This document shows, one piece after another, positions 1-58,259 of a DNA stretch of 58,259 bases; within the stretch, counting starts at the first letter, position 1; each line of letters opens with the position of its first letter. The stretch is from Nanobdellati archaeon (lineage in GTDB: Archaea > Nanobdellota > Nanobdellia > UBA10117). Under the pieces are notes generated by a model. That model was not told where the DNA came from. It saw nothing but the letters and a program-made list of their open reading frames with translations, and did not search any database. The position numbers were made by a program, and so were the translations under genes. The DNA lies in the NCBI GenBank assembly GCA_016204275.1, contig JACQKZ010000012.1, positions 1-58,259 of the forward strand, in the 5' to 3' direction.

Positions 1-110
1 ATTCTATTTAATATTGTATTTTTAGCATTTGGTCCAATAGCCGTAACAGCTTCATTTTTTAAAAATATATACATAGCATATAAAATTATATAATTCCACA
101 AAAGACATCC

Positions 111-1514
111 CTATTCCAGGCGTAAATCGGTTTTTACCATGCCGGCCAGCAATTCTTCATCAGTCTGTGCATAGTAAAAGCAGTCCATCAGGCTTCTCGA
201 GTCGACCCGGACAGCAGAGCCAAACACCTGTTTTATGCGCTGGCGTATTTTTTCTATTTCGTTTCCAGTGTAACAGATGCCAGCTTTCGTGTCCGCTCCG
301 CCATCAAAATGCTCAATGTGCCCAAATCTGCCTATATTTTTAAGGCCGAGCGCTTCCCTGCTGATTCCGCCGCAGGCCTGTGCAACAACCTCAAGCTCGC
401 GGATTGTTGCGATTGGTGATGTTGTGTTATGCCGTTTCAGGTTATAATTATTATGATCTGTAAATGCCACGCCGTTTTCTACTCTTTTTTCTTCGGAGAG
501 TGGGTAGAATACGTCCTGTTCCAGATGCCGTTTTGCATAATATTCATATAATACACTTAATGACAGGAAGGTAACTGGTATATCGGTCATGTTCAAAGCC
601 GCAGAAAGCCGATTAGACGCTTGTTTCATACTATTTTGCAGTTTTAGATTCAGCGATGTCGCAAATATATCCGCAGGCCAGCAGAATTCACAACTATACA
701 TATTGGAACATAGTCCGGTTTTTTCCAAATGTGTTATTGTCCGCTCAAGTTTTGTTTGCTCTTCATCAGTTAGCTCTGTTATTTGCACGGGCTCTTCCCG
801 CCAATTTTTATTTTTAACGGACATTATGAATTCTTTTGGCCAGATGCGTGGCATGAGCCGCGTAGGTATTGTAGCTTCATAACTCTGTGGCAGGCCTCGG
901 TAATCCAAATTAACAGTTTTAGTCGGACATGGCAAGCCAGTTGTGCCAAATACATTATAATATATCTGCAAGTCATCTGGCGTAACAGCGCACCGGTCCA
1001 TTAATTGGAGGAAGCGCGTTTTATTGGCTGGTTTTTCAAATCGCATGCTAAGGCCGGCTGGCCCTTCATCCGCAACAAAAATCAGGCGAGTATTCATTAT
1101 GTCCGCCAGTGTTTTGAATTCCACCAGCCGCTCAAGAACACTATCTTCTGTCAGTTTGCCGCCAGTTAATCTTGACACATACATCGCCTTGAGAAGATAA
1201 TGTACGTCGTCAGCAACAATCGCGACAGGTTCGGAGTGTTTTGCAATTAATTCATATTCTACTTTTCCCTTTTGCAGTATATCTTTGTTAAGTTCGTTTA
1301 TCTGTAGCGGCATGCCCTCCATGGAGAGCAGCCTGAGCATGTGCGTCTTGCCTGTCCCGCGCGAGCCAACCAGCAGCCTGACACTGCCGGATTTTTCAAT
1401 GGAGCCTGCAAATAGTGGTGCGAGAATCGCCATGGCTGGCACACCCTCAAAACAACTGCCAATATCTTTTTTGGGCTTGAATTCCGCCCTGCCAGGAACT
1501 TGTTTGCGCATCAT
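111..1514 (-). CDS. P-loop NTPase of unknown function, divergent from the paralog array
   Basis: 467-aa ORF. Walker A LLVGSRGTGKTH near the N-terminus and Walker B-like RLIFVADEGP. No other family motif recognised. TAG stop. Confidence 0.75.
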   Translation of the reverse strand: MMRKQVPGRAEFKPKKDIGSCFEGVPAMAILAPLFAGSIEKSGSVRLLVGSRGTGKTHMLRLLSMEGMPLQINELNKDILQKGKVEYELIAKHSEPVAIVADDVHYLLKAMYVSRLTGGKLTEDSVLERLVEFKTLADIMNTRLIFVADEGPAGLSMRFEKPANKTRFLQLMDRCAVTPDDLQIYYNVFGTTGLPCPTKTVNLDYRGLPQSYEATIPTRLMPRIWPKEFIMSVKNKNWREEPVQITELTDEEQTKLERTITHLEKTGLCSNMYSCEFCWPADIFATSLNLKLQNSMKQASNRLSAALNMTDIPVTFLSLSVLYEYYAKRHLEQDVFYPLSEEKRVENGVAFTDHNNYNLKRHNTTSPIATIRELEVVAQACGGISREALGLKNIGRFGHIEHFDGGADTKAGICYTGNEIEKIRQRIKQVFGSAVRVDSRSLMDCFYYAQTDEELLAGMVKTDLRLE

Positions 1515-1535
1515 GTTTAAAGTGCGGAGACAGCC

Positions 1536-1545
1536 CTTTTAAAGT
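1536..1545 (-). promoter_or_regulatory. putative TATA-like box for the NTPase gene (leaderless geometry)
   Basis: The minus strand reads CTTTAAAAGG, centred about 27 nt upstream of the ATG at 1514. Confidence 0.35.
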
Positions 1546-1594
1546 TTTCTATAGGGATATAATTTGGACTGTTTTATAACGTAGGAATAGAAAG

Positions 1595-1602
1595 TATTAT
1601 AT
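1595..1602 (+). promoter_or_regulatory. putative TATA-like box for the paralog array (leaderless geometry)
   Basis: TATTATAT centred about 27 nt upstream of the ATG at 1625, in the 110-bp divergent intergenic region. Confidence 0.35.
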
Positions 1603-1624
1603 CTTTTAACTGCTTAATATAAAG

Positions 1625-2350
1625 ATGGCTCCGGGCAAGTGGAAAGAAGTATTAGCCGATTTAGAGCCGTCAAATCCGGAGAAAGCCCTTAGACTGGAAA
1701 AGGAAGAAGGTATAGAAGAAACGCTTGCCAAGATGTTTAAAATATATGCTGGCAATGAATATGGTGGCCGCGTCACGGACGAAAAGCACCTCGAATACCG
1801 TATTAGCGATATCAAAAGCTCGGGACGTAATATAACTAAACAAGTTGTGGAAGAATTTTTTCTGCAGGTCGTTAGGTATGAAGATATATTTGTCGCAGGG
1901 CATGGGCATTATTATTCGCAGCGCACGGGCTTGTTTGCTTCTGCGCTTATTCAAGCCTCGTTTGAACAGGGCCACAATAATTTTGAACTGTTGTTGTTTG
2001 GAAACAGGCCGATATCTGACCTTGGCTATAAACTCAGGGGCGAGCCGGCCCGCAGGCTTTCAATTAGCATAACTACAGCTAATCAACCAAACAGCAGGGA
2101 ACCGAGGCCAAGTCTTTGGCTGGTTAATATGCAGTATGTTGACGCAACAATACTTGGGCTGAAGTGTGTGCCGTCGTTTTTAGTTGGCAATTCAAAAGAC
2201 TGTACATTTGCTTCGGACAGCCAGGATATACTTGACGCGATTTCTGAGATGGGCCAGCACCCATGCAAACTGGTTGATAACGATAAGCATACGACAGTTT
2301 ACCAAGGCCGGCCAGCAGATGCTGGCCTGCAGGTCATGGTGGAAGCATGA
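1625..2350 (+). CDS. tandem paralog 1 of 6, QGHNNFE-motif family, unknown function
   Basis: 241 aa. Shares with its neighbours an N-terminal LADLE..EK..EETLAKMFKIY block, SFEQGHNNFEL, LRGEPARRL and YVDATILG. Its TGA overlaps the next ATG (ATGA). Confidence 0.8.
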   Translation: MAPGKWKEVLADLEPSNPEKALRLEKEEGIEETLAKMFKIYAGNEYGGRVTDEKHLEYRISDIKSSGRNITKQVVEEFFLQVVRYEDIFVAGHGHYYSQRTGLFASALIQASFEQGHNNFELLLFGNRPISDLGYKLRGEPARRLSISITTANQPNSREPRPSLWLVNMQYVDATILGLKCVPSFLVGNSKDCTFASDSQDILDAISEMGQHPCKLVDNDKHTTVYQGRPADAGLQVMVEA

Positions 2351-3075
2351 ATAAAAATCTGAAAGATGTATTGGGAGGCCTTGAGCAGTCCCCGCCGGAG
2401 AAATCCGCAAGGATAGTAAGGGATGGACTGCTTGAAGAAACGCTTGCCGCGCTTTTTGAGATTTATGAAAAGAAACTGGCAATGAACTCAGGGTCGGGAA
2501 ATAGGTTTAACGTTGCGCCAAAGTTTTACAATTCGTGCCTGAAGTCAATGCCAAAAAGCAAGTACGATATAACAAAAAACGTTATAGCTGAATTTGCCCT
2601 TCGCGCCGCAAAATATGATGACAACTCTCATTTTGGCGCATACACTGGTTATTTTATCACTGCGCTAATGCAAACTTCGTTCCAGCAGGGCCACAATAAT
2701 TTTGAACTGCAGCTTGTAAGCAGCGAGCCGATTCATCACTTAGGCGCCAATTTGCGTGGCTGGCAAGACAGGAGGCTGGCGCTAAAAATTGTCAGTTGCG
2801 TTGAGTACAAGAAGCGTGATCTGATGAACCAGCCGTTGTTTTGGTTTACAAACATAGCATATATTGACGCAACCATACTTGGCATGAATATCGCACCGCA
2901 GGGCATAGGCGTAAATACAGTAAGCTCTTCATTTACGTCTGACAACAAATACATATTGGACGCAGTTGGCTATCACGGAAATCACACACGCCACTTTGTT
3001 CCGCGGACAGAAGTAAAAGTACCCGACGCCATAGCAAATCACACTCCGCAGATGCAGGCGTTGGCGGTGGCATGA
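2347..3075 (+). CDS. tandem paralog 2 of 6, QGHNNFE-motif family
   Basis: 242 aa. Motifs LGGLE..EK..LEETLAALFEIY, SFQQGHNNFEL, LRGWQDRRL, WFTNIAYIDATILG. ATGA overlaps at both ends. Confidence 0.8.
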   Translation: MNKNLKDVLGGLEQSPPEKSARIVRDGLLEETLAALFEIYEKKLAMNSGSGNRFNVAPKFYNSCLKSMPKSKYDITKNVIAEFALRAAKYDDNSHFGAYTGYFITALMQTSFQQGHNNFELQLVSSEPIHHLGANLRGWQDRRLALKIVSCVEYKKRDLMNQPLFWFTNIAYIDATILGMNIAPQGIGVNTVSSSFTSDNKYILDAVGYHGNHTRHFVPRTEVKVPDAIANHTPQMQALAVA

Positions 3076-3860
3076 TGAACCAAAAACATCTGAAGGAATT
3101 ATTCGGCGATTTGGAGCCGGCGGCCGTGGAGAGGCAGGCCAAGGTAGTTGTAGATGAAGATTTAGAAAAATCACTAAATAATTTGCTGGATGTGTATAAA
3201 ACTTCAGTGGCGTGCGAGATAAATCCATACCAGTTAGATGAGTTCGCATTTTATTCTATCTGCCTGGCGCAATTAAAAAGAACAAGCTGCGACATAACTG
3301 AAAAAGTAATATCAGAACTTGTCCTGCGGATTATGCGGCACAATAATATGTTTAACTTCGGGATAAACGCCGGCCAGTTCGTCACAGCATGCATACAGGA
3401 GTCATATTGGCAGGGGCATAATAATTTTGAACTCGCAATAACGGAGCCACTGCGCGGCCTTGGCACATACTTGAGAGGCGGGCCAGATAAAAAGCTAATC
3501 CTAACAGTAAATAATTTTGCGGCAGATTCAGATGTTCTTAACCGCGTAACAAATTTACAAGGCTGGTTCACAAATGCAGCGTATCTCGATGCAACAATCT
3601 GGGGCGCAGGCAACGTACCAGTGCGTACAGGATTTTTTTTTGGGTATAGAAAATATACAAATGGCACGCAGCCCGTCATAGGATATGAAGCAAAGGACTC
3701 TGTTTTTCGGGTTGATGACGCTGCCATATTTGAGTATTTGACTGCCGCAAAATATAGTTACGACAACGAAGTTTACCTGCTGGAAAAGCCAGAGCCAGAA
3801 GTTGTTGTGATAGAACATAATCACGAAAAAGCTGAACTCAATCTCGCAATTGAGGCATAA
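3072..3860 (+). CDS. tandem paralog 3 of 6, QGHNNFE-motif family
   Basis: 262 aa. Motifs LKELFGDLE, SYWQGHNNFEL, LRGGPDKKL, WFTNAAYLDATIWG. A C-terminal YLLEKPEPEVVV block and a tail ending AIEA. 1-nt TAATG overlap with the next gene. Confidence 0.8.
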   Translation: MMNQKHLKELFGDLEPAAVERQAKVVVDEDLEKSLNNLLDVYKTSVACEINPYQLDEFAFYSICLAQLKRTSCDITEKVISELVLRIMRHNNMFNFGINAGQFVTACIQESYWQGHNNFELAITEPLRGLGTYLRGGPDKKLILTVNNFAADSDVLNRVTNLQGWFTNAAYLDATIWGAGNVPVRTGFFFGYRKYTNGTQPVIGYEAKDSVFRVDDAAIFEYLTAAKYSYDNEVYLLEKPEPEVVVIEHNHEKAELNLAIEA

Positions 3861-4591
3861 TGCAGCCAAATAATAAATTAAAAGAACTGTTCGGCGATCT
3901 GGAAACGCCAAAAGAAAAAGCTATCAAGATAGAAAAAGACAGAGGACTGGAAGAAACGCTTGCTAAGCTGTCAGATATTTACAAATGCGCGCGTGTTTAT
4001 GATTTAGACTGGCCAGATAAAATTTACAAAACATATTTTGATTTGTTGGAAAAAAGAAATATAAAAATAACGCCAGAGTCAGTAGATTACTTTTTTTCGC
4101 GCATTAGTTACGAAGGCGGCGCAGCAAATGGAAGAAAAATGGGGCTGCTCTTAACTGCGATGGTACAGCTGTCTTTCCAGCAAGGACACAACAATTTTGA
4201 AATTGTAATCTGTAATAATCACCCATTGCATTTGTTTGGAATGTACCTGCGCGGCCAGCCCGATAAAAAACTTGCCATCCGAATCGATAATGTATATGAT
4301 GTAATGAACTACAAGGACGGCGAGCCGCACGCGTGGTTTAATAACATAGCATATCTGGATGTTACACTATCAAATGTGGATGCAAACGTACGTACCTTTG
4401 GCAGAAACGCAGGCAGCTCGGTTTTTAAGACAGATAATGAAAGCCTATTTTGTGAATTGCGCGACAGATTTGGGACGGCTAGCGAGCGGACGCCCGCAGA
4501 CAAATGTGAAGTTTACCTGCTGGCCGGCCACGGAGATGACTTAGCTGACGTGCCTGAGCCAACATCAGAAATGCAGTTATTAGAGGCATAA
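3860..4591 (+). CDS. tandem paralog 4 of 6, QGHNNFE-motif family
   Basis: 243 aa. Motifs LKELFGDLE..EK..LEETLAKLSDIY, SFQQGHNNFEI, LRGQPDKKL, WFNNIAYLDVTL. Tail QLLEA. TAATG overlap with the next gene. Confidence 0.8.
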   Translation: MQPNNKLKELFGDLETPKEKAIKIEKDRGLEETLAKLSDIYKCARVYDLDWPDKIYKTYFDLLEKRNIKITPESVDYFFSRISYEGGAANGRKMGLLLTAMVQLSFQQGHNNFEIVICNNHPLHLFGMYLRGQPDKKLAIRIDNVYDVMNYKDGEPHAWFNNIAYLDVTLSNVDANVRTFGRNAGSSVFKTDNESLFCELRDRFGTASERTPADKCEVYLLAGHGDDLADVPEPTSEMQLLEA

Positions 4592-5412
4592 TGAAACAAG
4601 ACAACCTGAAAAAACTGTTTGGCGACTTAGACGATCCAGTGCAAGAAAAAAGTATCAAGGTGACAAATGGTGGAACGCTTGATGAAACAGTAAAAGAGCT
4701 TTGCAGGATTTACGAGCATGTTGCTGACACGCGCGACGACAACCCGGACTTTACATATAAGCTTTGCAAGAGAAATTTGCCGCGGGATAAATATAAAATA
4801 AGCAACCAAGTAATCACTCAACTTTCTACCCAAATTTTTATGTATGATGCAGACATAGATTTTAAGGAAACCGCTGGCCCGTTCCTGACAGCAGCCATAC
4901 AAACCGCATTCCTTCAGGGCCACAACAATTTTGACATTTTATTTTCCGGCGCAACGCCGATGCATTATTTCGGCAGAGATTTGCATGGCTGGCCAGCTAA
5001 CAAGCTGAGAATGAATGTTATGGACTCTGGTTGCAGCGCGCAATCAGCAGGCTGGTTTTCCTATGCGCAGAACCTTGACGTAAAAATTACTGGCATGCAG
5101 CTAGTTCCAAGCCCGCATGCCCAGGTGCAAATTTTCGGGCAGTTTGGGCAAGTTCGGTATTTTACTAAACCAGACGACTTTGCGGTTAGCACAAAAAGAT
5201 GCAGGTTCGGCGTTGATAATAAAGACGTATTTTATTATTTAACAGAAAGATTTAAACTTCAGGAAAACTTGCGGTCAGTTGGCCAGCCATACGTTCCAAT
5301 GCCTGAAAGCGAAAGGTCGGAAGCATACTTGCTTGACAGGCCAGAGCCGGAAGTTATAGTACTGGATTTAGACAAAGCGATAAAACCGGAATTTGCACGT
5401 CTCGCTGTTTAA
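4591..5412 (+). CDS. tandem paralog 5 of 6, QGHNNFE-motif family
   Basis: 273 aa. Motifs LKKLFGDLD, AFLQGHNNFDI, LHGWPANKL. YLLDRPEPEVIV block near the C-terminus. Confidence 0.8.
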   Translation: MKQDNLKKLFGDLDDPVQEKSIKVTNGGTLDETVKELCRIYEHVADTRDDNPDFTYKLCKRNLPRDKYKISNQVITQLSTQIFMYDADIDFKETAGPFLTAAIQTAFLQGHNNFDILFSGATPMHYFGRDLHGWPANKLRMNVMDSGCSAQSAGWFSYAQNLDVKITGMQLVPSPHAQVQIFGQFGQVRYFTKPDDFAVSTKRCRFGVDNKDVFYYLTERFKLQENLRSVGQPYVPMPESERSEAYLLDRPEPEVIVLDLDKAIKPEFARLAV

Positions 5413-5430
5413 TTTCAGAATAATTTCAAA

Positions 5431-6132
5431 ATGGGAAACGATAGTATAAGAAAACTGCTTGGTGATTTGGAAGCCTTCCCGGACGAAAAACACCTGAAGG
5501 TCGAGGCAAATGAAAACCTGAATTCAAAAGTAGTTGACTTGTTAGTAAGTTACGAAGATAGTTTGTGCCGCTCGTGGGGTGATATGACACATAGCAATAT
5601 AAATGACTGTTACGACTTTTGTTTAAAATCGCTGTCCAATCAGTGCGCAGGCGTAGATAATGAAGTAATATCTACGTTTTTAGTACATACCAGCACGTAT
5701 TCGGAGCGTAAAAAGTATTCAGAAATTACTGGCCTATTTATAACTGCACTGCTGCAAACTGCGTTCGACAACAACCAGAATAATTTTGATATTATGCTTG
5801 CCAGCCAGCAGCCACTAAGTTTTTTAGGTCATACATTGCACGGCAGATGGAATAGAAGGCTCATACTAAAAGTCCGGGAAAGCAGCGAATGGAAAATGCA
5901 GTATTCGCCGTTGATTTGGTTTGAGTGTGCATCGCATTTAGAAGTCATGCTAGTTGGGGCAAACAATGTGCAGCTGCCCGCATTGAATTTAGATTGTAAA
6001 TATAAAACTGATGAGAAAAACATATTATTGTATGTAAATGATACTATTCGGCCAATTAAGCGGACCACGGTAGATATAATCAAACGCATGACTCAAGTAG
6101 ACATGATTAAAATCGAAAAACATCCAGTATAG
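5431..6132 (+). CDS. tandem paralog 6 of 6, divergent member
   Basis: 233 aa. Keeps IRKLLGDLE and the overall layout, but the core reads AFDNNQNNFDI and WFECASHLEV. It is separated by an 18-nt spacer rather than overlapping. Confidence 0.7.
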   Translation: MGNDSIRKLLGDLEAFPDEKHLKVEANENLNSKVVDLLVSYEDSLCRSWGDMTHSNINDCYDFCLKSLSNQCAGVDNEVISTFLVHTSTYSERKKYSEITGLFITALLQTAFDNNQNNFDIMLASQQPLSFLGHTLHGRWNRRLILKVRESSEWKMQYSPLIWFECASHLEVMLVGANNVQLPALNLDCKYKTDEKNILLYVNDTIRPIKRTTVDIIKRMTQVDMIKIEKHPV

Positions 6133-6173
6133 GAAAGGCTGGAGCGGGCAATTGCGTAGGAAAAAATAAAAAC

Positions 6174-6662
6174 ATGACAAAGCAAGATTTAGCATATGAG
6201 ATTGCGCGCATAAATATTTTTAGCGACCGCCCAGATGTTCACGTTGAGCTGGTCCACATGGTTTTGGATTCGGAGGGCGGGGCAAGGCATGTGATTCCGG
6301 AACTGCAAAAGGCCTTTGCGAATTGGCAGGCCAGCAGACAGATCTGCTCGCCGCAGGCAGTGGGATTGTACATCGTGCAGGCGCACCCTGAAGCATACAA
6401 TCCGTCTGGAAGCATAACAACTCAGGAAGGCCAAACTTTTTTTGTAGGCACCGGCGGCCTGCCGCATTGGATTTATAACGTATATATCAGCAAAGGTGCA
6501 AAACAGCATAAAGAAGTTTGGGAACTGGAAATTCACCGGAGCAAGAGTGCAATCAAAACAGAATTTTATTGCGTTGGAACGCGGCGCGGCTTAGAAAAGT
6601 GGGGCCAGCGGGCAGTCATGTTTCTGGAAGGCAGGGTAACTAGGCTTCTTTATCGTATCTAA
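6174..6662 (+). CDS. hypothetical protein downstream of the paralog array
   Basis: 162-aa ORF on the same strand, 41 nt after paralog 6. No motif recognised. Confidence 0.55.
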   Translation: MTKQDLAYEIARINIFSDRPDVHVELVHMVLDSEGGARHVIPELQKAFANWQASRQICSPQAVGLYIVQAHPEAYNPSGSITTQEGQTFFVGTGGLPHWIYNVYISKGAKQHKEVWELEIHRSKSAIKTEFYCVGTRRGLEKWGQRAVMFLEGRVTRLLYRI

Positions 6663-6744
6663 TGTATAGCATAGAAAGCTACAAATATTTGTTCAAAAAC
6701 TCTATATATAGATTTATATACTATACATATACTTTTATATACGC

Positions 6745-7191
6745 TTAGATTAATCGGTACACAAGGTCCTTCTTTCTGACTTCTTTTGCAACCTTCATGC
6801 CGACTGACTGGCCTTTTTTCGCAGAATCTATCTTGTCGTGCTCTATCTGCATGCTCGCCACGGTCTGCGTGAAGTTTGTCTGCGGGCCTTCAATGCTGAT
6901 TTTGTCGCCGGCTTTTATCGTGTCTTTTACCTCAATCACGCCGACTGAAATTTTGTCAAAGAAGTGGCTTATCTCGCCAACCAGCCTTTTGTTTGCTGTT
7001 TGGACTACCTTCAGGCCTGCCGGTGCAAGTGCCTTGTTGACTGCTGGCAGGGCAACTCTTACTGCCTGCTTGACAGCCCTCTTCACAACTTTTTTGGCAA
7101 CGCGCTTTACCCGTGCCTGAACCTTTTTAACGGCCTTTTTAGCCATAGAACGATTGAACTTTTTGGATTTAGCTTTCTTTTTAACTGCCAT
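6745..7191 (-). CDS. small protein with a Lys/Ala-rich N-terminal tail and a C-terminal EF-Tu-domain-2-like beta-barrel (tentative)
   Basis: The N-terminus MAVKKKAKSKKF..AKKAVKKVQARVKRVAKKVVKRAVK is strongly basic. The C-terminal segment GVIEVKDTIKAGDKISIEGP..QTVASMQIEHDKIDSAKKGQSVGMKV resembles translation-factor domain II. Start chosen at the internal Met (7191). Confidence 0.55.
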   Translation of the reverse strand: MAVKKKAKSKKFNRSMAKKAVKKVQARVKRVAKKVVKRAVKQAVRVALPAVNKALAPAGLKVVQTANKRLVGEISHFFDKISVGVIEVKDTIKAGDKISIEGPQTNFTQTVASMQIEHDKIDSAKKGQSVGMKVAKEVRKKDLVYRLI

Positions 7192-7358
7192 CTTACACCC
7201 CAAATACAATTAATTAGAATGAGCTTAAATAAATAGTTTAGTATTCACTTGAAAATGAGAAGTTCGAATAGCTGTATGTTAGTATATATTTTTATATATT
7301 TTTATATAAATATCATATGTAAACCAAACCCACAGGCTTCGCCGCATATGCCTGGCGT

Positions 7359-7928
7359 TTAGATTTTATCAGACTCGCCAGATCCCTCGTCATCTTTCGA
7401 GAACTGTGCACCAGATGGAATTGGTGGCGACATTGTTGCTGGCGGCAAGGGCGGCACTTCCTTCTCGCTGTCTTTCGCCGGCTTGTCAAGCCCAAAGATT
7501 TTTCGTTCCAAGCCGTCCAGATCCTCGGGCAGGAGCAATCCAAGCCTGTGCATGCCAATTTGGCCTTGCCCTTTGCCAAAGCCGTAAGCATTCGGGTAGA
7601 CATGTTTAAAAAGCTGTAAAGATTTTTCGTATTCGCTTTTAAATTCTTTTAAATCATAGGTATTACTAAACCACTCTAAAACCTTTCGCGCCCTTTGCTC
7701 CGCAATCCGCCTGCCAACTTTTCTGTTTGGCCCGCCTCGTTCTTTCGAGCTCCACTCCGCACTGCCGCGGGCGTAGAAAGTTTGGTCTGGAAGTTCCGGG
7801 TGGCCTTTCAGCCTGATTTCCAGCAAGCATGTTGTCTCCGCGTTTTCAACGCCGTAAGACGCACTGTAGTAGAAAAATGGCCTGCTTACTTCTATAGTAG
7901 AATATCTTTTCGTAACAGTTGGTTCCAT
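7359..7928 (-). CDS. hypothetical protein
   Basis: 189-aa ORF with an acidic, Pro-rich C-terminus. No family recognised. Confidence 0.55.
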   Translation of the reverse strand: MEPTVTKRYSTIEVSRPFFYYSASYGVENAETTCLLEIRLKGHPELPDQTFYARGSAEWSSKERGGPNRKVGRRIAEQRARKVLEWFSNTYDLKEFKSEYEKSLQLFKHVYPNAYGFGKGQGQIGMHRLGLLLPEDLDGLERKIFGLDKPAKDSEKEVPPLPPATMSPPIPSGAQFSKDDEGSGESDKI

Positions 7929-7990
7929 GTTGCTAAATTAGACACCGAAACATATAAAAACTATTCGGTGTTCGTGCACATAATTGCATT

Positions 7991-8401
7991 TTAAATATCT
8001 TTGATTTTTCCAGCCTTTACTGCAGTAACAAAGGTTTTTTCATACTCTTTTGGCAGGCCGTCAGATAATAATGATAGTATTGCCTCCAGGCCAGATGCAT
8101 CAACTTCTTCTTCACGAATTATTTTTAGAAGCCGGTTCCAGTACCCGCCCGCGATCATACATTCGTGGCGGTAACCATCGCCGATTTCAGCTATGGATGA
8201 ACCTGATGTAGTATACCTGTATCTTACAGCGTAATCTCCAAAAGCATCTCGCTTAAATGTATTATCATTTTTCTTCGGCTTGTGCAGCTTGCCAGTCTTG
8301 AGATTAAATATGAAATCATAATAAGATTTTTTTGTTGGTTTAAATGCCTCAGCAATCTTATCTTTCGGAGAACTTTTTGCGGCTTTGTAAGTTTTTGGCA
8401 T
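7991..8401 (-). CDS. hypothetical protein
   Basis: 136-aa ORF with a basic N-terminus. No family recognised. Confidence 0.55.
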   Translation of the reverse strand: MPKTYKAAKSSPKDKIAEAFKPTKKSYYDFIFNLKTGKLHKPKKNDNTFKRDAFGDYAVRYRYTTSGSSIAEIGDGYRHECMIAGGYWNRLLKIIREEEVDASGLEAILSLLSDGLPKEYEKTFVTAVKAGKIKDI

Positions 8402-8452
8402 ATATTATGAACTGATTTAAGATTTTTATAGCTTTCTATTTGACAAGATACA

Positions 8453-9379
8453 TTATTTCTTCAGCACATACTTATTCTGCGGCAACGTTAACATCTCGCG
8501 CCAAGCTGTCTCAAACGGCGTGTATGGCACACCGAATATTTCTGGCCAGCTGTCCGGCTGGAAAACATCACCCGCAACCAATGCCTTCAGCTGGTCCTCG
8601 GTGAATGGCGGATTTCCGGTAATTTTCGCGTGCGCGTTCATCAGGAAGGCAAATAAGGAAATTGGCAGCGGTACGATAAGCCGCCGGATATTTTTTATTT
8701 TTGCAATCGTTTTAATCAAATCAGCATAAAATATTTTTTCATTCCCAATTAAGTTATAAATTTTATCTTTTGGCCCGCGCCTTGCCGCAGATGCGATAAC
8801 TTTTGCAACATCTAATACGTAAATCGGCTGCCGAATAATTTTTCCGTCGCCCGGCACTGGAAAGAGTGGCGACTTCTCAAGGAATCGCGAAAGATAGCCA
8901 AGGTGCTTGTTATCAAACGGGCCGTAAATTAGCGATGGCCTGAGAATTGTGTAAGGCATGCCAGACTTCACAACATGCTCTTCAGCCATTCGTTTTGTTT
9001 TTGTATAATCATCATCTGCTTTTGAAATTACGACTGAGGATGAAATATGAATAATGTGCGGCACGTTATATTTTTTTGCTGTGCCAACCGCATTTTTTGT
9101 TGCCAGAAAAGAATTTTTATAAAAAAGTTCTGAATCACGTGCAGAAATCTGCGCTGCCATTGTTATCAAAACATCTGCGCCCGCAATATGCTTCTGCCAT
9201 TCGCCATCTTCTGAGCAGTCCGCCTGTACCGCAGTAATGTTGGGGTTAAGGTTTTTTAATAGTTCCAGATTTTCCTCGTGCTTATCAATGCACACGACTT
9301 CTTCGAATTCCTTTGTCAGCATAGGGATAAGGTTTTGCCCCACGAGGCCTGCTGCACCGGTTACGACGGCTTTATACAT
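8453..9379 (-). CDS. NAD-dependent epimerase/dehydratase (extended SDR family)
   Basis: N-terminal Rossmann motif VVTGAAGLVGQNL. 308 aa, which is typical for the family. Confidence 0.8.
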   Translation of the reverse strand: MYKAVVTGAAGLVGQNLIPMLTKEFEEVVCIDKHEENLELLKNLNPNITAVQADCSEDGEWQKHIAGADVLITMAAQISARDSELFYKNSFLATKNAVGTAKKYNVPHIIHISSSVVISKADDDYTKTKRMAEEHVVKSGMPYTILRPSLIYGPFDNKHLGYLSRFLEKSPLFPVPGDGKIIRQPIYVLDVAKVIASAARRGPKDKIYNLIGNEKIFYADLIKTIAKIKNIRRLIVPLPISLFAFLMNAHAKITGNPPFTEDQLKALVAGDVFQPDSWPEIFGVPYTPFETAWREMLTLPQNKYVLKK

Positions 9380-9401
9380 ATAATTTCACGGGCAGAAGAA
9401 T

Positions 9402-9590
9402 TTAAGTAGTTTTTGTCTTCTTGACTTTCACTAGCATAGTCCACTTGAGCCTTTTCGGACTTCTATGTAACTTTTCAGAATACTTTTCACACTTGCTCGA
9501 GTGGAACCAGAGCAGCTTGCCAGTGTTTGTGATAAGCAGCTTTCCGGATGTTTTCTCAAAATCTTTGTTACAATAAGAGCACTTTGGCAT
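9402..9590 (-). CDS. rpl24e: 50S ribosomal protein L24e
   Basis: MPKCSYCNK..G..FHSSKCEKY zinc-ribbon pattern. 62 aa. Last gene of the conserved L7Ae-S28e-L24e order. Confidence 0.9.
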   Translation of the reverse strand: MPKCSYCNKDFEKTSGKLLITNTGKLLWFHSSKCEKYSEKLHRSPKRLKWTMLVKVKKTKTT

Positions 9591-9591
9591 T

Positions 9592-9873
9592 TTAGCGCTT
9601 CCTTCCTTTTAGCGGAGAAGCTTCAATCTCTGTCTCTCTTAACATCAAAATATCACCAATCCTTATCGGCCCGACAACATTTCGCCGGATTATCTTGCCA
9701 ACGTCCCTGCCCGTAAGAACCTTAACACGCACCTGCTTGCCACCCTCGCGCGTGCCCATCGAGCCGACTATCTCCATCACCTGCGATGGGAAGGCATGCT
9801 CGCCTACCTCAACAAGCTGCTGCTTCACGTTGCCCTGCTGCTGTTGTTTTGGTTTTTGTTGTTTTTGTGCCAC
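9592..9873 (-). CDS. rps28e: 30S ribosomal protein S28e
   Basis: Motifs VMEIVGSMGTREGGKQVRVKVLTGRD..IIRRNVVGPIRIGDILMLRETEIEA, with a Gln/Lys-rich N-terminal extension. Confidence 0.9.
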   Translation of the reverse strand: MAQKQQKPKQQQQGNVKQQLVEVGEHAFPSQVMEIVGSMGTREGGKQVRVKVLTGRDVGKIIRRNVVGPIRIGDILMLRETEIEASPLKGRKR

Positions 9874-9887
9874 TTTAATTAATCACC

Positions 9888-9986
9888 CTAACCGGATTGG
9901 CAGCAGCCGCACTCGTGGCCGCAGGCACAGCCTTCTTCTGTTTCTGCAGCCTTCTTTTTTTTCTCTTTTATTTTTTGGTCTTCCAT
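9888..9986 (-). CDS. possible 32-aa Cys-rich micro-ORF between rpl7ae and rps28e
   Basis: Hand translation gives MEDQKIKEKKKKAAETEEGCACGHECGCCQSG-stop. It fills the 120-nt gap inside the ribosomal operon and is below the ORF-track size cutoff. Confidence 0.3.
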   Translation of the reverse strand: MEDQKIKEKKKKAAETEEGCACGHECGCCQSG

Positions 9987-9993
9987 TTTAGAA

Positions 9994-10482
9994 TTATGCT
10001 GTTACAGCTACTGCTTCGGCTGGCTTTTCTTCTTTGGCTTTTTTCGGCGCCTTTGGTTTTGCTTCCTTGGGTTTTTCCTTTGCCGGCTCGGCCTTTGCCT
10101 CTGTTTTTGCTGGCCCAGATTTCTTGCCGCTCAGCACTTCAAGCTGTTCGGCGATTTGTGACATTCTCTTCGCGCCCTCGCCTGCTGACACGATCGCAAT
10201 TGCTGATGTGCCGACTGGCAGGCCTGCCGCAGCGCCTAAATCTGCCTTAGCAGGAACAAAAGCATAAGGAATTTTCTTTTCATCGCAGAGCATTGGTATG
10301 TGCTGTATAATTTCCAGCGGATTAACATCAGCAGCGATAACAACAAACTTGGCCTCGTTGCGTTCAACGGATTTTGTAGCCTCGTTAGTACCCTTGCGGA
10401 TTTTCCCGCCTGAGCGGGCATCTTCAACTAGCTTCAGAATCTGGTCTGAAAGTTCTTTTGGAATCTCGAATTTCGCGCTCAT
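9994..10482 (-). CDS. rpl7ae: 50S ribosomal protein L7Ae with a Lys/Ala/Glu/Pro-rich C-terminal extension
   Basis: Core motifs KIRKGTNEATKSVERNEAKFVVIAADVNPLEI..IPYAFVPAKADLG. About 45 extra low-complexity residues (AKTEAKAEPAKEKPKEAKPKAPKKAKEEKP). Confidence 0.9.
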   Translation of the reverse strand: MSAKFEIPKELSDQILKLVEDARSGGKIRKGTNEATKSVERNEAKFVVIAADVNPLEIIQHIPMLCDEKKIPYAFVPAKADLGAAAGLPVGTSAIAIVSAGEGAKRMSQIAEQLEVLSGKKSGPAKTEAKAEPAKEKPKEAKPKAPKKAKEEKPAEAVAVTA

Positions 10483-10601
10483 TTTGCAGCTCCTTTGCGA
10501 GAAATTTGATTATCAAAAACTATGTTTTTTGATTTATCAATTTTAGTCATTTTTTCCTCGCTCCGAATTTCATCGGTCATCGGACTAAAAGCCTGTGCAG
10601 A

Positions 10602-11207
10602 ATGGTTTTTAAAGGTTTTCTATTGCAGACTAGCATGGCTTTAACAGATAAGCTCGGTACAGTGTTTTACTTTTCCGAAGGTTACTTCAGGAGAGATCGG
10701 CAGCTGGCAAGATATGTCTATCAGCCAGTTTTTGAACGCCTGCAGGACACTGGGGCGATTTCAGGCCGGCTAAAAATTCTGGACTTAGGCAGCGGGCCTA
10801 ATGGTTCGGATTTTGTCAACATGCTTGCCGAATTTTCGCCGCAACTAGAAGTAACTTATGCAGATTATCATTGGAATTATGTTAATAATATGCGAATGCT
10901 CGGAAAAAAGGCAGTTGTATCTGACGGCAGAAAAATGTCGTTTATGGACGACTCTTTTGATATTGTTTTTGGTGGCTGGTCCGTTCTAGAAAGCAACGGA
11001 ACACGCATGGCACGGGACAGCAAAGTCATAGCTGAAGTAAGGCGCGTACTTTGCAGGCAGGGCATTTTTATATTCGAATATGCCGGCGGCGGCGATTACG
11101 AAACCGGAAAAAATTTCAGGGCTAATGGTTTTAGTAAATTTACCCACTTATTAAGGCTGGAACGCAGTGACAGAGAATTTTTGGACTTATATTCAGCGTC
11201 GGCCTGA
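10602..11207 (+). CDS. class I SAM-dependent methyltransferase
   Basis: Motif I ILDLGSGPNG and a post-I acidic residue pattern. About 200 aa. Exact start uncertain. Confidence 0.7.
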   Translation: MVFKGFLLQTSMALTDKLGTVFYFSEGYFRRDRQLARYVYQPVFERLQDTGAISGRLKILDLGSGPNGSDFVNMLAEFSPQLEVTYADYHWNYVNNMRMLGKKAVVSDGRKMSFMDDSFDIVFGGWSVLESNGTRMARDSKVIAEVRRVLCRQGIFIFEYAGGGDYETGKNFRANGFSKFTHLLRLERSDREFLDLYSASA

Positions 11208-11262
11208 AAAAACACAAATTAAATTTTTGAGTTAGGTTTTTAAACCATGCTCCACAGCAAAC

Positions 11263-11634
11263 GTGAACATGGGAAAAGAATCAGCAATGTTTGATTACGC
11301 GCAGAGCAGGGCAGTCAATGAGCTAGATACACTTATTCAGAAGCACGGCGGGTCTCAGCTAAAGGATAAAGAATTAGCTTCGATTTTGTTTAATAATTTA
11401 GTAATAGTTGCAAGTGGCGGGTTTGCCAGGATTCCGAAAGAAAAAATAAAAACTTATGGTGACATTGCCTGTGCGGTTGTGAATTTTTATACAGCTATTG
11501 GCAATGCTGGCCTAAGCGTAGCAGAAGTGCAAATTGGCGCTTACTCTGCCCAGGTAATCGGCGAAAAGGCAGCAGCAATTGCAAAAGCGGATAGGTTAGC
11601 AGAATTATTTCAGCTTACAAAAGTTAAAAAATAA
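11263..11634 (+). CDS. hypothetical protein
   Basis: 123-aa ORF. No motif recognised. Confidence 0.5.
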   Translation: MNMGKESAMFDYAQSRAVNELDTLIQKHGGSQLKDKELASILFNNLVIVASGGFARIPKEKIKTYGDIACAVVNFYTAIGNAGLSVAEVQIGAYSAQVIGEKAAAIAKADRLAELFQLTKVKK

Positions 11635-11650
11635 TGCGGCGTAAATAGTG

Positions 11651-12079
11651 CTATAAAAAATCTTCAAGGCTTGCTGTGCCGCCCTGCTGCCCGCGCGGAG
11701 TGAGCAGCGGTGTTTTGAATCGCTGGCTTGCCATTCTAACAATTTTTTCTTGCGCAATTTTCTGTTCAAGTACACATATGTAATACCATGCAGCTGGCCT
11801 GTCGCGCTGCGCATCTGCGGGCGTGGCATAGTAAGGCGTATCTCTCGCGAGGAAACCCACTCTGTCATTGACAAGTTTTAATGCCGCAACAATGCTGGCT
11901 TCAGAGTACAGCGTGACATGATTTTGTTTAATTTCTCTTGCAATCTGCCGCAACAAATGATGCTGCGGATTTATTTCATAAATATAGGGCAATATGTCTA
12001 AAACAAGCTGGAGATCTGCCTTCCGAATTTCTATTCTGGCATGCCTGTGGTTCCACAGTCCTTCGGTTCCATCGCCCAT
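11651..12079 (-). CDS. hypothetical protein
   Basis: 142-aa ORF. No motif recognised. Confidence 0.5.
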   Translation of the reverse strand: MGDGTEGLWNHRHARIEIRKADLQLVLDILPYIYEINPQHHLLRQIAREIKQNHVTLYSEASIVAALKLVNDRVGFLARDTPYYATPADAQRDRPAAWYYICVLEQKIAQEKIVRMASQRFKTPLLTPRGQQGGTASLEDFL

Positions 12080-12118
12080 GATATGCTACAATAAAGATAA
12101 TTTATAAAGCTTTCTTTG

Positions 12119-13798
12119 CTAATTATGCGTAAACACAAAGCCCAATTTTCCTTTCGCCTTTGCATCCAATCTTACAAACCCAAACCTTTCGAATTGTATT
12201 ATATCCCCAACTTTTAATTTCTCGCAGTTTTTCTCTGCAAAGCCGGCAACAATAGCGCCATCAGGCATTATCACTTCTGTTGCAACTGAAAAATCAGCAG
12301 GCACCCATGTAATGCGCGGTATTTCTTTGTTCTCTTTTGATGTAAATTCTGCTTTTGGATTTAATTTTATATTATATAAGTGCATCAGCCGCACTTCTTT
12401 TCCTTTTAAAGCCGTGAAATCTTTTTTCGAAATGTAAAATGTTTTTCCGACTTTTATCTTTTTCATTTCTGTTTCTTTGTCAGGGTGCAGTTTCACTTCG
12501 ATTTCCTTGATGGCTGGCGCGCCCTTCACTCCAACTTCGACTGGCTCGGCAATGAAAGAGTAGCGGTGCGAGGCAGGGTCTAAAATTTTTCTGTTTATTG
12601 CGTAGAGATTGTCAATCGGGACTTCGATATCATTAGCATTCAAGCCGATGTCTGCAATGAACTCGCGGACTGCGTGCGGCAAAATTCCTCGGCGCGCAAG
12701 TGATTGCAAGCTCCACGTTCTTGGGTCATCCCAGCCAGAGTATGCGCCAGATTTTACTTCCTTCTGAGCTTTCGATTTTGAGAGTTTTACTCCCTGCAGG
12801 CGTATCAGGCCAGTATGTATAATTGTTGGCGCGCGCCATCCAAAAATATTCCAGATAAACTTGCACATTTCAGTCTCCATCATCAAGTCTTTTCCGCGGA
12901 TTACGTGCGTCACGCCGAGCAGGACATCATCAATCGCCCAGGAAAACTCGAGCATGGGCCAGACTTTGTACTTATTGCCGACGCGCGGGTGTTTTCTGTC
13001 AGAAACTCTGCAAAGCACCCTGTCCCTGAATGCCGGATTAGGATGCGCCATGGAAGTTTTTAATCTTAGTATGGCCTGCCCTTCTTTGTACTTGCCCCTG
13101 AGCATGGCCTGCCATTTTTCTAAGGTTTCCTTCGGGGACTGCCTGCGGTGCTCGCACTCAATTCCCTTCGCCCTGCACTCCCGCAGTTTTTCTGCAGCGC
13201 ACTCGCAGACATAAGCAAAGCCCTTTCTAATAATTTCCTCGGCGTGTTTGTAATAAATTGCCAGCCTGTCTGATTTGTAAACTATTGGCCCGTCCCACGT
13301 GACATTCAGCCATTTGAATCCATCAGGAATCAGTTTGTAAGCGTCAGGCGCGATTGATTTTTCTTCAGAGCCGATTGTGTCGTCCATCACAAACAAAAGT
13401 TTGCCGGAATATTTTTCTGCATAAAGCGCATTCAGCAGGTACGTCTTTGCGTTGCCGATGTGCAGCGGGCCGGAAGGATAGGGTGCGAGGCGCAAAACAA
13501 TTTTTCCCTTCTCAGCGTTTGGCAGGGCGTCAAGCTCTTTTTCTTCGTGTTCGCTTACTTTCTTCTCGAAAAATTCAGGATAGACTTTTAGCAGCCTCTC
13601 TTCCTGCTGTTTGAGTGTCAGTTTATTTATTTCGGCAACTACCTTGCCTATCTGCGGGGCCAGCTCTTTCATCTTCTGCTTGACTGACTCGTCTTCCGCA
13701 ATCAGCTTGCCAATGATTGAGCCAGCCTGTGCCTTGCCTTCGTGAGAGAAAGCGTTAGCTAGGGCAAACTTCTCAATAGACTTTAAGTAATCTGTCAT
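12119..13798 (-). CDS. gltX: glutamyl-tRNA synthetase (archaeal/eukaryal type)
   Basis: LRLAPYPSGPLHIGNAKT (HIGH-type motif), VKLSKSK (KMSKS-type motif). 559 aa. Confidence 0.9.
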   Translation of the reverse strand: MTDYLKSIEKFALANAFSHEGKAQAGSIIGKLIAEDESVKQKMKELAPQIGKVVAEINKLTLKQQEERLLKVYPEFFEKKVSEHEEKELDALPNAEKGKIVLRLAPYPSGPLHIGNAKTYLLNALYAEKYSGKLLFVMDDTIGSEEKSIAPDAYKLIPDGFKWLNVTWDGPIVYKSDRLAIYYKHAEEIIRKGFAYVCECAAEKLRECRAKGIECEHRRQSPKETLEKWQAMLRGKYKEGQAILRLKTSMAHPNPAFRDRVLCRVSDRKHPRVGNKYKVWPMLEFSWAIDDVLLGVTHVIRGKDLMMETEMCKFIWNIFGWRAPTIIHTGLIRLQGVKLSKSKAQKEVKSGAYSGWDDPRTWSLQSLARRGILPHAVREFIADIGLNANDIEVPIDNLYAINRKILDPASHRYSFIAEPVEVGVKGAPAIKEIEVKLHPDKETEMKKIKVGKTFYISKKDFTALKGKEVRLMHLYNIKLNPKAEFTSKENKEIPRITWVPADFSVATEVIMPDGAIVAGFAEKNCEKLKVGDIIQFERFGFVRLDAKAKGKLGFVFTHN

Positions 13799-13947
13799 AA
13801 TACTGAAAACTACTTTGAATTTAAAAACCTATCTTATGAGCTAGTTATTAAAATTGCATTGCTGATAAAATATTAAAATATATTTAATTGACTGTATATT
13901 AGTAATAGCACCAAAACCTTTAAATTCCTTTTTGATTTTAAATAGGC

Positions 13948-14517
13948 ATGAAACGTTTGGTTAAGATATTGTTGGCAGTAATAATTGTGGCAACTGTAGT
14001 AGTCCTTGCCGGCATTTACATGGAATTCGGCGCGAACACGCAAAAACAAGCAAATTCAGATTCACTGTTAAGATTTCAGCCGTCAGCCAGCGAACTAAAA
14101 GGCTGGCAACTCACTTGGGAAGCAAAAAATATGGCAGAGTGGCCCGAAGAACAGAGAAAATCATTTATATCAAAAAATATTGATGACGCTGCCGGCTGGC
14201 GATATCAAAAAGATAACGAAACAGTAGAAATATGGGTAAGAGAGTTCAGAGCTCAGGATGATTTGCAGAAAGTAGAGCTGGGCATAACACAGCCATTTTT
14301 CTGGAAGGCGCAGTCAGCGCTTGGTTTTGCGGATTATGCAATGGTTGGCGTGCATGTAAGCGAAAAGCCAAGCCCGCTTTTGATGTATTTCGCCAAAAAT
14401 AAAACTATGTTTTATATTAATTACTATAATAAAGATGGCACGTACGATGCATCACAAATACTAAAAGATAAGACTTTCTTAACCTTGCTTGCAAAGAAAA
14501 TGCTTGCGAAGTATTGA
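13948..14517 (+). CDS. membrane-anchored or secreted hypothetical protein
   Basis: N-terminal hydrophobic segment LVKILLAVIIVATVVVLAGIYM. 189 aa. Confidence 0.6.
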   Translation: MKRLVKILLAVIIVATVVVLAGIYMEFGANTQKQANSDSLLRFQPSASELKGWQLTWEAKNMAEWPEEQRKSFISKNIDDAAGWRYQKDNETVEIWVREFRAQDDLQKVELGITQPFFWKAQSALGFADYAMVGVHVSEKPSPLLMYFAKNKTMFYINYYNKDGTYDASQILKDKTFLTLLAKKMLAKY

Positions 14518-14571
14518 ACTATTCGCAACAATGCAATAATCTTTAAATAGCCCAGCTATGCGATTTCGCAA

Positions 14572-15543
14572 ATGGAAATCTCTGAAAATAAAAATAATGA
14601 AAAAGAAATTGATGTTTTGCCGAAGGATGAATCCATAGATTCACCCACACCAGCTTCACCAACACCAACAACACACTCATCTAAATCTTCGGGCAAGAAG
14701 TACATTGCCCTGCTTGTTCTTATTGTAGTAGTTGCAGGCCTGTTTTACTTCTTACGCGCAGGCACTGGCGATGTTACCGGCTCAACGACTGCATTGCCTG
14801 CTGGGCAAAGCGATTCTGGCGAAAAAGTAGCGCAGGATAACGAGCCAGCCCTGCCAAAGGTAGATGTCGATGTACAAACAACACCACCCGCCAGAAAGTC
14901 AGCATCACAATCAACCGCTGGCATGGAATGCCAGGATTCTAATTCATGTACAATAGATACGTACGACCGAAATAGCGGCCAATGCACACATTCACCCGTA
15001 GCTAACTGCTGCGGCAATTCTGTATGCGAACAGGGCGAAAGGTGCAACAGAGAGACACTCGAGACAGCCTGCCCGCAGGACTGCTCATTGTCGTGCGAAG
15101 CTTTCTTAACAGTAAGCAAATTCGCGGCGCAAAAAGAGCCGGACAAGTACAGTTACAACTGCGCATCAGGCAGCTGCGAAGCCAATGGACTTAACGAGTT
15201 TAAAATAACCGGCGATGCAGTAGTTCATACATTTATCAACAACTGGGGCGAACTTATAGCAGAAAATTCAGTCTCAGCACAGACATTTTGCACATACAAT
15301 GGCGAGCAGATAAAACTGGATGGCACATTATTCGGGGTAGGAATTAAAGACTACTTCGGCGATAACAAGGATACATCTGGGCAGATAAGCGCAAGGAATG
15401 CAAAAGGCCAGAACTATGCCGAATATGCGATAGCAGTAAGCCGGCCATCAAATTTGGATAATGGTGTCCGCATCCAATGCACCGCGCTGTTGCAGTCCAC
15501 AGATATATCAAACAGCCAGAATTTGGTTTTTGTCTTAAGCTAA
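14572..15543 (+). CDS. membrane-anchored extracellular Cys-rich protein
   Basis: TM segment YIALLVLIVVVAGLFYF, followed by a Cys-rich block CQDSNSC..CCGNSVCEQGERCN..CPQDCSLSC. 323 aa. Confidence 0.65.
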   Translation: MEISENKNNEKEIDVLPKDESIDSPTPASPTPTTHSSKSSGKKYIALLVLIVVVAGLFYFLRAGTGDVTGSTTALPAGQSDSGEKVAQDNEPALPKVDVDVQTTPPARKSASQSTAGMECQDSNSCTIDTYDRNSGQCTHSPVANCCGNSVCEQGERCNRETLETACPQDCSLSCEAFLTVSKFAAQKEPDKYSYNCASGSCEANGLNEFKITGDAVVHTFINNWGELIAENSVSAQTFCTYNGEQIKLDGTLFGVGIKDYFGDNKDTSGQISARNAKGQNYAEYAIAVSRPSNLDNGVRIQCTALLQSTDISNSQNLVFVLS

Positions 15544-15554
15544 CTTTTTATTTT

Positions 15555-16289
15555 TTATTCTTTTTGCAAATGTTTTTTTAGGTTTTTTATTTTGCCAAAC
15601 TTCAGTATATTATCAGCGACTGCATAAATTTCAAAACTGTTTATGTCTTTTAAAAATGGCGATAATAATTTTTCTGACAAAACATTTGTTCCCTCGGCCA
15701 GCAGGTTAAACGAAGGCAGAACGACTAAATCCCTGCCAGACCATTTTCCCTTCAAAAAGCATTTCACGCGCTCAGAGGAAACGGAGTCAGATATTGTTAT
15801 TGCGGGATGTTCATGGCCAATTACAATTAAGCTTGCGCCCTTTATTTTTTCTTTTTTCGGAATTTCATCGCCATGCAAAAATAATATATTTTTAACTGCA
15901 AGTTCTTTTTTTACTTCGGCCAGTTTTTCAATATATTTATACATTGTGTCGTGGTTGCCTTTCAGGACAATGATACTTTTGCATTTGGTTTTTATAAAAT
16001 CTATTATAGCAGTTACATCACGGATTTCCTGCCGGCCAAGATAGCCAAACTCGTGCCTGATGTCGCCAAGAATAACAACCCTGTCTAATCCACATTTGCT
16101 TTTTTTAAGCCGGTCGAATATGCCTTGCAGCCTGGCCAGCGTATCTGCCAGCTGGTGCCTGGGCAGCAAAACCCCTTTGCTAATAAGCGCAGTTTCGTAA
16201 CCAATGTGAAAATCTGTAAGAGCAAGGATTTTTTCTTTTGCAAAGTAAAGCCCTAAGTCAACAATTTCAACGCCCCGCAGTATGTTCAT
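15555..16289 (-). CDS. calcineurin-like metallophosphoesterase, Lhr-associated
   Basis: Motifs TDFH, GDIRHE, GNHD, GHEH. Lies immediately downstream of the Lhr helicase with a 1-nt gap. Confidence 0.8.
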   Translation of the reverse strand: MNILRGVEIVDLGLYFAKEKILALTDFHIGYETALISKGVLLPRHQLADTLARLQGIFDRLKKSKCGLDRVVILGDIRHEFGYLGRQEIRDVTAIIDFIKTKCKSIIVLKGNHDTMYKYIEKLAEVKKELAVKNILFLHGDEIPKKEKIKGASLIVIGHEHPAITISDSVSSERVKCFLKGKWSGRDLVVLPSFNLLAEGTNVLSEKLLSPFLKDINSFEIYAVADNILKFGKIKNLKKHLQKE

Positions 16290-16290
16290 T

Positions 16291-18879
16291 TTATTTGCCC
16301 TTTAAACTAATTTTTGCCAGTATCTGCTTGTGCATTCTTCTTATAAAGTCCAGCCTGTCTTCCGCGCGCAGAATATCCGAGTATCCGCGCGCAATAATGT
16401 TGAGCGCGAACGGGCTGGGTATCTGCGTCTGAACGCTTTTTAGTGTTGTATGGCCGCTCTCAATCCATTTTAGCACCTGCTCGGCGTTCTTAACATCCAT
16501 TAAGTCTTCCATCACTTCGCGCCTTGCTTCTTTTAAAACAGGAAAATTATTCGAAATTCTTTTCGCGGCGTTGATAAGGATTTGTGCGGATACCTGTTGC
16601 CTGCCAACACGCTTGCGTACGCCCTTATAGTTTCGGATTATCATGAGCGCGCGGCCGGCACAGTGCCTAAATCTGCGTTTCATTATGTCTGTCTTGTCAA
16701 TGGCAAGCTCCAGCAATTTTCCAAAGTTTTCTTTTTTTAATTGCATGAACAAGTACTGCCAGTTAAGTTTTTGGCTTGCCGCGAGGTAAAAATTTGCATC
16801 GGTGATGGAAATCAGCACGTTTACACCATGGAATTTTCCAAGTATATACGCAAAAGACCGCGAGAGCGCATCATTCACCCGCCGGCCAAAACACGAGTGG
16901 AATATTAGATAGTGCTTTCCCTCGAAGTAAAGCTCCTCAATCAAAATCTTTTTATCATGCGGGATTGCGGCGTAACCCCACTGTTCGTAAAAATATTCAT
17001 AAAGCGAATTCGCGGCAGGCCCGTCGATATATAAATATTCCTTGATAAACTCAAGTATCTCTTTTTTCGATTTGTATTTATTATAATATTCTTCAATCAG
17101 GCGCCGGAATTTTTGGATTGACATTGCAAGGTCAAAATTTAATGGCAGCATGTCTGAAAACCAGCTTGGTATTGTTGGGATTCTGCCCGGCGCTGTTGAA
17201 ACCTGCGCGACCATTCCGCGCGAAAATTCGTATCTGTATGTGCTGCCGCCAAGGACAAAAATATCACCTTTCTTCATGCGCTCGAGGAACTCCTCATCTA
17301 TCTTGCCGACCGGCTGATCGCCAATTTTTATAGTGATATAGCTTTCGTCAGGTATTGTGCCTATGTTTGTTGAATACAAAACCCGCGCGAGTTTTGAGCG
17401 CTTGCCAACCATGCCAGTCCCAGCGTCATGCCATATTTTCGCATAGATGTGCCGGTCATCAAGCTCAGCATACTCGCCAGCAAGATATTTTATTACTGCG
17501 ATAAAATCCGCATCAGCTAAATTTTTGTAGCAGTAACTTCGTTTTACAGTTGTTTTTATATTATCGATATGATCTTTGCCCTCGATCGCAATTCCGTAGA
17601 TGTGCTGTGCCAGAACGTCCAGGCAATTTTTTGGTATGTCTATTTTATCAATTTTTCTTTCAACAGCGTTTTTTAGAATCAGCGCGTCCTCGACCAAATC
17701 GTCACGGTCAATTACGATGAATCTGCCTTTGATATTATCGTGCAGCCTGTGCCCGCTTCTGCCAATCCTTTGAAGCGCCCGCGAGACAGATTTTGGCGAG
17801 CCAAGTAAAATAACAAGATCGATGTAACCAATATCAATTCCAAGTTCAAGCGAAGTTGAGGAAACTACAACCTTCAGCTCGCCCCTTTTCAGTTTTTCCT
17901 CGGTAGATAAGCGCAGCTCTCTGGACAGCGATGAGTGGTGCGCCTGTATGTTTTCGGCATAATGCTTTCCAAATCTTGTTTTTAAGTTATGAACAACCCG
18001 TTCAGTAGCGGCGCGTGTGTTCGTAAATATCAATGTTGTTTTGTGTTCCTGAATCATATCGTGCAGCATGTCATAGGTTTTTTTATCAAGGTCAGCCTGC
18101 GTAACGTCCATTATGTTTTCGACAGGCGATATAACCTTCAAATCTATTTTTTTAAGAAATTGCGCATCAACAATAGATATATCGCGAGGCTGGCCATCAT
18201 TCTCAAATCCTGCAAGAAACTGCGCGACCTCTTCAAGCGGCGCGATTGTTGCAGACAGGCCAATGCGCGTAAAGTTGCCGGCCAGATTTTGCAGCCGTTC
18301 TAAACTTAATGACAGGTGAACGCCCCTTTTTCCGGAGGCCAGCGCGTGAATCTCGTCAACAATAACCCATTTCACATCCCGCAGCCTTTCCCGGAAAACC
18401 GGTGCGACAAGAAGGATGGCAAGGCTTTCCGGCGTCGTGATTAATATGTGCGGCGGCTTATCACGCATCTTTGATTTTTCGTATTGTGTTGTATCCTCTG
18501 TCCTGACGAAAACGCGCACGCCAAGCTCGCTGCCGCGCTCGGCTTCCATTTCAGTTAGCGGCTCCAAAAGATTTTTTTTGATATCATTATTCAGGGCTTT
18601 TAGGGGTGACACATAAACACAGTAAACCTTATCCTCTAATTTGCCAGCTTCGGATAAATTAACAAGCTCAGAGATGACCGCAGCGAATGCAGAGAATGTT
18701 TTGCCGGAACCGGTCGGCGCGGAAATAAGGACATTTTTCTTTTTATGAATGTCAAGGACAGCAAACTTCTGCGGCGGGCTGAATTTTTTAAACTTCTTTC
18801 TAAACCAGCCAGCCACCAAGGGGTTCAGCGCGGCGAATATCTGTTCATCGCTGCTTTCTGTCGTTTGCAAAGTTGCCAT
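16291..18879 (-). CDS. lhr: Lhr-type ATP-dependent DEAD/DEAH-box helicase
   Basis: Walker A APTGSGKT, DEIH box, SAT motif, and a long C-terminal Lhr-like region. 862 aa. Confidence 0.85.
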   Translation of the reverse strand: MATLQTTESSDEQIFAALNPLVAGWFRKKFKKFSPPQKFAVLDIHKKKNVLISAPTGSGKTFSAFAAVISELVNLSEAGKLEDKVYCVYVSPLKALNNDIKKNLLEPLTEMEAERGSELGVRVFVRTEDTTQYEKSKMRDKPPHILITTPESLAILLVAPVFRERLRDVKWVIVDEIHALASGKRGVHLSLSLERLQNLAGNFTRIGLSATIAPLEEVAQFLAGFENDGQPRDISIVDAQFLKKIDLKVISPVENIMDVTQADLDKKTYDMLHDMIQEHKTTLIFTNTRAATERVVHNLKTRFGKHYAENIQAHHSSLSRELRLSTEEKLKRGELKVVVSSTSLELGIDIGYIDLVILLGSPKSVSRALQRIGRSGHRLHDNIKGRFIVIDRDDLVEDALILKNAVERKIDKIDIPKNCLDVLAQHIYGIAIEGKDHIDNIKTTVKRSYCYKNLADADFIAVIKYLAGEYAELDDRHIYAKIWHDAGTGMVGKRSKLARVLYSTNIGTIPDESYITIKIGDQPVGKIDEEFLERMKKGDIFVLGGSTYRYEFSRGMVAQVSTAPGRIPTIPSWFSDMLPLNFDLAMSIQKFRRLIEEYYNKYKSKKEILEFIKEYLYIDGPAANSLYEYFYEQWGYAAIPHDKKILIEELYFEGKHYLIFHSCFGRRVNDALSRSFAYILGKFHGVNVLISITDANFYLAASQKLNWQYLFMQLKKENFGKLLELAIDKTDIMKRRFRHCAGRALMIIRNYKGVRKRVGRQQVSAQILINAAKRISNNFPVLKEARREVMEDLMDVKNAEQVLKWIESGHTTLKSVQTQIPSPFALNIIARGYSDILRAEDRLDFIRRMHKQILAKISLKGK

Positions 18880-19030
18880 GTGAGAAGTGTTTACTCCACT
18901 ATATAATAAGCATAAACTTAAACTTTAAAAGGCATTCGGTTAGGTGTCAAATTACGATTAAAACACAAAAACAGCGGCCGTGTGCCAGAGTTACACAAAG
19001 TTTTATAACATTTTCCATAGCATTTATTGC

Positions 19031-19342
19031 ATGGAAAATACGCAAACAAAAAAAGCAAGAACCTTGGAACAGTTGACATACGATGGCACATTTTTCCGCA
19101 AAAGTGACGGGCGGGCAGTAAGAGTAGAAGCAGTTGATCTGCCAATAACATTTTTAATTCAAAATCCAGAAAGCATAGCTACATATGTAGAAAAATTATT
19201 AGCTCACGATTCGCTCTGGATTCCGAAAGCAGCAAATGCTTATACTGCATCGAAGTTTAATCCAGACACACAGCATATTAGGGATGGAGCGGGTTTTTCA
19301 GTTTATGCGGTGCAGTTTTACTTAAAGTTTTTATCAGACTAA
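19031..19342 (+). CDS. hypothetical protein
   Basis: ORF trimmed to the internal Met (MENTQTKKART). No motif recognised. Confidence 0.45.
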   Translation: MENTQTKKARTLEQLTYDGTFFRKSDGRAVRVEAVDLPITFLIQNPESIATYVEKLLAHDSLWIPKAANAYTASKFNPDTQHIRDGAGFSVYAVQFYLKFLSD

Positions 19343-19427
19343 ACTGTATTTTGTGTGTTTCATGCTCAAAAAGCGCCATAACAGTTAATATAGACAGCTT
19401 TAAAAACCCATCGGCACGCATTTCTAT

Positions 19428-20606
19428 ATGCAAATCGGTTCAAGAGCGGAATGGGATACATTACGGGACGTAATAGTACACGGTTTGGGCATGGAGATAC
19501 TTTTCGGGCTCTTGCATCCAAGAGCAAATTTATACAAGAGCACATTTAGCCGCATGGCCGCAGCCAAGGAGCACCAAAAACTTCAGGATGTTTTAACTGG
19601 CGAGGGCGTGCGCGTTCACCGTGTCGAAGATGCCCTTAAACAAAACAGAAGGTGCCTAGTAGAACTCGCAATGGCCTGCCTGGATTTCGAGGACGAGACT
19701 GCTGGCAAGATAACCACCACAAGAGAAAAGGAACGGGTTGTGCGTGGCTTGGATGTTGATGACTTAGTTGCAGCAGTTTATCTGCAGCCGACAGCAGTCG
19801 TTGTCCGCGGCGATGGCATAAATTCTAGCGATAGAGTAGACTTGTACAAACTTTGGCCGTTGACAAATTCATATTTTATGCGCGATTCGTTCATAACAAC
19901 CGACAGGGGAATTGTAATCGGCAGAATGGCAACTGAGCAGAGGGAGGAAGAAACAGAAATAACAAAAGCTGCACTGCGCGCGATGGGCATTAAGCCAATT
20001 TATACAATGCAAAATAATCGCACAGAACCGCTGTCTATGGAGGGTGGCGATTTTATCCCTGCAGGCAACATATGCTTTATCGGCCGCGGGCTGCGGACTA
20101 CAACAGGCGCAATCAGGCAGCTCTTAAGCAATAATTGCCTTGGTTCTGACATTGTTGGAGTTGTTGACGGGCCTAAGGACATGGATCAGATGCATTTAGA
20201 TACATGGTTTAACTTGCCTGCAAAAGATACAGCAATTGTATGCGGGCCGACGCTCCGAGACGCAAATACTACTGTTACACTCTATGCCCGAGATGGCGGA
20301 AGATATAATAAAATAACGCAAAAACCACAAAGCTTTAGAGATTATCTAACTAAAGAGCTTGGTTATCGCATATGCGAAGTAAGCGATAGGCTGCAAAGAG
20401 CGCACGCTACAAATATTCTGACAGTCAAAGATGGAAAAATAGTCGTACCTTACGTTAGTAAAGAATATTCGCGCACACTTACAAAGTTAGGCATAGATAT
20501 TGTATCTGACCCAAGCGAAAAGGCTAAAAAGGGTCTATCGTTAGAAAATATTACAAAAGGCTGGGGCGGGCCACATTGTTTGACTAATGGCTTGCTCAGA
20601 GCGTAG
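19428..20606 (+). CDS. arginine deiminase-like enzyme (guanidino-group modifying superfamily)
   Basis: MHLDTWFN motif and a C-terminal catalytic-Cys context GWGGPHCLT. 392 aa. The substrate (arginine versus agmatine or other) is not determinable by eye. Confidence 0.6.
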   Translation: MQIGSRAEWDTLRDVIVHGLGMEILFGLLHPRANLYKSTFSRMAAAKEHQKLQDVLTGEGVRVHRVEDALKQNRRCLVELAMACLDFEDETAGKITTTREKERVVRGLDVDDLVAAVYLQPTAVVVRGDGINSSDRVDLYKLWPLTNSYFMRDSFITTDRGIVIGRMATEQREEETEITKAALRAMGIKPIYTMQNNRTEPLSMEGGDFIPAGNICFIGRGLRTTTGAIRQLLSNNCLGSDIVGVVDGPKDMDQMHLDTWFNLPAKDTAIVCGPTLRDANTTVTLYARDGGRYNKITQKPQSFRDYLTKELGYRICEVSDRLQRAHATNILTVKDGKIVVPYVSKEYSRTLTKLGIDIVSDPSEKAKKGLSLENITKGWGGPHCLTNGLLRA

Positions 20607-20614
20607 TTACTGGA

Positions 20615-22105
20615 ATGAGTCAAGATAAAGACCAATGGGGGCTGGCATCTAAGTCGCTCAGTACTGACCATTTGGAAATTAATGCTGAAGGACATGTTAC
20701 TATTACACCCAACGGTTTGCGCATAGATGTTTACAAATTAGCGAAACAGTACGGCACGCCACTCGAAATTCTTTTGCCGGGCATAATAACCGAGCGGGCG
20801 CAATACCTGCGCAGTTGTTTTAGCAATGCTATTGCTTTTGCGGGTTACACTGGTACGTATTCACACTGCTTCCCACTAAAGAGCAATCCCCTGCCCGATG
20901 TAGTCAGGGCTGCAGTGGCCGGCGGAACAAGCGTAGAAGTTGGTACAAATGGCGAGGCATTCATTGCTGAGAGGATGTATCACCATGGCGAGCTGGCCAG
21001 GGATGCAGTTGTAATCTGCAACGGCGCAAAAGAACAAAATTATCTTCGCAGGATTTTAGAGCTGCAGAAAAATGGCTTTAATACAATTCCCATAATAGAA
21101 GCAGAGCAGGAATATTTCTTAATAAAAGATCTTATGGGAAAACTGAATATGGATCACGTTAAAACCGGTTTGCGCGTAAGAACAGGCATCGATTTGATGG
21201 GCGCCACGCGATGGAATTCAGCAACGGAACAGAATCCATTTGGCCTGAAAACAAATGATGCCCTGCGTTTCGTTGAAGATTACATCGCAAAGGACAGCGC
21301 AGTCCAGGTAGAGGTTTTGCATAGCCATGCAGGTTCGCAAATAGAGGATTTAGAAGCAATGGTTAGTGCGATTGGCGCAGTCTCAGAAGTCTATGTAAAA
21401 TTGCGGCAAAGGATTGACGCCCTGAAATTTATTGATGTTGGCGGAGGCTTGCCAGTAGCGTATAACAAAAAACCGCTATTTTCAGTAAGTGATTATGCTA
21501 ATCGGGCAGTCCAAGTGATTAAAGAAAAATGCAACGGCGCAGGCCTGCCAGACCCAAACATAATCGTAGAAGCTGGAAGATGGACTTGCGCGCCAGCACA
21601 GTTTACAGTATTTGGCACGCATTATCCAAAACCCGTAGTTGATGGCCTTAGATTTATACGGATCGATGGCAGCCTTATGACTGACTTGCCAGACACATGG
21701 GGAGTTTCCCAGGAATTTCTAGTAGTGCCTGTGAATGGCGCACATCTGCCCGCACTAAACAAGTACTGGCTGGCCGGCATGACATGTGATTCTGATGATG
21801 TTTATCCGTCAAAAGACCATACTGGAAAGGCGATGGAGTCTTTGCCAGTTGTATTGTTGCCCGACGTTGACGAGCAGTGCAGATGGAAGGAAAACGGCGA
21901 GAAGGCATATATCGGCGTACTTGCAACAGGCGCCTACCAAGATTCTCTTAGCGGTATGAAGGGAGTAAAGCACTGTCTGGTACCAGAAGCCAAAAAAATA
22001 AGAATAGAACCGGACGGCACAATTAAAGTAATAGTTGAGCGGCCCACGCCAAGCGATGTAGCTGAGAGACTAAATTGGAAATTTAATAATAGTAATAAGA
22101 ATTAG
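20615..22105 (+). CDS. speA: PLP-dependent arginine decarboxylase-like enzyme (Orn/DAP/Arg decarboxylase fold)
   Basis: PLP-Lys context CFPLKSNP, HSHAGSQ, DVGGGLPV, GMTCDSDD. 496 aa, shorter than classical SpeA. Confidence 0.65.
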   Translation: MSQDKDQWGLASKSLSTDHLEINAEGHVTITPNGLRIDVYKLAKQYGTPLEILLPGIITERAQYLRSCFSNAIAFAGYTGTYSHCFPLKSNPLPDVVRAAVAGGTSVEVGTNGEAFIAERMYHHGELARDAVVICNGAKEQNYLRRILELQKNGFNTIPIIEAEQEYFLIKDLMGKLNMDHVKTGLRVRTGIDLMGATRWNSATEQNPFGLKTNDALRFVEDYIAKDSAVQVEVLHSHAGSQIEDLEAMVSAIGAVSEVYVKLRQRIDALKFIDVGGGLPVAYNKKPLFSVSDYANRAVQVIKEKCNGAGLPDPNIIVEAGRWTCAPAQFTVFGTHYPKPVVDGLRFIRIDGSLMTDLPDTWGVSQEFLVVPVNGAHLPALNKYWLAGMTCDSDDVYPSKDHTGKAMESLPVVLLPDVDEQCRWKENGEKAYIGVLATGAYQDSLSGMKGVKHCLVPEAKKIRIEPDGTIKVIVERPTPSDVAERLNWKFNNSNKN

Positions 22106-22117
22106 TTTTAGCTTCAT

Positions 22118-24076
22118 TTACATTTTTTCTAATTTTTGTATTCCGATTAGATTAAAGCACGATTCCAGGGCTATTTGTGTAGCCCTTACTAATTCCAGCC
22201 TCATTTGCTTTTGTGCTGGGTCAGCAGTCATGACTGGGCATTTTTCGTAAAACTCGTTAAATGCCGCGCACAATCTCAAAGTATATTGCGGCAGGGCACT
22301 TACATTATATGTTTGCGAAATTGCATGTATTGTGGCTGGAAGATTTATTATCATTGACGCAAGGCGCTTATCATGTGGAGTTAACTGAGACATATCGCTC
22401 TTGACTGTCGTTGGAGTTTCACCAGCCTTTTTTAATATGTTGCTCGCCCGCACATAAGTATACAAGCAATACGGAGCAGACTCTGCAGCAAAATTAAGCA
22501 TTCTTTTTAAGTCATATACAATTTTTTTGTTGCGGTCTGAATTTATCAAGAAAAATCTTGTCGCGCCGATCGCAAGTTTTTCAGCATATTCGTTTAGCTC
22601 GCCTTCGGTTACTGCTATGTCGCGCTCGGCGAAACGTTTTTTGAATTCCTCGCTGGCCGCATGGACAATGTGGTCTAAAACAGCATCTACATGGCTGCCC
22701 ACCCAATTACCAGACCGGCCAGAGAATCTGCCTTCTGGCAGGACTGCATGTTCATACGAAAGATGATATGAATTATTTGCTTGTTCGGGGTAGCCCAAAA
22801 TGCGCAGGCTTTCCTTTACAACTTTTTGCGGCCATTTTTGCTCTTGGCCGATTACATTTATCACGTTATTTGCTGAAGCAAATGGCATGTCTGTGCCCTT
22901 CCCAACGCGAGTTGTCCATAAGACTTGGCCGTTTGGCTGTGTTAAATATGGCTCGTATTTGAAATTAATAGATGTCAGGCCAAATTTCCACATCTGGAAT
23001 GCAATGTCCTTGCCAGTGTAAACTGCAGTGCTATCTGAGCGGACAAGTATTTTATATGATTTTTTCTGATCGGCGAATTCAGGGCCAGCCGTTGACATGT
23101 CCATTACGATGCAGCCCGCATCCTCGCCTTCAGTAAGTTTGTAAACCCTGCCAGTCTTTTGCAGTTTTGCCAGCGTTTCATCAAATAATTTTACGCCAAC
23201 AATGTCGCTTTCCCATACTAGTAAATCGTAAAGAATGTTCATGCGCCCCGCAGTTTGCAGTTGGGCGCGTACGCTTTCATCCGCGAATCTTTTGGCAGCA
23301 ATTGCAGTTTCATTGTTGCCTGCTTCCATCTGGTGCAGTGTCTGCTCAATCTGATGTTTGATATTATTTTGCAAATTTTTGGTTTGTGCGGCGATTTCTG
23401 CCAGTGTTGTTTCGTTACCCTTCTCTCTGGCATCCACCTCTTTTTTTTCAAGCTGTGCGGATGTTGAGTAAACCAAACCCTGCCAAAAATCTAGTTTTGG
23501 TGCATTTTCTGGCAGGCTTTTCAAGTGCGTAATGCCCCAGTAAACTGTCGCAACTTGCCTGCCAAGGTCATCTATGTAATTAAGAACTTCAACATCCAAG
23601 CCAGCCGCCCTTGCACATCGCGCATAAACATCGCCAAGAACGGAATTTCTAGCGTGGCCCATGTGCCATGGCTTGCCAGGATTAACTCCAGTATGTTCGA
23701 TTAGGACTTTTTTGCCGCTTTTTGGCAGATTGACATACGCAGGCCCAGTTTCAAGAATATCTTTTAGCATCTGAGCCATATATTCGTTGCTGAAAGTAAA
23801 ATTTACAAATGCGTTGAACGGGACAGCTTCACTGAATTCAGGCGGCAAGGCAACAGTTCTTGCGATTTCTGCAGATATATTTTCAGGTGACTCACCGACA
23901 GCCTTAGAAAGTACAAAACATGGCAAGCAAAGATCGGCAGCGATACTTGGAGGTGGCGATGCCACAATTTCCTCTAAATCTATTTTATTTGTAGTACAAA
24001 TTTCTGATAGTGGTTGATTCTTAATTCTAACTTGGGCTAATGCCTGCATTAGTGCGGTTCTAGCTTTCATCGTCAT
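22118..24076 (-). CDS. argS: arginyl-tRNA synthetase
   Basis: NPGKPWHMGHARNSVLGD (HIGH region) and a C-terminal anticodon-binding domain ending in Met. 652 aa. Confidence 0.9.
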   Translation of the reverse strand: MTMKARTALMQALAQVRIKNQPLSEICTTNKIDLEEIVASPPPSIAADLCLPCFVLSKAVGESPENISAEIARTVALPPEFSEAVPFNAFVNFTFSNEYMAQMLKDILETGPAYVNLPKSGKKVLIEHTGVNPGKPWHMGHARNSVLGDVYARCARAAGLDVEVLNYIDDLGRQVATVYWGITHLKSLPENAPKLDFWQGLVYSTSAQLEKKEVDAREKGNETTLAEIAAQTKNLQNNIKHQIEQTLHQMEAGNNETAIAAKRFADESVRAQLQTAGRMNILYDLLVWESDIVGVKLFDETLAKLQKTGRVYKLTEGEDAGCIVMDMSTAGPEFADQKKSYKILVRSDSTAVYTGKDIAFQMWKFGLTSINFKYEPYLTQPNGQVLWTTRVGKGTDMPFASANNVINVIGQEQKWPQKVVKESLRILGYPEQANNSYHLSYEHAVLPEGRFSGRSGNWVGSHVDAVLDHIVHAASEEFKKRFAERDIAVTEGELNEYAEKLAIGATRFFLINSDRNKKIVYDLKRMLNFAAESAPYCLYTYVRASNILKKAGETPTTVKSDMSQLTPHDKRLASMIINLPATIHAISQTYNVSALPQYTLRLCAAFNEFYEKCPVMTADPAQKQMRLELVRATQIALESCFNLIGIQKLEKM

Positions 24077-24248
24077 ATATTCACTATTGCATATAGATTT
24101 ATAAATGCTTCGGTTGGCATCCAGTTAATTAAACGAGCAGCGAGTTTAACTTACTTTTAACCACGCCCATTATAAAGAATATTTTTGTTGGTACCATTTT
24201 TATCTGCACCGATTGTTTTTTAAAATATATGCATTTAAACGTATTTGT

Positions 24249-24620
24249 ATGGAAATAACACCGCAGGAATTGAAAAAAGAATTAGACACAAAGAAAAAAA
24301 TCCTGATTGTCGATGTCAGGCAGCCAGAGGAATTTGATTTCGTGCATCTCGAGGGCTCGAAAAATATTCCACTGCCGGAATTCCAATCGCGCGTAAGTGA
24401 AATCCCGAAAGATGCTGGCATTGTAACTGTCTGCCATCACGGAAACAGAAGCATGCAGGCCGCAGTTATTCTAAACTCGCTTGGCTACAAAGCAAGAAGT
24501 TTGAAGGGCGGGCAGTATGAATGGGCAAAGCAGATTGATAAAAAGATGAAGTACTATAACGCAGAAACTTATTACGAAAACGGAAAAATCAAGTGCGAGG
24601 TTTGGGAAGTTAAGGATTAA
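24249..24620 (+). CDS. rhodanese-domain sulfurtransferase
   Basis: IVDVRQPEEF..HLEGSKNIP and active-site loop CHHGNRS. Start trimmed to MEITPQEL. Confidence 0.8.
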   Translation: MEITPQELKKELDTKKKILIVDVRQPEEFDFVHLEGSKNIPLPEFQSRVSEIPKDAGIVTVCHHGNRSMQAAVILNSLGYKARSLKGGQYEWAKQIDKKMKYYNAETYYENGKIKCEVWEVKD

Positions 24621-25583
24621 TTATTTCTCCCAGAACTTCCTTGCCGGCGCAATAATCTTTTTCAATTCCTTCGCAACTGCGTTTTTCAAGTCCATTGGAT
24701 GGAGCTTGCCAGCCACAAAATCAGTTTCTAACTGCAAGTAGCCTTCGTAATTAACATTTCCGCCGAATTTTTCGGGCCTTTCAATCAATAATCCTTTGTC
24801 GCGCGGAAATATGATTAATTTCACCAACTGCATGACTGCGTTATTTTCTATAACTTTTGCGGGGCAGTATGCATTCTTAATTGATTTTTCAATTTCTTCG
24901 TCAGAATCGTCAAGTGAAATTCCTGAGCCAGGGATTGACTTCGACATTTTTTTGCCTGCCCCAAGAAGTGAAACTACCATTGGCGTGTGCATGCAGATTG
25001 GCTTTGGCCAGCCAACCTCAGGCAGGTTTTCCCTGGCCAGCATGTGGACTTTTCTCTGATCAATTCCGCCAAGGGCAACATCGCACCCAAGCGCTTTGAT
25101 GTCCTCTGCCTGCATCAACGGGTAAAGCATCTGCGAGATTTTTGCGTTTTCAATATCCCTTGCTAATTCCTGCATCGCCCTCAGCCCACGCTGAACGCTG
25201 ATTTTCAGCGACATATTGATAACATCCATCCAATATTCTTTTTTGAACTGAAAATCTGAGCCTTTGACAAATTCTGCATCCAATCCGAATGCTTTGATAC
25301 CTTTTTCCCATATTTTGCACTGCCTGTCGATTTCCGCCTTGTCGCCCTTGAGGTTTGTGTAGGCATGCATATCTGCCAGAAGGACTTTTACCTTGAAGCC
25401 TGCTTTCTGCAAGTCCATCAGCTTTGTAATTGTAACCATGTTGCCGAGGTGCGGAGCGCGGGACGGCTCGTATCCGCAGTAGACGACTGGATGTTTCTTT
25501 TTCTTGAGAAGTTCTGCCAACTCGCTTTCTTCTATTATCTCAACTGTGTTTCTTTTGATTAGATTTAATTTTTCAGTGTCCAT
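24621..25583 (-). CDS. tyrS: tyrosyl-tRNA synthetase (archaeal type)
   Basis: YCGYEPSRAPHLGN (HIGH-type motif), KMSKS present. 320 aa. Confidence 0.9.
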   Translation of the reverse strand: MDTEKLNLIKRNTVEIIEESELAELLKKKKHPVVYCGYEPSRAPHLGNMVTITKLMDLQKAGFKVKVLLADMHAYTNLKGDKAEIDRQCKIWEKGIKAFGLDAEFVKGSDFQFKKEYWMDVINMSLKISVQRGLRAMQELARDIENAKISQMLYPLMQAEDIKALGCDVALGGIDQRKVHMLARENLPEVGWPKPICMHTPMVVSLLGAGKKMSKSIPGSGISLDDSDEEIEKSIKNAYCPAKVIENNAVMQLVKLIIFPRDKGLLIERPEKFGGNVNYEGYLQLETDFVAGKLHPMDLKNAVAKELKKIIAPARKFWEK

Positions 25584-26620
25584 GTTTTATTATTCTCCTT
25601 TTGGTTTATTAATGTTTGCTTGGTCCCGCAGGCCTGAGTTGAACAGGCAACCTCCCGGGCTACAGCCGGGCGCTCTGGCCATTGAGCTACTGCAGGATTT
25701 AGAGAATTAACTGCCGAGTTTGCCAGAATTTCCATTGTGTCAAAAATTTCGGAGCCATCGGACGCAATTATAAGTTGCAAATCAGTGCAGGCTAACAATA
25801 TTACATCTGCGCCGCGCTTTTTCAGGCCGGAAATTATCATGTGCAGTTTTTTTGAATCTGTTTTATTTGTCTGGCCAGTCCGCAAAACATTTTTTATCGC
25901 GCGCAGGATTGATTCTTGCTCGGTATCGTTTGGAATTACAGTGTTGATGTTTTCCTTTGCCAGCGCGTTTTGGAATAGGTTTGAATTTATTGTTGATGTT
26001 GTTGCAAGCAGGCCTGCGCATTTCACACTCTTTTCTTTGAACTCTGAAATTATTTCGTCTACAATGCTTATTATTGGAACATCTGATAGTTCACGGAATA
26101 TATCAATAAACAGATGCAACGTGTTGCATGGAATAACTATAAAATCTACATTGGCGGAATTAAGCTTTTTTATACAATCTATAGCAAACGGCAGCAAAAG
26201 CCGCGGGTTGTTGCTGATCGCCTCTTTTTCCAGGTCTAGCGGAACTGCGGCGTTTGCCAGCACTACTTTTGGCCTGCCCTTTGCCAGCTTTCTTGACAAT
26301 GAGATTAATCTTGTAAAGAACTCTGCAGTTGTTTCAGGCCCGAAACCGCCAACAACACCGATCACCGGCGCCTTTTCGCATAGGGCATCGCGCACATGCT
26401 TATTTATTTCAATTGAATGCGAATTGCCGAAAGTAACAATTCCAAGCTTCTGCAAAACCCTCAGATTATGCCAAACCGTTGATTTTGGCACATCTTTTAT
26501 AGAAGAAACAAATTGCGTAGCAGTCCCGTTAAATGAAACTAGTTTCACCAGCAAAAGCTTCTGCTTATCACTGAGAGAAAATTCAAGCAGCCGTTTGATA
26601 AAGAGAGTCCCGACTATCAA
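25565..26620 (-). CDS. winged-helix DNA-binding domain fused to aspartate/glutamate racemase
   Basis: About 90 aa of N-terminal HTH-like sequence (..STVWHNLRVLQKLGIV..), then racemase motifs VGGFGPETT and LLACTDL. The ORF has no stop until 25565, so its last 45 or so codons run through the tRNA-Tyr gene. Confidence 0.7.
   Translation of the reverse strand: MIVGTLFIKRLLEFSLSDKQKLLLVKLVSFNGTATQFVSSIKDVPKSTVWHNLRVLQKLGIVTFGNSHSIEINKHVRDALCEKAPVIGVVGGFGPETTAEFFTRLISLSRKLAKGRPKVVLANAAVPLDLEKEAISNNPRLLLPFAIDCIKKLNSANVDFIVIPCNTLHLFIDIFRELSDVPIISIVDEIISEFKEKSVKCAGLLATTSTINSNLFQNALAKENINTVIPNDTEQESILRAIKNVLRTGQTNKTDSKKLHMIISGLKKRGADVILLACTDLQLIIASDGSEIFDTMEILANSAVNSLNPAVAQWPERPAVAREVACSTQACGTKQTLINQKENNKTWTLKN
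25621..25696 (-). tRNA. tRNA-Tyr: tRNA-Tyr (GUA), intron-less, CCA encoded
   Basis: Hand fold: acceptor CCTGCAG/CTGCGGG, D arm GCTC/GAGC, anticodon arm CCCGG-CTGTAGC-CCGGG, T arm GCCTG-TTCAACT-CAGGC, discriminator A followed by CCA. Confidence 0.85.
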
Positions 26621-26713
26621 CGCAATTCCTTGTTTCTTTTCTGCTCAAATCGGTTTCCATAATTGTTTGTTGTAAGATATACTTTATAAATGTTTTGTAC
26701 AACTTTTATCGCA

Positions 26714-27283
26714 CTACTTTTTCAATTCATGCGCCAAATAAATCAAAAATGGGCCTGCCCGTCCATCTGTAAAAACTGAATTTCCATAATCTGCCGCAGT
26801 CAAAACAACATTAAACATGCCAGTATCACTTGCTTCCTTGAAGTGTGACTGTAGGCCACCCCATTCATGGCGCCCCAGCCTCTTCAGCTCTGCAATATTA
26901 TCAACCCTTGCTATTAGCGCGTCTAGATTTTCTATGAAAAACAGCGGGCGGTAGTCAAAGTGCCTTACGTCTGCCCCGCCAGCCAGAATTTCGTGGCTGT
27001 CCACGGCATCGGCCATGTATTTTCTTACTTCTTCTGTTGTTTTCAACTCGCCAGCCCGTTCAGCAGAGATGAAGGCTGGCCTGCATTTTAATTTGAATTC
27101 GTTTTGCCCCAAGTACGTTAAAGTTTCCCCGTAAAGCTGGCGCAGAAATTTATTATAATCAATTGCTGGATCGTTTGTGTAGACTAAATGACCCTGCATC
27201 GTGCCGCCGGCCAGCCAGTGTGATAAGCTATCAAACCAGCGCTGCCTGATTTGGCCTTTGACTGCCCTAAGCGTTTCTGCCAT
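26714..27283 (-). CDS. hypothetical protein
   Basis: ORF trimmed to MAETLRAV (189 aa). No motif recognised. Confidence 0.5.
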   Translation of the reverse strand: MAETLRAVKGQIRQRWFDSLSHWLAGGTMQGHLVYTNDPAIDYNKFLRQLYGETLTYLGQNEFKLKCRPAFISAERAGELKTTEEVRKYMADAVDSHEILAGGADVRHFDYRPLFFIENLDALIARVDNIAELKRLGRHEWGGLQSHFKEASDTGMFNVVLTAADYGNSVFTDGRAGPFLIYLAHELKK

Positions 27284-27325
27284 GTAAAATTTGCAGATTG
27301 TATATTTTATAAACCTGCCGACATA

Positions 27326-28111
27326 ATGCATATCATGGAAGTCCGTCTCCAAGTCTATCTGGCCCGTGCAGGCCTCGCTCCATCAAGGCGTAAGGCCGAG
27401 GAGCTCATCAAGGCCGGCAAGGTTTTGGTGAACAGGAAAGTTGCCACCCTCGGAACAAAAGTTGATGCAAAGAAAGACAAAATAACATTTTCCGGCGAAA
27501 AAATTGAGGCTGTAAAAAATAAAGTTTATGTTATGCTGAACAAGCCAGCCGGCTACCTTGTTGCAAAATCTGATGAACGCGGCAGGAAGCTGGCAATAGA
27601 TTTATTGCGGCAGCCCTCGGCTGACAGCAAGAAGTTGAGTGATGCAGAATTTAATTCCATCTTCAACATCGGCCGTTTGGATTTTAATTCCGAAGGCCTG
27701 CTGCTGTTCACGAATGACGGGCAGTTTGCAGACATAATCACCCACCCGCGCGAGCATGTAAACAAAACATATATAGTAAAAGTTTCGGGAAGAATTTCTG
27801 AGGAAAAAATTGGCAAGCTGTTGCGCGGCGTAAAAGTTGTTGCTGAGCAGGATGGCAAGCCAGTCGAATATTTTTCGCGGTTCAAACAAATTCGGGTTTT
27901 GGGCAGGGGGGAGTTCTCAGTAATTTTGATAAAAATTTCGCAGGGCAGGAAACGGCAGGTCCGCAGAACGCTGAGCGCAGTCGGCCATGAAGTCCTTGCC
28001 TTAAAGAGAGTCGCAATTGGAAATCTGAAACTCGGCGAGTTGCCGGCAGGAAAATGGAGGTACCTAAACTCCGGCGAGGTACGGACGATCACCCAAACAT
28101 CATCTGCTTAA
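27326..28111 (+). CDS. pseudouridine synthase, RsuA/RluB family, with an S4 domain
   Basis: S4-like N-terminus RLQVYLARAGLAPSRRKAEELIKAGKVLVN and catalytic motif IGRLDFNSEGLLLFTNDG. Start trimmed to an internal Met. Confidence 0.8.
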   Translation: MHIMEVRLQVYLARAGLAPSRRKAEELIKAGKVLVNRKVATLGTKVDAKKDKITFSGEKIEAVKNKVYVMLNKPAGYLVAKSDERGRKLAIDLLRQPSADSKKLSDAEFNSIFNIGRLDFNSEGLLLFTNDGQFADIITHPREHVNKTYIVKVSGRISEEKIGKLLRGVKVVAEQDGKPVEYFSRFKQIRVLGRGEFSVILIKISQGRKRQVRRTLSAVGHEVLALKRVAIGNLKLGELPAGKWRYLNSGEVRTITQTSSA

Positions 28112-28379
28112 GCTCTTCAGAAGGCTGCCACGGCGGCTCGAAGGTAAGTTCTATCTCCGTACTCTTCACGCCTGCGATCTTGCAGACTTTTTCTTTTATA
28201 TCATTAATCAGCATGTCGCCGTACGGGCAGAACGGCGTTGTCAAAGTCATTTTTATATAAATAATGCCGCTCTCTTTAATCTGCAAATCGTAAATCAGGC
28301 CAAGCGTCCAGACATCAATATGAATCTCTGGATCTTCACAGTTCTTCAGGGCTTCGATAACTTCTTCTTTTGAAACCAT
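28089..28379 (-). CDS. DUF59/SufT-like Fe-S assembly protein
   Basis: Motifs DPEIHIDVWTLGLIY and TLTTPFCP. 96 aa. Confidence 0.8.
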   Translation of the reverse strand: MVSKEEVIEALKNCEDPEIHIDVWTLGLIYDLQIKESGIIYIKMTLTTPFCPYGDMLINDIKEKVCKIAGVKSTEIELTFEPPWQPSEELKQMMFG

Positions 28380-28460
28380 AAACTTGGATGTATTTCGGGT
28401 TATTTAAGTATTACCCGAATATTATAAGAAGTAAGCCAGTATGGTGCGCTTCGCACGAAA

Positions 28461-28471
28461 GGTTTAAAAAG
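28461..28471 (+). promoter_or_regulatory. putative TATA-like box for the giant-protein operon
   Basis: GGTTTAAAAAG centred about 26 nt upstream of the ATG at 28492. Same box type as upstream of the tRNA genes. Confidence 0.35.
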
Positions 28472-28491
28472 CCATATACAATATTGCAAGT

Positions 28492-31400
28492 ATGACTGAC
28501 GCCCCAGTTACGCCAAATAACGTACTGTCTAAATTAAACGACTTGGCTAGCAAGAAAAAACAACTGGAGCAGCAGCAAGACACAATTTTACGGGCCAAAG
28601 ATACATATGCACAGATGCGGAGACAATATTTATCAGAACTCGAACAAGTTCGGGCAGGCATGGCAAGCTACCCAAATCTTTTGGGTCTTCTGGAACAGCT
28701 AGATGCGCCAGAATTGCAGGGTTTGGAAGAGCGTGTTTCTCCATCGCCGTATCAAATAAATGCCAAAAAAATTATTGGTCCATGTGTCTTGCAGGCAATC
28801 GATGAAGTGCCTGGCGGGCTTACGATACAGCAAATTTTTGAAAAACTTGGCAGCAGGTTTACGCAAGAAGAAGTAACAAATGCTATAAATAATTATAGAA
28901 TTTTTTTGAATGCAGACGAACAGGGAAAGTATACAGTTAGTGATAGGGGCAGGGCATCGTACACACGTTCCTTGGAGCGCGCAGCACGCAGGGCTAGCCA
29001 GCCAGCGCCAACAGCCCCATTGCCAGAAACATCAGAACAGCCCGAAGATGTAGGCCACGTAAACATCCGTAACTCAGTCTTGCGCATGGTAAAACAAAAC
29101 CCAAATATCGACATGGATAGAGTTGTTAGGGAATTGCCGAATTTTACACGTTCGCAAATTCACGATGCAGAATATGTTTTACTTGAAGCTGGCTATCTCA
29201 GAGTAGACAATGGCAGGTATACACTAACAGGCGCAGGTGAAGAAAGGCTTTCCAAGCCAGGCCATGGAGACATGGCGCAAAGAATACGCGAAAAGGCACG
29301 CACAGAAACGTTAGCAGTTAATTCAAGTAAACTTGCGGCCGAGCTCGGTGTTAGCGGCACACATGTCAGAAAAGTTTTAATTGAGGAAGGCTGGCAAGTT
29401 GCGTTTAAAAAATATTTTGTGCCTGGCAGCTGGGTAAGAGGTGGCGCGCCGGAGAAAAGTATGTTGGCAGAAGCTGTAGCCGCTGGAAATTCTATCGCGA
29501 AAATCGAGCGGCATCTTCGGCAGAGGGGCATACGCATTTCTACAGACACAGTGCGCAAATATCTTAAAATGTCTGAAATAGAAACAGAATCACAAGACGC
29601 GGATAAATCAAAATTAGCAGGCCGGCAACACGATACCGGAATGACAAAAGCAATAGCTGAACTTTCGAAGGATCGCGCGATATCCTGCGCAGATTTAGCA
29701 GAAGAACATAACTTAAATACTAATCATGTTCGCAACGTTTTGCGCCGCGCAGGCTGGAAAAATGTATTTCAGAATATTTATGTGTACAAAGATATGTTTG
29801 GTGAAGATGCCGGCAAGGCAATGATAACAAAAGCGTTTGAAACCGGAAAAAACATTGCGGGCGCACAGGAATTTTTGAAAAGCATCGGCATTGATGTGCA
29901 CATATGCCAGATAGCAGAGCTGGCAAGCGAGTCTGGACTTATAAATTTGGAAGAAACAATAAAGTCCGCCGCAAAGGAAATTGGCATTGACTACGATTCA
30001 CTTGCAAGCTTGCCAACCGCAAATGTAATTATGCGGGCCATGCAGGCATTTAAGCGCAATGGCAAGGAAGAAGTTACAGTTAACGATCTTAAACTTGTTC
30101 TGCCAAAAGTACATAACAAAAGAAAGCACTACGTAATATTTGATCTTATAAAAGACAATCTTATTGAAAAAACAGGCAACGCAACTTACAGATTAACAGA
30201 AGCAGGCGAAAAATTTAGTTTAACAAAACAAAAAATTGCAGGGAAAGTGCCGTACGAAATATCATTCCCTGTTGCAGAAGCAAGCGAGGAAGCGGTGTCT
30301 GCTGGCCTGCATGCTATGCTAGAAGAAGGCGCAGGCCTCGAGGGCGTGTTGGGCGCACTGCCAGTTGAATCACAAAAAACCCGCAGCATAAAGCCTCCCA
30401 TCAAACTGAATCTAAGCGAAACGATATTGTATGTTCTGCAAAAGTCGGATATTCACTTGACAGAAAACTACTTGGCGCAGGTACTTTCGCAAAAATATAA
30501 GGCAAACGATGTCTTATCGGAAATAGAAATTTTGAAGGCTAGGGGTGCAATTAAAATCGGCCCGGCAGGCAATCTGGTAGTTAGAAAAAGTGGCCTGCGT
30601 TTATTAGCGTCAAAATTTCACCCGAAGATAAAAGAATCTGATAAAGAAGAGGCAGGCACGCTGGCCAGCGTTCTGGAAGCAGGAACACAAGGCCTGCAAA
30701 TGAGCGAGTTTGATAAAAAAGTTTTTGCAGGCATAGACAGCGGCCCAATGCAGTTGATGTATATATTATATTCTAACGACAAGCAAGAAAATGCCATAAC
30801 AACTAGGTCACAAATTGAAGAATATGTCGCGGGTAAAAAACTTGCATCTGCACAAATCGAGTTATACAGACTAAGGAAGAATGGTTTTATTGAAAATGCC
30901 GGTGGTAAAAATGGAGTATACAAATTAACAAAAACCGGCCGCGAATTTATGCGCAACATTTTCAGCGAAAGATATGTGCATGAACTGGCAGGCCAGCCGC
31001 TGGCATCACCGAAGTTTGAAGCTGGCATTGCACAGCATCTCGAAAAAAATGAAAAAGCTGAATATGCCGCGCTTCTGCTTAGTGGGGAAGGCGGTTCGTT
31101 TGGTTACACTGATGTTGAAAGAATGTTTAGTGACTTAAGCCACGTTACAATTAAGCGTACTTTTCAAAAGTTAGCTCGCGATGGTGAAATAGAGCACGTC
31201 AAAGGCACCCATTCGCAATATTTAAAACTAACTGAACGCGGAGTCAAAGCCCTCGATGATAAATTTGTAAAACTAAAAGAGGCACACACTGCGCCAGCTT
31301 CAGTTACAGCCACACATGCAGTGCCGCAATTGCCTGTGGCGCAAAACGTTCCATCATTGTTAGAAGGCATTGACATCACACCGCCGCCAGCCGTAAAAGC

Positions 31401-32127
31401 CAGCCAGCAATCTGTTAGTGCTGTACCCATACCAGTCACGCCGCTGCCATCTGCAGGTGCAGAAGCAAAGCCACAGCCAAGTGCAGAAAAGAAAAGGGCT
31501 ATTGAGGATAAACTGATGAGATTTTGGAATGACCACAAAATTCCTGTGAGCGAAACACTTGTCGGCCAGATTATGAACGGCGATCACATAGAGAATTTCT
31601 TGGGCGAAAACGTAAAGCAGAGAAAAATCGGCGGAAAAATTGTTTTTGTGCCAAAGGGTGTTAGTGATATAACACTTGAACGATGGCGTAACTTTTATGC
31701 AATAGCCGCAGATGCAGAAAGCAAGGGCCAGCCAGTAATCATGGAGCAGGCAGCAATACTATTGCGCACAGATACAGATACAATAAGAGCGATGACGCAC
31801 GGCCTGAAAAAGAGCGGCTTAATTGGAGATGGCATAACACTCAAGCAATCTGAAAAAATTGATGTCCGCGACCCAGAAACAATACGCAACCGCGTAAGCA
31901 TGTGCCTGCGTTTCGGCGGTGTGCACGCAATAACAACTACAGATTTGGTTAATATGACTGGCCTGTCTGCGGTATCACTTTTGTCGCGCAGCCTCGACTT
32001 GGAAAATACGGTAAATGATTTAATTAAAAAAATATTTTCACCGCAGGACGCGAAAAAAATAAGCATATCACTTGATAAAGGAAAGGGAGGGAAAAATCCG
32101 GCGATAATCATATCGCGTAAAGAATAA
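28492..32127 (+). CDS. giant (1211 aa) protein made of a coiled-coil N-terminus and many winged-helix-like modules, unknown function
   Basis: At least 7-8 recurrences of a roughly 60-aa module ending in a ..G.Y.LT..G.. wing. Examples: GKYTVSDRGRASY, GRYTLTGAGEERL, ATYRLTEAGEKF, GVYKLTKTGREFM, SQYLKLTERGVKAL. An internal duplication covers about aa 262-360 and 385-475 (LAAELGVSGTHVRKVLIEEGW versus LAEEHNLNTNHVRNVLRRAGW). A Pro/Ala-rich linker lies near aa 940-1000. Confidence 0.75.
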   Translation: MTDAPVTPNNVLSKLNDLASKKKQLEQQQDTILRAKDTYAQMRRQYLSELEQVRAGMASYPNLLGLLEQLDAPELQGLEERVSPSPYQINAKKIIGPCVLQAIDEVPGGLTIQQIFEKLGSRFTQEEVTNAINNYRIFLNADEQGKYTVSDRGRASYTRSLERAARRASQPAPTAPLPETSEQPEDVGHVNIRNSVLRMVKQNPNIDMDRVVRELPNFTRSQIHDAEYVLLEAGYLRVDNGRYTLTGAGEERLSKPGHGDMAQRIREKARTETLAVNSSKLAAELGVSGTHVRKVLIEEGWQVAFKKYFVPGSWVRGGAPEKSMLAEAVAAGNSIAKIERHLRQRGIRISTDTVRKYLKMSEIETESQDADKSKLAGRQHDTGMTKAIAELSKDRAISCADLAEEHNLNTNHVRNVLRRAGWKNVFQNIYVYKDMFGEDAGKAMITKAFETGKNIAGAQEFLKSIGIDVHICQIAELASESGLINLEETIKSAAKEIGIDYDSLASLPTANVIMRAMQAFKRNGKEEVTVNDLKLVLPKVHNKRKHYVIFDLIKDNLIEKTGNATYRLTEAGEKFSLTKQKIAGKVPYEISFPVAEASEEAVSAGLHAMLEEGAGLEGVLGALPVESQKTRSIKPPIKLNLSETILYVLQKSDIHLTENYLAQVLSQKYKANDVLSEIEILKARGAIKIGPAGNLVVRKSGLRLLASKFHPKIKESDKEEAGTLASVLEAGTQGLQMSEFDKKVFAGIDSGPMQLMYILYSNDKQENAITTRSQIEEYVAGKKLASAQIELYRLRKNGFIENAGGKNGVYKLTKTGREFMRNIFSERYVHELAGQPLASPKFEAGIAQHLEKNEKAEYAALLLSGEGGSFGYTDVERMFSDLSHVTIKRTFQKLARDGEIEHVKGTHSQYLKLTERGVKALDDKFVKLKEAHTAPASVTATHAVPQLPVAQNVPSLLEGIDITPPPAVKASQQSVSAVPIPVTPLPSAGAEAKPQPSAEKKRAIEDKLMRFWNDHKIPVSETLVGQIMNGDHIENFLGENVKQRKIGGKIVFVPKGVSDITLERWRNFYAIAADAESKGQPVIMEQAAILLRTDTDTIRAMTHGLKKSGLIGDGITLKQSEKIDVRDPETIRNRVSMCLRFGGVHAITTTDLVNMTGLSAVSLLSRSLDLENTVNDLIKKIFSPQDAKKISISLDKGKGGKNPAIIISRKE

Positions 32128-33017
32128 TGGGAGACAACATACATCGCCGAATAGCAGACCAGCTTCGGGTCAGAATTCCAAGTGTTAGTAATCCGGCAGT
32201 CCGGCATAAGCTTGAGCGGGAGTTAAGGTACGAACTGAAGTCTGCACACCAGCCATCACAGGGCATGTGGCTGCTAACAGATTTAGGATTAGCAATAGAT
32301 CCGGTAGTAGATATAAAGCAAAACCCCGCATTATCGCGCAGGCCAGGCTTTAATGAAGAATTCCGGAGAAGGCTGGAGAGGCGCGGCGCTGAATTAATTA
32401 ATACAAAAGTTCCGCACATACTGCGCGCGTTAAGGTATGAATGCCTCGGCGGGGCGACTACAGGAGAACTGCTCGAAGCTACATATTTCACAACATCATC
32501 CGAATTGTACAGCACAATTAATGGATTGCGCGGGGAAGGCAGAAATAAAATGAAAGTCACAGTTAGAAATAAGACTAACGGATATTTTAAATGGCTGCTG
32601 GGCTGGCCAACTTTTGAGCCAATAGTAAAATTAGTAAGATACCAGCCAAGTCCAGACCAATTTCAAATGTTCGCCGCAGATTACGATACGCTGGGATTGG
32701 CAGTTCGTGCCGCGACAAGATTTGGATTTACAGTTGACCACCAAACAAAAGACAGCAGATTAAACCTTTACGTAATGCCGCTGCCGGAAGATCTGGCCGG
32801 CGGGCAGTTGGCGTATGATCCTTTAAGAACAAGCCATGTTGCCAGATTCGAGTGGGGCAGGCATGAAGATTTATCAGCGTCATTACAGGTCGGCGGCAAG
32901 CCACTGTCAATAGACCCAGCAAAACTTGAAAAAAGGATTGAAGATTATGGCAGAAAATGGTTCGAACAAAGGCTCGCAAGGGCCGCAGTCCACCGGCAGT
33001 CAGTCGGACTTAGATAG
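32127..33017 (+). CDS. hypothetical protein, second gene of the giant-protein operon
   Basis: 296 aa. Its start overlaps the upstream stop (TAATG). Contains one wHTH-like stretch, ILRALRYECLGGATTGELLEAT..INGLRGEG. Confidence 0.65.
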   Translation: MGDNIHRRIADQLRVRIPSVSNPAVRHKLERELRYELKSAHQPSQGMWLLTDLGLAIDPVVDIKQNPALSRRPGFNEEFRRRLERRGAELINTKVPHILRALRYECLGGATTGELLEATYFTTSSELYSTINGLRGEGRNKMKVTVRNKTNGYFKWLLGWPTFEPIVKLVRYQPSPDQFQMFAADYDTLGLAVRAATRFGFTVDHQTKDSRLNLYVMPLPEDLAGGQLAYDPLRTSHVARFEWGRHEDLSASLQVGGKPLSIDPAKLEKRIEDYGRKWFEQRLARAAVHRQSVGLR

Positions 33018-34560
33018 CGCTTATCGATTATTTGTGCGGCTGCTGCAAGAGAGGGCGAATATTATTAAGGCAAGGATAGATAAAGTTAGTAATCCAGATG
33101 CGAAAAGAATTTTGTTGCAAAATTATGAAACACTTGTTGCTCAGCCAGTTTCGAGTGCAGAATTATTACTAAGAAATTTAGATGGGCTTGAAGCACTTTT
33201 ATCTGGCGAAATAAAAATAACAAAAAGGCGAGGCGAGCCAAGCCTGCCAGACGCGCTCGAAGTAGAAGAAGATGCCAGTATACACATGCCGCCTCGGAGT
33301 ACGCGCGAGGTATTAATAACGCCGCTCGAACCAACAAAATCAGTATCGGAAAAACCCGAAGCCGGCGTTGTAAAACAAACAACACACTTAGAATATGTGG
33401 CTAGATTTTTTGTTGAGCATCCTGGCGAAGAACGGCTCTATGCCATAAAAATAATTGATGATACGGGTGGCGATGAAAGCACTATTAGGACAGCCCTTAA
33501 AACAGGCAATCTGCCGTTTTCGGTTAAACGATCTGAGCCGGAAAGTAGAAGAGTTTTAGTAACATTAAACACAAAAGCCGGCAAGAAACAGGTTTACAAG
33601 AAAACGCCGCCGCAAAGGCATATTTTTTTGGAAAATAAACTAGTTGAGTTGCCGGGCGGATTTTTAGTGCCAGCACAAACTTTAGCTGCATGGAAAACGT
33701 TTCCGGATATATTTGACGAAGGAGAGTTATATCTTTACACGACCTATGATAAAGTTGGCGCTTTAGCAGAAGCAATAGTAAAGTATCGCGGAGTTGTCGA
33801 GCTGGCCACCCCAGATTTAACGGGCGATTTTGCGCCCAGATATCCGCTGTTGCGGCAGGTGTCTAAAAACGAAAGGCTGGCAGGATTGTTTGACGCGCTG
33901 CTCGACAATGCTGAGCTAACAAGAGGCCAGCTGGAAAAAATAAAAATGTTTAAGGGCGATCAGACTTCTCTCTACCATTGGGAGCACGGCATAAATGAAA
34001 GGTCTGCCCAAACAAGCAAGGCAATTTACTTTCTTACTCAAGATGTTAAAATAGATAATGACAATAAGCATCTCATAAATCCAATAGTTCAGCTTTTAAG
34101 AAAACGGGGAATGACGTTTGCAGAACTTGTTTACGCGCTTGACAAACCGCTCGTAAGAGTAAAACACGCCCTTGATTTGATGACAATTAGCGGCACGGCT
34201 ATTGATAGCCAGGCCTGCCCATACACGCAGATACCATCCATTCACACGCAATGCCAGAGCGTTCCAAAAATAGTTGGCACGCTAACGCCGCCAGAATGGG
34301 CAGATTTCATGCCCAAGGGGCTTCGTGCTATTTATCTGGAATGCCTGCGTTACGGAGCGAGCGGCGAATTTAAAACAGTCATGAAAAAGAATGTCATTGG
34401 AAAAAAATCACCCGCCTTAGAAGCTGTACTGATAAATGTTGCTGGCCAGCAATACAGCCTGCGCCCCGCCGGAATATTCTCTGGCGATAAAACTGTAACA
34501 CAAGAAGAATTTTTTGGACTTTTAAAAGAAGCATATGTAAAAAATTTCAGCAAGGCTTAA
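32926..34560 (+). CDS. hypothetical protein, third gene of the giant-protein operon
   Basis: 544-aa ORF with wHTH-like stretches (LLRKRGMTFAELVYALDKPLVRVKHALDLM). The ATG starts at 32926 and 32947 overlap the upstream gene by 71-92 nt. A GTG at 33034 would avoid the overlap. Confidence 0.65.
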   Translation: MKKGLKIMAENGSNKGSQGPQSTGSQSDLDSAYRLFVRLLQERANIIKARIDKVSNPDAKRILLQNYETLVAQPVSSAELLLRNLDGLEALLSGEIKITKRRGEPSLPDALEVEEDASIHMPPRSTREVLITPLEPTKSVSEKPEAGVVKQTTHLEYVARFFVEHPGEERLYAIKIIDDTGGDESTIRTALKTGNLPFSVKRSEPESRRVLVTLNTKAGKKQVYKKTPPQRHIFLENKLVELPGGFLVPAQTLAAWKTFPDIFDEGELYLYTTYDKVGALAEAIVKYRGVVELATPDLTGDFAPRYPLLRQVSKNERLAGLFDALLDNAELTRGQLEKIKMFKGDQTSLYHWEHGINERSAQTSKAIYFLTQDVKIDNDNKHLINPIVQLLRKRGMTFAELVYALDKPLVRVKHALDLMTISGTAIDSQACPYTQIPSIHTQCQSVPKIVGTLTPPEWADFMPKGLRAIYLECLRYGASGEFKTVMKKNVIGKKSPALEAVLINVAGQQYSLRPAGIFSGDKTVTQEEFFGLLKEAYVKNFSKA

Positions 34561-34565
34561 TTTAC

Positions 34566-35174
34566 TTAGCCATCTAGTTCCGCCAACGCCTTCCTTTCTG
34601 TTGTCACGGGTTGCAGGGAAATGTTCAGCAGTTTAAGTATTTCATCTACGCGCACAGTGTTTGATGCTATTTTTATTATGTGGTGTTTTATATTTTTGTC
34701 TGAAAGTACTTCACTGATTATTTTGTCTATTTCTTTTTGCCATTCTATATCTGTGCTTCTGAATCCGTCTGCTGAAAGCGGAACAGTTATTGGCAGCTTA
34801 AATATAATATCATAGGAATGCGCCCAGTTCTCAAAAATTTCGGCTGCGATTTTTTGCAGCCCGCTATCCGCAAGCCGGCCAGCCCGCAGATTCCACAGAA
34901 AGTAAGCATAGTTATCTATTACGGTCCTGTCGCAAACCAGAATATCGTACTTGTGGACTGCCTCAAGCTCTTCGATCAGTTGACGGCAGAGAATCCATGT
35001 CTGCGCGGCTGCGGAGTTTTCTTTTTCCGTGCCAACTGGCAATGGGCAGTCCCGCACAAATTCGCGGATGTAGCCTGCGTTGAAGCCCAGCTCTTTCAGA
35101 TGGCCGACAAGCGAGTGTGCAAGGGATGTCTTGCCAGTGCCGTGCGCGCCAGTAATGCCTACCTTAAGTTTCAT
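34566..35174 (-). CDS. small P-loop ATPase/kinase (NadR-C-terminal/AAA_28-like)
   Basis: Walker A GITGAHGTGKTS and Walker B-like ILVCDR. 202 aa. Confidence 0.7.
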   Translation of the reverse strand: MKLKVGITGAHGTGKTSLAHSLVGHLKELGFNAGYIREFVRDCPLPVGTEKENSAAAQTWILCRQLIEELEAVHKYDILVCDRTVIDNYAYFLWNLRAGRLADSGLQKIAAEIFENWAHSYDIIFKLPITVPLSADGFRSTDIEWQKEIDKIISEVLSDKNIKHHIIKIASNTVRVDEILKLLNISLQPVTTERKALAELDG

Positions 35175-35213
35175 AGGGCAAGATTTTTAATTGCATATAA
35201 AAGCGTTTATGCT

Positions 35214-35987
35214 ATGAAGTATATAGTTGTGTCAGAAGCAAATGAGGCAAGCAGAAATATCGGGAAGTTTATTGACGCAATGAAGCTGCGCGCCTATGTT
35301 AAAATTATTAAAACAAAAAATAATGTTTTGGACTTGGAAAATGATCTGAAAGGCATTAAGGACGCAGAAGTAATAATTGTTGCCTCAACCCATAAATCAG
35401 AAGCAGGAGTGCCGATGCTGAACGCGCATTTTACAGGAAATTTTAGGGATGATGTTTCTCACGGCGGCTCCGCAAAAACACTTGCAATCGCGCCTGCGCT
35501 TTACCAACGGGCGGCAGTCATAAAGTACGCGAAGCTGCAAAAAGAAGATACGCGATTGAAAAATTACAAAGTTGGAATAGAAGCTACGCACCACGGGCCA
35601 ACTTTAGATTTGCCGATTCTTTTTGTGGAGGTCGGCTCGACAGAGGAGCAGTGGAATGACTTGGTGGCCTGCGAAGCTGCGGCGAGAGTTATTTACAAAC
35701 TGGTTTCAACCGCGCCAGAAAAAGCTCCCGTTGTTATTGGCTTCGGCGGCGGACACTACTGCCCGCAGTTCACGAAGAAGTTGTTCAGAGATGGTTTTGC
35801 GTTCGGGCATGTCTGCCCGAAGTATGCAGCAGATGATTTAAGCGAGGATGTCATAATGCAATTAGTAAATAAAACTATACCCAAACCCGAAAAAGTTTTG
35901 GTGGAGTGGAAAGGCCTTGCCAGCGGGCAACGGGAGAACATAACATCTGTTTTGAATAAACACAACATAAAATGGGAAAAAATATAA
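35214..35987 (+). CDS. dtdA: D-aminoacyl-tRNA deacylase, archaeal DTD2 type
   Basis: Motifs ASTHKSE, LNAHFTGN, EATHHGPT, FVEVGS. Start trimmed to MKYIVVSEAN. The upstream part of the 389-aa ORF is antisense to the ATPase gene. Confidence 0.8.
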   Translation: MKYIVVSEANEASRNIGKFIDAMKLRAYVKIIKTKNNVLDLENDLKGIKDAEVIIVASTHKSEAGVPMLNAHFTGNFRDDVSHGGSAKTLAIAPALYQRAAVIKYAKLQKEDTRLKNYKVGIEATHHGPTLDLPILFVEVGSTEEQWNDLVACEAAARVIYKLVSTAPEKAPVVIGFGGGHYCPQFTKKLFRDGFAFGHVCPKYAADDLSEDVIMQLVNKTIPKPEKVLVEWKGLASGQRENITSVLNKHNIKWEKI

Positions 35988-37108
35988 AACTTGTAAAAGT
36001 AAAAGAAGGCGCGGCAGAAATATTTGTGCCAAAGGTAGAAAAAATAACGTCAAGGAACGAAGTATTTTACAATCCCGCACAGGTTGTTAATAGGGATATT
36101 TCTGTGTTGCTTGCTTCCTGCCTGCTTGACAAAAACGCTGCAGTCATAGATTTGCTTTCTGCCAGCGGCGTTCGTGCCATAAGATTTGCAAAAGAAGTTG
36201 GTTTGAAAAACGTGTATGCGAATGATGCAAACCCCGCAGCAGTACGTTTGATAAAGAAAAATGCGAAACAAAACAAAGTGAAGTTAAGGATTTACAACAT
36301 GCGCGCGCACGAATTTTTTGCTACAAGATACAAACGCGAGGACAAAAAGTTCGATTACATTGATATTGATCCGTTCGGCACGCCAGTTCCTTTCCTTGAT
36401 GCTGCAGTCAAGGCGCTTAATCCGCGCGGCGGAATTCTGGCAATAACAGCCACAGATACTGCGGCTTTGTGCGGATCAGCCCCTGCCGCGTGTTTGCGGA
36501 AATACGGCGCAGTGCCTTTGCGAAACGAGCTGATGCACGAGCTCGGAGTACGAATTTTGCTGAAGAAAATTATTGAAGTCAGCGCACAATATGACCTTGC
36601 GTTGACGCCGATTTTTGTGCATTCAACGCTGCATTATGTGCGGGTTTACTTGCAGGCAGATGAGGGCGCAGGAGTTACTGATAAAATATTAGAGCAAGTT
36701 GGATTTTTCCAAAAAGCTGGCCCGATGTGGCTTGGAAGATTGTGGGATGAAAAATTAGCGGAGAAAATGCAAGGGATAGCGTTACAATCCGATTATATTC
36801 GAATCAACAAAGTAACAAAGGAAAAAATCACTAAGATAAACAAACAATTTAAATTAGATTTGCCAGTTCTTACAAATATATCTGGCGAAACAGTTAGGAT
36901 GCTTAACATAATTAGAGAAGAATCAAAAATAAATTCCTTTGGCTTTTATGACTTAGCAACATTCAAGCTGAAACAAGTCCCGAAGATTTCGGATGTGATT
37001 GCTGGCCTGCACGCAAAGGGCTTTCGGGCCGCAAGGACGCACTTCAGCCCAACTGGGATTAGGACGAATGCAGATTTGAAAAAGTTTAAAAATATTTTAA
37101 AAATTTAG
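35972..37108 (+). CDS. trm1: tRNA (guanine26-N2)-dimethyltransferase
   Basis: Motifs FYNPAQVVNRDISV and DIDPFGTP. 378 aa. Confidence 0.85.
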   Translation: MGKNIKLVKVKEGAAEIFVPKVEKITSRNEVFYNPAQVVNRDISVLLASCLLDKNAAVIDLLSASGVRAIRFAKEVGLKNVYANDANPAAVRLIKKNAKQNKVKLRIYNMRAHEFFATRYKREDKKFDYIDIDPFGTPVPFLDAAVKALNPRGGILAITATDTAALCGSAPAACLRKYGAVPLRNELMHELGVRILLKKIIEVSAQYDLALTPIFVHSTLHYVRVYLQADEGAGVTDKILEQVGFFQKAGPMWLGRLWDEKLAEKMQGIALQSDYIRINKVTKEKITKINKQFKLDLPVLTNISGETVRMLNIIREESKINSFGFYDLATFKLKQVPKISDVIAGLHAKGFRAARTHFSPTGIRTNADLKKFKNILKI

Positions 37109-37126
37109 CTATGTTTTTATTACGGA

Positions 37127-37528
37127 TTAAAAATGGACTTCAATATTAAAAGTACCGAGGTTATGTGATTCATACCTTTTGCCTATTTCTTGCGTTAAAT
37201 GCAGTACATCCGGCAAGTAAACATGTGCGGTAATATTTTTATTATATATATTATGAATATCAAGACTGGCAAAACCAGTTCGCGGGCCGCATATCTCTAG
37301 CGCTCGCTTGCCAAAAATCCAAACCCCTCCGCGCAGTATTTCAGTAAGGTCTATCCATTGATCCACGAGTGTACTACTTGTCGGAATATATATCGTATAG
37401 CGCCGCAACCTAAAGCTGTTTTTTACTGGTCCTTTCAAAAATCTGGCAAATTCTTCGTCTACTATTTGCTGAAATTCATCAGCTTTTTTGTTGTTAATAA
37501 TTACCTGATTTTGCGTAACATGTACCAT
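37127..37528 (-). CDS. hypothetical protein immediately downstream of tfb
   Basis: ORF trimmed to MVHVTQNQ. It starts 1 nt after the tfb stop. No motif recognised. Confidence 0.5.
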   Translation of the reverse strand: MVHVTQNQVIINNKKADEFQQIVDEEFARFLKGPVKNSFRLRRYTIYIPTSSTLVDQWIDLTEILRGGVWIFGKRALEICGPRTGFASLDIHNIYNKNITAHVYLPDVLHLTQEIGKRYESHNLGTFNIEVHF

Positions 37529-37529
37529 C

Positions 37530-38465
37530 TTACTGCTGCATCTCAAGCTCGCGTTCCAGCTTTTCGATTGTCTTTGCCAGCCCGAGCCTTTCGATAATCT
37601 CCTTGTACCTATTTCTTATTGTTACTTCAGTCACGCCAACAACATCTGCAATCTCTCTCTGGGTGCGTTTCTCGCCGGTCAACAGGGATGCAACATAAAG
37701 CGCTGCAGCCGCAAGTCCTATCGGGCCGCGCCCGGAAGTCAGCTCGATTGTCTTTGCTTTCTTTAGGATTTCGACAGCCCTTGTCTGTGTCTGCGAGTTG
37801 AAGCCTAACTTGTTCGCGAATTTCGGCACGTATTCCTCAGGGCCAGACGGCAAAAGTTTAAGCCCAAGCGATCTTGCTATGAATCTGTATGTCTTGCCAA
37901 CCTCGCGTTTGTTCGCGCCGGTAATTTTACAAATTTCATTCAGCGACCTGGGCAGATTAAACTGCCTTGATGCGATGTAAACCGCGCCAACTACGACAGA
38001 CTCCATTGAGCGCCCGCGGACTAATGCCTTGCGGACAGCCAAATTGTAAATTCTTGCGGCCTCTTCCTCGATGGACGGCGGAATGTTAAGCAGGGACGAA
38101 ACCCTTTTCATTTCGACAAGGGCGTATTTCAGATTTCTTTCCAGGGAAGTTGAAGAGCGCTGGTGCCACTCCCTGAGGCGCAGCATCTTTCGCCTTTGCG
38201 CGCCAGGTAGGTTAAAAATTTCCGCGTTCGAGCCGATCTGAGTGCCCGTACCCATGTCAGCCTTTGTGAATGTTGCGGGCGCGCCAGCCCTTCGCTGGTC
38301 TTCCTCGCCTTCGATATTTCTCCATTCTGGGCCAACATCGACTAGGTTTTCATCAACAACAAACCCGCAGGACTTGCAGACTACTTCGCCTTTCTTTTCA
38401 TCAACAGTTAGATTTATTGAGCTGCATTCTGGACAGCGCTTTACAAATTCACCCATTACAAACAC
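37530..38465 (-). CDS. tfb: transcription initiation factor IIB (TFB)
   Basis: N-terminal Zn ribbon CPECSS..CKSCGFV and two cyclin-fold repeats ending in ..VTEVTIRNRYKEI. Confidence 0.92.
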   Translation of the reverse strand: MFVMGEFVKRCPECSSINLTVDEKKGEVVCKSCGFVVDENLVDVGPEWRNIEGEEDQRRAGAPATFTKADMGTGTQIGSNAEIFNLPGAQRRKMLRLREWHQRSSTSLERNLKYALVEMKRVSSLLNIPPSIEEEAARIYNLAVRKALVRGRSMESVVVGAVYIASRQFNLPRSLNEICKITGANKREVGKTYRFIARSLGLKLLPSGPEEYVPKFANKLGFNSQTQTRAVEILKKAKTIELTSGRGPIGLAAAALYVASLLTGEKRTQREIADVVGVTEVTIRNRYKEIIERLGLAKTIEKLERELEMQQ

Positions 38466-38653
38466 CTCGAAGAAAGATAGTTAATTTCTAGCGACATCTT
38501 GTTGGTTTTCAAAGAAATTTTGTTCAACATAACCATCTCCATGCAGTTCACCACAAGCTTTAAAAGACTTTCGCACTTTTTGTTTATAAGGCTTTCGCAT
38601 AATATTGGCGATAGAGACTGATTTTTGTTTAATGCCACTGCTCAGTAAACTAA

Positions 38654-39430
38654 TTACTTTTCATCGGGTTTTTTAATTTCTTCAAAGCCATCGTCATCTA
38701 TTTTTTCCAGTGTTTCGGGGCTATTTTTGTTCCGCTGCTCGTATCGCCTGGCCTGCCGCCAATCCGCTAAGCGGCCCAAACCGTAAAGCAAGCCAACGCC
38801 ACCGAGAATTACGGCTCCACCGATAGCTAGTGCTGCGAGGCATAATGAATCATCAACATTATCTTGTTTTGGTTCAGCCAAATGCTCCATGCTTACGCCA
38901 TAGTGTGTCCTGTTTAAAATACCACCACCCAAAATGCCGCCTTTGTTAGTGCACATTCCGACTTTCACATAGTCGCCAGAGTTGAAGTCGTCATTATATT
39001 TCTGGAGTGTTTCCGGTGGTATGCCGTCTTCCGCCCTAAAATCAATTGGGTAATTTGTCAGGCCCCGCACCTGTAGAATGTCGTCGCCGGTGCCGTGCAT
39101 GCCGTCAGGCCCGTTACTATAATCCATACCGCTGATGTGGCCAACATCAGTTTCATAATATCCCGTCTGGCAGGCAGCTGCGCTTGCAGTGTCTAAAAAA
39201 AAGTCGTGGTTCAGCAGGCCTTCCAAACTAAAAGCCCCTACAAAAAGCCCAGCGCCAACAGCAACAGCCCGTGGAGCAAACCGCAGGCTTAACATTGTCA
39301 GAGCGGGGCGTTTTACATAAGATTTTGCGAGTGCGTGGCATGCCTTTCCGCTGATGTTTTGGGCCAAATCCTTGGCTGCTGAAAGCGGCGCAGCAATGTG
39401 ATTTTTAAATCGGCGTATACAGTTTTTCAT
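38654..39430 (-). CDS. membrane protein, hypothetical
   Basis: Hydrophobic segments AVAVGAGLFVGAFSL and LAALAIGGAVILGGVGLLYGLG flank a roughly 150-aa Gly/Asp-rich middle region. Confidence 0.6.
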   Translation of the reverse strand: MKNCIRRFKNHIAAPLSAAKDLAQNISGKACHALAKSYVKRPALTMLSLRFAPRAVAVGAGLFVGAFSLEGLLNHDFFLDTASAAACQTGYYETDVGHISGMDYSNGPDGMHGTGDDILQVRGLTNYPIDFRAEDGIPPETLQKYNDDFNSGDYVKVGMCTNKGGILGGGILNRTHYGVSMEHLAEPKQDNVDDSLCLAALAIGGAVILGGVGLLYGLGRLADWRQARRYEQRNKNSPETLEKIDDDGFEEIKKPDEK

Positions 39431-39487
39431 AAAATTTTGTCAATAATGCAGTTTATAAACTTTTTGCTATTGTTTTATTTGTTTGGC

Positions 39488-39979
39488 TCAGTCATACATA
39501 TGATTTGCACCACGACTCTCTAATCTGGGTTGTTCCTCTAAAAGTGTAATATGAACGCGTACTTTTTTTTGTTCTGCAATCCTACTAATAAAACCTGTTA
39601 GTGGTTTGACATTATCTCTCCCATAAACATCTAAAATCCATTGTTTATTATACTCTGCACGAAACTTTTTATTGTCCGTGCTTGCCAGATAATCTACTAA
39701 ATTTCCGTCCAGACACAGGGTTCCGACGTTTAATGCTAGCTGCTTTTTTGTATATGTAAATCCCAAAAAGCTTTTTTCAATTGGTTCTCGTGGCGCCAAT
39801 ATATGAATAGTGCTGCCTATGGGTCTTGTAACACGATGGCCAAAAACATCCGAAAATCTATAGCCAGCATCCCAAAACAGGCCGGCAATTTCATCGACCA
39901 GCTTTTGAAGCGCAAGCGCTGGATGTTCGCTGTAAGTTATTTGTGTATCGAGTGTTTTCTCTGCCAGCATTTTATTCAC
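39488..39979 (-). CDS. hypothetical protein
   Basis: 163-aa ORF. No motif recognised. Confidence 0.5.
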   Translation of the reverse strand: MNKMLAEKTLDTQITYSEHPALALQKLVDEIAGLFWDAGYRFSDVFGHRVTRPIGSTIHILAPREPIEKSFLGFTYTKKQLALNVGTLCLDGNLVDYLASTDNKKFRAEYNKQWILDVYGRDNVKPLTGFISRIAEQKKVRVHITLLEEQPRLESRGANHMYD

Positions 39980-40028
39980 AATTCAACTAATAAGCGAAAG
40001 ATTTAAAACACTTTTGATAAATTGTAAT

Positions 40029-40412
40029 TTATTTTGTAATTAACACAGCATTCACCGCGCCATCTTTGGCCGGCCTTGAAGTGACTCTTGCCAGCCCGTC
40101 TTCTGTTTCTATAACTGCGCCGCGCGTTATCACATTCATTCGCACGAAGTGCCTGTTAGCAGTATTCTGTTTGACAGTTTTTATCTTTGAAAGTTTGAAT
40201 TTGCCGCCACCGAGGTTAAGGTTTGCAACGCCCGCAGTAATCAGCCTTGAAAAATAGCTTGCGCCCCTTGTTCTGATAAGTGTCTTAGTGGTCTTCTCGG
40301 AAACCTTTGTATTTGTTGGGTTCGAGCCCATTTCAGAAAGCCGCTTCTTCCGGCTAGGCCAGTACTTCCCGCCACTTGCCTTGCGCTTTGAGCGCCCTTG
40401 CCAGATTGCCAT
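40029..40412 (-). CDS. rps8e: 30S ribosomal protein S8e
   Basis: MAIWQGRSKRKASGGKY N-terminus. About 127 aa from the internal Met. Confidence 0.88.
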   Translation of the reverse strand: MAIWQGRSKRKASGGKYWPSRKKRLSEMGSNPTNTKVSEKTTKTLIRTRGASYFSRLITAGVANLNLGGGKFKLSKIKTVKQNTANRHFVRMNVITRGAVIETEDGLARVTSRPAKDGAVNAVLITK

Positions 40413-40465
40413 TTTATTTTGCATCGGGTGAAGGGTTTAAAAGGGTTTCTGGTCTGGGTTTTTGT

Positions 40466-41221
40466 ATGGCGTTCGAAGATGTAATTCAGCAGTTCGAGAG
40501 CGGCTGGCGCCCAAGCACAATTCGCGAAGCGCGCCTACTGCGGCGCGCCATTATTGTTTTGTCAGATACACAGTTAGATCTGTCAAAAAAAATGGCAGAT
40601 GTTTTATTGGCTACGGTAGAAAGACTGCGCCCTGATGGCATGGCGGGTGACCTTGATTCTGCCGAGGCGTATTCCACTGCAGGCACAGCATATCTGCCCG
40701 ATGAGAAGGGTGTTAACTATCTAAACATCGCGCTCGATACACTGCGTAAATTGGTCGGTGGTATTCCCATGACTATAGATGGAATGTATAATGGGCGGGA
40801 AATTAGGGATAGGGAAGTGGCAGAGCTGCGGCCACTAGAAATGAACGTGCTGATACAATATGTGCGCACTAATGAACGCCTGGGGTATTACTACCTGAAA
40901 TCCAAGCCAGCCGAGGCACTCGGGCTTCTATGGGATGCATCCGAAGCACTTAGCTGGCTAAATAAAACCACATGCGTAAGTAAAGATGACCGGCTTCTCG
41001 GTACATTGTACACACTTTCTTTTAGGGCATACGAAAATATGGGCGGCATATTAGCAAGGCACACTAGCGATCTAGAACTTGCCAGTGATTTTTATGTAAT
41101 CGCGCGGGGATTTGGAGATAAATTAAAGGCAAGCTGGCATATGGATGAGTCGTGCGAAGAAGTATACAATCGCATTGTTACCGCAACCGGCGGAGTTGCA
41201 GCGCCGCATAGTAAAGCTTAA
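40466..41221 (+). CDS. hypothetical protein (helical-repeat-like)
   Basis: ORF trimmed to MAFEDVIQQF. The upstream ORF extension is antisense to rps8e. Confidence 0.5.
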   Translation: MAFEDVIQQFESGWRPSTIREARLLRRAIIVLSDTQLDLSKKMADVLLATVERLRPDGMAGDLDSAEAYSTAGTAYLPDEKGVNYLNIALDTLRKLVGGIPMTIDGMYNGREIRDREVAELRPLEMNVLIQYVRTNERLGYYYLKSKPAEALGLLWDASEALSWLNKTTCVSKDDRLLGTLYTLSFRAYENMGGILARHTSDLELASDFYVIARGFGDKLKASWHMDESCEEVYNRIVTATGGVAAPHSKA

Positions 41222-41307
41222 ATACCAAATCATGCGCGTAAGAACATTCGGCAATTGCCGTTTGGAGATAACGCTAACACGTTTGGCGGATTCTCTTTGG
41301 AGAAAAA

Positions 41308-41538
41308 ATGGATTTTGAAAGACCGTTGGATGCGCTCAATGCGGCGCGGAACAAACGCGTGTTAGTAGAACTAAAAAACAAGCATCAGGTTCTTGGCCAG
41401 CTGAAGGCATTCGACATTCACATAAATATAGTATTAGATGATGCCGAAGAAAGAGACGAAGATGGCAAGACAGCCAGAAAATTAGGGCAGGTCTTCATCC
41501 GCGGCGACATGATTGTTTTTGTCAGCCCTGCAACTTGA
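41308..41538 (+). CDS. Sm-like archaeal protein (LSm/SmAP)
   Basis: Sm1/Sm2 pattern RPLDALNAARNKRVLVELKN..GQLKAFDIHINIVLDDAEE..FIRGDMIVFV. Followed by rpl37e, as in many archaea. Confidence 0.88.
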   Translation: MDFERPLDALNAARNKRVLVELKNKHQVLGQLKAFDIHINIVLDDAEERDEDGKTARKLGQVFIRGDMIVFVSPAT

Positions 41539-41571
41539 AAAGCTTAAAAACCCGAATTTTAGTTTCTTACT

Positions 41572-41754
41572 ATGACAAAAGGCACGCCATCAGAAGGCAA
41601 GAAGAGTGGAAAGGTATCGCACATCAGATGTAGGAGATGCGGCTACCCTGCGTACCACAGGCAGGCCAGGCGCTGCGCGAAGTGCGGCTTTCCGGATGCA
41701 AAGATAAGGAAGTACGCATGGCAGAGCAAGAGATTAGGCAAAAGACTTTTTTAG
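41572..41754 (+). CDS. rpl37e: 50S ribosomal protein L37e
   Basis: MTKGTPSEGKK..HIRCRRCG..RCAKCGF zinc ribbon. 60 aa. Confidence 0.9.
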   Translation: MTKGTPSEGKKSGKVSHIRCRRCGYPAYHRQARRCAKCGFPDAKIRKYAWQSKRLGKRLF

Positions 41755-41895
41755 ATGCTTGTTAACTATTGCGTTCGGCAAAGCCGAATGCAATTAAAGC
41801 GCCAGCCGATTCCTTCAAAAAGGAGGTCTCGCAAACCAAAGTTTGCGAAATCGCGGCTGTGGTAGAGCAAGAGATTAGGAAAGAGGCTGTTTTAA
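41719..41895 (+). repeat. direct, in-frame duplication of the last 12 codons of rpl37e (copies 41719-41754 and 41860-41895)
   Basis: 30 of 36 nt are identical. Five of the six differences fall at third codon positions, and four of those are synonymous sense-codon changes (the fifth is the stop, TAG/TAA). There is a 16-nt identical core, AGAGCAAGAGATTAGG. The offset is exactly 141 nt. Confidence 0.85.
41723..41863 (+). mobile_element. putative miniature (gene-less) integrative element inserted in the rpl37e 3' end
   Basis: One 141-nt repeat unit. The spacer carries a 12-bp-stem hairpin (41768-41794) and an 8-bp-stem hairpin, TCGCAAAC-CAAA-GTTTGCGA. The first hairpin recurs inside the tRNA-Ile intron. 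Confidence 0.35.
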
Positions 41896-41900
41896 CACCA

Positions 41901-41911
41901 TTTAATTTTTA
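41901..41911 (+). promoter_or_regulatory. putative TATA-like box for the tRNA-Lys(CUU)/tRNA-Ala(UGC) unit
   Basis: TTTAATTTTTA centred about 30 nt upstream of tRNA position 1. Confidence 0.35.
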
Positions 41912-41936
41912 AACCATAATTTACGTTTTATTTCGT

Positions 41937-42126
41937 GGGTCCGTAGCTCAGTCTGGCTAGAGCGCCTGCCTCTTAATATTAAGAGCAAGCAGGATGTCGC
42001 GAGTTCGAAACGGAGATGCCTTCCGTTGGGTTGTGTAACAACCCGACCCGGGGAGGGTCAGGATGAGCGTCCAACTGGGGAGGGGTGGAACCCCTCCGCG
42101 GTTCCGAGAAAGTCTCGTCGGGCCCG
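41937..42126 (+). tRNA. tRNA-Lys: tRNA-Lys (CUU) with two introns: 12 nt in the anticodon loop and about 103 nt in the T-loop
   Basis: Hand fold: acceptor GGGTCCG/CGGGCCC (one G:U pair), D arm GCTC/GAGC, anticodon arm CCTGC-CTCTTA[12 nt]A-GCAGG, T arm GCGAG-TTCGAAA[42011-42113]-CTCGT. The exons sum to 75 nt. The intron is GC-rich with three hairpins. Confidence 0.7.
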
Positions 42127-42127
42127 C

Positions 42128-42358
42128 GGGCTGGTAGTCCAACCTGGTACGGCTTTCAAAGCCGCAGGAAAGAACGTCTGCTTTGCAACAGCAGCCTTTC
42201 TTTTTATTGCGAAAAGAAAGGCTCCTGGGCATCCAAAGAAAAGCGCGAGGGCATCTCGTGTTACTCGATGCCCAATGTCAGAAGAGCAGAAGGCTAGGGG
42301 TTCAAACAAGACGAAACTAGTTTTGCTAGTTTCTTGTCAGAAAATCCCCTCCAGTCCA
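42128..42358 (+). tRNA. tRNA-Ala: tRNA-Ala (UGC) with two clear introns (97 nt anticodon loop, 38 nt T-loop) and a probable third insertion of about 22 nt in the D arm
   Basis: Acceptor GGGCTGG/CCAGTCC gives the G3:U70 alanine identity pair. Anticodon arm TCTGC-TTTGCA[42188-42284]A-GCAGA. T arm AGGGG-TTCAAAC[38 nt]-CCCCT. The D region is about 22 nt too long and includes the hairpin CGGCT-TTCAA-AGCCG. The gene starts 2 nt after tRNA-Lys(CUU). Confidence 0.65.
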
Positions 42359-42413
42359 CTTATGATAAAAACCAAGTTTTTGGCATTTCGCCAACAGAGT
42401 TCGGCGTTACAAA

Positions 42414-42424
42414 CTTTTTTAAAA
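42414..42424 (+). promoter_or_regulatory. putative TATA-like box for tRNA-Lys(UUU)
   Basis: CTTTTTTAAAA centred 27 nt upstream of tRNA position 1. Confidence 0.4.
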
Positions 42425-42445
42425 CATCAATGTAGCTTTATTTTT

Positions 42446-42629
42446 GGGCCCGTAACTCAGCTTGGTTAGAGTGGCAGCCTTTTACGGCAGCCTTTCTTTT
42501 TTGCGAAAGAAAGGCTCCCGGGCATCCAAAGAAAATGCGATGGCATCTACGATGCCATAAACTTTGGATAACTGAGAAGAGAGCTGCAAGTCGAGGGTTC
42601 GAATATAATAGAAAATCCCTCCGGGCCCG
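42446..42629 (+). tRNA. tRNA-Lys: tRNA-Lys (UUU) with two introns: 97 nt in the anticodon loop and 12 nt in the T-loop
   Basis: Acceptor GGGCCCG/CGGGCCC, D arm ACTC/GAGT, anticodon arm GCAGC-CTTTTA[42485-42581]A-GCTGC, T arm GAGGG-TTCGAAT[42605-42616]-CCCTC. The exons sum to 75 nt. Confidence 0.75.
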
Positions 42630-42630
42630 C

Positions 42631-43143
42631 CTATTTCACAACTTCCAGCTCAACCAAAACTTCTGCAGTTGGCAGTAGCCAGCAGAAAAACCTTTCATAA
42701 ATTGCAGGAAATAAATTTATCAGCGGGTTAATTATTGGATTCAAAAATATCATCTCTGTCCGCGTAAAATTAAATCTTCGCGAGTTAATCTTGAATTTCA
42801 CAGGCGCGTAAAACGAAAAATCGGAAAAATAATCAAACGTAAATGCAGAGAAAAGCCGTTTATGGTCTGGATCGCGCCACGATACGCCGCAGCTAAAATG
42901 CGGGCTTCGCGTGCGTATTATCGCGCCAGGCTTGCAAATTCTTTTTAGCTCTTTCATGCAGGCCACTAAATCTGAAACGTGCTCAAGGACATGGGAAGCA
43001 AATACCTCGCTAAATGTGTTATCTGCCCAGGGCCACGGCGTTTTGTTTAAATCATGAACAACATCAATGCCCTGCAGTTTGAGCCCATCATGGTTTATCC
43101 AGCCAGCCCGTATGTCTAGGCCAGCCCCTAAGTTCAGCTTCAT
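42631..43143 (-). CDS. class I SAM-dependent methyltransferase (type 11-like)
   Basis: MKLNLGAGLDIRAGWINHD and ..FASHVLEHV.. motifs. 170 aa. Confidence 0.75.
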   Translation of the reverse strand: MKLNLGAGLDIRAGWINHDGLKLQGIDVVHDLNKTPWPWADNTFSEVFASHVLEHVSDLVACMKELKRICKPGAIIRTRSPHFSCGVSWRDPDHKRLFSAFTFDYFSDFSFYAPVKFKINSRRFNFTRTEMIFLNPIINPLINLFPAIYERFFCWLLPTAEVLVELEVVK

Positions 43144-43193
43144 GCATTTTTGCAGAATGAAACATTTATAAAATATGTGCCTGTCCGGTATAC

Positions 43194-44627
43194 ATGGTCG
43201 AACCCGAAAGATTGGAGAAACTCAACGCGCTAATCAAAGCAGGCATCGAGCCGTATCCATACTCATTCGGTAAAACACACGACGCAAAAGACATAGTTGA
43301 AAATTTCCCGAAATACGAGAACCAAAAAGTTTCCGTGGCTGGCCGGCTTATGTCTATCCGCGAGCATGGCAAGCTGGCCTTTGGGGATCTGCAGGACGGC
43401 TCAGGCAGGGTCCAGTTATGGCTCGGCGCGGAAGATTTGGGAAAAGATTTTGATCTTCTGAAATACATAGAAACCGGCGACATAATTGGTGTTCATGGAA
43501 TAGCAACAAAAACAAAGCGCGGCGAAATATCCGTAAAAGCAGATAAGCTGATTCTTCTTACAAAGACCCTGCGCAACTTGCCAAGCCAGTGGTATGGCCT
43601 GAAAGATATCGAAATCAGATACAGGCAAAGATATCTGGATTTAATTATGACTCCGGAACTCAAACAAAATTTTATTATTCGGACAAAAATAGTAGATGCA
43701 ATCCGAGAATTTCTAAATAAAAAAAGTTTTATTGAGGCAGACACGCCAGTCCTGCAGCCAATTTATGGCGGGGCAGCGGCACACCCGTTTGAAACATATT
43801 TGCGCGATTTGAAAATGAAGGTATATCTGCGGACTTCAAATGAATTGTATCTGAAAAGATTAATAGTTGGCGGATTTGAAAAAGTCTATGAATTTTCAAA
43901 AGATTTTAGAAACGAGTCTATAGATACAACACACAATCCTGAATTCACGCAGGTTGAAATCTATGAGTCATATGCGGACAGAGACAAAATCGCAGATTTG
44001 TTTGAAGAACTCTACGCCTTCGTTGCAAAAAAAATCTTGGGAACAACAAAAATAACTTACCAAGGCCATAAAGTTGATTTGAGCAAGTGGAAACGGCTTA
44101 CGATGATAGATGCAATTAAAGAAAAATACAAAATAGACGTACTTGCCATGGATAAAAAAGAATTATTAAATTTCGCGGAAAGTAAAAAGGCAAAAGTATC
44201 TGGCGAAGAGACTGAAGGTGAGATGATTAACGCAATATTTGAAACGTTTGACAAAGAAATAATTCAGCCAACTTTGATAATGGATCATCCAAAAGAAACA
44301 ACGCCGCTTTGCAAGGCCAGCCGAAAAAATCCGAACCTTGTAGAAAGATTTGAGCCGTTCTGCTGCGGCATGGAATTGGGAAATGCCTACTCAGAATTAA
44401 ACGATCCGATTATGCAGAGGAAATTGTTCGAGGGCCAGCTGAAGGGACGGGGTGCTGAAAAAGAATCATGGACATGCGAATTGGATGAAGATTTTCTGCG
44501 CGCGATGGAGTATGGCATGCCCCCAACAGGCGGAATAGGTATAGCAATTGACAGGCTGGCAATGTTATTAACAAACAGCGTATCAATACGCGATGTTATC
44601 CTGTTTCCGTTTATGTCGCGAGAGTAG
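43194..44627 (+). CDS. lysS: lysyl-tRNA synthetase, class II
   Basis: Motifs RYRQRYLDLI, FRNESIDTTHNPEFTQVE and GGIGIAIDRLAMLLT. 477 aa. Confidence 0.9.
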   Translation: MVEPERLEKLNALIKAGIEPYPYSFGKTHDAKDIVENFPKYENQKVSVAGRLMSIREHGKLAFGDLQDGSGRVQLWLGAEDLGKDFDLLKYIETGDIIGVHGIATKTKRGEISVKADKLILLTKTLRNLPSQWYGLKDIEIRYRQRYLDLIMTPELKQNFIIRTKIVDAIREFLNKKSFIEADTPVLQPIYGGAAAHPFETYLRDLKMKVYLRTSNELYLKRLIVGGFEKVYEFSKDFRNESIDTTHNPEFTQVEIYESYADRDKIADLFEELYAFVAKKILGTTKITYQGHKVDLSKWKRLTMIDAIKEKYKIDVLAMDKKELLNFAESKKAKVSGEETEGEMINAIFETFDKEIIQPTLIMDHPKETTPLCKASRKNPNLVERFEPFCCGMELGNAYSELNDPIMQRKLFEGQLKGRGAEKESWTCELDEDFLRAMEYGMPPTGGIGIAIDRLAMLLTNSVSIRDVILFPFMSRE

Positions 44628-44669
44628 CGAGTGACGTTAGAAACTCAAGGAGTTTTATTATATTAGCGT

Positions 44670-45131
44670 TTAAATTAATCCATAATGTCCTATCTTTATA
44701 TCATCTGGTGTTGCTCTTCGCGCGCTAAACATTATGCCCAATCCAAATTCGGCGCACTCTTCTAGGAACAATTTCGCGCGCCAATAGTGTGGTAAATCTT
44801 GCTTTTTAACCTTAAAATCCCAATCCGCGATTTTCGCCATCTCCTTTACTTTTTTTGGATTCCAGATGGCGCTGCGAGTCTTTTCACTTTTTCCCCACGA
44901 TTTTTCTTTTTCTATTTTCCAATTTGTAGCTTTTCTAAATATGCGCATCGCCACATTATTCCGATCTTCCAGGGACCGTATTTTGTCATTCTTTATTAGT
45001 TTACTATGTTCTTTGGCTAGTTCTTCCCACGCTTGTGGCGTTGGCAACGCCAATCTAAAGTCTATAGGTAAAAATGCACTTGCGTCCATACCTATAAATT
45101 GAATTTCATTGGCGTTTATCATTTTATTCAA
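44670..45131 (-). CDS. cassette protein A (paralog of the next ORF), unknown function
   Basis: 153 aa. It shares IGMDASAF.., ..IWNPKKVKEMAKIADWDFKV.. and ..YWRAKLFLEECAEFGLGIMF with the upstream ORF. Confidence 0.6.
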   Translation of the reverse strand: MNKMINANEIQFIGMDASAFLPIDFRLALPTPQAWEELAKEHSKLIKNDKIRSLEDRNNVAMRIFRKATNWKIEKEKSWGKSEKTRSAIWNPKKVKEMAKIADWDFKVKKQDLPHYWRAKLFLEECAEFGLGIMFSARRATPDDIKIGHYGLI

Positions 45132-45498
45132 AGTATATTCCTAAATTTAGTTCTGCACATAACTGTAAAAACCACCTTGCTGACCAATATGTGCTTATCT
45201 CGACCACATCAATTTCAAAATTCCAGTTTGCGTTTTTGTTTATTTCCCTTACAGTTTTACTAGACCACACCACAGCTCCAGGATTTCTCCGGTCTAATAT
45301 TTTTTTGCCTATCGCTGGTTCTAGTATGTGCCACCCATGCAGACTACAATCTTCTAGTTGGAAATCTGGATCAATTCCATTTGATTCTAATTTTTTACGA
45401 AGTGCCTCAAACTTAACTTTATATTTCTTACCTACGTCAAAGCCCTTATGCCACACTTCACTAGGTTTACAGTCAAATGCATGTGCGCTTATTCCCAT
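45124..45498 (-). CDS. cassette protein B (paralog of ORF A), unknown function
   Basis: Trimmed to MGISAHAF. Contains ..VWSSKTVREINKNANWNFEI.. and ..YWSARWFLQLCAELNLGIYFE. 8-nt overlap with ORF A. Confidence 0.6.
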   Translation of the reverse strand: MGISAHAFDCKPSEVWHKGFDVGKKYKVKFEALRKKLESNGIDPDFQLEDCSLHGWHILEPAIGKKILDRRNPGAVVWSSKTVREINKNANWNFEIDVVEISTYWSARWFLQLCAELNLGIYFE

Positions 45499-45809
45499 TT
45501 TAGCTTTTCTCCTTTTGTAAAATCTGTGTGCCCGCACCTTTCACACCAAAAGTGTATCGAGCCATCCGAATTATTGGAATATGTTACTGTTGTACCGCTG
45601 CCCAGACCGCCACAATTTTTGCAAGGCGCAGTACAACAAATAATCTTAAATTTATATGCTTTATGTTTTTCTATTTTTTGGTATGTATTTTTAATCTCTT
45701 TTATCTCTTTAACACTTAGTTTTTTCCCGTAAAACTTTTCTTGTTTTTGTATTATTAATCCAACTTCGTAGTTGCGTATTTTCTTTAGTGCGTTCTTATA
45801 GGGTTTCAT
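45489..45809 (-). CDS. cassette zinc-ribbon protein, unknown function
   Basis: 106 aa with a Lys-rich N-terminus. Cys cluster CCTAPCKNCGG ... FWCERCGH. Overlaps ORF B. Confidence 0.55.
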   Translation of the reverse strand: MKPYKNALKKIRNYEVGLIIQKQEKFYGKKLSVKEIKEIKNTYQKIEKHKAYKFKIICCTAPCKNCGGLGSGTTVTYSNNSDGSIHFWCERCGHTDFTKGEKLKWE

Positions 45810-45837
45810 TTTATCTTGTTATTTATCAAGACTTTAA

Positions 45838-45954
<117 letters not shown>

Positions 45955-46029
45955 CAAATAATTATGCACTCGGTTCAGCGAAACAAATAAAAACCTTTTG
46001 TTATAAAAAATACAGATCATTGGTGTAGC

Positions 46030-47070
46030 ATGTCAAAACAAATTCTTGCGGAGTATATCTGGATTGATGGCCAGACGCCAACAAAGAAGCTGCGCTCCAA
46101 AACGCGCGTGCTGGACTTGGTTGATGGGGCATCCCATGGCCAGCTTCCTGATTGGACGTCAGACGGCTCAAGCACCGCCCAAGCCCAGACAACGCAAAGC
46201 GATATTATTTTGCGCCCAGTTCATTACATTCCTGATCCAATACGGGGCCAGCCACACATACTAGTGATGTGCGAAGTTTTCAATGCGGATGGTACGCCGC
46301 ATAAATCTAACACGCGGGCGCGATTACGCGCTGCCGCAGAAAATTCCAAGGACGCGGAGCCATGGTTCGGAATCGAGCAGGAGTATACTTTATACGATAG
46401 AGACGGCGTTCGCCCGCTGAGATGGCCGACTGGCGCTGGCTTTCCCGCACCGCAGGGCAGGTACTATTGCGGCGTTGGCAGCGATGAGGTTTATGGCCGC
46501 GAACTTATTGAAGCGCACCTGAAGGCCTGCCTGTCAGCTGGCCTGAAGATCGGTGGCATAAACGCAGAAGTAATGCCAGCACAATGGGAATTTCAGGTTG
46601 GCCCGCTCTCCCCGCTGCAAACTGCGGATGAACTATGGCTGGCCAGATGGCTCCTTTACAGAATTGGCGAAGATTATAAAATCAGTGCAAGGCTTGACCC
46701 GAAACCTGTGGGTGGAGATTGGAACGGCGCGGGCGCACACACGAATTTTAGTACGAAACAGATGCGCGAGGATGGTGGCATCGCACATATCAATGCAGCT
46801 TGTGAAAAGCTCAGAACAAGCCATGACGAGCACATCAAAGTCTATGGCGCGGGGAACGAGGAGCGCCTGACAGGCAAGCATGAAACCTGCGACATCCACA
46901 CATTCCGCTGGGGCGTTTCAGATCGCGGCGCGTCCGTCAGGGTTCCGCTCCATGTTGCGCAGGCAGGCAAGGGCTACCTAGAAGACCGCAGGCCAGCTGC
47001 AAATGCAGACCCGTATGAAGTATGCGCTGCTATTCTGGAAACTGCGTGTGGAATCAGAAAAATAGAATGA
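46030..47070 (+). CDS. glnA: glutamine synthetase type II (eukaryote-like GSII)
   Basis: Motifs YIWIDG, FGIEQEYTL, GAGAHTNFST, NERLTGKHET, RGASVRVP and YLEDRRPAANADPY. 346 aa. Confidence 0.85.
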   Translation: MSKQILAEYIWIDGQTPTKKLRSKTRVLDLVDGASHGQLPDWTSDGSSTAQAQTTQSDIILRPVHYIPDPIRGQPHILVMCEVFNADGTPHKSNTRARLRAAAENSKDAEPWFGIEQEYTLYDRDGVRPLRWPTGAGFPAPQGRYYCGVGSDEVYGRELIEAHLKACLSAGLKIGGINAEVMPAQWEFQVGPLSPLQTADELWLARWLLYRIGEDYKISARLDPKPVGGDWNGAGAHTNFSTKQMREDGGIAHINAACEKLRTSHDEHIKVYGAGNEERLTGKHETCDIHTFRWGVSDRGASVRVPLHVAQAGKGYLEDRRPAANADPYEVCAAILETACGIRKIE

Positions 47071-47071
47071 T

Positions 47072-47608
47072 ATGAAATCCGAAATATATATGTCTGTTGA
47101 TGTAGAAACAGCCGGCTCAATTCCGGGTAAATTCAGTATGCTGTCCATCGGCGCGTGCCTTATTGATGATACAACAAAAACATTTTACGCAGAGATTAAG
47201 CCAACTAATAAATACATACAAATTGGCGTGCCAAATTTTGTCCGTGATTTATTTTTAAAAGTTGAGCGCAGCGGTTTGAAGCCAAGAATTGCAATGAGCG
47301 CTTTTGAAGACTGGATAAGGCTGCATGCGAATGGTGGCAGGCCAGTCTTCGTAGGTTTTAATGCAACGTTTGACTGGCAGTTTACAAATTATTATTTCGT
47401 AAAATTTTTAGGAAGAAATCCATTTGGAATCAGCGGCTTAGATATTAAGGCGTATTACATGGGAAAATTTGGAACAAGCTGGTCAGAAACATCAAAAAGC
47501 AGAATTCCAGACTTTCTGAAATCTAATAAGAGACACACACATAATGCGCTTGATGATGCAATAGAACAGGCAGAATTATTTAATAATATTGCGAATACAA
47601 AATTATAA
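47072..47608 (+). CDS. DEDDh-type 3'-5' exonuclease domain protein
   Basis: Exo I motif MSVDVETAG, Exo II-like FVGFNATFDWQF, Exo III motif HNALDDA. 178 aa. Confidence 0.7.
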   Translation: MKSEIYMSVDVETAGSIPGKFSMLSIGACLIDDTTKTFYAEIKPTNKYIQIGVPNFVRDLFLKVERSGLKPRIAMSAFEDWIRLHANGGRPVFVGFNATFDWQFTNYYFVKFLGRNPFGISGLDIKAYYMGKFGTSWSETSKSRIPDFLKSNKRHTHNALDDAIEQAELFNNIANTKL

Positions 47609-47662
47609 CGTAATTTCAAACCCCGCCATTGGCATCCCAATTTAACAAAACATTTGGATGTT

Positions 47663-49312
47663 CTAGCTTGTTATGGGAGAAGGTGACGCGCGTGGGGGCT
47701 GAGTAGATATTAGTGCAGGTGTTGGTGGTGTTATCATTTGCATCGTTTGCTTATATGCGGCGGACATTATGCTCTGAGCAGAGACTCCACTTGGAAGTAC
47801 GACATATTTTAACGTTATAAAATCAAAAATGGCTGGTTTTAGAACGGCGTTTAGTTTTCCTGAACTGTTCCAGCCCGGAGCGTATTTACCAACGACTTTG
47901 CCGTCAGAATCTCTAACAACAACGTAATCAAATCCTCCAAACCACGCATGCTTTGCCTCATAATTAAACATTGGCGATGGCGAAGGTTTTGGCTCAGCAT
48001 CTTGCAGCTTGCTTGTTAAACCTTCTGGCTTGCCCTTTGCATCGTAGAACCTAATTGCTTCCGCAGCAACTTCTGCTGGCAATTCTGCTGGCTTGCCTGT
48101 ACTTGTATCCCAGAACTGGCCTTTGTATGCCATGCCTACAATGGTTCTGCCATCGCAACGCACTTCTGTGGATGGGAATAAACCAGTAAAACCACGATGA
48201 TATGTATATTTTAGTGCGGTAGACGCTCCTGTCGAAGCGGCACTTGCATCCATCACGGTGGCCTTTTGCGCCTTCAATTCTTCCCGCGTGGCTGTCAATT
48301 CGTTTTGCAGACTTATTCGTGCTTTCACAAGCTCATCTACTCTGGCGGCTAAAGTCATCTGCGGTTGCGCCTGTGGCGCAACTGGTGTTACGGGTGCCGT
48401 TGGTATTACTGGCGTTACCTGTGTTGCAGATAATGGCGGCGCTTGTGGCTGTTGAGGTGTGGTTGCTGAACCCTCAGACTTGGGGTGGGCTGAAATAACC
48501 GGCATTACTTTTTTCTGCTCCACTAAATAAAACTCATGCAGCTCTTTTTCAGATGGCATGACTGGTACGCTATGAGTTGCAATAACTTCTATTTCGCCAG
48601 AAGGTCCAAGCATATATCTGACAAAACCGCTGCCATCCTGCAAAACATAAGTCACAACTCCGGTTTTTGGGTCGTAAGCATTTTTCGGTTTTTTCATCGT
48701 GAGAATCGTAGTACTATCCAGCTGTGGCTTGCCAATTATGTACGGCGCCCTCATGGTTTTATATGCAGATATTACAGCATTCGCACTAGCAGCGCAAGGC
48801 AGCGTAACATACCTAGACGTTGCAGCATCAAGAACTACTACTGTTCCATAGGTGTCTAAGCCTGCAACATATTTGCCAATAACTTTACCTGTTATATCTC
48901 TAACAATAACATGATCTTCGAAAAACCACGCCCGCCTTGCCTCATAACTAAACGGCTGAGATAATCTTTTCTCGAGCGAATCAATTAACTCATTCTGCTT
49001 TTGAAATTCCATTGCCGTTTGCGCGACAGGCTCAAATTTTTTTAAGACTGCCGGTGCATCAGCGGGCTGATGTTCTTGGCCTATCGACATTTCCGCGGCG
49101 CGATAAACCAAGGACACAGGCATATTAAATAGGCTAGCCACAGTTTGGCCGGGCGAGATTTCATCGAGCTCTATTCCAAACCTATCAGCAATTATATCAA
49201 AATACTGTTCTACAGTCCGTTGCGATTTATTTTGTCCGGTTGCTTCGGTTGGATTAGCTATCATTTTAAGGTTCAATACTGCCGAAAGGTATATAAATAT
49301 GTATAGTAGCAT
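47663..49312 (-). CDS. hypothetical protein with an internally duplicated domain and a Pro-rich linker
   Basis: FSYEARRAWFFEDHVIVRDITGKVIGKYVAG.. repeats as FNYEAKHAWFGGFDYVVVRDSDGKVVGKYAPG... Linker PQQPQAPPLSATQVTPVIPTAPVTPVAPQAQPQ. The start may instead be the internal Met at 49264. Confidence 0.6.
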   Translation of the reverse strand: MLLYIFIYLSAVLNLKMIANPTEATGQNKSQRTVEQYFDIIADRFGIELDEISPGQTVASLFNMPVSLVYRAAEMSIGQEHQPADAPAVLKKFEPVAQTAMEFQKQNELIDSLEKRLSQPFSYEARRAWFFEDHVIVRDITGKVIGKYVAGLDTYGTVVVLDAATSRYVTLPCAASANAVISAYKTMRAPYIIGKPQLDSTTILTMKKPKNAYDPKTGVVTYVLQDGSGFVRYMLGPSGEIEVIATHSVPVMPSEKELHEFYLVEQKKVMPVISAHPKSEGSATTPQQPQAPPLSATQVTPVIPTAPVTPVAPQAQPQMTLAARVDELVKARISLQNELTATREELKAQKATVMDASAASTGASTALKYTYHRGFTGLFPSTEVRCDGRTIVGMAYKGQFWDTSTGKPAELPAEVAAEAIRFYDAKGKPEGLTSKLQDAEPKPSPSPMFNYEAKHAWFGGFDYVVVRDSDGKVVGKYAPGWNSSGKLNAVLKPAIFDFITLKYVVLPSGVSAQSIMSAAYKQTMQMITPPTPALISTQPPRASPSPITS

Positions 49313-49323
49313 ACTATACTACA

Positions 49324-50277
49324 ATGGATACCGAAATACAAAAATTATTAGGACTGACAGAGCAACAATTAGACATTTTGAAAGGAATAGATCGTACTTC
49401 TACCTTGGGCAAGTCAAGACCAAAAGATATCGAACAAGCCTACAAAACGCTTACTGGAAAGCTAATACAAAAATCAAATATGTTTGCACAATTACGAGAA
49501 CTACAACTAGGAGAATTTGTAATAAAAACAAATAGTTTTTATTATGTAAATAAAAATAAAATAAAACAGGTATTACTTGAGAAGAAAAAAATCTTAGGCA
49601 ATGAAGTTAGCAAATGCGAGGCCCTAACTAAAAATATAGATAATTTTTTTAAGTCTGGCTCAGAGCCAACCATACTTAGATGCCTAAACAAAGAACAATT
49701 ATTCGAACACAACTTAAAGGTATTGCGTGATGCAGAGATTTTATGCAAAATCGGAGATATGCCTAACGTTTTACAATCAGATATTTATAAACAAAACTTA
49801 GGCTCGCATGAATATTCACGCATCTTGATAGAAAAATGTTCTAAAGGCCAGTTCACTGCAAAATATATAGTATCACTTAGGCCTGAAAAAACGTTCTTAA
49901 GATTATTCTCTAAAATAAAAGATAAAAAGAGAACTTACGAGTTAACTGCAATCTGCTATGATAATCTAATAAAACTACTAACCATACCAAATTTACAGTT
50001 CAGATATTTATCAATAGAATTTGGCACGTTTAATCTCGCTATTGGGCCAACTATGGCTTCATTACAATTACCGCTACGCACTTCAGTTTATGAACTCGCT
50101 GGCGGCATAATTATAGAAAATAAAGATATTTGCGAATCATACAACACAATGTTTGATAAGTTATATGAATCTGCGCAACCAATAAACATACAGTTAGTTA
50201 AGAAAATTGCGCGCAAAAACCTTAAAGAACTTCGCGATAGCATGGATAAGCTAATAAAAGAATATGGCTTTGACTGA
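49324..50277 (+). CDS. hypothetical protein (AT-rich gene, possible N-terminal HTH)
   Basis: 317-aa ORF with Lys/Asn/Ile-rich composition. No motif recognised. Confidence 0.5.
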   Translation: MDTEIQKLLGLTEQQLDILKGIDRTSTLGKSRPKDIEQAYKTLTGKLIQKSNMFAQLRELQLGEFVIKTNSFYYVNKNKIKQVLLEKKKILGNEVSKCEALTKNIDNFFKSGSEPTILRCLNKEQLFEHNLKVLRDAEILCKIGDMPNVLQSDIYKQNLGSHEYSRILIEKCSKGQFTAKYIVSLRPEKTFLRLFSKIKDKKRTYELTAICYDNLIKLLTIPNLQFRYLSIEFGTFNLAIGPTMASLQLPLRTSVYELAGGIIIENKDICESYNTMFDKLYESAQPINIQLVKKIARKNLKELRDSMDKLIKEYGFD

Positions 50278-50344
50278 AAAGATTAAAGACAAGAATATCT
50301 GCGATACGCCCCTAACACGAATGAATCCACGAATGAAAAAACTG

Positions 50345-52054
50345 CTAAGTATTTAAGCTAACTTCAAACCCCACGACCGGCATCCCCAAATTCCAGTTTT
50401 TAATGACTTGCGGATGAATTTCACCAATAAAACCAATCTGCTTGCCATCCTTCATCACAGCAGCAGACCTGCCAGAAATAAAAGATGGATGTTCGTGCTC
50501 AACAAAAATAATTTTCCAGCCCAAAGCGCCGGCAACTGCTTCCAAGGCTTGTTTGGCGTCTGTGAAGTTAGCATTTGTATCTGAAAAAGCAAACGCTAGT
50601 TTTCGAACGGTGTCACTGCCAACTTCAGCTTTAGCATTTAGTATAACGCAGTCGCCAACTTCAAAAATTTTCTGCGGGAACTCCTTTGCTGTGTTCTTGG
50701 ACAAAAACTCGAGCAGCGATGGCAGAAGCCAGCTTCGCACTACTGAGTAAGTGAAAGATACGGGATTATCAATTTCAATAACTCCCAAACCGAACGAAGT
50801 TTGGCTGGGGCCAGCTAATCGCTGTTCGCTTGCACCTTCTGCGAGCATATTCATATTCCCAAATAGGTATTCGTTGTTAGTCAAAACAAATGACATAATT
50901 TCCTGCGCGCCGGTTCCAATACACAGCTCCCGAATTTTTCTGGATAGTTTTTCATTTTCGGATAATTTTCCAACTGATGGAAGTGCGGCGGACTCGGGCG
51001 TAAATTTATCAAGCCCATGAAAGATTGCAACATCTTCATAAATGTCGACTTGGTGCATTATGTCTGTGCGGTAAGACGGAATTGTTACGTGAATTAAATT
51101 TTTTTCTGCCGAAACGTTATATCTGGCTTTTTGCAGTGCCTTAACAACATCCTCTGCAGATAATTTTTCTCCTAGCAGCTTGCTAACGTCATCAACTTTT
51201 ATTTCATAATGCCGCGTTTCAAAGTGCGGCGTTGCATCCGGCTTTCTGCTCGGGTAATCAATAATAACAGAATACAAATCCCCGCCCCGATCAGCAAAAG
51301 TTATCGCCATAATTCGCAGCACATTGTTTACGGATTCATAATCTGTACCGGTAACCTCAACCAAAACATTTGTAGTTTTTTCATTTACCTGCCCAAGGTC
51401 GTTGGAGTTTATTACTGGCGGCATAGAAAGTACATTATTTTTGGCATCTGTAAAAATTGGGTAGTAAGAAAGCCCTTTGAGCAGATGTTGGTACTCGAGG
51501 CCTTTCGGATGTTTTTCCAAAATTTGTTTTGGCAGCAGCTTCTCTGTAAAAGTCAGAGGAACAAAAGCATTCTCATCCGGTTTTGTAATTCCATATTTTA
51601 GCGGCCAGGCCAGCAGGTCTAAGTTGTAAAGGCCGATCGAGGTCTTTGCCCTTTTTCGCCCATAAGTGCCGTCAATCTTGTCCTGTTGCTGCATAATCTG
51701 TTTAATAAGTTCGTCCGTAAGTTTTATATTTTTTACAACGACGCAGGCAATGTAGGGCCGTATCTTCTCGAGCTTTTGATTTACAAAAATTCTGTAGTCT
51801 GACGCGCGAACTTTATACTCTTTAATTCCCTTCTCTACATCCAGTGCACCCCTTAGTTCGCGGGCCAGTCCTTCTACACACCACAAGTCCGGCCTGTTTG
51901 TGTCGCCAACTTTAATTGTCAGAGCGTCACCTTCAAAATTCTCTATCTCACTTTTTAGCATCCAAATATATGGTTCAAGCTTCTCAACGCTAGAAGGCAG
52001 TTTTGGCCCGACAAGTTTCTTCAAATCTGAAAACGAAACGTCAATGTTTGGCAT
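50345..52054 (-). CDS. pheT: phenylalanyl-tRNA synthetase beta subunit (archaeal type)
   Basis: N-terminus MPNIDVSFSDLKKLVG typical of archaeal PheT. 569 aa. Directly downstream of pheS. Confidence 0.88.
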   Translation of the reverse strand: MPNIDVSFSDLKKLVGPKLPSSVEKLEPYIWMLKSEIENFEGDALTIKVGDTNRPDLWCVEGLARELRGALDVEKGIKEYKVRASDYRIFVNQKLEKIRPYIACVVVKNIKLTDELIKQIMQQQDKIDGTYGRKRAKTSIGLYNLDLLAWPLKYGITKPDENAFVPLTFTEKLLPKQILEKHPKGLEYQHLLKGLSYYPIFTDAKNNVLSMPPVINSNDLGQVNEKTTNVLVEVTGTDYESVNNVLRIMAITFADRGGDLYSVIIDYPSRKPDATPHFETRHYEIKVDDVSKLLGEKLSAEDVVKALQKARYNVSAEKNLIHVTIPSYRTDIMHQVDIYEDVAIFHGLDKFTPESAALPSVGKLSENEKLSRKIRELCIGTGAQEIMSFVLTNNEYLFGNMNMLAEGASEQRLAGPSQTSFGLGVIEIDNPVSFTYSVVRSWLLPSLLEFLSKNTAKEFPQKIFEVGDCVILNAKAEVGSDTVRKLAFAFSDTNANFTDAKQALEAVAGALGWKIIFVEHEHPSFISGRSAAVMKDGKQIGFIGEIHPQVIKNWNLGMPVVGFEVSLNT

Positions 52055-52055
52055 C

Positions 52056-53579
52056 TTACACCTTTGCCCCTCTTAGCCAACTAATATCTTGGCTAAACAG
52101 CTGCCTGATATCTTTTATACTTTCGCGAATCATGAAAAGCCTGTCGACGCCGATGCCCCAAGCAAGCACGGGAACTTTTACGCCGAGCGGCAGTGTAACC
52201 TCGGGGCGGAAGATGCCAGCGCCTAAAGCTTCAACCCACTTGTTAAGCGCAGGGCTCCAGATGTCAACTTCGATGGAAGGCTCAGTATACGGAAAATAGT
52301 GCGGACGGAATCTCACTTTGTCCGAACCGGTAATTTTCTTCGCGAACTCTGCAAGCAGGCCAAGCAGTTTTCTCAAGCTGGCATTTTCATCCAGAACAAT
52401 ACCCTCTGTCTGGTTGAACTCCACGAGATGCGTGGCGTCAAGAACATCTGGGCGGAACACACGCGCAACCGCGAAATATGCGCCAGGAACCTTCAAATTT
52501 TTTGACATCATAGTCCTTGCTGAAAGTGCTGTCCCCTGCGTGCGCAAGATCAACCGTGCTGCTTCTTTTTCGTTAAACTGATATTGCCAGCCAGTGCTTC
52601 CGGTCCTGCCGCCATTCTCATGTGCGGTTGCAACTTCCTTCAAAAAATGTTTGTGCGCGTCAAGGCTTCCGTATTTTGGATCTCTAACAGAGTAAACATC
52701 GTGAATGCCTCTTGCGGGGTGGTCCTGCGGCATGTAGAGCGCGTCATTGTTGAAGAATGATAGTTCAACAAGCGGGCCAGTCATTTCTTCAAATCCCAGC
52801 GCGACAAGTTCGTCTTTCACTTCTTCCAAAAATCGCACATATGCCTGTTTTTTGCCGATAAATATTTCGGGGACTCTGGCTTCAACGTCAAAGCGCCTGA
52901 ATTGCTTGCTTGCCCACTCGCCGGATTTTATTATGGCAGGAGTTATTTGGCCGATCTTCTCGCCTGGCCTGACTGCATCTGCAACCCTTGCGCCTAAATC
53001 AGTAATTGTAAAAATGCGGGCAGTCCTGACATCACTAGTTGCCAGCCCGCGCTTTCTTAGCCGTTCAAATGCTTCCCTATCCTCTGGAGGCAGTTCGCTG
53101 ATAACAAAATCTTCTGCGGAATTAAATTTACTAATAAACTTTTCTTCAATGGTTTTTTTGTCTTTGTAGCTGAGGCCGGCTTCATTTAATTCTGTTTTGC
53201 CTTTTGATATTATAATTGCGCTTTTTTGCCGCCAATACCCGAGGGCAGCATTAAATTCCCTTGCATCCATAAATTTTGTTATTAACTTGTCGGCTGTCAC
53301 GCCCGCGGCAAGCGCTTCAACCAATTTTCTTTCCGGCAAGTTTTCAGTAATATAGTTTTTCCCGAGCTTTGTAAGGGCAGCAACGTTAATCTTTGTTTCT
53401 TTTATTTCGACCAAGCCCTTATTTTCCAGCCAGAGCGCAGACCTTGCCACCGCGGACTGATCCAGCTTTGTATCTGCCTGCAGTTCGGCATTGCTGGCCT
53501 GCCCGTGCCTCTTCAGGGCTTTGAGAATATGGATTTCGTTATCTTGCAGGGAGTCTGCCAGCTTAGTTAGGTTAGCCAT
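52056..53579 (-). CDS. pheS: phenylalanyl-tRNA synthetase alpha subunit (archaeal type)
   Basis: Class II motifs including FRPHYFPYTEPSIEVD and GIGVDRL. Start trimmed to MANLTKLADS. Confidence 0.9.
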   Translation of the reverse strand: MANLTKLADSLQDNEIHILKALKRHGQASNAELQADTKLDQSAVARSALWLENKGLVEIKETKINVAALTKLGKNYITENLPERKLVEALAAGVTADKLITKFMDAREFNAALGYWRQKSAIIISKGKTELNEAGLSYKDKKTIEEKFISKFNSAEDFVISELPPEDREAFERLRKRGLATSDVRTARIFTITDLGARVADAVRPGEKIGQITPAIIKSGEWASKQFRRFDVEARVPEIFIGKKQAYVRFLEEVKDELVALGFEEMTGPLVELSFFNNDALYMPQDHPARGIHDVYSVRDPKYGSLDAHKHFLKEVATAHENGGRTGSTGWQYQFNEKEAARLILRTQGTALSARTMMSKNLKVPGAYFAVARVFRPDVLDATHLVEFNQTEGIVLDENASLRKLLGLLAEFAKKITGSDKVRFRPHYFPYTEPSIEVDIWSPALNKWVEALGAGIFRPEVTLPLGVKVPVLAWGIGVDRLFMIRESIKDIRQLFSQDISWLRGAKV

Positions 53580-53632
53580 GCAGCTATTATTCCTGCCGCA
53601 TTTAAAAATTGTTTGTCCATGAAATGTCATAA

Positions 53633-54091
53633 CTAAAAGAATAATAAGTCCGCAGTCGCCGCAGACACAACGGCAGGCAATGCAATCACAACAGTTTGTT
53701 TCAGCATGAGGTCCATCGTTGCCGCTGTGTTAAAAACAAAAACGAACAAAAGCGAAGTCAGGAATGAAATTGCGTAAATTTCAACTGCCCGCAGGCTTGC
53801 CGCGTGTTCGAGTTGTATAGAAACGGCTTTTCTTCTTCGCGACAAATAAACTAGGGAAAATCCCATAATCATTGAAATTGTAAAGATTGCTAAAATATTT
53901 ACTGCATGCAGGTGTTTTGCAATTTCCCATATTTCAGATGTAACCGCAAAGAAAACTGCGCCGAATGCTGCGCCGACAAAATCCTCGAGAAGCAGGATAG
54001 ACACCCTGCCATGCATCCAGGCTAGCTCATGCCTGCCATTTCGGTGTGGCGCTGCCCGAGCTCTAAGTTTAAGTGAAAACGCCTTGACCAT
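53633..54091 (-). CDS. integral membrane protein, hypothetical
   Basis: Four hydrophobic segments in a 152-aa ORF. Start uncertain. Confidence 0.55.
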   Translation of the reverse strand: MVKAFSLKLRARAAPHRNGRHELAWMHGRVSILLLEDFVGAAFGAVFFAVTSEIWEIAKHLHAVNILAIFTISMIMGFSLVYLSRRRKAVSIQLEHAASLRAVEIYAISFLTSLLFVFVFNTAATMDLMLKQTVVIALPAVVSAATADLLFF

Positions 54092-54129
54092 TTTAATGTA
54101 ATATATTTGCTATTTAAAAACTTAATGAG

Positions 54130-54464
54130 TGGGCCCGGGCTGAATTTCTTCGACTGTATTTATTGCATTCGGCAAAGCCGAATGCGATCCCGTCTTTCTT
54201 GGGATACAAACAAAATCCACGAGGATTTTGTTGTACGGCCGAACATTGTTCGGTCGTAAACGTTAGACCTTCTTTCCGGAAAGAAAGAAGGGCTGTCGAT
54301 TCGAACAGCCGACCTCTGCCTTACTGATTCTTCGCCCGTAAAGTTTTGTGCGATTGTAAATCGCACTATTTTTCTTTTGGGGTTTCACAGAGAACTTTTC
54401 TTTTTTTAAAAAGAAAAGGGCTGTGTTATCAGAGCAGCGCTCTACCGGGCTAAGCTACGGGCCC
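54130..54464 (-). tRNA. tRNA-Ile: tRNA-Ile (GAU) with two large introns: 105 nt in the anticodon loop and 156 nt in the T-loop
   Basis: Minus-strand fold: acceptor GGGCCCG/CGGGCCC, D arm GCTT/GAGC, anticodon arm CTGCT-CTGATA[54322-54426]A-GGCAG, T arm GGCTG-TTCGAAT[54143-54298]-CAGCC, discriminator A. The exons sum to 74 nt of 335. Confidence 0.7.
54162..54188. repeat. palindromic hairpin module shared with the rpl37e-adjacent element
   Basis: ATTGCATTCGGCAAAGCCGAATGCGAT versus ATTGCGTTCGGCAAAGCCGAATGCAAT at 41768-41794 (25 of 27 identical). It lies inside the tRNA-Ile T-loop intron. Confidence 0.8.
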
Positions 54465-54487
54465 ACGATATAAATCAAATAATTACA

Positions 54488-54498
54488 GTTTAAAAAGT
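54488..54498 (-). promoter_or_regulatory. putative TATA-like box for tRNA-Ile
   Basis: The minus strand reads ACTTTTTAAAC, centred about 29 nt upstream of tRNA position 1. Confidence 0.4.
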
Positions 54499-54500
54499 TT

Positions 54501-54869
54501 CTATTTGCCGCTCGCAACTTTGTAAATGGCTAGCAGGCTTACAATCACAACAGCAGGCGCGACAAGGACAACAAAATACTGCAGGACGTTTACTAACAGC
54601 GGGCCGGCAATAGGTATAAACTTAAAACTCTGCGAGGATATAATAAGCGCGACGCTGGCCAGCAGGAAATTATGTGTTTCCTTTGCCCGTATGTTAAGCA
54701 GGCCGATGGCTATGCCCAGAAGCGCAAGGACAGAAGCAACAAACTTTTTGTCAGGTATGACTGTGCCAAGCGCAATTGCCAGCAGGATTCCAAACAAAAA
54801 AATCCAATGTCCAATCACGTGCAGTTCGTACCCAAAAATTCCGGTTTTAGCTTTCCCTCTCGCAGCCAT
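54501..54869 (-). CDS. small integral membrane protein, hypothetical
   Basis: Four hydrophobic segments. Start trimmed to MAARGKAKTG. Confidence 0.55.
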   Translation of the reverse strand: MAARGKAKTGIFGYELHVIGHWIFLFGILLAIALGTVIPDKKFVASVLALLGIAIGLLNIRAKETHNFLLASVALIISSQSFKFIPIAGPLLVNVLQYFVVLVAPAVVIVSLLAIYKVASGK

Positions 54870-54926
54870 AATATAACTAATATGGGGCAATTTAAAACGA
54901 TTGTTCACTACTAATGTATTATGAAA

Positions 54927-54937
54927 CTTTTAAAAAC
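54927..54937 (+). promoter_or_regulatory. putative TATA-like box for tRNA-Ala(CGC)
   Basis: CTTTTAAAAAC centred 27 nt upstream of tRNA position 1. Confidence 0.4.
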
Positions 54938-54958
54938 TCAGTTTAATATTATTCGTCT

Positions 54959-55030
54959 GGGCAGGTAGTTCAGTGGTAGAACGTCACGTTCGCAACGTGA
55001 AGGCCGTGGGTTCAATCCCCACCCTGTCCA
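54959..55030 (+). tRNA. tRNA-Ala: tRNA-Ala (CGC), intron-less
   Basis: Acceptor GGGCAGG/CCTGTCC with the G3:U70 pair, D arm GTTC/GAAC, anticodon arm TCACG-TTCGCAA-CGTGA, T arm GTGGG-TTCAATC-CCCAC. Confidence 0.88.
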
Positions 55031-55414
55031 CTAACTTCCAACGCGGGCCTGCAAATCCTTTTTCAGCCCGCCAAATGTTTCTAAAAGTTGATTTCGCTGG
55101 CTTGCCAGAAATTCCTCATATGCCTCGCGTTCGCCCGGTGCTGGCGCTGGCTTGCCAGGGATGTTTTTAACAAAATTTTTATAGTAAGCGTCTAACGCCG
55201 CATTAAACGTAGCAGCTGCTTTGTAAGCAATCTGCGCGGCATAAGCTGCGTCACCTAGGGCCGGCACTTTTTCAGTAGCAACTATTGCCTGCCATGCGTT
55301 TGTGTTTAATGCCTGGCCAACATTAATTAAATTAATATTCGTAGTTACTTCGTCCAATAGAGATTTAGCTATGACGTGGTCGCCGTTTCTGCGTAAAAAT
55401 CCAAGTGCAGACAT
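55031..55414 (-). CDS. hypothetical protein (Ala-rich, helical)
   Basis: ORF trimmed to MSALGFLRRN (128 aa), which avoids overlap with the MBL-fold gene. Its stop abuts tRNA-Ala. Confidence 0.45.
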   Translation of the reverse strand: MSALGFLRRNGDHVIAKSLLDEVTTNINLINVGQALNTNAWQAIVATEKVPALGDAAYAAQIAYKAAATFNAALDAYYKNFVKNIPGKPAPAPGEREAYEEFLASQRNQLLETFGGLKKDLQARVGS

Positions 55415-55451
55415 AGCAAACCATAAAAACCCAAAGAATTTAAAACTTTCT

Positions 55452-56249
55452 ATGGATCGGCTAGTATTTTTGGGCACCGGCGGCGGTAGAATAGTAGTTG
55501 CAAACCAGTATGTTGGCACCGGCGGATTTATTATACAAACAGAAGGCTATCAGATTTGGGTGGACCCAGGCGTAGGCGCAATCGTGCGGGCGAAACAATT
55601 CGGCGTTAGCGCTGCTAGGACAGATATTATTTACGTCACTCATCAGCATATAGATCACTGTAACGATGCTAATGCAGTAGTTGATGCAATGACACTCGGC
55701 GGCATAAAACAGCGTGGCACGATAATAAGCACACCTACTCTGATAAACGGCTCAGATAAGGATCAGCCCTGGCTCAACACAGCATTCAAGGCATATTTGA
55801 AGGATTCGTTTGCAATTAAACCAGGAGACAAAATAAAAATAGATAAATTAAATTTTGTAGCAACGCCGGCCAGGCATGACATAGAGTACTGTAATGGCCT
55901 GCGGCTTGAGACGCCAAAATTTACGCTGGGTTATACTTCTGACACCGCTTATTTTCCCGAGCTGGCAGAAGCCTACAAAGGCTGCAGCATCCTGATACTC
56001 GATGTCCTGAAGCCAGGCAACGAAGCGTGGAAGACGCATTTTAATTCTGAGGATGCAGCAAAATTAATCGCCGAAGTTAAGCCGGAGCTGGCCATCCTCA
56101 CTCACTTCGGCGCGAAAATGCTGCGGGCAAACCCAATCTACGAAGCCAGAAACATACAAAAGAAAACCGGCATCCGCACCCTGGCAGCGCAGGACGGCAT
56201 GCGCATAGATTTGAGAAGCCTGGCCAGCCAGACGAAGCTAGAAAGTTAA
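55452..56249 (+). CDS. metallo-beta-lactamase-fold hydrolase
   Basis: MDRLVFLGTGGG start and HQHIDH (HxHxDH) motif. 265 aa from the internal Met. Confidence 0.8.
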   Translation: MDRLVFLGTGGGRIVVANQYVGTGGFIIQTEGYQIWVDPGVGAIVRAKQFGVSAARTDIIYVTHQHIDHCNDANAVVDAMTLGGIKQRGTIISTPTLINGSDKDQPWLNTAFKAYLKDSFAIKPGDKIKIDKLNFVATPARHDIEYCNGLRLETPKFTLGYTSDTAYFPELAEAYKGCSILILDVLKPGNEAWKTHFNSEDAAKLIAEVKPELAILTHFGAKMLRANPIYEARNIQKKTGIRTLAAQDGMRIDLRSLASQTKLES

Positions 56250-56286
56250 TCGCTAGCCTTTTAAATTCGGAATTTTTTTAAAAAAC

Positions 56287-58259
56287 ATGGCGCTCGCCCC
56301 AAAGCCAGACTTCAAAGTTATAGAAAGTAAGTGGCAGAAGTTCTGGCTAGATAATAAGATTTACAAGTTTGATCCTAAATCTAAGAAGAATGTTTTTTCG
56401 ATTGATACGCCGCCGCCATACATTTCTGGAAACCCGCATATGGGACACGGGGTTTCTTACACTGGCTTTGAATTTATTGCGCGATATAAGAGAATGAAAG
56501 GTTTCAACGTCTTTTTTCCGATTGGGTTTGATGACAATGGCCACCCGACCGAGCGCTATGTTGAAAAAAAACATAATATAAGAAGTACGGACGTCCCGCG
56601 GCAGAAATTTATAGAGCTATGCCGACAGGAAACTGAGATTCTGGAAAAAACCGCAAAGGAAAGTTTCGTAAGGCTCGGGCACAGTTACGATTGGGATTTA
56701 TTTTACTCAACAATATCTGATAAGGCAATAAAAACTGCACAATTATCGTTCCTCGATTTATACAAAAAAAAGCTAGCCTACCGCACAGAAGAGCCTGGCC
56801 TGTGGTGTGTTGAGTGCCAGACCGCGTTAAGCCAAGCAGATGTTGAAGACGAAGAGCGCGAGACAAAGCTTAATTTCATAGACTTCAAGCTCGAAAATAG
56901 CGGGACATTACAAATAGCAACCACGCGGCCAGAGCTTCTCCCTGCCTGCGTGGGAATTTTTGTCCATCCAGAAGATGCAAGGTATAAAAAATTTATTGGA
57001 AAAAATGCAGTTGTGCCATTATTTCATCATGTCGTGCCGATAATTGCGGACAAAAAAGTTGATCCAAACTTCGGGACTGGCGCGGTAATGATCTGCACCT
57101 TTGGTGACAAGACAGATGTTGAGTGGTGGCGCACGCACGGGCTGGCCCTTCGGATTGTGCTTGAGAAAAATGGCAGGCTGGGACACGATGCGCATGAGTT
57201 TGCCGGCACGAAAATCAAGGAAGCGCGCGAAAAAATAATAGATAAGTTAAAAGAAACAGAACATCTTGTTAAGCAGGAGCCGCTGAAGCAAAATGTTGGC
57301 GTATGCTGGCGCTGCCACAAGCCAGTTGAACTGATAATTACAAAACAATGGGCCATAAAAGCAATCGAGGCAAAGAAAGAGCTGTTAGATGCCAGCCAAA
57401 AATTAAACTGGGTGCCGCAATACCACTCCAAGCGTTTCGAAGACTGGGTAAAAAATCTTAACACCGATTGGGTAATATCGCGCCAAAGGCATTACGGCGT
57501 GCCGATTCCTGTTTGGTATTGCAAGGCCTGCGATTCAGAATTGGTGGCTGGCGAGAGCGAACTGCCGGTAGACCCAAACACAAAGTTGCCTGCAAAGTCA
57601 AAATGCAAATGTGGATCAGCAGAATGGCGGCCGGATGCAGATGTCTTTGACACGTGGATGACTTCTTCGCTCACGCCGCAGATTAACCGCGGATTTTCTA
57701 AGGAGAGCATTCCGTTCGATATGCGGCCGCAGGGTTATGATATAATCAGGACGTGGGCGTTCTACACAATTCTGAAATCACTGTACCACTTCAAAAAAAT
57801 TCCTTGGAAGAACGCAATGGTTAATGGAATGGTTCTGGATCCAAAGGGCAAGGCAATGCATAAATCATTGGGAAATGTTATCGATCCGATGGCACAGGTC
57901 GATAAGTATGGCTCAGATGCGTTTAGATACTTTGCATCAACAGTAAACATAGGTGAAGACGCGCCATTTCAGGAAAAGGAAATTGTGCATGGGCAAAAAC
58001 TCCTGATAAAACTTTGGAACGTCGCCAGATTCGCAGAACCGCACTTATCTAAGGCTAGCAAGAGTACAAACATAATCGACAAATGGATTTTATCGAGATT
58101 ATCAGAAATAATTAAAATATATGAGAAAAATTTTGATAATTACGATGCTGTTCCTGCGCGAAGAGAGCTCGAGCAGTTCTTCTGGCATGAGTTATGTGAC
58201 TTTTATCTGGAGATGATCAAGCCCAGAATATATGGTTCTGATGAAAAAGCTAAGGCAGA
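56287..58259 (+). CDS. valS: valyl-tRNA synthetase, 3'-truncated by the window end
   Basis: Hand translation: MALAPKPDFKVIESKWQKFW..DTPPPYISGNPHMGHG..PIGFDDNGHPTE..DTWMTSS..RPQGYDIIRTWAFY..AMHKSLGN. The frame is open to the last base, which is why it is missing from the ORF track. Confidence 0.88.
   Translation, partial: MALAPKPDFKVIESKWQKFWLDNKIYKFDPKSKKNVFSIDTPPPYISGNPHMGHGVSYTGFEFIARYKRMKGFNVFFPIGFDDNGHPTERYVEKKHNIRSTDVPRQKFIELCRQETEILEKTAKESFVRLGHSYDWDLFYSTISDKAIKTAQLSFLDLYKKKLAYRTEEPGLWCVECQTALSQADVEDEERETKLNFIDFKLENSGTLQIATTRPELLPACVGIFVHPEDARYKKFIGKNAVVPLFHHVVPIIADKKVDPNFGTGAVMICTFGDKTDVEWWRTHGLALRIVLEKNGRLGHDAHEFAGTKIKEAREKIIDKLKETEHLVKQEPLKQNVGVCWRCHKPVELIITKQWAIKAIEAKKELLDASQKLNWVPQYHSKRFEDWVKNLNTDWVISRQRHYGVPIPVWYCKACDSELVAGESELPVDPNTKLPAKSKCKCGSAEWRPDADVFDTWMTSSLTPQINRGFSKESIPFDMRPQGYDIIRTWAFYTILKSLYHFKKIPWKNAMVNGMVLDPKGKAMHKSLGNVIDPMAQVDKYGSDAFRYFASTVNIGEDAPFQEKEIVHGQKLLIKLWNVARFAEPHLSKASKSTNIIDKWILSRLSEIIKIYEKNFDNYDAVPARRELEQFFWHELCDFYLEMIKPRIYGSDEKAKA

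Follow-up and report, generated by a model that had tools for sequence, protein, structure and literature searches.

In MoxR/VWA chaperone couples, the MIDAS site of the VWA protein engages the client at an acidic residue. Known couples of a MoxR-type AAA+ ATPase and a VWA protein include RavA-ViaA, CbbQ-CbbO, NorQ-NorD and Midasin (PMC7159879). MoxR-vWA couples are also known as the cores of conflict systems, and in the vWA-MoxR 'ternary' systems the couple is linked to fast-diversifying multi-copy partners. The latter systems are enriched in multicellular bacteria and not in DPANN archaea, the account of them giving few archaeal cases and making no mention of GXGXG or beta-helix partners (Kaur, Burroughs, Iyer and Aravind 2020, eLife; PMC7159879). 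A second point of reference is the GXGXG domain (PF01493), a right-handed beta-helix with repeated V.G..G...G rungs that is a non-catalytic scaffold in its known enzymes, formylmethanofuran dehydrogenase (subunit FwdC/FmdC) and glutamate synthase, in the latter of which it forms the C-terminal domain of the large subunit. The locus described here encodes six tandem paralogs of a DPANN protein family that touches on both, and it lies at one end of the window, the whole 58,259-nt stretch of contig JACQKZ010000012.1 that was analysed.

Its layout is much as a preliminary description from the sequence alone had reported, with six mutually homologous same-strand ORFs of 233-273 aa (1625-6132), a 467-aa Walker A/B NTPase divergent from them and a 162-aa ORF behind them. 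The stop/start overlaps said to chain the first five paralogs can be read directly at the junctions, and gaps of 18 nt and 41 nt precede paralog 6 and the 162-aa ORF, respectively. The features of the locus are as follows.

111..1514, reverse strand: P-loop NTPase, 467 aa, AAA+-like and weakly ORC/Cdc6-like (Walker A/B; homologs in relatives)
1515..1624, no strand: divergent intergenic region of 110 bp (sequence and alignment with the L003 intergenic region)
1554..6751, no strand: array segment, about 5.2 kb, covering the array promoter, the six paralogs and the 162-aa ORF; present here and not in the close relative L003
1625..2350, forward strand: paralog 1, 241 aa (ORF; family HMM; L001 ortholog 56% identical, dN/dS 0.33)
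2347..3075, forward strand: paralog 2, 242 aa (ATGA overlap with paralog 1; orthologs L001_b, 59%, and L002_c, 55%)
3072..3860, forward strand: paralog 3, 262 aa (ATGA overlap with paralog 2; ortholog L002_a, 44%)
3860..4591, forward strand: paralog 4, 243 aa (TAATG junction with paralog 3; ortholog P0017, 61%; the copy modelled with AF2)
4591..5412, forward strand: paralog 5, 273 aa (TAATG junction with paralog 4; ortholog P0016, 61%)
5431..6132, forward strand: paralog 6, 233 aa (most divergent copy; DNNQNNFD where the others have QGHNNFE)
6174..6662, forward strand: 162-aa ORF, function unassigned (travels with the array)
6745..7209, reverse strand: 154-aa Lys-rich protein with a Peptidase_U32_C-like domain (Pfam; 95-98% identical in L003)

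The six ORFs are real, homologous genes under selection. All of them match the family HMM at E values of 1e-54 to 1e-65, with no further member detected by this HMM in the window, and their alignment holds 16 invariant columns that include Q..NNF. Paralog 1 is only 23-38% identical to the other copies, the duplications being old and free of recent gene conversion. Comparison with orthologs gives a dN/dS of about 0.3 and thus purifying selection overall, against 0.07-0.11 for housekeeping genes. As had been noted, the paralogs lack TM segments and signal peptides (maximum 19-residue hydropathy 1.17; hydrophilic N-termini). The 162-aa ORF has a 160-aa counterpart at the equivalent position in the P0007 contig; it is not detectable as a family member (hhalign against the family, probability below 1%) and has no match in Pfam, NCBIfam, PADLOC or PHROGs.

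Direct searches with the paralogs in Pfam, NCBIfam, PADLOC, PHROGs and the PDB sequences likewise gave no match. The copies are nevertheless no orphans, as a search for QGHNNFE-type proteins (exhaustive, with HMMER) recovered 479 representatives with E<=1e-3, of which 79 reach E<=1e-10, and every named member belongs to the DPANN (Woesearchaeota, Nanoarchaeia or 'DPANN group'). Alignments and an AF2 model resolve four parts. The N-terminus is a conserved peptide of about 30 residues, which in the window has the form L-K-x-L-F-G-D-L-E...E-K. It is followed by a domain of four helices that closes with the signature TG.F.TAL.Q.SF.QGHNNF, then by a right-handed beta-helix with remote homology to the FwdC GXGXG domain, and lastly by an alpha/beta C-terminal cap. 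The preliminary description had called the family unrecognised, which holds insofar as neither Pfam nor NCBIfam has a model for it and a literature search found nothing on it; the wider family does, however, belong to the GXGXG beta-helix superfamily as a distant branch. Judged from profile comparison, its beta-helix, the C-terminal half of the protein, shares descent with the GXGXG domain found in FwdC and in glutamate synthase: the broad family profile aligns with GXGXG over 197 columns (hhalign 97.7%, E 1.5e-12), hmmsearch in the PDB finds FwdC/FmdC (9sw6_K at E 2e-12, 5t5i_C at 3e-11) and some family matches are annotated FwdC, although the weak PF01493 match seen in 7 of 150 members never reaches the Pfam threshold. 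Compared with GXGXG proteins the family adds the peptide, the helical QGHNNF domain and a distinct cap, and its number of rungs is variable. In the window subfamily the beta-helix is trimmed to a few strands and the GXGXG signal is lost. The model of paralog 4 (pLDDT 85.7, pTM 0.82) accordingly comprises the peptide, four helices, a short beta region and the cap. Since the window-only profile has no detectable similarity to GXGXG (hhalign 0.3%) and the model has no Foldseek match in the PDB or BFVD, the fold assignment of the six copies is transitive.

The homology to FwdC/FmdC, and more weakly to the glutamate synthase domain, could be taken to mean that a metabolic enzyme complex uses the paralogs as structural subunits. 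Such a role is very improbable, as none of the arrays examined has FwdA/B/D, the GltB amidotransferase/FMN part or GltD beside it, the window copies have eroded glycine-rich rungs, and FwdC lacks the helical domain and the peptide (the alignment starts at family column 85). Enzyme scaffolds are moreover not encoded in tandem at three to at least 14 copies a locus, which is how this family is arranged. The largest array fills an 11.3-kb contig with at least 13-14 members (L009); another has eight, one of them a triple fusion (L014), and smaller ones have five (L019) or three to four members (L008, L012, L020).

The neighbours of these arrays point to the chaperone couples. Each of the four MAGs whose context is usable has one array with an embedded HExxH-VWA(MIDAS) gene (L008, L012, L014, L020), its HExxH and DxSGS...T...D motifs being invariant, and in three of the four (L008, L012, L014) a MoxR-type AAA+ gene (AAA_5 + AAA_lid_2) is embedded as well. 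Two of the four MAGs carry further satellite arrays, nzgw42 (L007) and HY438 (L019), and MAG HY636 has one further member on a separate contig. Because the family adjoins a chaperone-type ATPase pair elsewhere, it appears to represent a new multi-paralog system, built on a previously undescribed and much-duplicated DPANN protein family. The earlier idea of a multi-paralog system serviced by an ATPase is thus strengthened by the MoxR/VWA genes of four other DPANN genomes, but the ATPase is a different one. The arrangement also departs from the described couples in that the VWA partner has an additional, zincin-like HExxH domain, the presumed clients are three to at least 14 tandem paralogs instead of one enzyme complex, and the window itself contains neither a MoxR nor a VWA gene.

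It is proposed that the window holds a satellite array of client or adaptor proteins bearing a docking peptide, serviced by a MoxR/VWA machine presumed to be encoded elsewhere in the genome, and we give this explanation about an even chance. The paralogs would be soluble, interchangeable modules, each docking through the constant N-terminal peptide onto a single partner common to all, while their divergent beta-helix bodies would supply different surfaces. The likeliest partner would be the MIDAS site of the VWA protein, for which the invariant Glu of the peptide is a candidate ligand. The machine, encoded at another locus, could then remodel, assemble or, via the HExxH domain, process the paralogs. 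In conservation, residues 1-31 match the signature core (0.57-0.60 versus 0.25-0.47 in the remainder), and within the L009, L014, L019 and L008 arrays the peptide exceeds every other block (0.45-0.80 versus 0.25-0.34); within the window array the best-conserved block is QGHNNFE and not the peptide. Lineage-specific variants of the peptide share GLxDL(h), about six residues and P(E/D)(K/R), and both loci of MAG nzgw42 carry an identical variant. AF2 places residues 1-30 of paralog 4 at pLDDT 71-86. Against a role in docking, the peptide may pack on the rest of the protein and owe its conservation to structural constraints.

By analogy with the ternary systems, the paralogs could also belong to a diversifying conflict or host-interaction system, with the beta-helix proteins as sensors, decoys or effectors gated by MoxR-VWA in the primary loci and possibly by the fast-evolving ORC/Cdc6-like NTPase in the window. 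This is unlikely. In its favour are the lineage-specific expansion of strongly diverged paralogs under relaxed constraint, an array present or absent between close relatives and variable in copy number, an NTPase most divergent at residues 200-400 and the lifestyle of DPANN archaea, which are obligate episymbionts. However, the paralogs contain no toxin, nuclease, peptidase or TIR-like effector domain, have no segment that would suit surface exposure and are absent from PADLOC, and the VMAP-like third component, effector-associated domains and caspase or trypsin effectors of the ternary systems are not seen here. Furthermore, the family does not occur on phage, plasmid or viral contigs, its loci are flanked by housekeeping genes and not by defence islands, and the selection on orthologs is, overall, purifying rather than positive.

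The preliminary description had itself envisaged a hetero-oligomer of fixed composition in the shape of a ring, filament or cage, with equal amounts of the six subunits ensured by translational coupling and the adjacent NTPase loading or remodelling the assembly. Overlapping stop/start codons do join five of the six genes, and the array and NTPase recur in the same divergent layout in two other genomes, L001 and L002 (P0007 contig). Neither the stoichiometry nor the order is fixed, however: L002 has four copies (p3-like, ambiguous, p2-like and a gene seen only in part), and arrays elsewhere range in size as given above, fusion included. On secondary structure, both ends of the short beta-helix appear to be closed by the helical domain and the cap, and end-to-end polymerisation is therefore less likely. 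In L003 about 140 bp replace the array segment, leaving a 171-bp gap between the NTPase and the 154-aa U32_C-like gene, which by sequence comparison belongs to the backbone and delimits the indel on the right. In blastn the backbone is 79-88% identical up to 6752, with a weak resumption at 1282-1553. L003 retains the NTPase together with its promoter and the small partner gene downstream of it, yet has no array between the same two flanking genes. A fixed assembly of this kind is, on balance, rather improbable.

The NTPase has a GSRGTGKT Walker A motif and Walker B-like IVADD/FVADEG, and homologs that are 71, 52 and 42% identical in L001, L002 and L003, respectively (dN/dS 0.15-0.23). Like the Orc1/Cdc6-type archaeal AAA+ proteins it has its P-loop ATPase at the N-terminus and a conserved C-terminal segment rich in helices, and PF24389 ('ORC-CDC6-like') matches its P-loop. 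The match remains below the Pfam threshold (24.6 bits against a cutoff of 27), and unlike Orc1/Cdc6 the protein has no Cdc6_C winged-helix match and a fast-evolving middle; searched against the PDB, its profile yields nothing beyond P-loop noise. The specific role assigned to it in the paralog system is not supported, given homologs at seven loci without any family member nearby, L003 and six others (L006, L015/16, L017/18, L021-23), and seven array loci where this NTPase is lacking and a different ATPase is found. It is a DPANN gene conserved in this position on the chromosome, and probably only a neighbour of the array. On the other hand, the three array-linked NTPases form a clade, and relative to L003 the synonymous divergence of the NTPase is saturated (pS 0.74, versus 0.32 for the epimerase); NTPase and array may therefore have been exchanged as one block, which leaves room for a functional link. 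The segment that holds them has a history different from or deeper than that of the neighbouring backbone, and this is compatible with block inheritance of a fixed complex.

Under the proposed satellite-array explanation, the array would form one coupled operon translated from its own promoter, with the NTPase as a positional neighbour. The 110-bp intergenic region had been regarded as a shared control region, but the part proximal to the NTPase is kept in the array-less L003, and we infer two back-to-back promoters within 1515..1624. A TATA-like TATTATAT lies about 25 nt 5' of the paralog 1 ATG.

The six tandem paralogs belong to a gene family that is real and previously undescribed. According to the best-supported reading, theirs is a satellite array of a multigene family found in DPANN archaea, whose products are capped beta-helix proteins derived from GXGXG and whose recurrent partners, a MoxR-type AAA+ ATPase and a HExxH-VWA protein, are encoded at other loci. 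This differs from the preliminary description, which had suggested that the paralogs form a hetero-oligomeric assembly loaded or remodelled by the neighbouring NTPase.

The array and its immediate neighbours, from the ORF map
111-1514, minus strand: P-loop NTPase, 467 aa
1625-2350, plus strand: paralog 1
2347-3075, plus strand: paralog 2
3072-3860, plus strand: paralog 3
3860-4591, plus strand: paralog 4
4591-5412, plus strand: paralog 5
5431-6132, plus strand: paralog 6
6174-6662, plus strand: 162-aa ORF

The ORF map and a full-length alignment agree on six consecutive, homologous same-strand ORFs beside a divergent NTPase, as had been described from the sequence alone. Paralogs 2-6 align with paralog 1 over their full length at 23-38% identity with 16 invariant columns, including the Q...NNF core, and the family HMM matches all six at E 1e-54 to 1e-65 and nothing else within the 58-kb window. 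The stop/start overlaps reported earlier can be read in the sequence, ATGA at p1/p2 and p2/p3 and TAATG at p3/p4 and p4/p5, and the paralogs are likewise free of TM-like segments and hydrophobic N-termini. The p3/p4 (3852-3873) and p4/p5 (4583-4604) junctions carry the same ...GAG GCA TAA TG... sequence. DNA similarity among the paralogs is confined to short motif-coding stretches (64-86%), which argues that the duplications are old and that the motifs are held by selection; gene conversion is ruled out as the source of motif conservation in the window by the absence of long near-identical DNA stretches. A ...(h)xEA ending is found in four of the six window paralogs and in several orthologs; by count, such C-terminal tails (...ET/...EA) are specific to subfamilies and not conserved family-wide. 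The 162-aa ORF was considered as a degenerate family member and rejected on the basis of hhalign comparison with the family.

The paralogs have no match in Pfam, NCBIfam, PADLOC, PHROGs or, by sequence profile, the PDB; in PADLOC-DB the 162-aa ORF is also unmatched, and the NTPase matches HEC-02A alone (E 0.023, over the P-loop). The earlier label of an unrecognised family is only partly apt. The family is large and no orphan: an exhaustive HMMER search recovers 479 cluster representatives at a cutoff of E<=1e-3, and 79 of them reach E<=1e-10. Its size rests on this search, as a word-indexed protein search yields one outside relative only. A genome-collection scan found the family in the nzgw42 MAG alone, and phage and plasmid collections and a viral scan gave no match. 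Relatives carry the names Candidatus Woesearchaeota, Nanoarchaeia or 'DPANN group archaeon' in their annotation, and the window itself is archaeal chromosome, with TFB, Glu-, Arg-, Tyr-, Asp/Asn- and Phe-tRNA synthetases, Trm1, DTD2, an Lhr helicase and two tRNAs, and with even GC content across the region. Neither the family nor a GXGXG/MoxR link was found described in the literature searched, which covered the main survey on conflict systems of the MoxR-vWA type; that survey makes no mention of GXGXG or beta-helix partners (PMC7159879).

Two alignments, one of 39 and one of 150 members, show a domain plan of four parts. The N-terminal peptide, which in the window's branch reads LKxxLxDLEPxKPEKQLKV, is followed by a helical region terminating in TGxFxSALIQxSYxQGHNNF, a variable number of V.G..G...S.F.I.G rungs and the cap A.NC.FK..S.E.L...C.FYL..dGkE. 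In the wider family alignment (A4) long members have three to eight rungs, and the window's six copies retain only LRGxPDKKLxI and WFxNxAYLDATIxG ahead of the C-terminal cap, and so lack a series of several consecutive glycine-rich G-x-G-x-G rungs. The broad family profile (A3) aligns with FwdC-type GXGXG proteins (A6) at 97.7% probability (hhalign, E 1.5e-12, 197 columns) and finds FmdC (9sw6_K, E 2e-12) and FwdC (5t5i_C, E 3.1e-11) in the PDB; profile-level homology to bona fide FwdC-type proteins thus applies to the whole family. For a profile of the window's copies alone (A1) the probability of a match to A6 is 0.3%, so that the six genes are taken as a trimmed branch to which the GXGXG assignment is transitive. 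None of the six reaches the gathering score of Pfam GXGXG (PF01493, the FwdC / GltB C-terminal domain), which is found weakly and below threshold in 7 of the 150 members, the best of them scoring 22.5 bits (E 9.4e-5) where 32.5 are required; weak matches to PF01493 and DUF3737 come from a few long members. The AlphaFold2 model of paralog 4, built from the 150-sequence alignment (pLDDT 85.7, pTM 0.82), comprises a short helix (residues 6-11), four helices between 28 and 107, 4-5 short strands and one more helix (194-205); its tail is disordered. Foldseek against the PDB and BFVD gave no match at E<0.3 for this model or for a first one (pLDDT 68.6), and the fold assignment therefore rests on the sequence profiles. 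No Fwd/Fmd or glutamate synthase catalytic genes occur in the window or beside the L008, L009, L012, L014, L019 and L020 arrays.

The neighbouring NTPase has relatives at 71% identity (L001), 52% (L002) and 42% (L003), and at about 30% in other DPANN contigs. Among nine homologs the Walker A motif G49-x-R-G-T-G-K-T56 is invariant and the hhhhDD (IVADD) and FVADEG motifs are conserved. It is at most weakly Orc1/Cdc6-like: its 24.6-bit match to PF24389 lies below the cutoff of 27 and is confined to residues 46-78, and the C-terminal winged helix (Cdc6_C) is not matched; NCBIfam gave weak P-loop matches only and a PDB profile search only P-loop noise. The NTPase adjoins arrays in the window and at L001 and L002 only, and these three NTPases form a clade. 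At seven other loci (L003, L006, L015/16, L017/18, L021, L022 and L023) it lies in unrelated housekeeping contexts without any family member; three of these array-less loci came from a metagenome scan with the NTPase. Whether an array is present or not, the NTPase gene is always followed directly by a convergent gene for a conserved protein of 119-127 aa (L001:856-1236, L002:4587-4946, L003:11797-12180; 52-67% identity, no Pfam match), which in the window would fall just off the left edge.

L003 is a close relative of the window, with identities of 95-98% for the gene with a U32_C domain, 92% for an epimerase, 93% for an L7Ae-like gene and 84% for GluRS, and 79-88% for backbone DNA. Homology ends at window position 6752, just after the U32_C stop codon, and resumes weakly at the NTPase 5' end, so that window positions ~1554-6751, comprising the array promoter, the six paralogs and the 162-aa ORF, correspond to ~140 bp in L003. 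Both the promoter sequence on the NTPase side and the small convergent gene that follows the NTPase are retained in L003, and inspection of the indel junctions revealed no flanking direct repeats. L002 has four paralogs in an order unlike that of the window. The seven array-less NTPase loci, the L003 indel and the different L002 array speak against the fixed six-subunit complex serviced by the adjacent NTPase that had been proposed; a functional link between this NTPase and the array is improbable, and the function of the paralogs should not be read from their neighbour in annotation.

Synonymous divergence of the NTPase from its L003 counterpart is saturated (pS 0.74, against 0.32 for the epimerase; GluRS 0.63), and for this reason NTPase and array may have been exchanged together, as a single block. 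The same comparison gives only 46-60% identity for further lineage-specific genes, which places the NTPase at the low end without making it unique. Compared with L003:10001-11512, the NTPase (111-1514) shows 42-47% identity with divergence concentrated in residues 200-400, while the flanking housekeeping genes show 84-98%, a pattern suggestive of allelic replacement or of rapid local evolution. The dN/dS ratio is about 0.3 for the paralogs against their orthologs, 0.15-0.23 for the NTPase and 0.07-0.11 for housekeeping genes. Further small variable spots in the conserved backbone are a 136-aa gene (7991-8401, minus strand) that has no L003 counterpart and a 189-aa gene (7359-7928, minus strand) at 60% identity. 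The protein encoded at 6745-7209 (minus strand), syntenic in three genomes and 95-98% conserved in L003, combines a Lys/Ala-rich N-terminal half with a Peptidase_U32_C-like, EF-Tu domain-2-like beta-barrel in its C-terminal half.

Family members are arrayed on other contigs in the following settings.

Arrays elsewhere and their partners
L009, 11.3-kb contig open at both ends: filled with 13-14 overlap-chained members
L014, Woesearchaeota HY636: MoxR-type ATPase and eight members (one a triple fusion of 742 aa), with an 816-aa VWA protein in the middle
L008, Woesearchaeota nzgw42: partial member, MoxR-type AAA+ (AAA_5 + AAA_lid_2), 612-aa HExxH-VWA protein, three members
L012, DPANN HY438: partial member, MoxR-type AAA+, 599-aa HExxH-VWA protein, three members
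L020, Nanoarchaeia: VWA protein with members on both sides
L019, second HY438 locus: five members, then two Zn-ribbon/wHTH genes

One array is tied to a VWA protein in all four MAGs with usable context (nzgw42, HY438, HY636 and the Nanoarchaeia MAG), and in three of these the same array is also tied to MoxR. In each of the four VWA partners (L008, L012, L014 and L020) HExxH is invariant and the MIDAS signature DxSGS...T...D complete. VWA_2 scores these proteins at 19-26 bits, below its cutoff of 27, and they have no above-threshold Pfam match and no PDB relative by sequence; they make up an unannotated family of their own (L008:1898-3736, L012:2222-4021, L020:155-2170, L014:8945-11395). Further satellite arrays without MoxR or VWA are present in nzgw42 and HY438, and a further member lies on another contig of HY636. 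The window holds no MoxR-type AAA+ gene, as judged by tblastn with the L008 and L014 MoxR proteins and a Pfam scan of large ORFs, and no MIDAS-bearing VWA partner. Of the features of vWA-MoxR-VMAP ternary conflict systems, neither the third component VMAP nor effector-associated domains or peptidase effectors surfaced in general Pfam scans of the array loci. The triple fusion in the eight-member array (P0021, L014:4676-6904) consists of three complete family modules head to tail, each with a full HMM match. The two adjacent paralogs of 494-502 aa directly downstream of the five-member array (L019:4488-7464) each have an N-terminal CxxC...CxxC zinc ribbon and weak winged-helix matches, and may be regulators of the array.

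In an alignment of 39 members, conservation over the first 31 residues matches that of the signature core (majority fraction 0.57-0.60 against 0.25-0.47 elsewhere), and in the L009, L014, L019 and L008 arrays the N-terminal peptide is the most conserved block (pairwise identity 0.45-0.80 against 0.25-0.34 for the rest). In the window's array conservation is higher in the QGHNNFE block than in the peptide. The peptide occurs in lineage-specific variants (IKRxDxxGLDDLFGY..DVEN, HIKGPxDDGLDDLIRGYTARKPDEK, PIKKGNxGLGDLVRDM.VPAPERER and LKxLFGDLE..EK) with a common core in which about six residues separate GLxDL(h) from P(E/D)(K/R), and one variant is common to both nzgw42 loci. The constant address on variable bodies and the recurrent MIDAS partner lead to a docking model, in which the shared peptide would dock to the MoxR/VWA machine and the variable bodies would serve as interchangeable modules. 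A MIDAS site typically binds an acidic ligand residue, and the contact between client and VWA MIDAS or AAA+ ring is putative in this model. The peptide may also have a purely structural role, as the AlphaFold2 confidence for residues 1-30 is moderate. If the docking model is true, the family would represent a new class of MoxR-VWA client in which many paralogous clients share one address tag, and peptide-MIDAS binding would offer an experimentally tractable handle on DPANN dark-matter genes.

More tentatively, and with rather less than even likelihood, a MoxR AAA+ ATPase and a HExxH-VWA protein may constitute a hitherto undescribed DPANN system that services a large and rapidly expanding capped beta-helix repertoire, laid out in one primary and several satellite arrays amounting together to 1-2% of a reduced genome, with a shared, genome-specific docking or leader peptide and with interchangeable recognition surfaces directed toward host or viruses; the window array would then be such a satellite, a 5-kb cassette gained or lost, possibly exchanged with the fast-evolving NTPase. 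Very small DPANN genomes spend up to at least 14 adjacent genes on this one unannotated family, which argues that it matters for the episymbiotic lifestyle. What had been an orphan ORF cluster is now a defined family with a domain plan, a GXGXG/FwdC anchor, a candidate addressing peptide and a MoxR and HExxH-VWA partner. Elsewhere in the window, the 1211-aa protein encoded at 28492-32127 (plus strand) has weak winged-helix/HTH matches at many separate places over its length (Mrr_N, DUF4364, Rrf2, HTH_45, RQC) and looks like a long multi-wHTH repeat protein.

Follow-up and report, generated by a model that had tools for sequence, protein, structure and literature searches.

Integration of CRISPR spacers by Cas1-Cas2 duplicates a fixed stretch of approximately 30–37 bp of the target via a molecular ruler, and casposon target duplications are 14–15 bp long. 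Elements of the IS200/IS605 family are not known to generate a target duplication and insert 3' of a short tetra- or pentanucleotide. From the Thermoproteales, transposition of tRNA introns is known. Archaeal elements, including casposons in ef-2, integrate in 3'-distal parts of genes encoding proteins, where the open reading frame (ORF) is reconstituted; att sites or target duplications of such integrations measure 8–26 bp, and crenarchaeal att sites 29–69 bp (PMC6563490). For tRNA genes, a model has been proposed in which the integration of elements creates tRNA fragments and introns (PMC3293823), and tRNA gene disruption is increased in DPANN lineages (PMC5829648). The gain and movement of archaeal tRNA introns are still an open question, the current models being based on few cases of integrated elements. 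A literature search revealed no description of a hairpin element of 50–100 nt accompanied by a 36-nt duplication of a gene end. In the 58,259-nt stretch of DNA analysed here (the window), a first-pass annotation had proposed that the 3' end of a ribosomal protein gene bears the footprint of an insertion, with an insert devoid of genes. The footprint is indeed present, but it belongs to a miniature element with two hairpins that is also found in tRNA introns.

Ribosomal protein L37e (60 aa) is encoded on the forward strand by rpl37e (41572-41754, +; taken from the ORF list, with a PF01907 match on the identical protein), located downstream of an LSm gene (41308-41538) as in the usual archaeal gene pair. 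The product is 95% identical to the orthologue of a related genome (L010), and rpl37e is an intact functional gene, the end of which constitutes copy 1 of a 36-nt unit (41719-41754, +; TGGCAGAGCAAGAGATTAGGCAAAAGACTTTTTTAG), comprising the last 11 codons and the stop codon TAG (WQSKRLGKRLF*). Copy 2 (41860-41895, +; TGGTAGAGCAAGAGATTAGGAAAGAGGCTGTTTTAA), which reads W-stop-SKRLGKRLF-stop, is found at an offset of 141 nt and is identical to copy 1 at 30 of the 36 positions. The borders of the repeat are sharp, the flanks of the two copies show no mutual similarity, and a 16-nt core occurs at these two places only in the 58 kb with 2 mismatches allowed (chance expectation 0.02). The differences (C/T, C/A, A/G, A/G, T/G and G/A at unit positions 4, 21, 24, 27, 30 and 36) affect third codon positions in five out of six cases, and the remaining one converts CAG to TAG. 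Copy 2 is a non-functional relic, contiguous with the promoter region of the downstream tRNA-Lys(CTT) gene (41896-41936, +), in which a TATA-like TTTAATTTTTAAA and a TTTTTAAA box 23 nt from the tRNA start were recognized by eye; the box-to-start spacing appears to be equal in L010 and in a second related genome (L021). Translation of copy 2 by read-through or recoding of TAG was rejected: TAG is an ordinary stop in the window, ending 17 of the 58 long ORFs, and the offset between the copies is 100 nt in L021, where the spacer contains TAA, and 92 nt in a third genome (L029). The in-frame spacing in the window is therefore coincidental. The first-pass annotation had correctly reported the repetition of the gene end 141 nt downstream and the nearly synonymous differences between the copies, but the in-frame recurrence that it noted is without significance.

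Relatives were reached via the neighbouring lysyl-tRNA synthetase (LysRS) and LSm proteins, the homologues of which place the window among DPANN archaea of the Woesearchaeota/Nanoarchaeia kind. Four genomes proved useful, namely GCA_053535855.1 (L010), Logan SRR22387838 (L025), GCA_023245115.1 (L021, L026 and L027) and ENA ERZ1292643 (L029). Searches with L37e itself gave one match in the protein database (64%), up to 59% identity in genome contigs and up to 65% in metagenome contigs; nothing closer than 65% was obtained because rpl37e is often not called. The comparison comprises three to four informative genomes with at most three independent insertions at protein-coding genes, and all sequences are metagenome-assembled. 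L010 and L025 are the closest relatives: in the former, the methyltransferase encoded downstream is 89% and the DNA 82–84% identical to the window, while in the latter LSm is 95% identical and L37e differs at one residue (own reading). In both, the site is empty, with only one rpl37e end and a tRNA gene on the minus strand 13 nt behind it. L021 is more distant (L37e 75%, methyltransferase 85% identical) and its site is filled, with copy 1 at 375-410 and copy 2 at 475-510 (35/36 identical, offset 100 nt) enclosing a homologous spacer of 64 nt. L029 is more distant from the window than L021. Three tRNA genes form a block that separates rpl37e from the methyltransferase gene (window 41896-42633; L010 4474-5038); its orientation is forward in L021 as in the window, whereas L010 and L025 have it inverted. 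Inversion of this block as the source of the duplication was discarded, since no inverted copy of the unit was found at the other breakpoint.

The insert between the two copies (105 nt, 41755-41859, +) is supported as an element by its fold and by homology to the L021 spacer, the L029 spacer and a tRNA-Lys intron of L021. It starts with a 13-nt tail, followed by hairpin 1 (41768-41794, +), which has a 12-bp stem, an AAA loop and one G-U pair on this strand, by the linker TAAAGCGC and by hairpin 2 (41803-41859, +). The outer 6-bp stem of the latter, CAGCCG/CGGCTG (arms 41803-41808 and 41854-41859), is flush with copy 2 and encloses two nested hairpins, a perfect one of 8 bp (41829-41848) and one of 5 bp, so that the hairpin-rich nature ascribed to the spacer beforehand is evident. 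About 40 nt of the loop of hairpin 2 (41812-41826 and 41829-41848) are a window-specific insertion. The outer stem reads CAACCG/CGGTTG in L029, a compensatory exchange, and CAGCTG/CGGCTG in L021, where a G-C pair is altered to G-U. Within the 58 kb of the window, strong hairpins cluster in tRNA introns and in the rpl37e spacer. Terminal inverted repeats were not recognized by eye at the ends of 41755-41859, and no arm pair spanning the ends was obtained in a repeat search; the termini are ATGCTTG... and ...CGGCTG in the window and GTTGTATT... and ...CGGTTG in L029, without inverted match by eye. A known RNA family as the identity of the spacer was ruled out, as the Rfam scan gave nothing at the gathering score; at E-values up to 10, the sole match of the spacer was S4-Bacteroidia (16.6 bits compared to a gathering score of 34.7, E = 1.5).

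Four full copies of the element were identified in three genomes and at three kinds of site, in addition to one partial copy. The full copies are situated downstream of rpl37e (window and L021), after rps8e (L029) and in the anticodon-loop intron of tRNA-Lys(CTT) in L021. The duplication at rps8e was detected by scanning all ORF ends of the fetched loci for downstream duplicates; its 53-nt spacer consists of hairpin 1 (GTTGTATTCAGC/GCTGAATACGAC), the linker AAAAGCG and hairpin 2 (CAACCG/CGGTTG), again flush with copy 2. All four copies share the order of hairpin 1, AAAGCG linker and hairpin 2, the last being flush with the flanking sequence, and the orientation relative to the gene is identical in the window, L021 and L029, with hairpin 2 abutting copy 2 each time. 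In L021, a copy of the element makes up most of the tRNA-Lys(CTT) intron (589-662), to which the 3' part of the window spacer corresponds in reverse orientation with an exact 16-mer and an exact 9-mer, which are collinear and lie flush with the border of the intron. Hairpin 2 and the linker of the window spacer are identical to this intron copy at 24 of 24 positions, while the L021 rpl37e spacer matches less well, which argues against simple vertical descent and for mobility.

In the alignment of the four copies, 15 base pairs are formed and 100% of the cells are paired, with six pairs changed on both sides; none of 500 shuffles was as good, and slid controls reached 24–47% paired cells. Judged from this alignment, both hairpins are conserved through compensatory changes. 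The five G-U pairs all occur on the sense strand of the ribosomal protein genes. The window element scores 60 bits against the covariance model, this copy being itself among the sequences from which the model was built. A covariance-model search of 198 kb yielded no full copy beyond the four; hairpin 1 alone was found a second time in the window (54162-54188, +; 2 mismatches, 23.7 bits), inside the T-arm intron of the minus-strand tRNA-Ile(GAT) gene (about 54132-54463). The spacer therefore belongs to a small family of dispersed non-coding elements. Both searches proposed in the first-pass annotation were thus productive: empty sites are present in the two closest relatives, and further copies of the spacer in L021 (rpl37e and tRNA-Lys intron), in L029 (rps8e) and, as hairpin 1, elsewhere in the window. 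A viral or plasmid source was rejected, as the 36-nt unit, searched in degenerate form, had no match in viral contigs, the 16-mer of the element gave 20 matches in contexts that were all unrelated, and a longer pattern gave none.

Counted backwards from the final base of the stop codon, the repeat spans 36 nt at rpl37e in the window and L021 and at rps8e in L029. In the latter, three further bases past the stop codon also match, giving a unit of 36(+3) nt with copies identical at 38 of 39 positions (offset 92 nt). The lengths of 36, 36 and 36(+3) nt at two different genes represent at most three events, and the right border relative to the stop codon is +0, +0 and +3. For the copy in the tRNA intron of L021, no clear flanking duplication was found. 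The association of one element family with two gene ends and the same length of 36 nt is best explained by duplication from the target at insertion. It appears to behave as a target duplication of fixed length that spares the gene and not as an element-borne mimic of one att site. An imported gene end, as had been suggested for rpl37e, fits less well with the element in L029, which is flanked by exactly 36 nt of the rps8e end, as expected for a duplication made from the target.

With a probability of about one half, the additional 141 nt represent a mobile element, small, non-coding and with two hairpins, that inserted directly after the rpl37e stop codon, plus a direct duplication of the last 36 nt of the gene, the element belonging to a low-copy family of Woesearchaeales-like DPANN archaea. 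The duplication would have been made from the target at insertion as a long target-site duplication of fixed length, with cuts set 36 bp apart by an enzyme supplied in trans. The upstream copy would keep the gene whole and the downstream copy would be a relic; the differences between them would have arisen later and mostly in the functional copy, by synonymous change or by allele replacement through recombination. Neither an integrase nor a transposase, reverse transcriptase or Cas1 was identified by Pfam among the window ORFs of at least 100 aa in 58 kb and the inserted ORFs of relatives, and neither TnpA nor TnpB was found. As no such enzyme is encoded in the window, it would have to act in trans. 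The inserted ORFs of relatives were considered as integrases and rejected, because those of L010 (103 aa), L025 (99 aa) and L026/L027 (243–270 aa) are all without Pfam match. Several points count against a target-made duplication. A length of 36 bp is far above the usual transposon target duplications, and an enzyme acting at the DNA level should not sense a stop codon, while viability alone would permit about 36 other positions. A neutral copy 2 should furthermore change faster than copy 1, yet third codon positions account for nine of the ten differences between the copies. Finally, there are only three insertions at protein-coding genes and four copies in 198 kb.

This preference for third codon positions emerges when the four gene-end duplications are pooled (P = 3.6e-4): almost all of the differences are synonymous, and only one or two changes map to relic copies. 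This third-position bias is not fully explained. The near-identical copies of L029 and L021 and the 30/36 identity in the window look like an age series. Lineage-specific codons are present in both copies of each genome, S and L in the window and G and F in L021. In the window, AGA and CTT of copy 1 are common to L010 and L025, GGC, AAA and TAG are unique to copy 1 in the alignment, and copy 2 retains AGG and CTG as in L021. The 3' half of copy 2 shows two differences from L025 and two from L021 (read from the alignment) and, by this comparison, is ancestral-like. According to the first-pass annotation, such a pattern can arise only if both copies evolved while encoding L37e. This is too strong, since the same result is obtained when the functional copy undergoes allele replacement or gene conversion; allele replacement from other lineages, gene conversion between the copies or an integration event with an imported end would each give the observed picture.

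The last of these possibilities corresponds to a Campbell-type integration, the model of the first-pass annotation, in which a copy of the rpl37e 3' end borne on a circular element recombined with the end of the gene in the chromosome, either by a tyrosine integrase acting in trans or by homologous recombination of the host. Copy 1 would then be attL (host 5' and element 3' part) and copy 2 attR (element 5' and host 3' part), and excision between the repeats would lead to empty sites. The synonymous-only pattern fits such an event, as do the skew of the window differences (five in the last 16 nt and one in the first 20; P approximately 0.013, own count over synonymous sites), the ancestral-like 3' half of copy 2 with GGC, AAA and TAG confined to copy 1, the termination of the repeat at the stop codon and the identical left border (TGG) in two lineages. 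Integrations of this type with reconstitution of the ORF are known from archaea (PMC6563490), and the LSm gene of L010 provides a possible parallel. Its 3' end is duplicated (3796-3825 and 4215-4244; 28+2 nt, two of them past the stop codon) with two differences, both synonymous, and an identical core of 20 nt; the duplication encloses a 389-nt insert with a minus-strand ORF of 103 aa without Pfam match, and its downstream copy is the original one, contiguous with ancestral intergenic sequence. It is absent from the window, L025 and L026. Nevertheless, a Campbell-type integration is considered unlikely. The element of 50–100 nt is flanked by the end of another gene in L029, again over 36 nt, and a fixed attP cannot give two targets; a circle of 141 nt is implausibly small, and three independent decays to the same two hairpins are improbable. 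In addition, no integrase was found, either among the ORFs inserted in relatives or among those of the window with a length of 100 aa or more, and no attP-like copy was detected in viral contigs. The parallel to integrase-mediated insertion drawn in the earlier annotation persists for the ORF-reconstituting insertion into a 3'-distal gene region, which is documented in archaea (PMC6563490), and is not supported for the integrase itself.

The presence of the duplication and of the forward-oriented tRNA block in both the window and the more distant L021, and the lack of both in L010 and L025, could also be a consequence of an ancient, vertically inherited duplication, whose downstream copy was kept by selection or repeated gene conversion and lost in the L010/L025 branch upon inversion of the tRNA block. 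Copy 2 could serve in the upstream region of tRNA-Lys(CTT) or in a structured 3' UTR. The lineage-specific codons shared by both copies of each genome would then reflect concerted evolution, and the 3' half of copy 2 would have stayed unmoved from the inferred ancestral sequence. The confinement of G-U pairs to the mRNA-sense strand agrees with this explanation, and CTGTYYTA appears to persist upstream of the TATA-like box of tRNA-Lys(CTT) in L010 (own reading). It is nonetheless quite improbable, given that an unrelated gene of L029 carries the same element and a near-identical duplication of 36 nt, and that the window spacer is more similar to the L021 intron copy than to the L021 spacer. 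Copy 2 of the window also contains a nonsense change, and a repeated gene end has no known function.

The tRNA-Lys(CTT) gene downstream of copy 2 (41937-42128, +) contains an 11-nt intron in the anticodon loop and an intron of about 105 nt in the T-loop; the gene is called by ARAGORN after in silico splicing, but is overlooked by standard scans and gives only a weak Rfam tRNA match. Altogether, four tRNA genes of the window (41937-42633, + and 54132-54463, -) were missed by ARAGORN and at the Rfam gathering score because they are interrupted at non-canonical positions by several large introns. Once the introns had been removed in silico, ARAGORN additionally recognized tRNA-Lys(TTT) (about 42447-42631), the 3' end of which abuts the stop codon of the methyltransferase gene, and tRNA-Ile(GAT) (about 54132-54463). 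A candidate tRNA between the two tRNA-Lys genes (about 42130-42362) is probably tRNA-Ala(TGC), with G3:U70. The introns of this Ala-like tRNA (42189-42242) and of tRNA-Lys(TTT) (42485-42535) share a 12–13-bp hairpin, AGCCTTTCTTTT...AAAGAAAGGCT followed by CTCCYGGGCATCCAAAGAAAA, with 29 of 30 positions identical, and resembling introns are present in L010 and L021. The shared hairpin suggests a transfer of introns between tRNA genes.

Since part of a genuine tRNA intron shows homology to the element, and the organism is rich in large non-canonical tRNA introns, the spacer might be a bulge-helix-bulge intron or a processed RNA in the rpl37e transcript, cut by the tRNA splicing endonuclease, with the duplication representing equivalent exon ends. 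Endonucleases of broad specificity are described for DPANN archaea (PMC5829648). However, no such motif connects corresponding positions of the two copies in a scan that is too permissive to be informative, and in all three genomes the 4 nt preceding hairpin 2 lack complementarity to the 4 nt that follow the putative bulge (read from the alignment). Moreover, rpl37e is complete up to its stop codon without splicing, removal being needed only for the tRNA-Lys copy in L021, and the element at rpl37e is antisense relative to that in the tRNA intron. This explanation is very improbable. A mimicry of the anticodon arm of tRNA-Lys(CTT) as a target by the antisense of the rpl37e end was also rejected (ungapped flank identity of only 4/12).

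Further observations concern the surrounding genes. Additional small insertions are located in the LSm-rpl37e interval; in L025 (1457-1756, 1780-1833), the 99-aa ORF is flanked by AAGCTTAAA and AAGGCTTAAA. Short hairpins between LSm and rpl37e, each following CATAACAAAAAC, occur three times in two genomes (L025; L021 1-227), and the L021 hairpin unit CCAGAGGAAAAAGC...CTTGGCCAAGGAAA...CCTCTGG recurs inside the tRNA-Ala intron of L021. Six tandem paralogous ORFs of about 240 aa without Pfam match are located at 1625-6132 of the window; a homologue of this family (25–27% identity) is the 243–270-aa ORF found directly after LSm in L026 and L027. Between the divergent rps8e and LSm genes, the window harbors a 251-aa ORF without Pfam match (40466-41221), of which L028 has a 72% identical version; it is absent from L010, L025 and L026, where the gap between rps8e and LSm is about 30–90 nt. 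A 1211-aa ORF (28492-32127) has many weak winged-helix/HTH-like Pfam matches, all below the curated cut-offs. The class II LysRS (43194-44627) is 78% identical to the enzyme of the L008 lineage, compared to 71% for L010 and 69% for L021, which share 82% with each other. This disagrees with the L37e and methyltransferase trees, and the gene may have been replaced by recombination.

One and the same element is encountered in three states, i.e. as a tRNA intron, as an insert at two ribosomal protein gene ends and as absent from the empty sites of sister genomes, and these states render the insertion chemistry testable with respect to duplication length, target rule and strand specificity. Because the gene end is regenerated, the case also illustrates how an essential gene can take up an insert without harm. 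The relatives of the element at a second ribosomal protein gene and in a tRNA intron link gene-end insertions with the spread of archaeal tRNA introns, and the finding explains why tRNA genes are missed by tRNA finders and rpl37e is skipped by gene callers in such genomes. Somewhat less likely than not, the family represents an undescribed class of miniature DPANN elements that insert beside the stop codons of essential genes for translation as well as into tRNA genes, where they become introns, with a ruler-type enzyme duplicating exactly 36 bp and thereby regenerating the gene end. If this were true, the class would provide a concrete mechanism at the DNA level for the gain and spread of archaeal tRNA introns.

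Compared to the archaeal insertions into genes for proteins, the 3' end of a conserved translation gene is likewise targeted here, the direct repeats flanking the insert include the gene end, one of them overlapping the 3' end of the target, the ORF stays intact, and relatives possess empty sites. Those elements are, in contrast, kilobases in size and encode an integrase or a casposase, whereas the inserts of 53–105 nt described here contain no gene and no terminal inverted repeats, and are accompanied by a duplication of 36 nt (instead of 8–26 bp) at two different genes. No integrase was found in or near the insert by the Pfam scans, and the family is not tied to one self-carried att site. 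A casposon was excluded, as genes for Cas1 and PolB were not found in these scans, terminal inverted repeats are lacking and the duplication is 36 nt long, and a diversity-generating retroelement was excluded in the absence of a reverse transcriptase and with differences not confined to the adenines of a template repeat. With MITEs, the element has in common that it is small, non-coding, structured, dispersed, flanked by direct target repeats and presumably mobilised in trans. It differs from them by two internal hairpins instead of terminal inverted repeats (ends inspected by eye), by a duplication several times the usual target-site length, by its strict position beside the stop codon and by its low number of four copies in 198 kb; a related autonomous element was not detected either, no transposase being encoded by window ORFs of at least 100 aa.

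The duplication of a target stretch of fixed length may resemble, by analogy, the repeat duplication by Cas1-Cas2. Here, one homologous structured element is inserted and not variable spacers, and CRISPR was rejected since its defining features, a cas gene, an array and a leader, are absent. Strand-specific imperfect hairpins near both ends are shared with IS200/IS605-derived PATEs, REP-like elements and integron attC sites, in which G-U (G-T) pairs are also restricted to one strand; this suggests recognition of a single strand. Mobile archaeal tRNA introns differ in that the host here is the end of a protein-coding gene, the element runs antisense to the copy in the intron, a parent element carrying a recombinase was not seen and splicing is not needed. 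They are similar in that one copy of the element constitutes most of a tRNA-Lys(CTT) intron, hairpin 1 is found in a tRNA-Ile intron and the introns of different tRNA genes of the window share sequence, and the integration model of tRNA intron gain (PMC3293823) likewise comprises a partial gene duplication together with the insertion.

Follow-up and report, generated by a model that had tools for sequence, protein, structure and literature searches.

A probably mobile hairpin element of archaea, with duplicated flanks at protein-gene boundaries and also present in tRNA introns

The window, that is the whole stretch of 58,259 nucleotides that was analysed, is contig C26 of a Woesearchaeota-like archaeal genome assembled to 705 kb in 30 contigs (68% complete). 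Its plus strand carries a complete rpl37e gene (41572..41754), recognised from the ORF list and from orthologues in relatives, which encodes a zinc-ribbon protein of 60 amino acids (CRRCG...CAKCG) and ends with TAG. The working final 11 codons and the stop codon of this gene (W Q S K R L G K R L F *; 41719..41754, +) recur as a displaced tail (TGG TAG ... TAA; 41860..41895, +), and we call the two versions flank copy 1 and flank copy 2. The DNA between them consists of a 5' spacer 'X' (ATGCTTGTTAACT, 41755..41767, +) whose length and sequence vary among the copies described below, a hairpin of 27 nt called HP1 (41768..41794, +) with a 12-bp stem, an AAA loop, one G.U pair and covariation within its family, a conserved segment that comprises a linker and the 5' strand of a second hairpin, HP2, and that is the signature of the element family (TAAAGCGCCAGCCGATT, 41795..41811, +), two extra hairpins in the HP2 loop (41812..41848, +, with the hairpins at 41812-41826 and 41829-41848), and the 3' strand of HP2 (CGCGGCTG, 41852..41859, +). 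On its 3' side the element ends exactly at position 41859, and flank copy 2 begins with the next base. The promoter region of a tRNA-Lys gene lies directly downstream of flank copy 2; the 5' exon of this multi-intron tRNA-Lys(CUU), just past the displaced rpl37e tail, occupies 41937..41975 (+). Folded as RNA, the element at rpl37e has a predicted energy of -44.2 kcal/mol (z = -6.0).

The original prediction paired HP1 (ATTGCGTTCGGCAAAGCCGAATGCAAT, 41768-41794) with a second hairpin in the window (ATTGCATTCGGCAAAGCCGAATGCGAT, 54162-54188), and the identity of 25 out of 27 positions was verified, as were the 12-bp stem and the AAA loop of both hairpins when read on the plus strand. At up to 3 mismatches the window holds no other match, and 100 dinucleotide shuffles gave none. 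It had also been proposed that the two differences leave one G:U wobble in each stem. This is so on the plus strand (G.T/U, one stem for each difference), but not in the tRNA transcript, which is read from the minus strand and in which the sequence gives a UUU loop and a C.A mismatch at the variant position. The rpl37e copy, described earlier as lying in a protein gene, adjoins rpl37e but is outside the reading frame, 14 nt past the stop codon, since it sits between the working tail (41719-41754) and the displaced tail (41860-41895). In the term integrative mini-element, 'integrative' fits only loosely, as no integrase or other enzyme was found.

The second hairpin belongs to a tRNA-Ile(GAU) gene on the minus strand (54130..54464) with exons at 54427-54464, 54299-54321 and 54130-54142. 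Aragorn calls tRNA-Ile(gat) once an anticodon-loop intron of 105 nt (54322-54426, -) and a T-loop intron of 156 nt (54143-54298, -) are removed. The T-loop intron holds the HP1 copy (54162..54188, read on +) as one of five internal branches of the predicted fold, outside the splice-site helices. Its minimum-energy fold runs T stem / bulge AUU / UUC:GAA / bulge GAA / UCGAC:GUCGA, with bulges of 3 nt each and a central helix of 3 bp, one pair short of canonical, and the intron is thus predicted to be flanked by a relaxed bulge-helix-bulge. The gene for the splicing endonuclease EndA is present in the genome (PF01974, 95.7 bits, C29:51436-51696). The placement of this copy in a tRNA intron is correct, but it is HP1 alone and not the whole element, and it lies antisense to the tRNA; the covariance model described below matches only HP1 positions here, with 17.8 bits. 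The same T-loop intron with an identical hairpin occurs in the tRNA-Ile gene of genome G002, and genomes G009 and G014 carry unrelated T-loop introns at the same position. The sequences suggest that the tRNA-Ile copy is an HP1-only remnant or a module in a composite intron common with the sister species.

A third HP1 copy was found elsewhere in the genome (C28:39047-39073) at the 5' end of rpl10e, where the similarity to the rpl37e insert extends beyond the hairpin. The stretch past the hairpin, AAGCGCCAGCCGATT, when used as query, recovered over a dozen loci that are organised in this way. A covariance model built on ten short element copies finds 15 copies in this genome, and 17 full copies are obtained when two long variants are included; on the rpl37e element the model matches 41754-41859 with 51.2 bits. 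The genome search and mapping of contexts called for by the original prediction thus place the rpl37e insert in a 17-copy family. As judged from these sequences, the 27-nt hairpin is stem-loop 1 of a non-coding element of about 65-125 nt.

The order of parts in the element is [variable 5' part]-HP1-AAAGCGCC-HP2. The 5' part often includes a GGCGGCTG box, and by eye a GGAGG box is frequent upstream of the hairpins. The HP1 stem is variable and 9-12 bp long, with the consensus GTTGCAT...ATGCGAC and a T.G pair that is kept at pair 3; from this pair it follows that the tRNA-Ile copy has its family-sense orientation on the plus strand and is antisense to the tRNA. The linker between the hairpins reads C(C/T)AAAGCGCC, and HP2 is CAGCCG-ATTTNG-CGGCTG, which may resemble the base of helix 45 of 16S rRNA. 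Other hairpin modules are sometimes nested in the HP2 loop. Such extra hairpins are present in three copies, the rpl37e copy included, and its 'long variant' layout recurs at C16:5020-5145 and C1:7633-7758. A module CCAGAG...TTGGCCAAG...CTCTGG is found both in the HP2 loop of the long variants and in the anticodon intron of the G002 tRNA-Ile gene.

Pairing is conserved across the family. In 52 distinct copies from relatives 94.3% of the alignment cells can pair, as compared to 76.5% in shuffled controls and 28-39% when the partners are slid, and compensatory changes occur in 16 of the 18 base pairs, including flipped or exchanged HP2 stems. HP1 pair 3 is U.G in 40 of these 52 copies. In the alignment of the copies from our own genome, G.U cells outnumber A.C cells by 13 to 1, which indicates that pairing is selected on one strand. 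These copies are, by eye, all in sense orientation to the neighbouring genes, and about half of them lie in translation-related genes; one-strand structure together with the sense orientation would also fit an RNA that serves the host. Rfam returned no family at the gathering threshold, with sub-threshold matches only (E up to 5), and a search of the literature for the module sequence gave no match. The element appears to be undescribed in Rfam and in the literature searched.

The most constant part is a 3' module of 25 nt. Exact matches to this module, AAAGCGCCAGCCGATTTNGCGGCTG, were found at 27 loci in a collection of species-representative genomes and on 28 metagenome contigs, and viral contigs searched with two patterns gave 0 matches to the element. 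The MAGs concerned are labelled Woesearchaeota, Pacearchaeota, Nanoarchaeota, Iainarchaeum, Altiarchaeales, Thermoplasmatota, 'archaeon' and, in one case, 'bacterium' (labels as given). The 27 loci also match the covariance model and show the same anatomy, with flank repeats visible again. On G+C-rich contigs labelled Thermoplasmatota, HP1 is itself G+C-rich and the 3' module is unaltered. Such strict conservation points to a putative recognition site for a protein. Among 60 relatives, which like all genomes compared here are incomplete MAGs, the covariance model matches 11, all of the same order, with 1-15 matches each.

The sites of the element carry the marks of insertion. In 16 of the 17 copies in the genome, upstream host sequence recurs from offset 0, the first base after HP2, and many copies in relatives behave likewise, so that the duplicated flanks anticipated in the original prediction are indeed found. 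The repeat is 11-71 nt long in the automated set and 4 and 7 nt long in two filled/empty pairs. Because it rebuilds the gene end, both neighbouring genes stay complete. Inspection of ORF translations by eye identified duplicated junctions at S4|S11, L5|S14, L22|S3, S12|S7, SUI1|RNase P subunit and L44e|S27e, duplicated 3' ends of rpl37e, deoxyhypusine synthase and a Hef-like helicase, and a duplicated 5' end of rpl10e. An A directly precedes the upstream flank copy in 28 of 36 loci (background frequency 30%, p = 6e-9); this count includes orthologous loci, and dropping five of them leaves 23 of 31 by our own count. Several other locus counts also include orthologous loci and are not fully independent. 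Where the junction lies within a start codon, the last base of the element gives the first letter of a GTG or TTG that is the new start; by eye this holds for rpl10e, S3, S27ae, S2 and S4. Copies antisense to genes and to tRNAs occur in other lineages.

At 23 loci an ORF that starts with ATG runs across the element; in 20 of them its stop lies within -13 to +8 nt of the start of the downstream gene, and stops in the other reading frames lie at scattered distances from that start. This bridging ORF looks like a way to keep translational coupling. A conserved peptide was considered and rejected, because by eye the frames through the element differ among copies.

Comparison of genomes from the same genus revealed filled and empty orthologous sites in both directions. 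The site at the deoxyhypusine synthase gene is filled in the genome described here and empty in four relatives, and the opposite state, with the element in G001 or G002 and an empty site in the genome described here, was found at S3Ae, aEF-1beta, S27ae and one further locus. These comparisons suggest insertion. The two flank copies at a site can differ. Across 25 loci, copy 1 and copy 2 show 13, 5 and 64 differences at codon positions 1, 2 and 3, respectively, with 58 synonymous and 14 non-synonymous codons, and the copies thus appear to differ like alleles of a coding sequence. By a rough estimate, fewer than half of the differences would be at third positions if one copy drifted and the other was constrained. 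The codon-position pattern rules out a simple, decaying target-site duplication.

At the deoxyhypusine synthase gene, G000 and G002 differ at few positions along a stretch of about 330 nt that ends about 95 nt ahead of the stop codon, and in copy 1 the identity then drops to 55/87. Copy 2 is nearest to a different genus (74/87), and its last ~30 nt and the downstream sequence match the tails of the relatives, with copy 1 being divergent. A divergent tail thus stands beside the insert, and the resident tail is stranded downstream. We infer that whole tail-element-tail cassettes may pass between lineages by homologous recombination via the conserved flanks. Such recombination would explain the allele-like differences between the flank copies and, if the most conserved DNA provides the anchors, also the excess of ribosomal-protein and tRNA loci. 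The element may then mark recombination junctions between DPANN lineages. In a comparison of flank identities aimed at the imported side, identity jumps at several loci, with inconsistent direction, and a crude test on the orientation of long ORFs had a mostly ambiguous outcome.

Full elements are found as canonical tRNA introns in relatives. In the sister genome G001 a full element (44.8 bits, antisense) makes up the 37/38 intron of tRNA-Lys(CUU), the gene downstream of rpl37e, and the exact 3' end of this element touches nucleotide 37. The 37/38 intron of tRNA-Thr(UGU) in G021 is also a full element and is arranged in the same way; aragorn confirms both tRNAs after removal of the element. 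Two further 37/38 introns were recognised by eye, in a tRNA-Ser gene of G021 and in a tRNA-Ala gene of a MAG labelled Iainarchaeum. In the latter, the AGCCG at the end of the element pairs with a CGGCU box that lies upstream, giving, as drawn by eye, a textbook bulge-helix-bulge with a central helix of 4 bp and two 3-nt bulges, in which the splice sites follow the second bulge base. Gene names, several tRNA assignments and the bulge-helix-bulge drawings in this work were made by eye. No flank repeat is apparent by eye at the four 37/38 sites, whereas some sites at tRNA ends do have one. At loci L020 and L110 the element abuts the first base of a tRNA, at L098 it follows the 3' end of a tRNA and the tRNA end is then repeated, and at L019 and L107 it separates repeated 5' parts of a tRNA. 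G002 has the element as part of a larger repeat that stands next to tRNA 3' ends; four of these copies were compared, and for one of them the G000 orthologue lacks the insert. The link proposed originally, a shared pool of mobile modules connecting the gene-end insert and the tRNA intron, is supported by family copies in both contexts.

An enzyme that mobilises the element was sought in several ways. The genome described here, at 68% completeness, yielded no Y1 transposase (PF01797), reverse transcriptase or TnpB (PF07282), and its self-comparison at a length of at least 150 nt gave no IS-like repeat, with a single unrelated pair of 151 nt. The ORFs next to 55 loci showed no recurrent gene other than housekeeping genes or duplicate records of the same contigs. 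Reverse transcriptase (Pfam RVT_1) is present in 2 of 61 incomplete genomes and in 1 of the 12 element carriers, G002. This genome has two copies with SQ..N.YL and YVDDF motifs and an adjoining variable-repeat-like protein, and by eye they look like reverse transcriptases of the diversity-generating-retroelement (DGR) type. TnpB occurs in 14 of the 61 genomes and in 0 of the 12 carriers. Neither reverse transcriptase nor TnpB tracks the element across the 61 genomes. To our knowledge, flank duplications of such variable length fit no standard transposase.

The element is multi-copy, structurally constrained on one strand and patchy at orthologous sites, and it has an exact 3' end. Taking these properties together, it is probably a small, non-coding, non-autonomous mobile element, the enzyme of which is to be found. 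We infer that it would enter DNA by nick-dependent copy-in or by one-ended insertion catalysed by a candidate enzyme, and would persist where it is harmless. At gene boundaries the duplication would restore the upstream gene's stop and the downstream gene's start, the last element base may provide the initial letter of a GTG or TTG start, and a short ORF that reads through and ends at the downstream start would keep translational coupling. In tRNA genes the element would survive where a bulge-helix-bulge can form, since removal by the splicing endonuclease at such a structure would turn it into an intron. Spread between lineages may proceed by homologous recombination through conserved flanking genes.

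Since the family sits at the ends of ribosomal-protein genes as well as in tRNA introns, it is a concrete candidate for archaeal tRNA intron gain. In a tentative, more far-reaching version of this proposal, which we consider possible but doubtful, the element is the vehicle of such gain: a widespread candidate enzyme would read the invariant 25-nt handle and copy the element into nicked DNA after an A via an RNA or ssDNA intermediate. Landing at a position capable of forming a bulge-helix-bulge would then yield a new intron, and landing at a gene boundary would be survived by flank duplication and the bridging ORF.

The most plausible alternative, although we regard it as unlikely, is a cis-acting RNA with a function for its host, placed at operon junctions and 5' ends. 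It could be a signal for the processing or stability of RNA, or a portable device for translation initiation and coupling, and would have been copied because it is useful and not because it is selfish. The selection of pairing on one strand, with G.U far commoner than A.C, agrees with a functional RNA, as do the identity of the 3' module across phyla, the sense orientation of all copies in the genome described here with about half of them in translation-related genes (by eye), the GGAGG box that by eye often precedes the hairpins, and the bridging ORF, which in 20 of 23 loci stops at the start codon of the next gene. However, the filled and empty orthologous sites within one genus indicate that no gene depends on the element, copies in other lineages are antisense to genes and tRNAs, Rfam has no match, the peptide frames differ among copies by eye, and flank duplication and the A target rule are signatures of insertion rather than of regulation.

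The anatomy of the element appears closest to target-primed retroposition. Insertions of LINE/SINE elements by this route have an exact 3' end, a variable 5' end, a duplication of variable length, a preference for the nick site and a conserved 3' structure. A SINE-like retroposon, of which a sense RNA ending at the foot of HP2 would be reverse transcribed into nicked DNA, would account for the exact 3' end, the variable or truncated 5' part, target duplications of 4-71 nt, the A preference at the nick site, the conserved 3' structure and the selection of structure on the sense strand. The missing reverse transcriptase makes this a somewhat less likely explanation still: RVT_1 occurs in just 2 of 61 genomes and in 1 of 12 carriers, all incomplete, where it looks DGR-type. 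In contrast to LINE/SINE elements, the present element lacks poly(A) and an internal promoter, and its hosts are prokaryotes. We know of no archaeal SINE.

Homing in the manner of a guide RNA is very unlikely. HP2 would here act as a handle of the crRNA or omega-RNA type and the adjoining flank bases would guide a nuclease to empty alleles, with the synonymous divergence of copy 1 providing escape from self-targeting. The ultra-conserved hairpin handle with host sequence directly after it, the mostly synonymous differences between copies 1 and 2 and the spread through conserved genes are what such a system would give. Yet TnpB was found in 0 of 12 carriers, against 14 of 61 genomes, and the neighbourhood of the element holds no recurrent nuclease gene. 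In several copies the duplications, 19 to 53 nt long, are identical and would be self-targets, and homing alone does not create a duplication.

Slightly less credible again is the idea that the inserts beside protein genes are bulge-helix-bulge introns cut from mRNA by the tRNA splicing endonuclease, as could be imagined from the EndA gene and from the formation of tRNA introns by the same family in relatives. The rpl37e and rpl10e genes and the operon genes are complete without splicing, the boundaries are direct repeats rather than complementary sequences, no bulge-helix-bulge spans them by eye, and the protein-site copies in the genome described here are oriented opposite to the 37/38 intron copies in relatives. 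For the insert at rpl37e itself, an intron of this kind was rejected, the gene being complete and the fold consisting of local hairpins only.

Hairpins after genes are common and both hairpin sequences come from a MAG, but a chance match, an ordinary terminator hairpin or an assembly artefact is already refuted, being next to impossible given that zero matches are expected by chance, that no T-run follows HP1 or HP2 and copies stand inside operons, between co-translated genes and before start codons, as an intrinsic terminator would not, and that genomes assembled independently in several studies show this anatomy again. The flank repeats, tRNA introns and shared nested modules likewise do not suit the ubiquitous terminator hairpin that the original prediction had named as its refutation.

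With these alternatives weighed, the probable mobile element can be compared to known systems. Like MITE and PATE elements it is small, non-coding and non-autonomous, rich in hairpins and present in multiple copies, and like MITEs it has both filled and empty sites. Unlike in these elements, its left end is undefined; it has a variable 5' part and duplications of 4-71 nt instead of terminal inverted repeats and a duplication of fixed length. An origin from IS200/IS605 elements, as in PATEs, does not agree with the duplications or with the lack of Y1 transposase and TnpB hits in the genome described here. Target-primed retroposons correspond in anatomy (exact 3' end, truncated 5' end, variable duplication and nick preference) but not in the enzyme, since a reverse transcriptase was found in 1 of 12 incomplete carrier genomes and looks DGR-type. 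Homology-facilitated illegitimate recombination also replaces the 3' part of a gene by a foreign allele and leaves the original tail downstream. Here every junction carries the same structured 65-nt element, which ends exactly and follows the A target rule; this argues for a dedicated mechanism rather than a one-off recombination.

A displacement of gene tails is known from fungal mitochondria, in which a foreign tail arrives with a mobile ORF and the resident one is left behind downstream; the same genomes also contain small hairpin elements. The atp6 gene of Allomyces mitochondria is such a hybrid, and double-hairpin elements are present as well. In mitochondria of Glomus, mobile ORFs form hybrid genes (atp6, atp9, cox2, nad3), probably by horizontal transfer, according to PMC3630166. 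These systems encode an endonuclease, whereas the present element of 65-125 nt has no ORF, is archaeal and also forms tRNA introns. Membership in the mobile-ORF type with a homing endonuclease was rejected, as no conserved ORF lies in the element and none recurs nearby.

Gain of archaeal tRNA introns is thought to occur at the DNA level by a mechanism that is unsettled (Fujishima et al. 2010, as cited in PMC4090602). The transposed tRNA-intron clusters of Thermoproteales described there are similar to the present case in that introns would be gained at the level of DNA. In contrast to these clusters, the present element also occurs outside tRNA genes, where protein genes stop and start. It has a 3' end that is exact and a duplicated flank, is found in MAGs labelled as DPANN and Thermoplasmatota, and in its four 37/38 introns is antisense to the orientation at protein genes.

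One sequence family is thus seen both as a canonical tRNA intron and as an insertion at protein-gene boundaries. Its marks of insertion are the exact end, the duplicated flank, the target base and sites that are filled in one genome and empty in another. Its hosts appear to be small groundwater archaea. The element illustrates how compact genomes tolerate inserts in ribosomal-protein operons, with gene ends rebuilt, starts re-created and coupling apparently kept, and it gives the question of tRNA intron gain defined sequences and a 25-nt handle for the search for the enzyme.

In the genome to which the window belongs (G000; its contigs, like those of the relatives, carry C-numbers), the putative mobile hairpin element also occurs in rpl10e, outside the window (C28:39008-39115), where it is placed after codon 4. 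The original ATG GCA AAA CTA is retained upstream of the element and opens an ORF of 30 codons, whose stop codon lies within HP2, the second of the two stem-loops of the element. The working start of rpl10e is now a GTG, the G of which is the final base of the element.

In the same-genus relative G002, four near-identical copies of the element (loci L042-L045, at C7:26020, C2:286, C5:7742 and C3:31534) were compared with C30:330-700 of G000. Each is set within a larger repeat, CCGGGAGGGTCAGGA...CCCTCCGCGGTT; in the window this repeat (42040-42110) is one component of the T-loop intron of tRNA-Lys. At least in L042 and L045, a tRNA 3' end precedes the composite and recurs after it, and the insert of L042 is absent from the G000 orthologue. 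In another relative (G018 C4, locus L019, 1366-1565) a tandem pair of elements separates three copies of an antisense tRNA 5' part, the repeated segment including the promoter-like AT-rich stretch of the tRNA; this looks like one site that was invaded repeatedly.

The exact 3' module of the element, together with a G+C-rich first stem-loop (HP1), is found on the very G+C-rich 421-kb contig JAZJZE010000001.1 (L096, 6837-6892), which belongs to a MAG labelled 'bacterium'; the organism may be bacterial or an archaeon with the wrong label. The commonest stem of HP2 (AGCCG/CGGCU; HP2 of the window copy is at 41803-41859) appears similar to the foot of the 3'-terminal helix 45 in archaeal 16S rRNA, possibly by chance.

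The deoxyhypusine synthase gene of G000 (C11:3035-3880) is a mosaic: compared to G002 it shows few mismatches up to ca. 95 nt before the stop and 55/87 identity beyond, and the displaced tail is nearest to another genus (G009). The sole repeat of at least 150 nt in the G000 assembly measures 151 nt (87% identical; C29:14034-14184 and 14656-14806). G002 harbors two reverse transcriptases with DGR-type motifs (L141, 1987-3024, minus strand; L142, 2186-3286, plus strand), which adjoin proteins with variable-repeat-like C-termini; these loci are probably diversity-generating retroelements without relation to the hairpin element.

A second hairpin module, CCAGAG..TTGGCCAAG..CTCTGG, is located inside the HP2 loop of long variants of the element in G000 (C16:5020-5145 and C1:7633-7758). 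The same module is present in the anticodon-loop intron of a G002 tRNA-Ile (L075, C21:7731-8229), and its occurrence both in HP2 loops and in this intron therefore indicates that hairpin modules nest in each other.

Follow-up and report, generated by a model that had tools for sequence, protein, structure and literature searches.

Three tRNA genes, encoding tRNA-Lys(CUU), tRNA-Ala(UGC), and tRNA-Lys(UUU), form a cluster at positions 41937-42629 of the analysed window (the whole stretch of 58,259 nt from contig JACQKZ010000012.1 of Nanobdellati archaeon assembly GCA_016204275.1), and they are interrupted by two, three, and two introns, respectively. The cluster was originally proposed from the sequence letters, and all three genes and all seven inserts were confirmed at the proposed place (Table 1). 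The interpretation of the loci as genuine archaeal tRNA genes with two to three endonuclease-type introns each, always including a T-loop intron, is supported, and they are very probably functional, with precursors that would be co-transcribed and spliced. Multiple-intron tRNA genes are already known in Archaea (Thermoproteales, ARMAN, Asgard); what is particular here is that most tRNA genes of the genome are affected and that the introns are repeats moved between sites in close relatives.

Table 1. Genes, introns, and candidate promoter elements of the tRNA cluster (window coordinates)
Feature	Position	Strand	Description
TATA-like box, candidate promoter of the Lys(CUU)+Ala(UGC) transcript	41902..41915	+	A/T-rich; ~27 nt upstream of tRNA-Lys(CUU)
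tRNA-Lys(CUU) gene	41937..42126	+	exons 41937-41975, 41988-42009, 42113-42126; discriminator G42126; CCA not encoded
12-nt intron, 37/38, Lys(CUU)	41976..41987	+	bulge-helix-loop; outer stem 5 bp; central CTCT/AGAG 4/4; 3' bulge CA^A; no inner helix
103-nt intron, 59/60, Lys(CUU)	42010..42112	+	BHB; T-stem as outer helix, 5 bp; central TTCG/AGAA 3/4 (G57xA)
Spacer, Lys(CUU) discriminator to Ala(UGC) G1	42127..42127	+	1 nt (C42127), as read from the sequence
tRNA-Ala(UGC) gene	42128..42358	+	exons 42128-42148, 42171-42187, 42285-42306, 42345-42358; G3:U70
22-nt intron, D-loop 20/21, Ala(UGC)	42149..42170	+	central CCTG/CAGG 4/4; inner helix 7 bp; bulges GT^A, AA^A; no outer helix (h = 0)
97-nt intron, 37/38, Ala(UGC)	42188..42284	+	family A; central TTTG/CAGA 4/4; outer stem 5 bp; 3' bulge AG^A
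38-nt intron, 59/60, Ala(UGC)	42307..42344	+	central TTCA/AGAA 3/4; outer stem 5 bp; 3' bulge AA^T; MFE gives exactly that register
TATA-like box, putative	42412..42425	+	A/T-rich; ~27 nt upstream of tRNA-Lys(UUU)
tRNA-Lys(UUU) gene	42446..42629	+	exons 42446-42484, 42582-42603, 42616-42629
97-nt intron, 37/38, Lys(UUU)	42485..42581	+	family A; central CTTT/GAAG 4/4; outer stem 5 bp; 3' bulge AG^A
12-nt intron, 59/60, Lys(UUU)	42604..42615	+	bulge-helix-loop; central TTCG/AGAA 3/4; outer stem 5 bp; 3' bulge AA^T; MFE register agrees

The exons of the three genes are intact and keep every invariant tRNA position. All introns were found with the lengths originally proposed (12, 97, and 97 nt at 37/38; 103, 38, and 12 nt in the T-loop; ~22 nt in the D arm), and the expected G53-C61 pair, TTCRA loop, and G3:U70 of tRNA-Ala are present in the spliced products. 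The latter comprise 75 nt for tRNA-Lys(CUU) and tRNA-Lys(UUU), as anticipated, and 74 nt for tRNA-Ala(UGC). ARAGORN recognizes the spliced sequences as tRNA-Lys(ctt), tRNA-Ala(tgc), and tRNA-Lys(ttt). In the unspliced region neither ARAGORN nor Rfam at gathering threshold calls a tRNA, and Infernal gives one 19-bit partial match only, so that the expectation that standard finders miss these genes held. Spliced tRNA-Lys(CUU) is identical to its uninterrupted G006 orthologue at 70/75 positions and spliced tRNA-Ala(UGC) to the uninterrupted G005 gene at 64/74, in both cases with indel-free junctions; tRNA-Lys(UUU) can be aligned with uninterrupted counterparts from G006, G010, and G017. The orthologues are from the family to which this genome belongs. 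Across nine spliced or intron-less tRNA-Lys(CUU) genes, the cloverleaf cells are 100% paired, and compensatory changes on both sides were observed in 10/21 pairs, including T-stem pairs whose strands lie 103 nt apart in this genome. The D-stem of tRNA-Ala(UGC), GTCC/GAAC, contains a C12xA23 mismatch, and the same GTCC...GAAC stem occurs in the uninterrupted D-arm of G009 tRNA-Ala(CGC). Two details of the original prediction had to be corrected. The T-loop inserts were placed after the 7-nt loop (60/61), whereas the orthologues fix them at 59/60, since all uninterrupted ones read TTCRAAT and nucleotide 60 is thus T; the 60/61 placement would give A60 in tRNA-Lys(CUU) and C60 in tRNA-Ala. The lengths of the introns are unchanged by this shift. 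The spacer between tRNA-Lys(CUU) and tRNA-Ala, given as 2 nt, is shorter by one because G42126 serves as the discriminator.

This spacer leaves no room for a promoter, and a dicistronic Lys(CUU)+Ala(UGC) precursor is therefore likely, with tRNA-Lys(UUU) presumably transcribed as a second one. In the syntenic locus of G001, a genome of the same genus, the Lys(CUU)/Ala(UGC) spacer has 3 nt (CGT), a similar A/T-rich box precedes tRNA-Lys(CUU) at an equal distance, and the motif AAACTTTTTTAAA of the box upstream of tRNA-Lys(UUU) is conserved.

Every junction can form a bulge-helix-bulge (BHB) or relaxed BHB motif, the formation of which had been named in advance as a test of the introns. The central helix is complete (4/4) in four introns and has three of four pairs in the other three, i.e., 25/28 positions are paired (binomial P about 2e-8 at p = 0.375). 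All seven have a 3' bulge of 3 nt. The full hBHBh' motif is formed only by the 103-nt T-loop intron of tRNA-Lys(CUU), with bulges AA^A and AG^T and an inner helix of 5+3 bp. Several motifs are counted as relaxed because an outer or a regular inner helix is missing. The 5-bp exon stem provides the outer helix in five of the seven introns, with none or a broken one in the other two; a regular inner helix is lacking in both 97-nt anticodon-loop introns, which combine the complete central helix with a 5-bp outer stem, and any inner helix in both 12-nt introns, and in the T-loop intron of tRNA-Ala(UGC) the first inner pair is mismatched. In each of the three genes, R57 faces an A in the T-loop central helix, which leaves the fourth pair mismatched (R57xA). 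Free-energy folding sometimes misses the BHB register; the 3-nt 3' bulge of the 12-nt tRNA-Lys(CUU) intron is displayed in the MFE fold. It can be proposed that the introns would be recognized through the BHB or bulge-helix-loop that each forms with the flanking exon. At 37/38 the anticodon stem would act as the outer helix and loop nucleotides 32-35 would pair with the 3' end of the intron. The T-arm, also composed of a 5-bp stem and a 7-nt loop, may play a like role at 59/60: the intron lies after loop nucleotide six, its conserved 3' end AGAA would pair with T54-T55-C56, and the 3-nt bulge A-R^T60 would hold the 3' splice site. No Rfam family (box C/D, H/ACA, or others) was detected inside the introns at threshold, and reading GGATGAG of the 103-nt intron as part of a C/D box was abandoned since no D box is present.

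The interruption of tRNA genes extends to the whole genome, which is about 1 Mb or less in size and represented by an assembly of 68% completeness. ARAGORN and Rfam detect 4-6 tRNA genes in it, and an anchored search detects 24, of which 21 are interrupted, 17 of them at 59/60. In total the genome holds at least 27 tRNA genes, and at least 21 of about 28 recognizable ones are interrupted in the T-arm. The T-loop introns end in AGAA-NN in 10/17 cases. Introns were called by a cloverleaf-scored search and hand annotation against orthologues in place of motif-score ranking; automatic resolution combining a motif score with ARAGORN was too permissive and produced wrong anticodons in several relatives. 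For tRNA-His at G000:C29, resolution was attempted and gave no structure. No other tRNA-Lys or tRNA-Ala(UGC) gene, intron-less or not, was found in the 68%-complete assembly; the presence of intron-less isoacceptor copies had been named as a further test.

The introns belong to a few repeat families. At least 16 tRNA introns, situated at 37/38 or 59/60, belong to family A. Among them are the 97-nt introns of tRNA-Ala(UGC) and tRNA-Lys(UUU), which share 88% identity over 69 nt and resemble introns in other tRNAs. Family B is the repeated GC-rich core (42049-42106) of the 103-nt intron of tRNA-Lys(CUU), with copies at G000:C23:28334-28411 and G000:C5:18884-18938 and in relatives (up to 98% identity, in G002). 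The T-loop introns of tRNA-Ser(TGA) and tRNA-Ser(GGA) are 100% identical, the D-loop introns of tRNA-Glu and tRNA-Gly are 77% identical, and the 38-nt T-loop intron of tRNA-Ala(UGC) is homologous to the 38-nt T-loop intron of G011 tRNA-Lys(CUU). The introns are copies of a few repeats, found in many tRNAs at the D-loop, 37/38, and 59/60 sites, rather than gene-specific sequences. Outside tRNA genes, the families also occur beside tRNA-Gln, where there is an 18-nt target duplication, at the start of a gene, and within Elp3, in frame. A BHB intron in the Elp3 mRNA around the family A copy was considered; none of the motifs was convincing, and the reading frame continues through the element.

Comparison with the congener G001, in which the cluster is syntenic, reveals a turnover of introns, with long and short ones having traded places. 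Exon identity is 61/75 for tRNA-Lys(CUU), 68/74 for tRNA-Ala(UGC), and 73/76 for tRNA-Lys(UUU), whereas the introns measure 74/14, 32/none/158, and 13/101 nt in G001 vs. 12/103, 22/97/38, and 97/12 nt here. The D-loop intron of G001 tRNA-Ala(UGC) occupies the same site with 32 nt and another inner hairpin; 37/38 is uninterrupted in this gene, and the 158-nt intron lies at 59/60. The 97-nt 37/38 intron of tRNA-Lys(UUU) and the 101-nt T-loop intron of G001 tRNA-Lys(UUU) align along their full lengths, so that members of one element family occupy different loops of this gene in the two species, the anticodon loop here and the T-loop in G001. Introns have been exchanged between the D-loop, 37/38, and 59/60 sites since the split of the two species. 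The G002 locus matching the query (C7) contains another cluster, Ala(GGC)+Met, and G002 was left out of the orthologue comparison. Two congeners whose orthologous genes retain the intron sites while the contents are exchanged provide an unusually clean natural experiment.

The genome encodes the splicing endonuclease EndA (G000:C29:51019-51720), a single-unit alpha-type protein of 234 aa (PF01974, 95.7 bits; PF02778), and the RtcB ligase (G000:C22:17804-19114, 562 bits). With both genes present, EndA would cut the two bulges of each motif and RtcB would join the exons; the ends would then be finished by RNase P, a 3' trimming nuclease, and the CCA-adding enzyme. The RNase P subunit Rpp29 is encoded, and a search of the genome did not find the RNase P RNA. 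The original prediction suggested a broad-specificity endonuclease: an EndA is indeed encoded, but the broad-specificity type was not clearly found. The protein is alpha4-like; among solved structures it is closest to the alpha subunit of Nanoarchaeum equitans and to M. jannaschii alpha4. In pairwise alignment the 6-residue Lys-rich insert of N. equitans (L3 position) is absent, and the CSL/ASL region is as long as that of the M. jannaschii enzyme. Neither an (alpha-beta)2 EndA with the Crenarchaea-specific loop nor an epsilon2 EndA with an ASL was detected, only the one alpha-type gene; apart from it, EndA matches are limited to a 26-residue stretch downstream of the gene that duplicates the EndA C-terminus. 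Since the assembly is 68% complete, a second EndA subunit, which was not found in it, or spare tRNA genes could be missing. The EndA of ARMAN-2 was shown to cleave T-loop introns with relaxed BHB motifs in vitro (PMC3488258), whereas alpha4 enzymes are reported to cleave strict BHB motifs only, with relaxed-motif cleavage linked to inserts (PMC5829648). That the one EndA found is alpha4-like and devoid of the N. equitans Lys-rich loop counts against the splicing of the relaxed motifs.

An alternative would be that the genes are functional and some of the inserts, i.e., the 12-nt ones or those with relaxed motifs, leave the RNA by a route other than EndA or stay in the mature molecule, which would fit the missing inner helix of the 12-nt introns, the mismatched central helix in the T-loop, the absence of the N. 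equitans insert from the EndA, and the strict preference of alpha4 enzymes (PMC5829648). However, with 12 additional nucleotides a T-loop would lose the elbow contact and an anticodon loop its capacity to decode, and the AGAA-NN^T ending conserved in 10/17 T-loop introns points to selection for one common recognition motif. To our knowledge, there is no other pathway of tRNA intron removal in Archaea, and this explanation is considered very improbable. Little more than a slender chance is likewise given to the proposal that the three loci are pseudogenes broken by repeat insertions, with working tRNA-Lys and tRNA-Ala(UGC) genes in the unassembled third. The occurrence of the same repeats outside tRNA genes and the incompleteness of the assembly are in its favour, yet it does not account for intact exons with all invariant positions, for stems that covary across the inserts, for a BHB-type motif at every insert, or for a congener that keeps the exons though its introns differ. 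With at least 21 of about 28 recognizable tRNA genes interrupted in the T-arm, they cannot all be pseudogenes because the organism translates.

A protein-coding interpretation was also weighed, as ORFs of 83-147 aa overlap the cluster (42026-42469 on the plus strand, 41957-42232 and 42058-42309 on the minus strand). None of them has a Pfam match, in line with the earlier view of these ORFs as spurious; tRNA exons and repeated non-coding elements account for the whole sequence, and the exons are conserved in relatives while the ORFs are not. The probability of this interpretation is practically negligible, and functional, heavily interrupted tRNA genes remain the preferred explanation.

It is conceivable, though less likely than not, that structured mini-elements of ~40-105 nt act as mobile DNA in this genus and two neighbouring genera. 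They would colonize the D-loop and the 7-nt loops at 37/38 and 59/60, which are equivalent in structure, and persist there because their ends complete a splicing motif with the loop. Insertion would also take place at tRNA and protein gene ends, accompanied by target duplications of 14-36 nt. The relaxed motifs would in this case be processed by the minimal alpha4-like EndA, perhaps helped by its Lys-rich N-terminal extension of 55 aa. If this is true, the mini-elements would constitute a DNA-level route for the gain and exchange of archaeal tRNA introns, a step that the literature calls unexplained.

The closest parallels are found in other archaeal groups. According to Sugahara 2008 and Fujishima 2010, as reviewed in PMC4033280, tRNA genes of Thermoproteales contain up to three BHB-type introns at canonical and non-canonical sites, and different tRNAs carry similar intron sequences. 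The genome described here is similar in the two to three introns per gene, the inclusion of non-canonical sites, and the large share of affected genes, and the resemblance of introns between tRNAs and positions recalls the transposed intron families (Fujishima 2010). It differs in its DPANN host with a small genome, in introns gathered at three sites (many sites are used in Thermoproteales), and in the single alpha-type EndA in place of the (alpha-beta)2 enzyme with the Crenarchaea-specific loop. ARMAN-1/2 (Ca. Micrarchaeum) are likewise DPANN organisms with non-canonical tRNA introns (PMC3239211, PMC3488258), but ARMAN-2 has a three-unit epsilon2 EndA with an ASL loop, unlike the single-unit protein found here. 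Kaneta 2018 noted that DPANN tRNA sets obtained with tRNAscan-SE are incomplete, predicted that Woesearchaeota, Pacearchaeota, and other DPANN possess hidden, disrupted tRNA genes, and linked such genes with alpha4-type EndAs containing an L3 loop (PMC5829648); in the present genome, hidden genes are resolved and no insertion exists at the L3 position. In Asgard archaea, a different superphylum, tRNA introns are also concentrated in the anticodon loop and T-arm, with repeated recent gains, and many are overlooked by annotation software (bioRxiv 10.64898/2026.10.13.758758); the preprint does not mention DPANN.

For annotation, standard tools would count both lysine tRNAs and tRNA-Ala(UGC) as absent, and such omissions distort completeness estimates and inferences of metabolic dependence for DPANN genomes. 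The combination of relaxed motifs with an EndA that has no N. equitans-type loop makes endonuclease specificity directly testable at this locus.

The tRNA genes at 41937-42629 (plus strand) belong to the already known class of multi-intron archaeal tRNA genes. Precedents exist in Thermoproteales (PMC4033280), ARMAN-2 (PMC3239211; PMC3488258), and Asgard archaea for genes with several introns, for relaxed motifs at T-loop introns, and for introns that resemble each other across tRNAs; in the Asgard study (bioRxiv 10.64898/2026.10.13.758758), called introns are concentrated in the T-arm and the anticodon loop. Hidden disrupted tRNA genes were predicted in Woesearchaeota-like DPANN (Kaneta 2018; PMC5829648), and our literature search found no paper resolving them. 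Three points are above routine: the dominance of the T-loop site 59/60, the exchange of introns between two loop sites of one gene in congeners, and a splicing endonuclease (EndA) without the insert of the N. equitans type.

Removal of seven inserts yields three products with normal cloverleaves, G53-C61, and a TTCRA T-loop, and with G3:U70 in tRNA-Ala(UGC); ARAGORN calls all of them, which bears out the intron lengths and anticodons of the original prediction. CCA is not encoded in any of the three genes. It had also been anticipated that gene finders miss the cluster and that the ORFs over it are spurious. Indeed, neither ARAGORN nor Rfam at the gathering threshold called a tRNA in the unspliced region, the best Infernal match being a 19-bit partial one (41937-42007), and the overlapping ORFs are without a Pfam match. 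The introns match no Rfam family. The first two genes are as close as proposed, but their spacer is one base (C42127) and not two, if G42126 is the discriminator. Intact intron-less copies of the same isoacceptors elsewhere, with the cluster unexpressed, were named as evidence against the proposal; ARAGORN, Infernal, and our own tRNA search found no further Lys or Ala(UGC) genes in the 68%-complete assembly.

Genes and introns of the cluster in the source genome (G000), with the lengths of the corresponding introns in the same-genus relative G001
Feature	Position	Strand	G000	G001 intron (nt)
tRNA-Lys(CUU)	41937-42126	+	spliced 75 nt, ARAGORN tRNA-Lys(ctt)	
Lys(CUU) intron, 37/38 (anticodon loop)	41976-41987	+	12 nt	74
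Lys(CUU) intron, T-loop	42010-42112	+	103 nt	14
tRNA-Ala(UGC)	42128-42358	+	spliced 74 nt, ARAGORN tRNA-Ala(tgc)	
Ala(UGC) intron, D-loop 20/21	42149-42170	+	22 nt	32
Ala(UGC) intron, 37/38 (anticodon loop)	42188-42284	+	97 nt	none
Ala(UGC) intron, T-loop	42307-42344	+	38 nt	158
tRNA-Lys(UUU)	42446-42629	+	spliced 75 nt, ARAGORN tRNA-Lys(ttt)	
Lys(UUU) intron, 37/38 (anticodon loop)	42485-42581	+	97 nt	13
Lys(UUU) intron, T-loop	42604-42615	+	12 nt	101

Spliced tRNA-Lys(CUU) is identical at 70 of 75 positions to the uninterrupted gene of G006, a relative from the same family, and spliced tRNA-Ala(UGC) at 64 of 74 to that of the relative G005, with junctions free of indels in both cases. In an alignment of nine tRNA-Lys(CUU) genes, four hand-spliced (G000, G001, G011, and G005) and five uninterrupted, all cloverleaf cells pair, with both-sided changes in 10 of 21 pairs, and none of the shuffled or slid controls came near the observed pairing. 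The T-stem covaries (GCGAG/CTCGT, GAGGG/CCCTC, AAGGG/CCCTT), which would make sense only if its strands, 103 nt apart in G000, pair after splicing. The loci might instead be regarded as pseudogenes; this does not fit exons that are intact and covarying, and too many tRNA genes are affected. The unusual D-stem of tRNA-Ala, GTCC/GAAC (C12xA23), is also present in the uninterrupted D-arm of a tRNA-Ala of G009. The T-loop inserts had been placed at 60/61, which is incorrect: this would leave A60 in tRNA-Lys(CUU) and C60 in tRNA-Ala(UGC). Because TTCRAAT is found in all Lys and Ala orthologues examined that lack introns, the introns are assigned to 59/60, which gives T60 in all three genes; the uninterrupted T-arm of tRNA-Lys(CUU) in G006 (GCGAG-TTCGAAT-CTCGT) is identical to the G000 exons. 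This site reproduces the canonical geometry: a stem of 5 bp closes a loop of 7 nt, and the intron follows base six of the loop.

Bulge-helix-bulge (BHB) motifs were proposed as a check of the junctions, and a motif of this type could be laid out for all seven introns, in a register running from four exon bases through two bulged ones to the first cut, and from four intron bases through two bulged ones to the second. Pairing in the central helix is complete (4/4) at the anticodon loop (three introns) and in the D-loop intron, and reaches 3/4 in the three T-loop introns, in which T54, T55, and C56 pair with the AGAA at the intron 3' end and R57 lies opposite A. Summed over introns, 25 of 28 positions pair (binomial P ~2e-8 at a random-base expectation of 0.375). 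All seven have a 3' bulge of 3 nt, and the 5-bp anticodon stem or T-stem serves as outer helix; the D-loop intron has no outer helix and a 7-bp inner one. Both 12-nt introns are bulge-helix-loop motifs, since the inner helix is absent. The motifs are compatible with, but not always identical to, the lowest-energy fold, since unconstrained folding recovered the register for four introns and a neighbouring one for the rest. From the sequence we infer transcription, cleavage, and ligation of the cluster tRNAs.

The G000 assembly (DPANN; 705 kb, 30 contigs, 68% complete) encodes one EndA (Pfam PF01974 and PF02778), the ligase RtcB, and the RNase P protein Rpp29; neither a second EndA subunit nor RNase P RNA was found in this incomplete assembly. 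EndA has 234 aa with a core of ~180 aa; among solved structures it is closest to the N. equitans alpha subunit (E = 2e-32), followed by M. jannaschii alpha4 (E = 4e-31). Broad specificity has been tied to the Lys-rich loop of the N. equitans type (Hirata 2012, PMC3488258; Kaneta 2018, PMC5829648, where it is named L3), an insertion at residues 90-98 in the loop bearing the catalytic His. This insertion is absent from the G000 enzyme, which aligns gaplessly with that of M. jannaschii. The region that bears the CSL or ASL loops in crenarchaeal and ARMAN enzymes is equal in length to that of M. jannaschii, which speaks neither for nor against such a loop in G000. A Lys/Glu-rich N-terminal extension of 55 aa aligns in the relatives G002, G007, G009, and G010, partly in G008, and is missing in G006 and G022, whose orthologues have 177-180 aa, a distribution that gives only a hint because the genomes compared are related. 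The last 26 EndA codons are repeated (69% identity) 50 nt past the stop (G000:C29:51770-51847, plus strand), a duplication of the same type as that of the rpl37e gene end just upstream of the cluster.

Using a model of acceptor stem and T-arm with the T-loop intron absent or at 59/60, 24 convincing tRNA genes were found in G000, and their remaining introns were resolved by a cloverleaf-scored search. An intron at 59/60 is present in 17 of the 24 (ending in AGAA-NN in 10 of these 17), an anticodon-loop intron in ~14, and a D-loop intron in ~7, with only three genes uninterrupted; these fractions are approximate because the search admitted a 59/60 intron or none in the T-loop and genes traced through intron repeats are skewed toward interrupted ones. 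Intron repeats led to two additional interrupted genes, both verified: that for Gln has its T-arm intron near 53-55, and that for Trp is interrupted in the anticodon loop and the T-loop. A probable tRNA-His(GTG) (G000:C29:5195-5480, plus strand) has two family A inserts, and its T-loop is not reconstructable as TTCRAAT. Two tRNA-Tyr(GTA) genes are present (G000:C3, minus strand, reverse-complement coordinates 1495-1651; window 25621-25696, minus strand), one uninterrupted and the other with a 41-nt anticodon-loop and a 42-nt T-loop intron. At G000:C19:1-235 (plus strand), the contig starts partway through a tRNA gene; its T-loop intron shares 97% identity with the one in tRNA-Gly(TCC). Assembly breaks appear to be caused by the intron repeats.

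When all long introns were compared with the G000 genome by BLAST, several repeat families emerged. Family A (~97-105 nt) starts with ..CAGCC-TTTCTTTT and forms a hairpin with AAAGAAAGG; after this come another AAAGAAA run and a hairpin that varies, and the 3' end reads ..AGAA-NN. Members of this family occupy at least 16 tRNA introns, some at 37/38 and others at 59/60, among them the two 97-nt introns of the cluster. Positions 42049-42106, the GC-rich core within the 103-nt T-loop intron, define family B. A 53-nt T-loop intron is 100% identical in tRNA-Ser(TGA) and tRNA-Ser(GGA) (G000:C22, plus strand, 1852-1904; G000:C23, 35606-35658), and Glu and Gly tRNAs have a D-loop intron in common. 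In the congener G001, the cluster has the same order and similar upstream sequence; the exons are identical at 61/75 (Lys(CUU)), 68/74 (Ala(UGC)), and 73/76 (Lys(UUU)) positions, whereas the introns differ. For tRNA-Lys(UUU), the 97-nt anticodon-loop intron of G000 can be aligned with the 101-nt T-loop intron of G001 over the full length of both. The 38-nt T-loop intron of tRNA-Ala(UGC) is homologous to that of tRNA-Lys(CUU) in G011, from a different genus, and family B lies within the anticodon-loop intron of tRNA-Lys(UUU) in G009 and G007. This spread resembles the "intron transposition" of Thermoproteales (Fujishima 2010, reviewed in PMC4033280). As judged from these comparisons, intron proliferation is recent and lineage-specific, because the cluster tRNAs are uninterrupted in other genera of the family (G004, G005, G006, G010) and abundant intron-family matches are confined to genera g1, g6, and g8.

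Family copies are also present outside introns. One family A copy is embedded in an Elp3-like ORF (G000:C23:24789-25550) at G000:C23:24960-25050 (plus strand), in frame and free of stops, and may be translated, since no convincing BHB motif was found around it. It replaces a Cys-rich loop of 13-14 aa (..GCC..TKDEPC.NH..) present in the close relatives G001, G002, G007, G008, and G009 and absent in the more distant G003-G005. The tRNA-Gln(TTG) gene (G000:C23:28230-28530, minus strand; T-arm intron of 30 nt) has a family B element on its 3' side; beyond this element, 18 nt spanning the tRNA 3' end and trailer are repeated (AGCGGGGCTATATTTTTA), which looks like an insertion with target duplication. 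A further family B element is inserted where a topoisomerase VI B-like gene has its start codon (G000:C5:18884-18961, minus strand), and the start region is doubled (TCAGATGAGCAG / TCAGAATGGCAG). In the congener G002 (L005, G002:C10, ~1430-1680), two diverged copies of one membrane-protein gene end (..GCCACGAAGGATTTTTTCCAGTCCCA) flank a family B core of 98% identity. The copies outside introns suggest movement at the DNA level.
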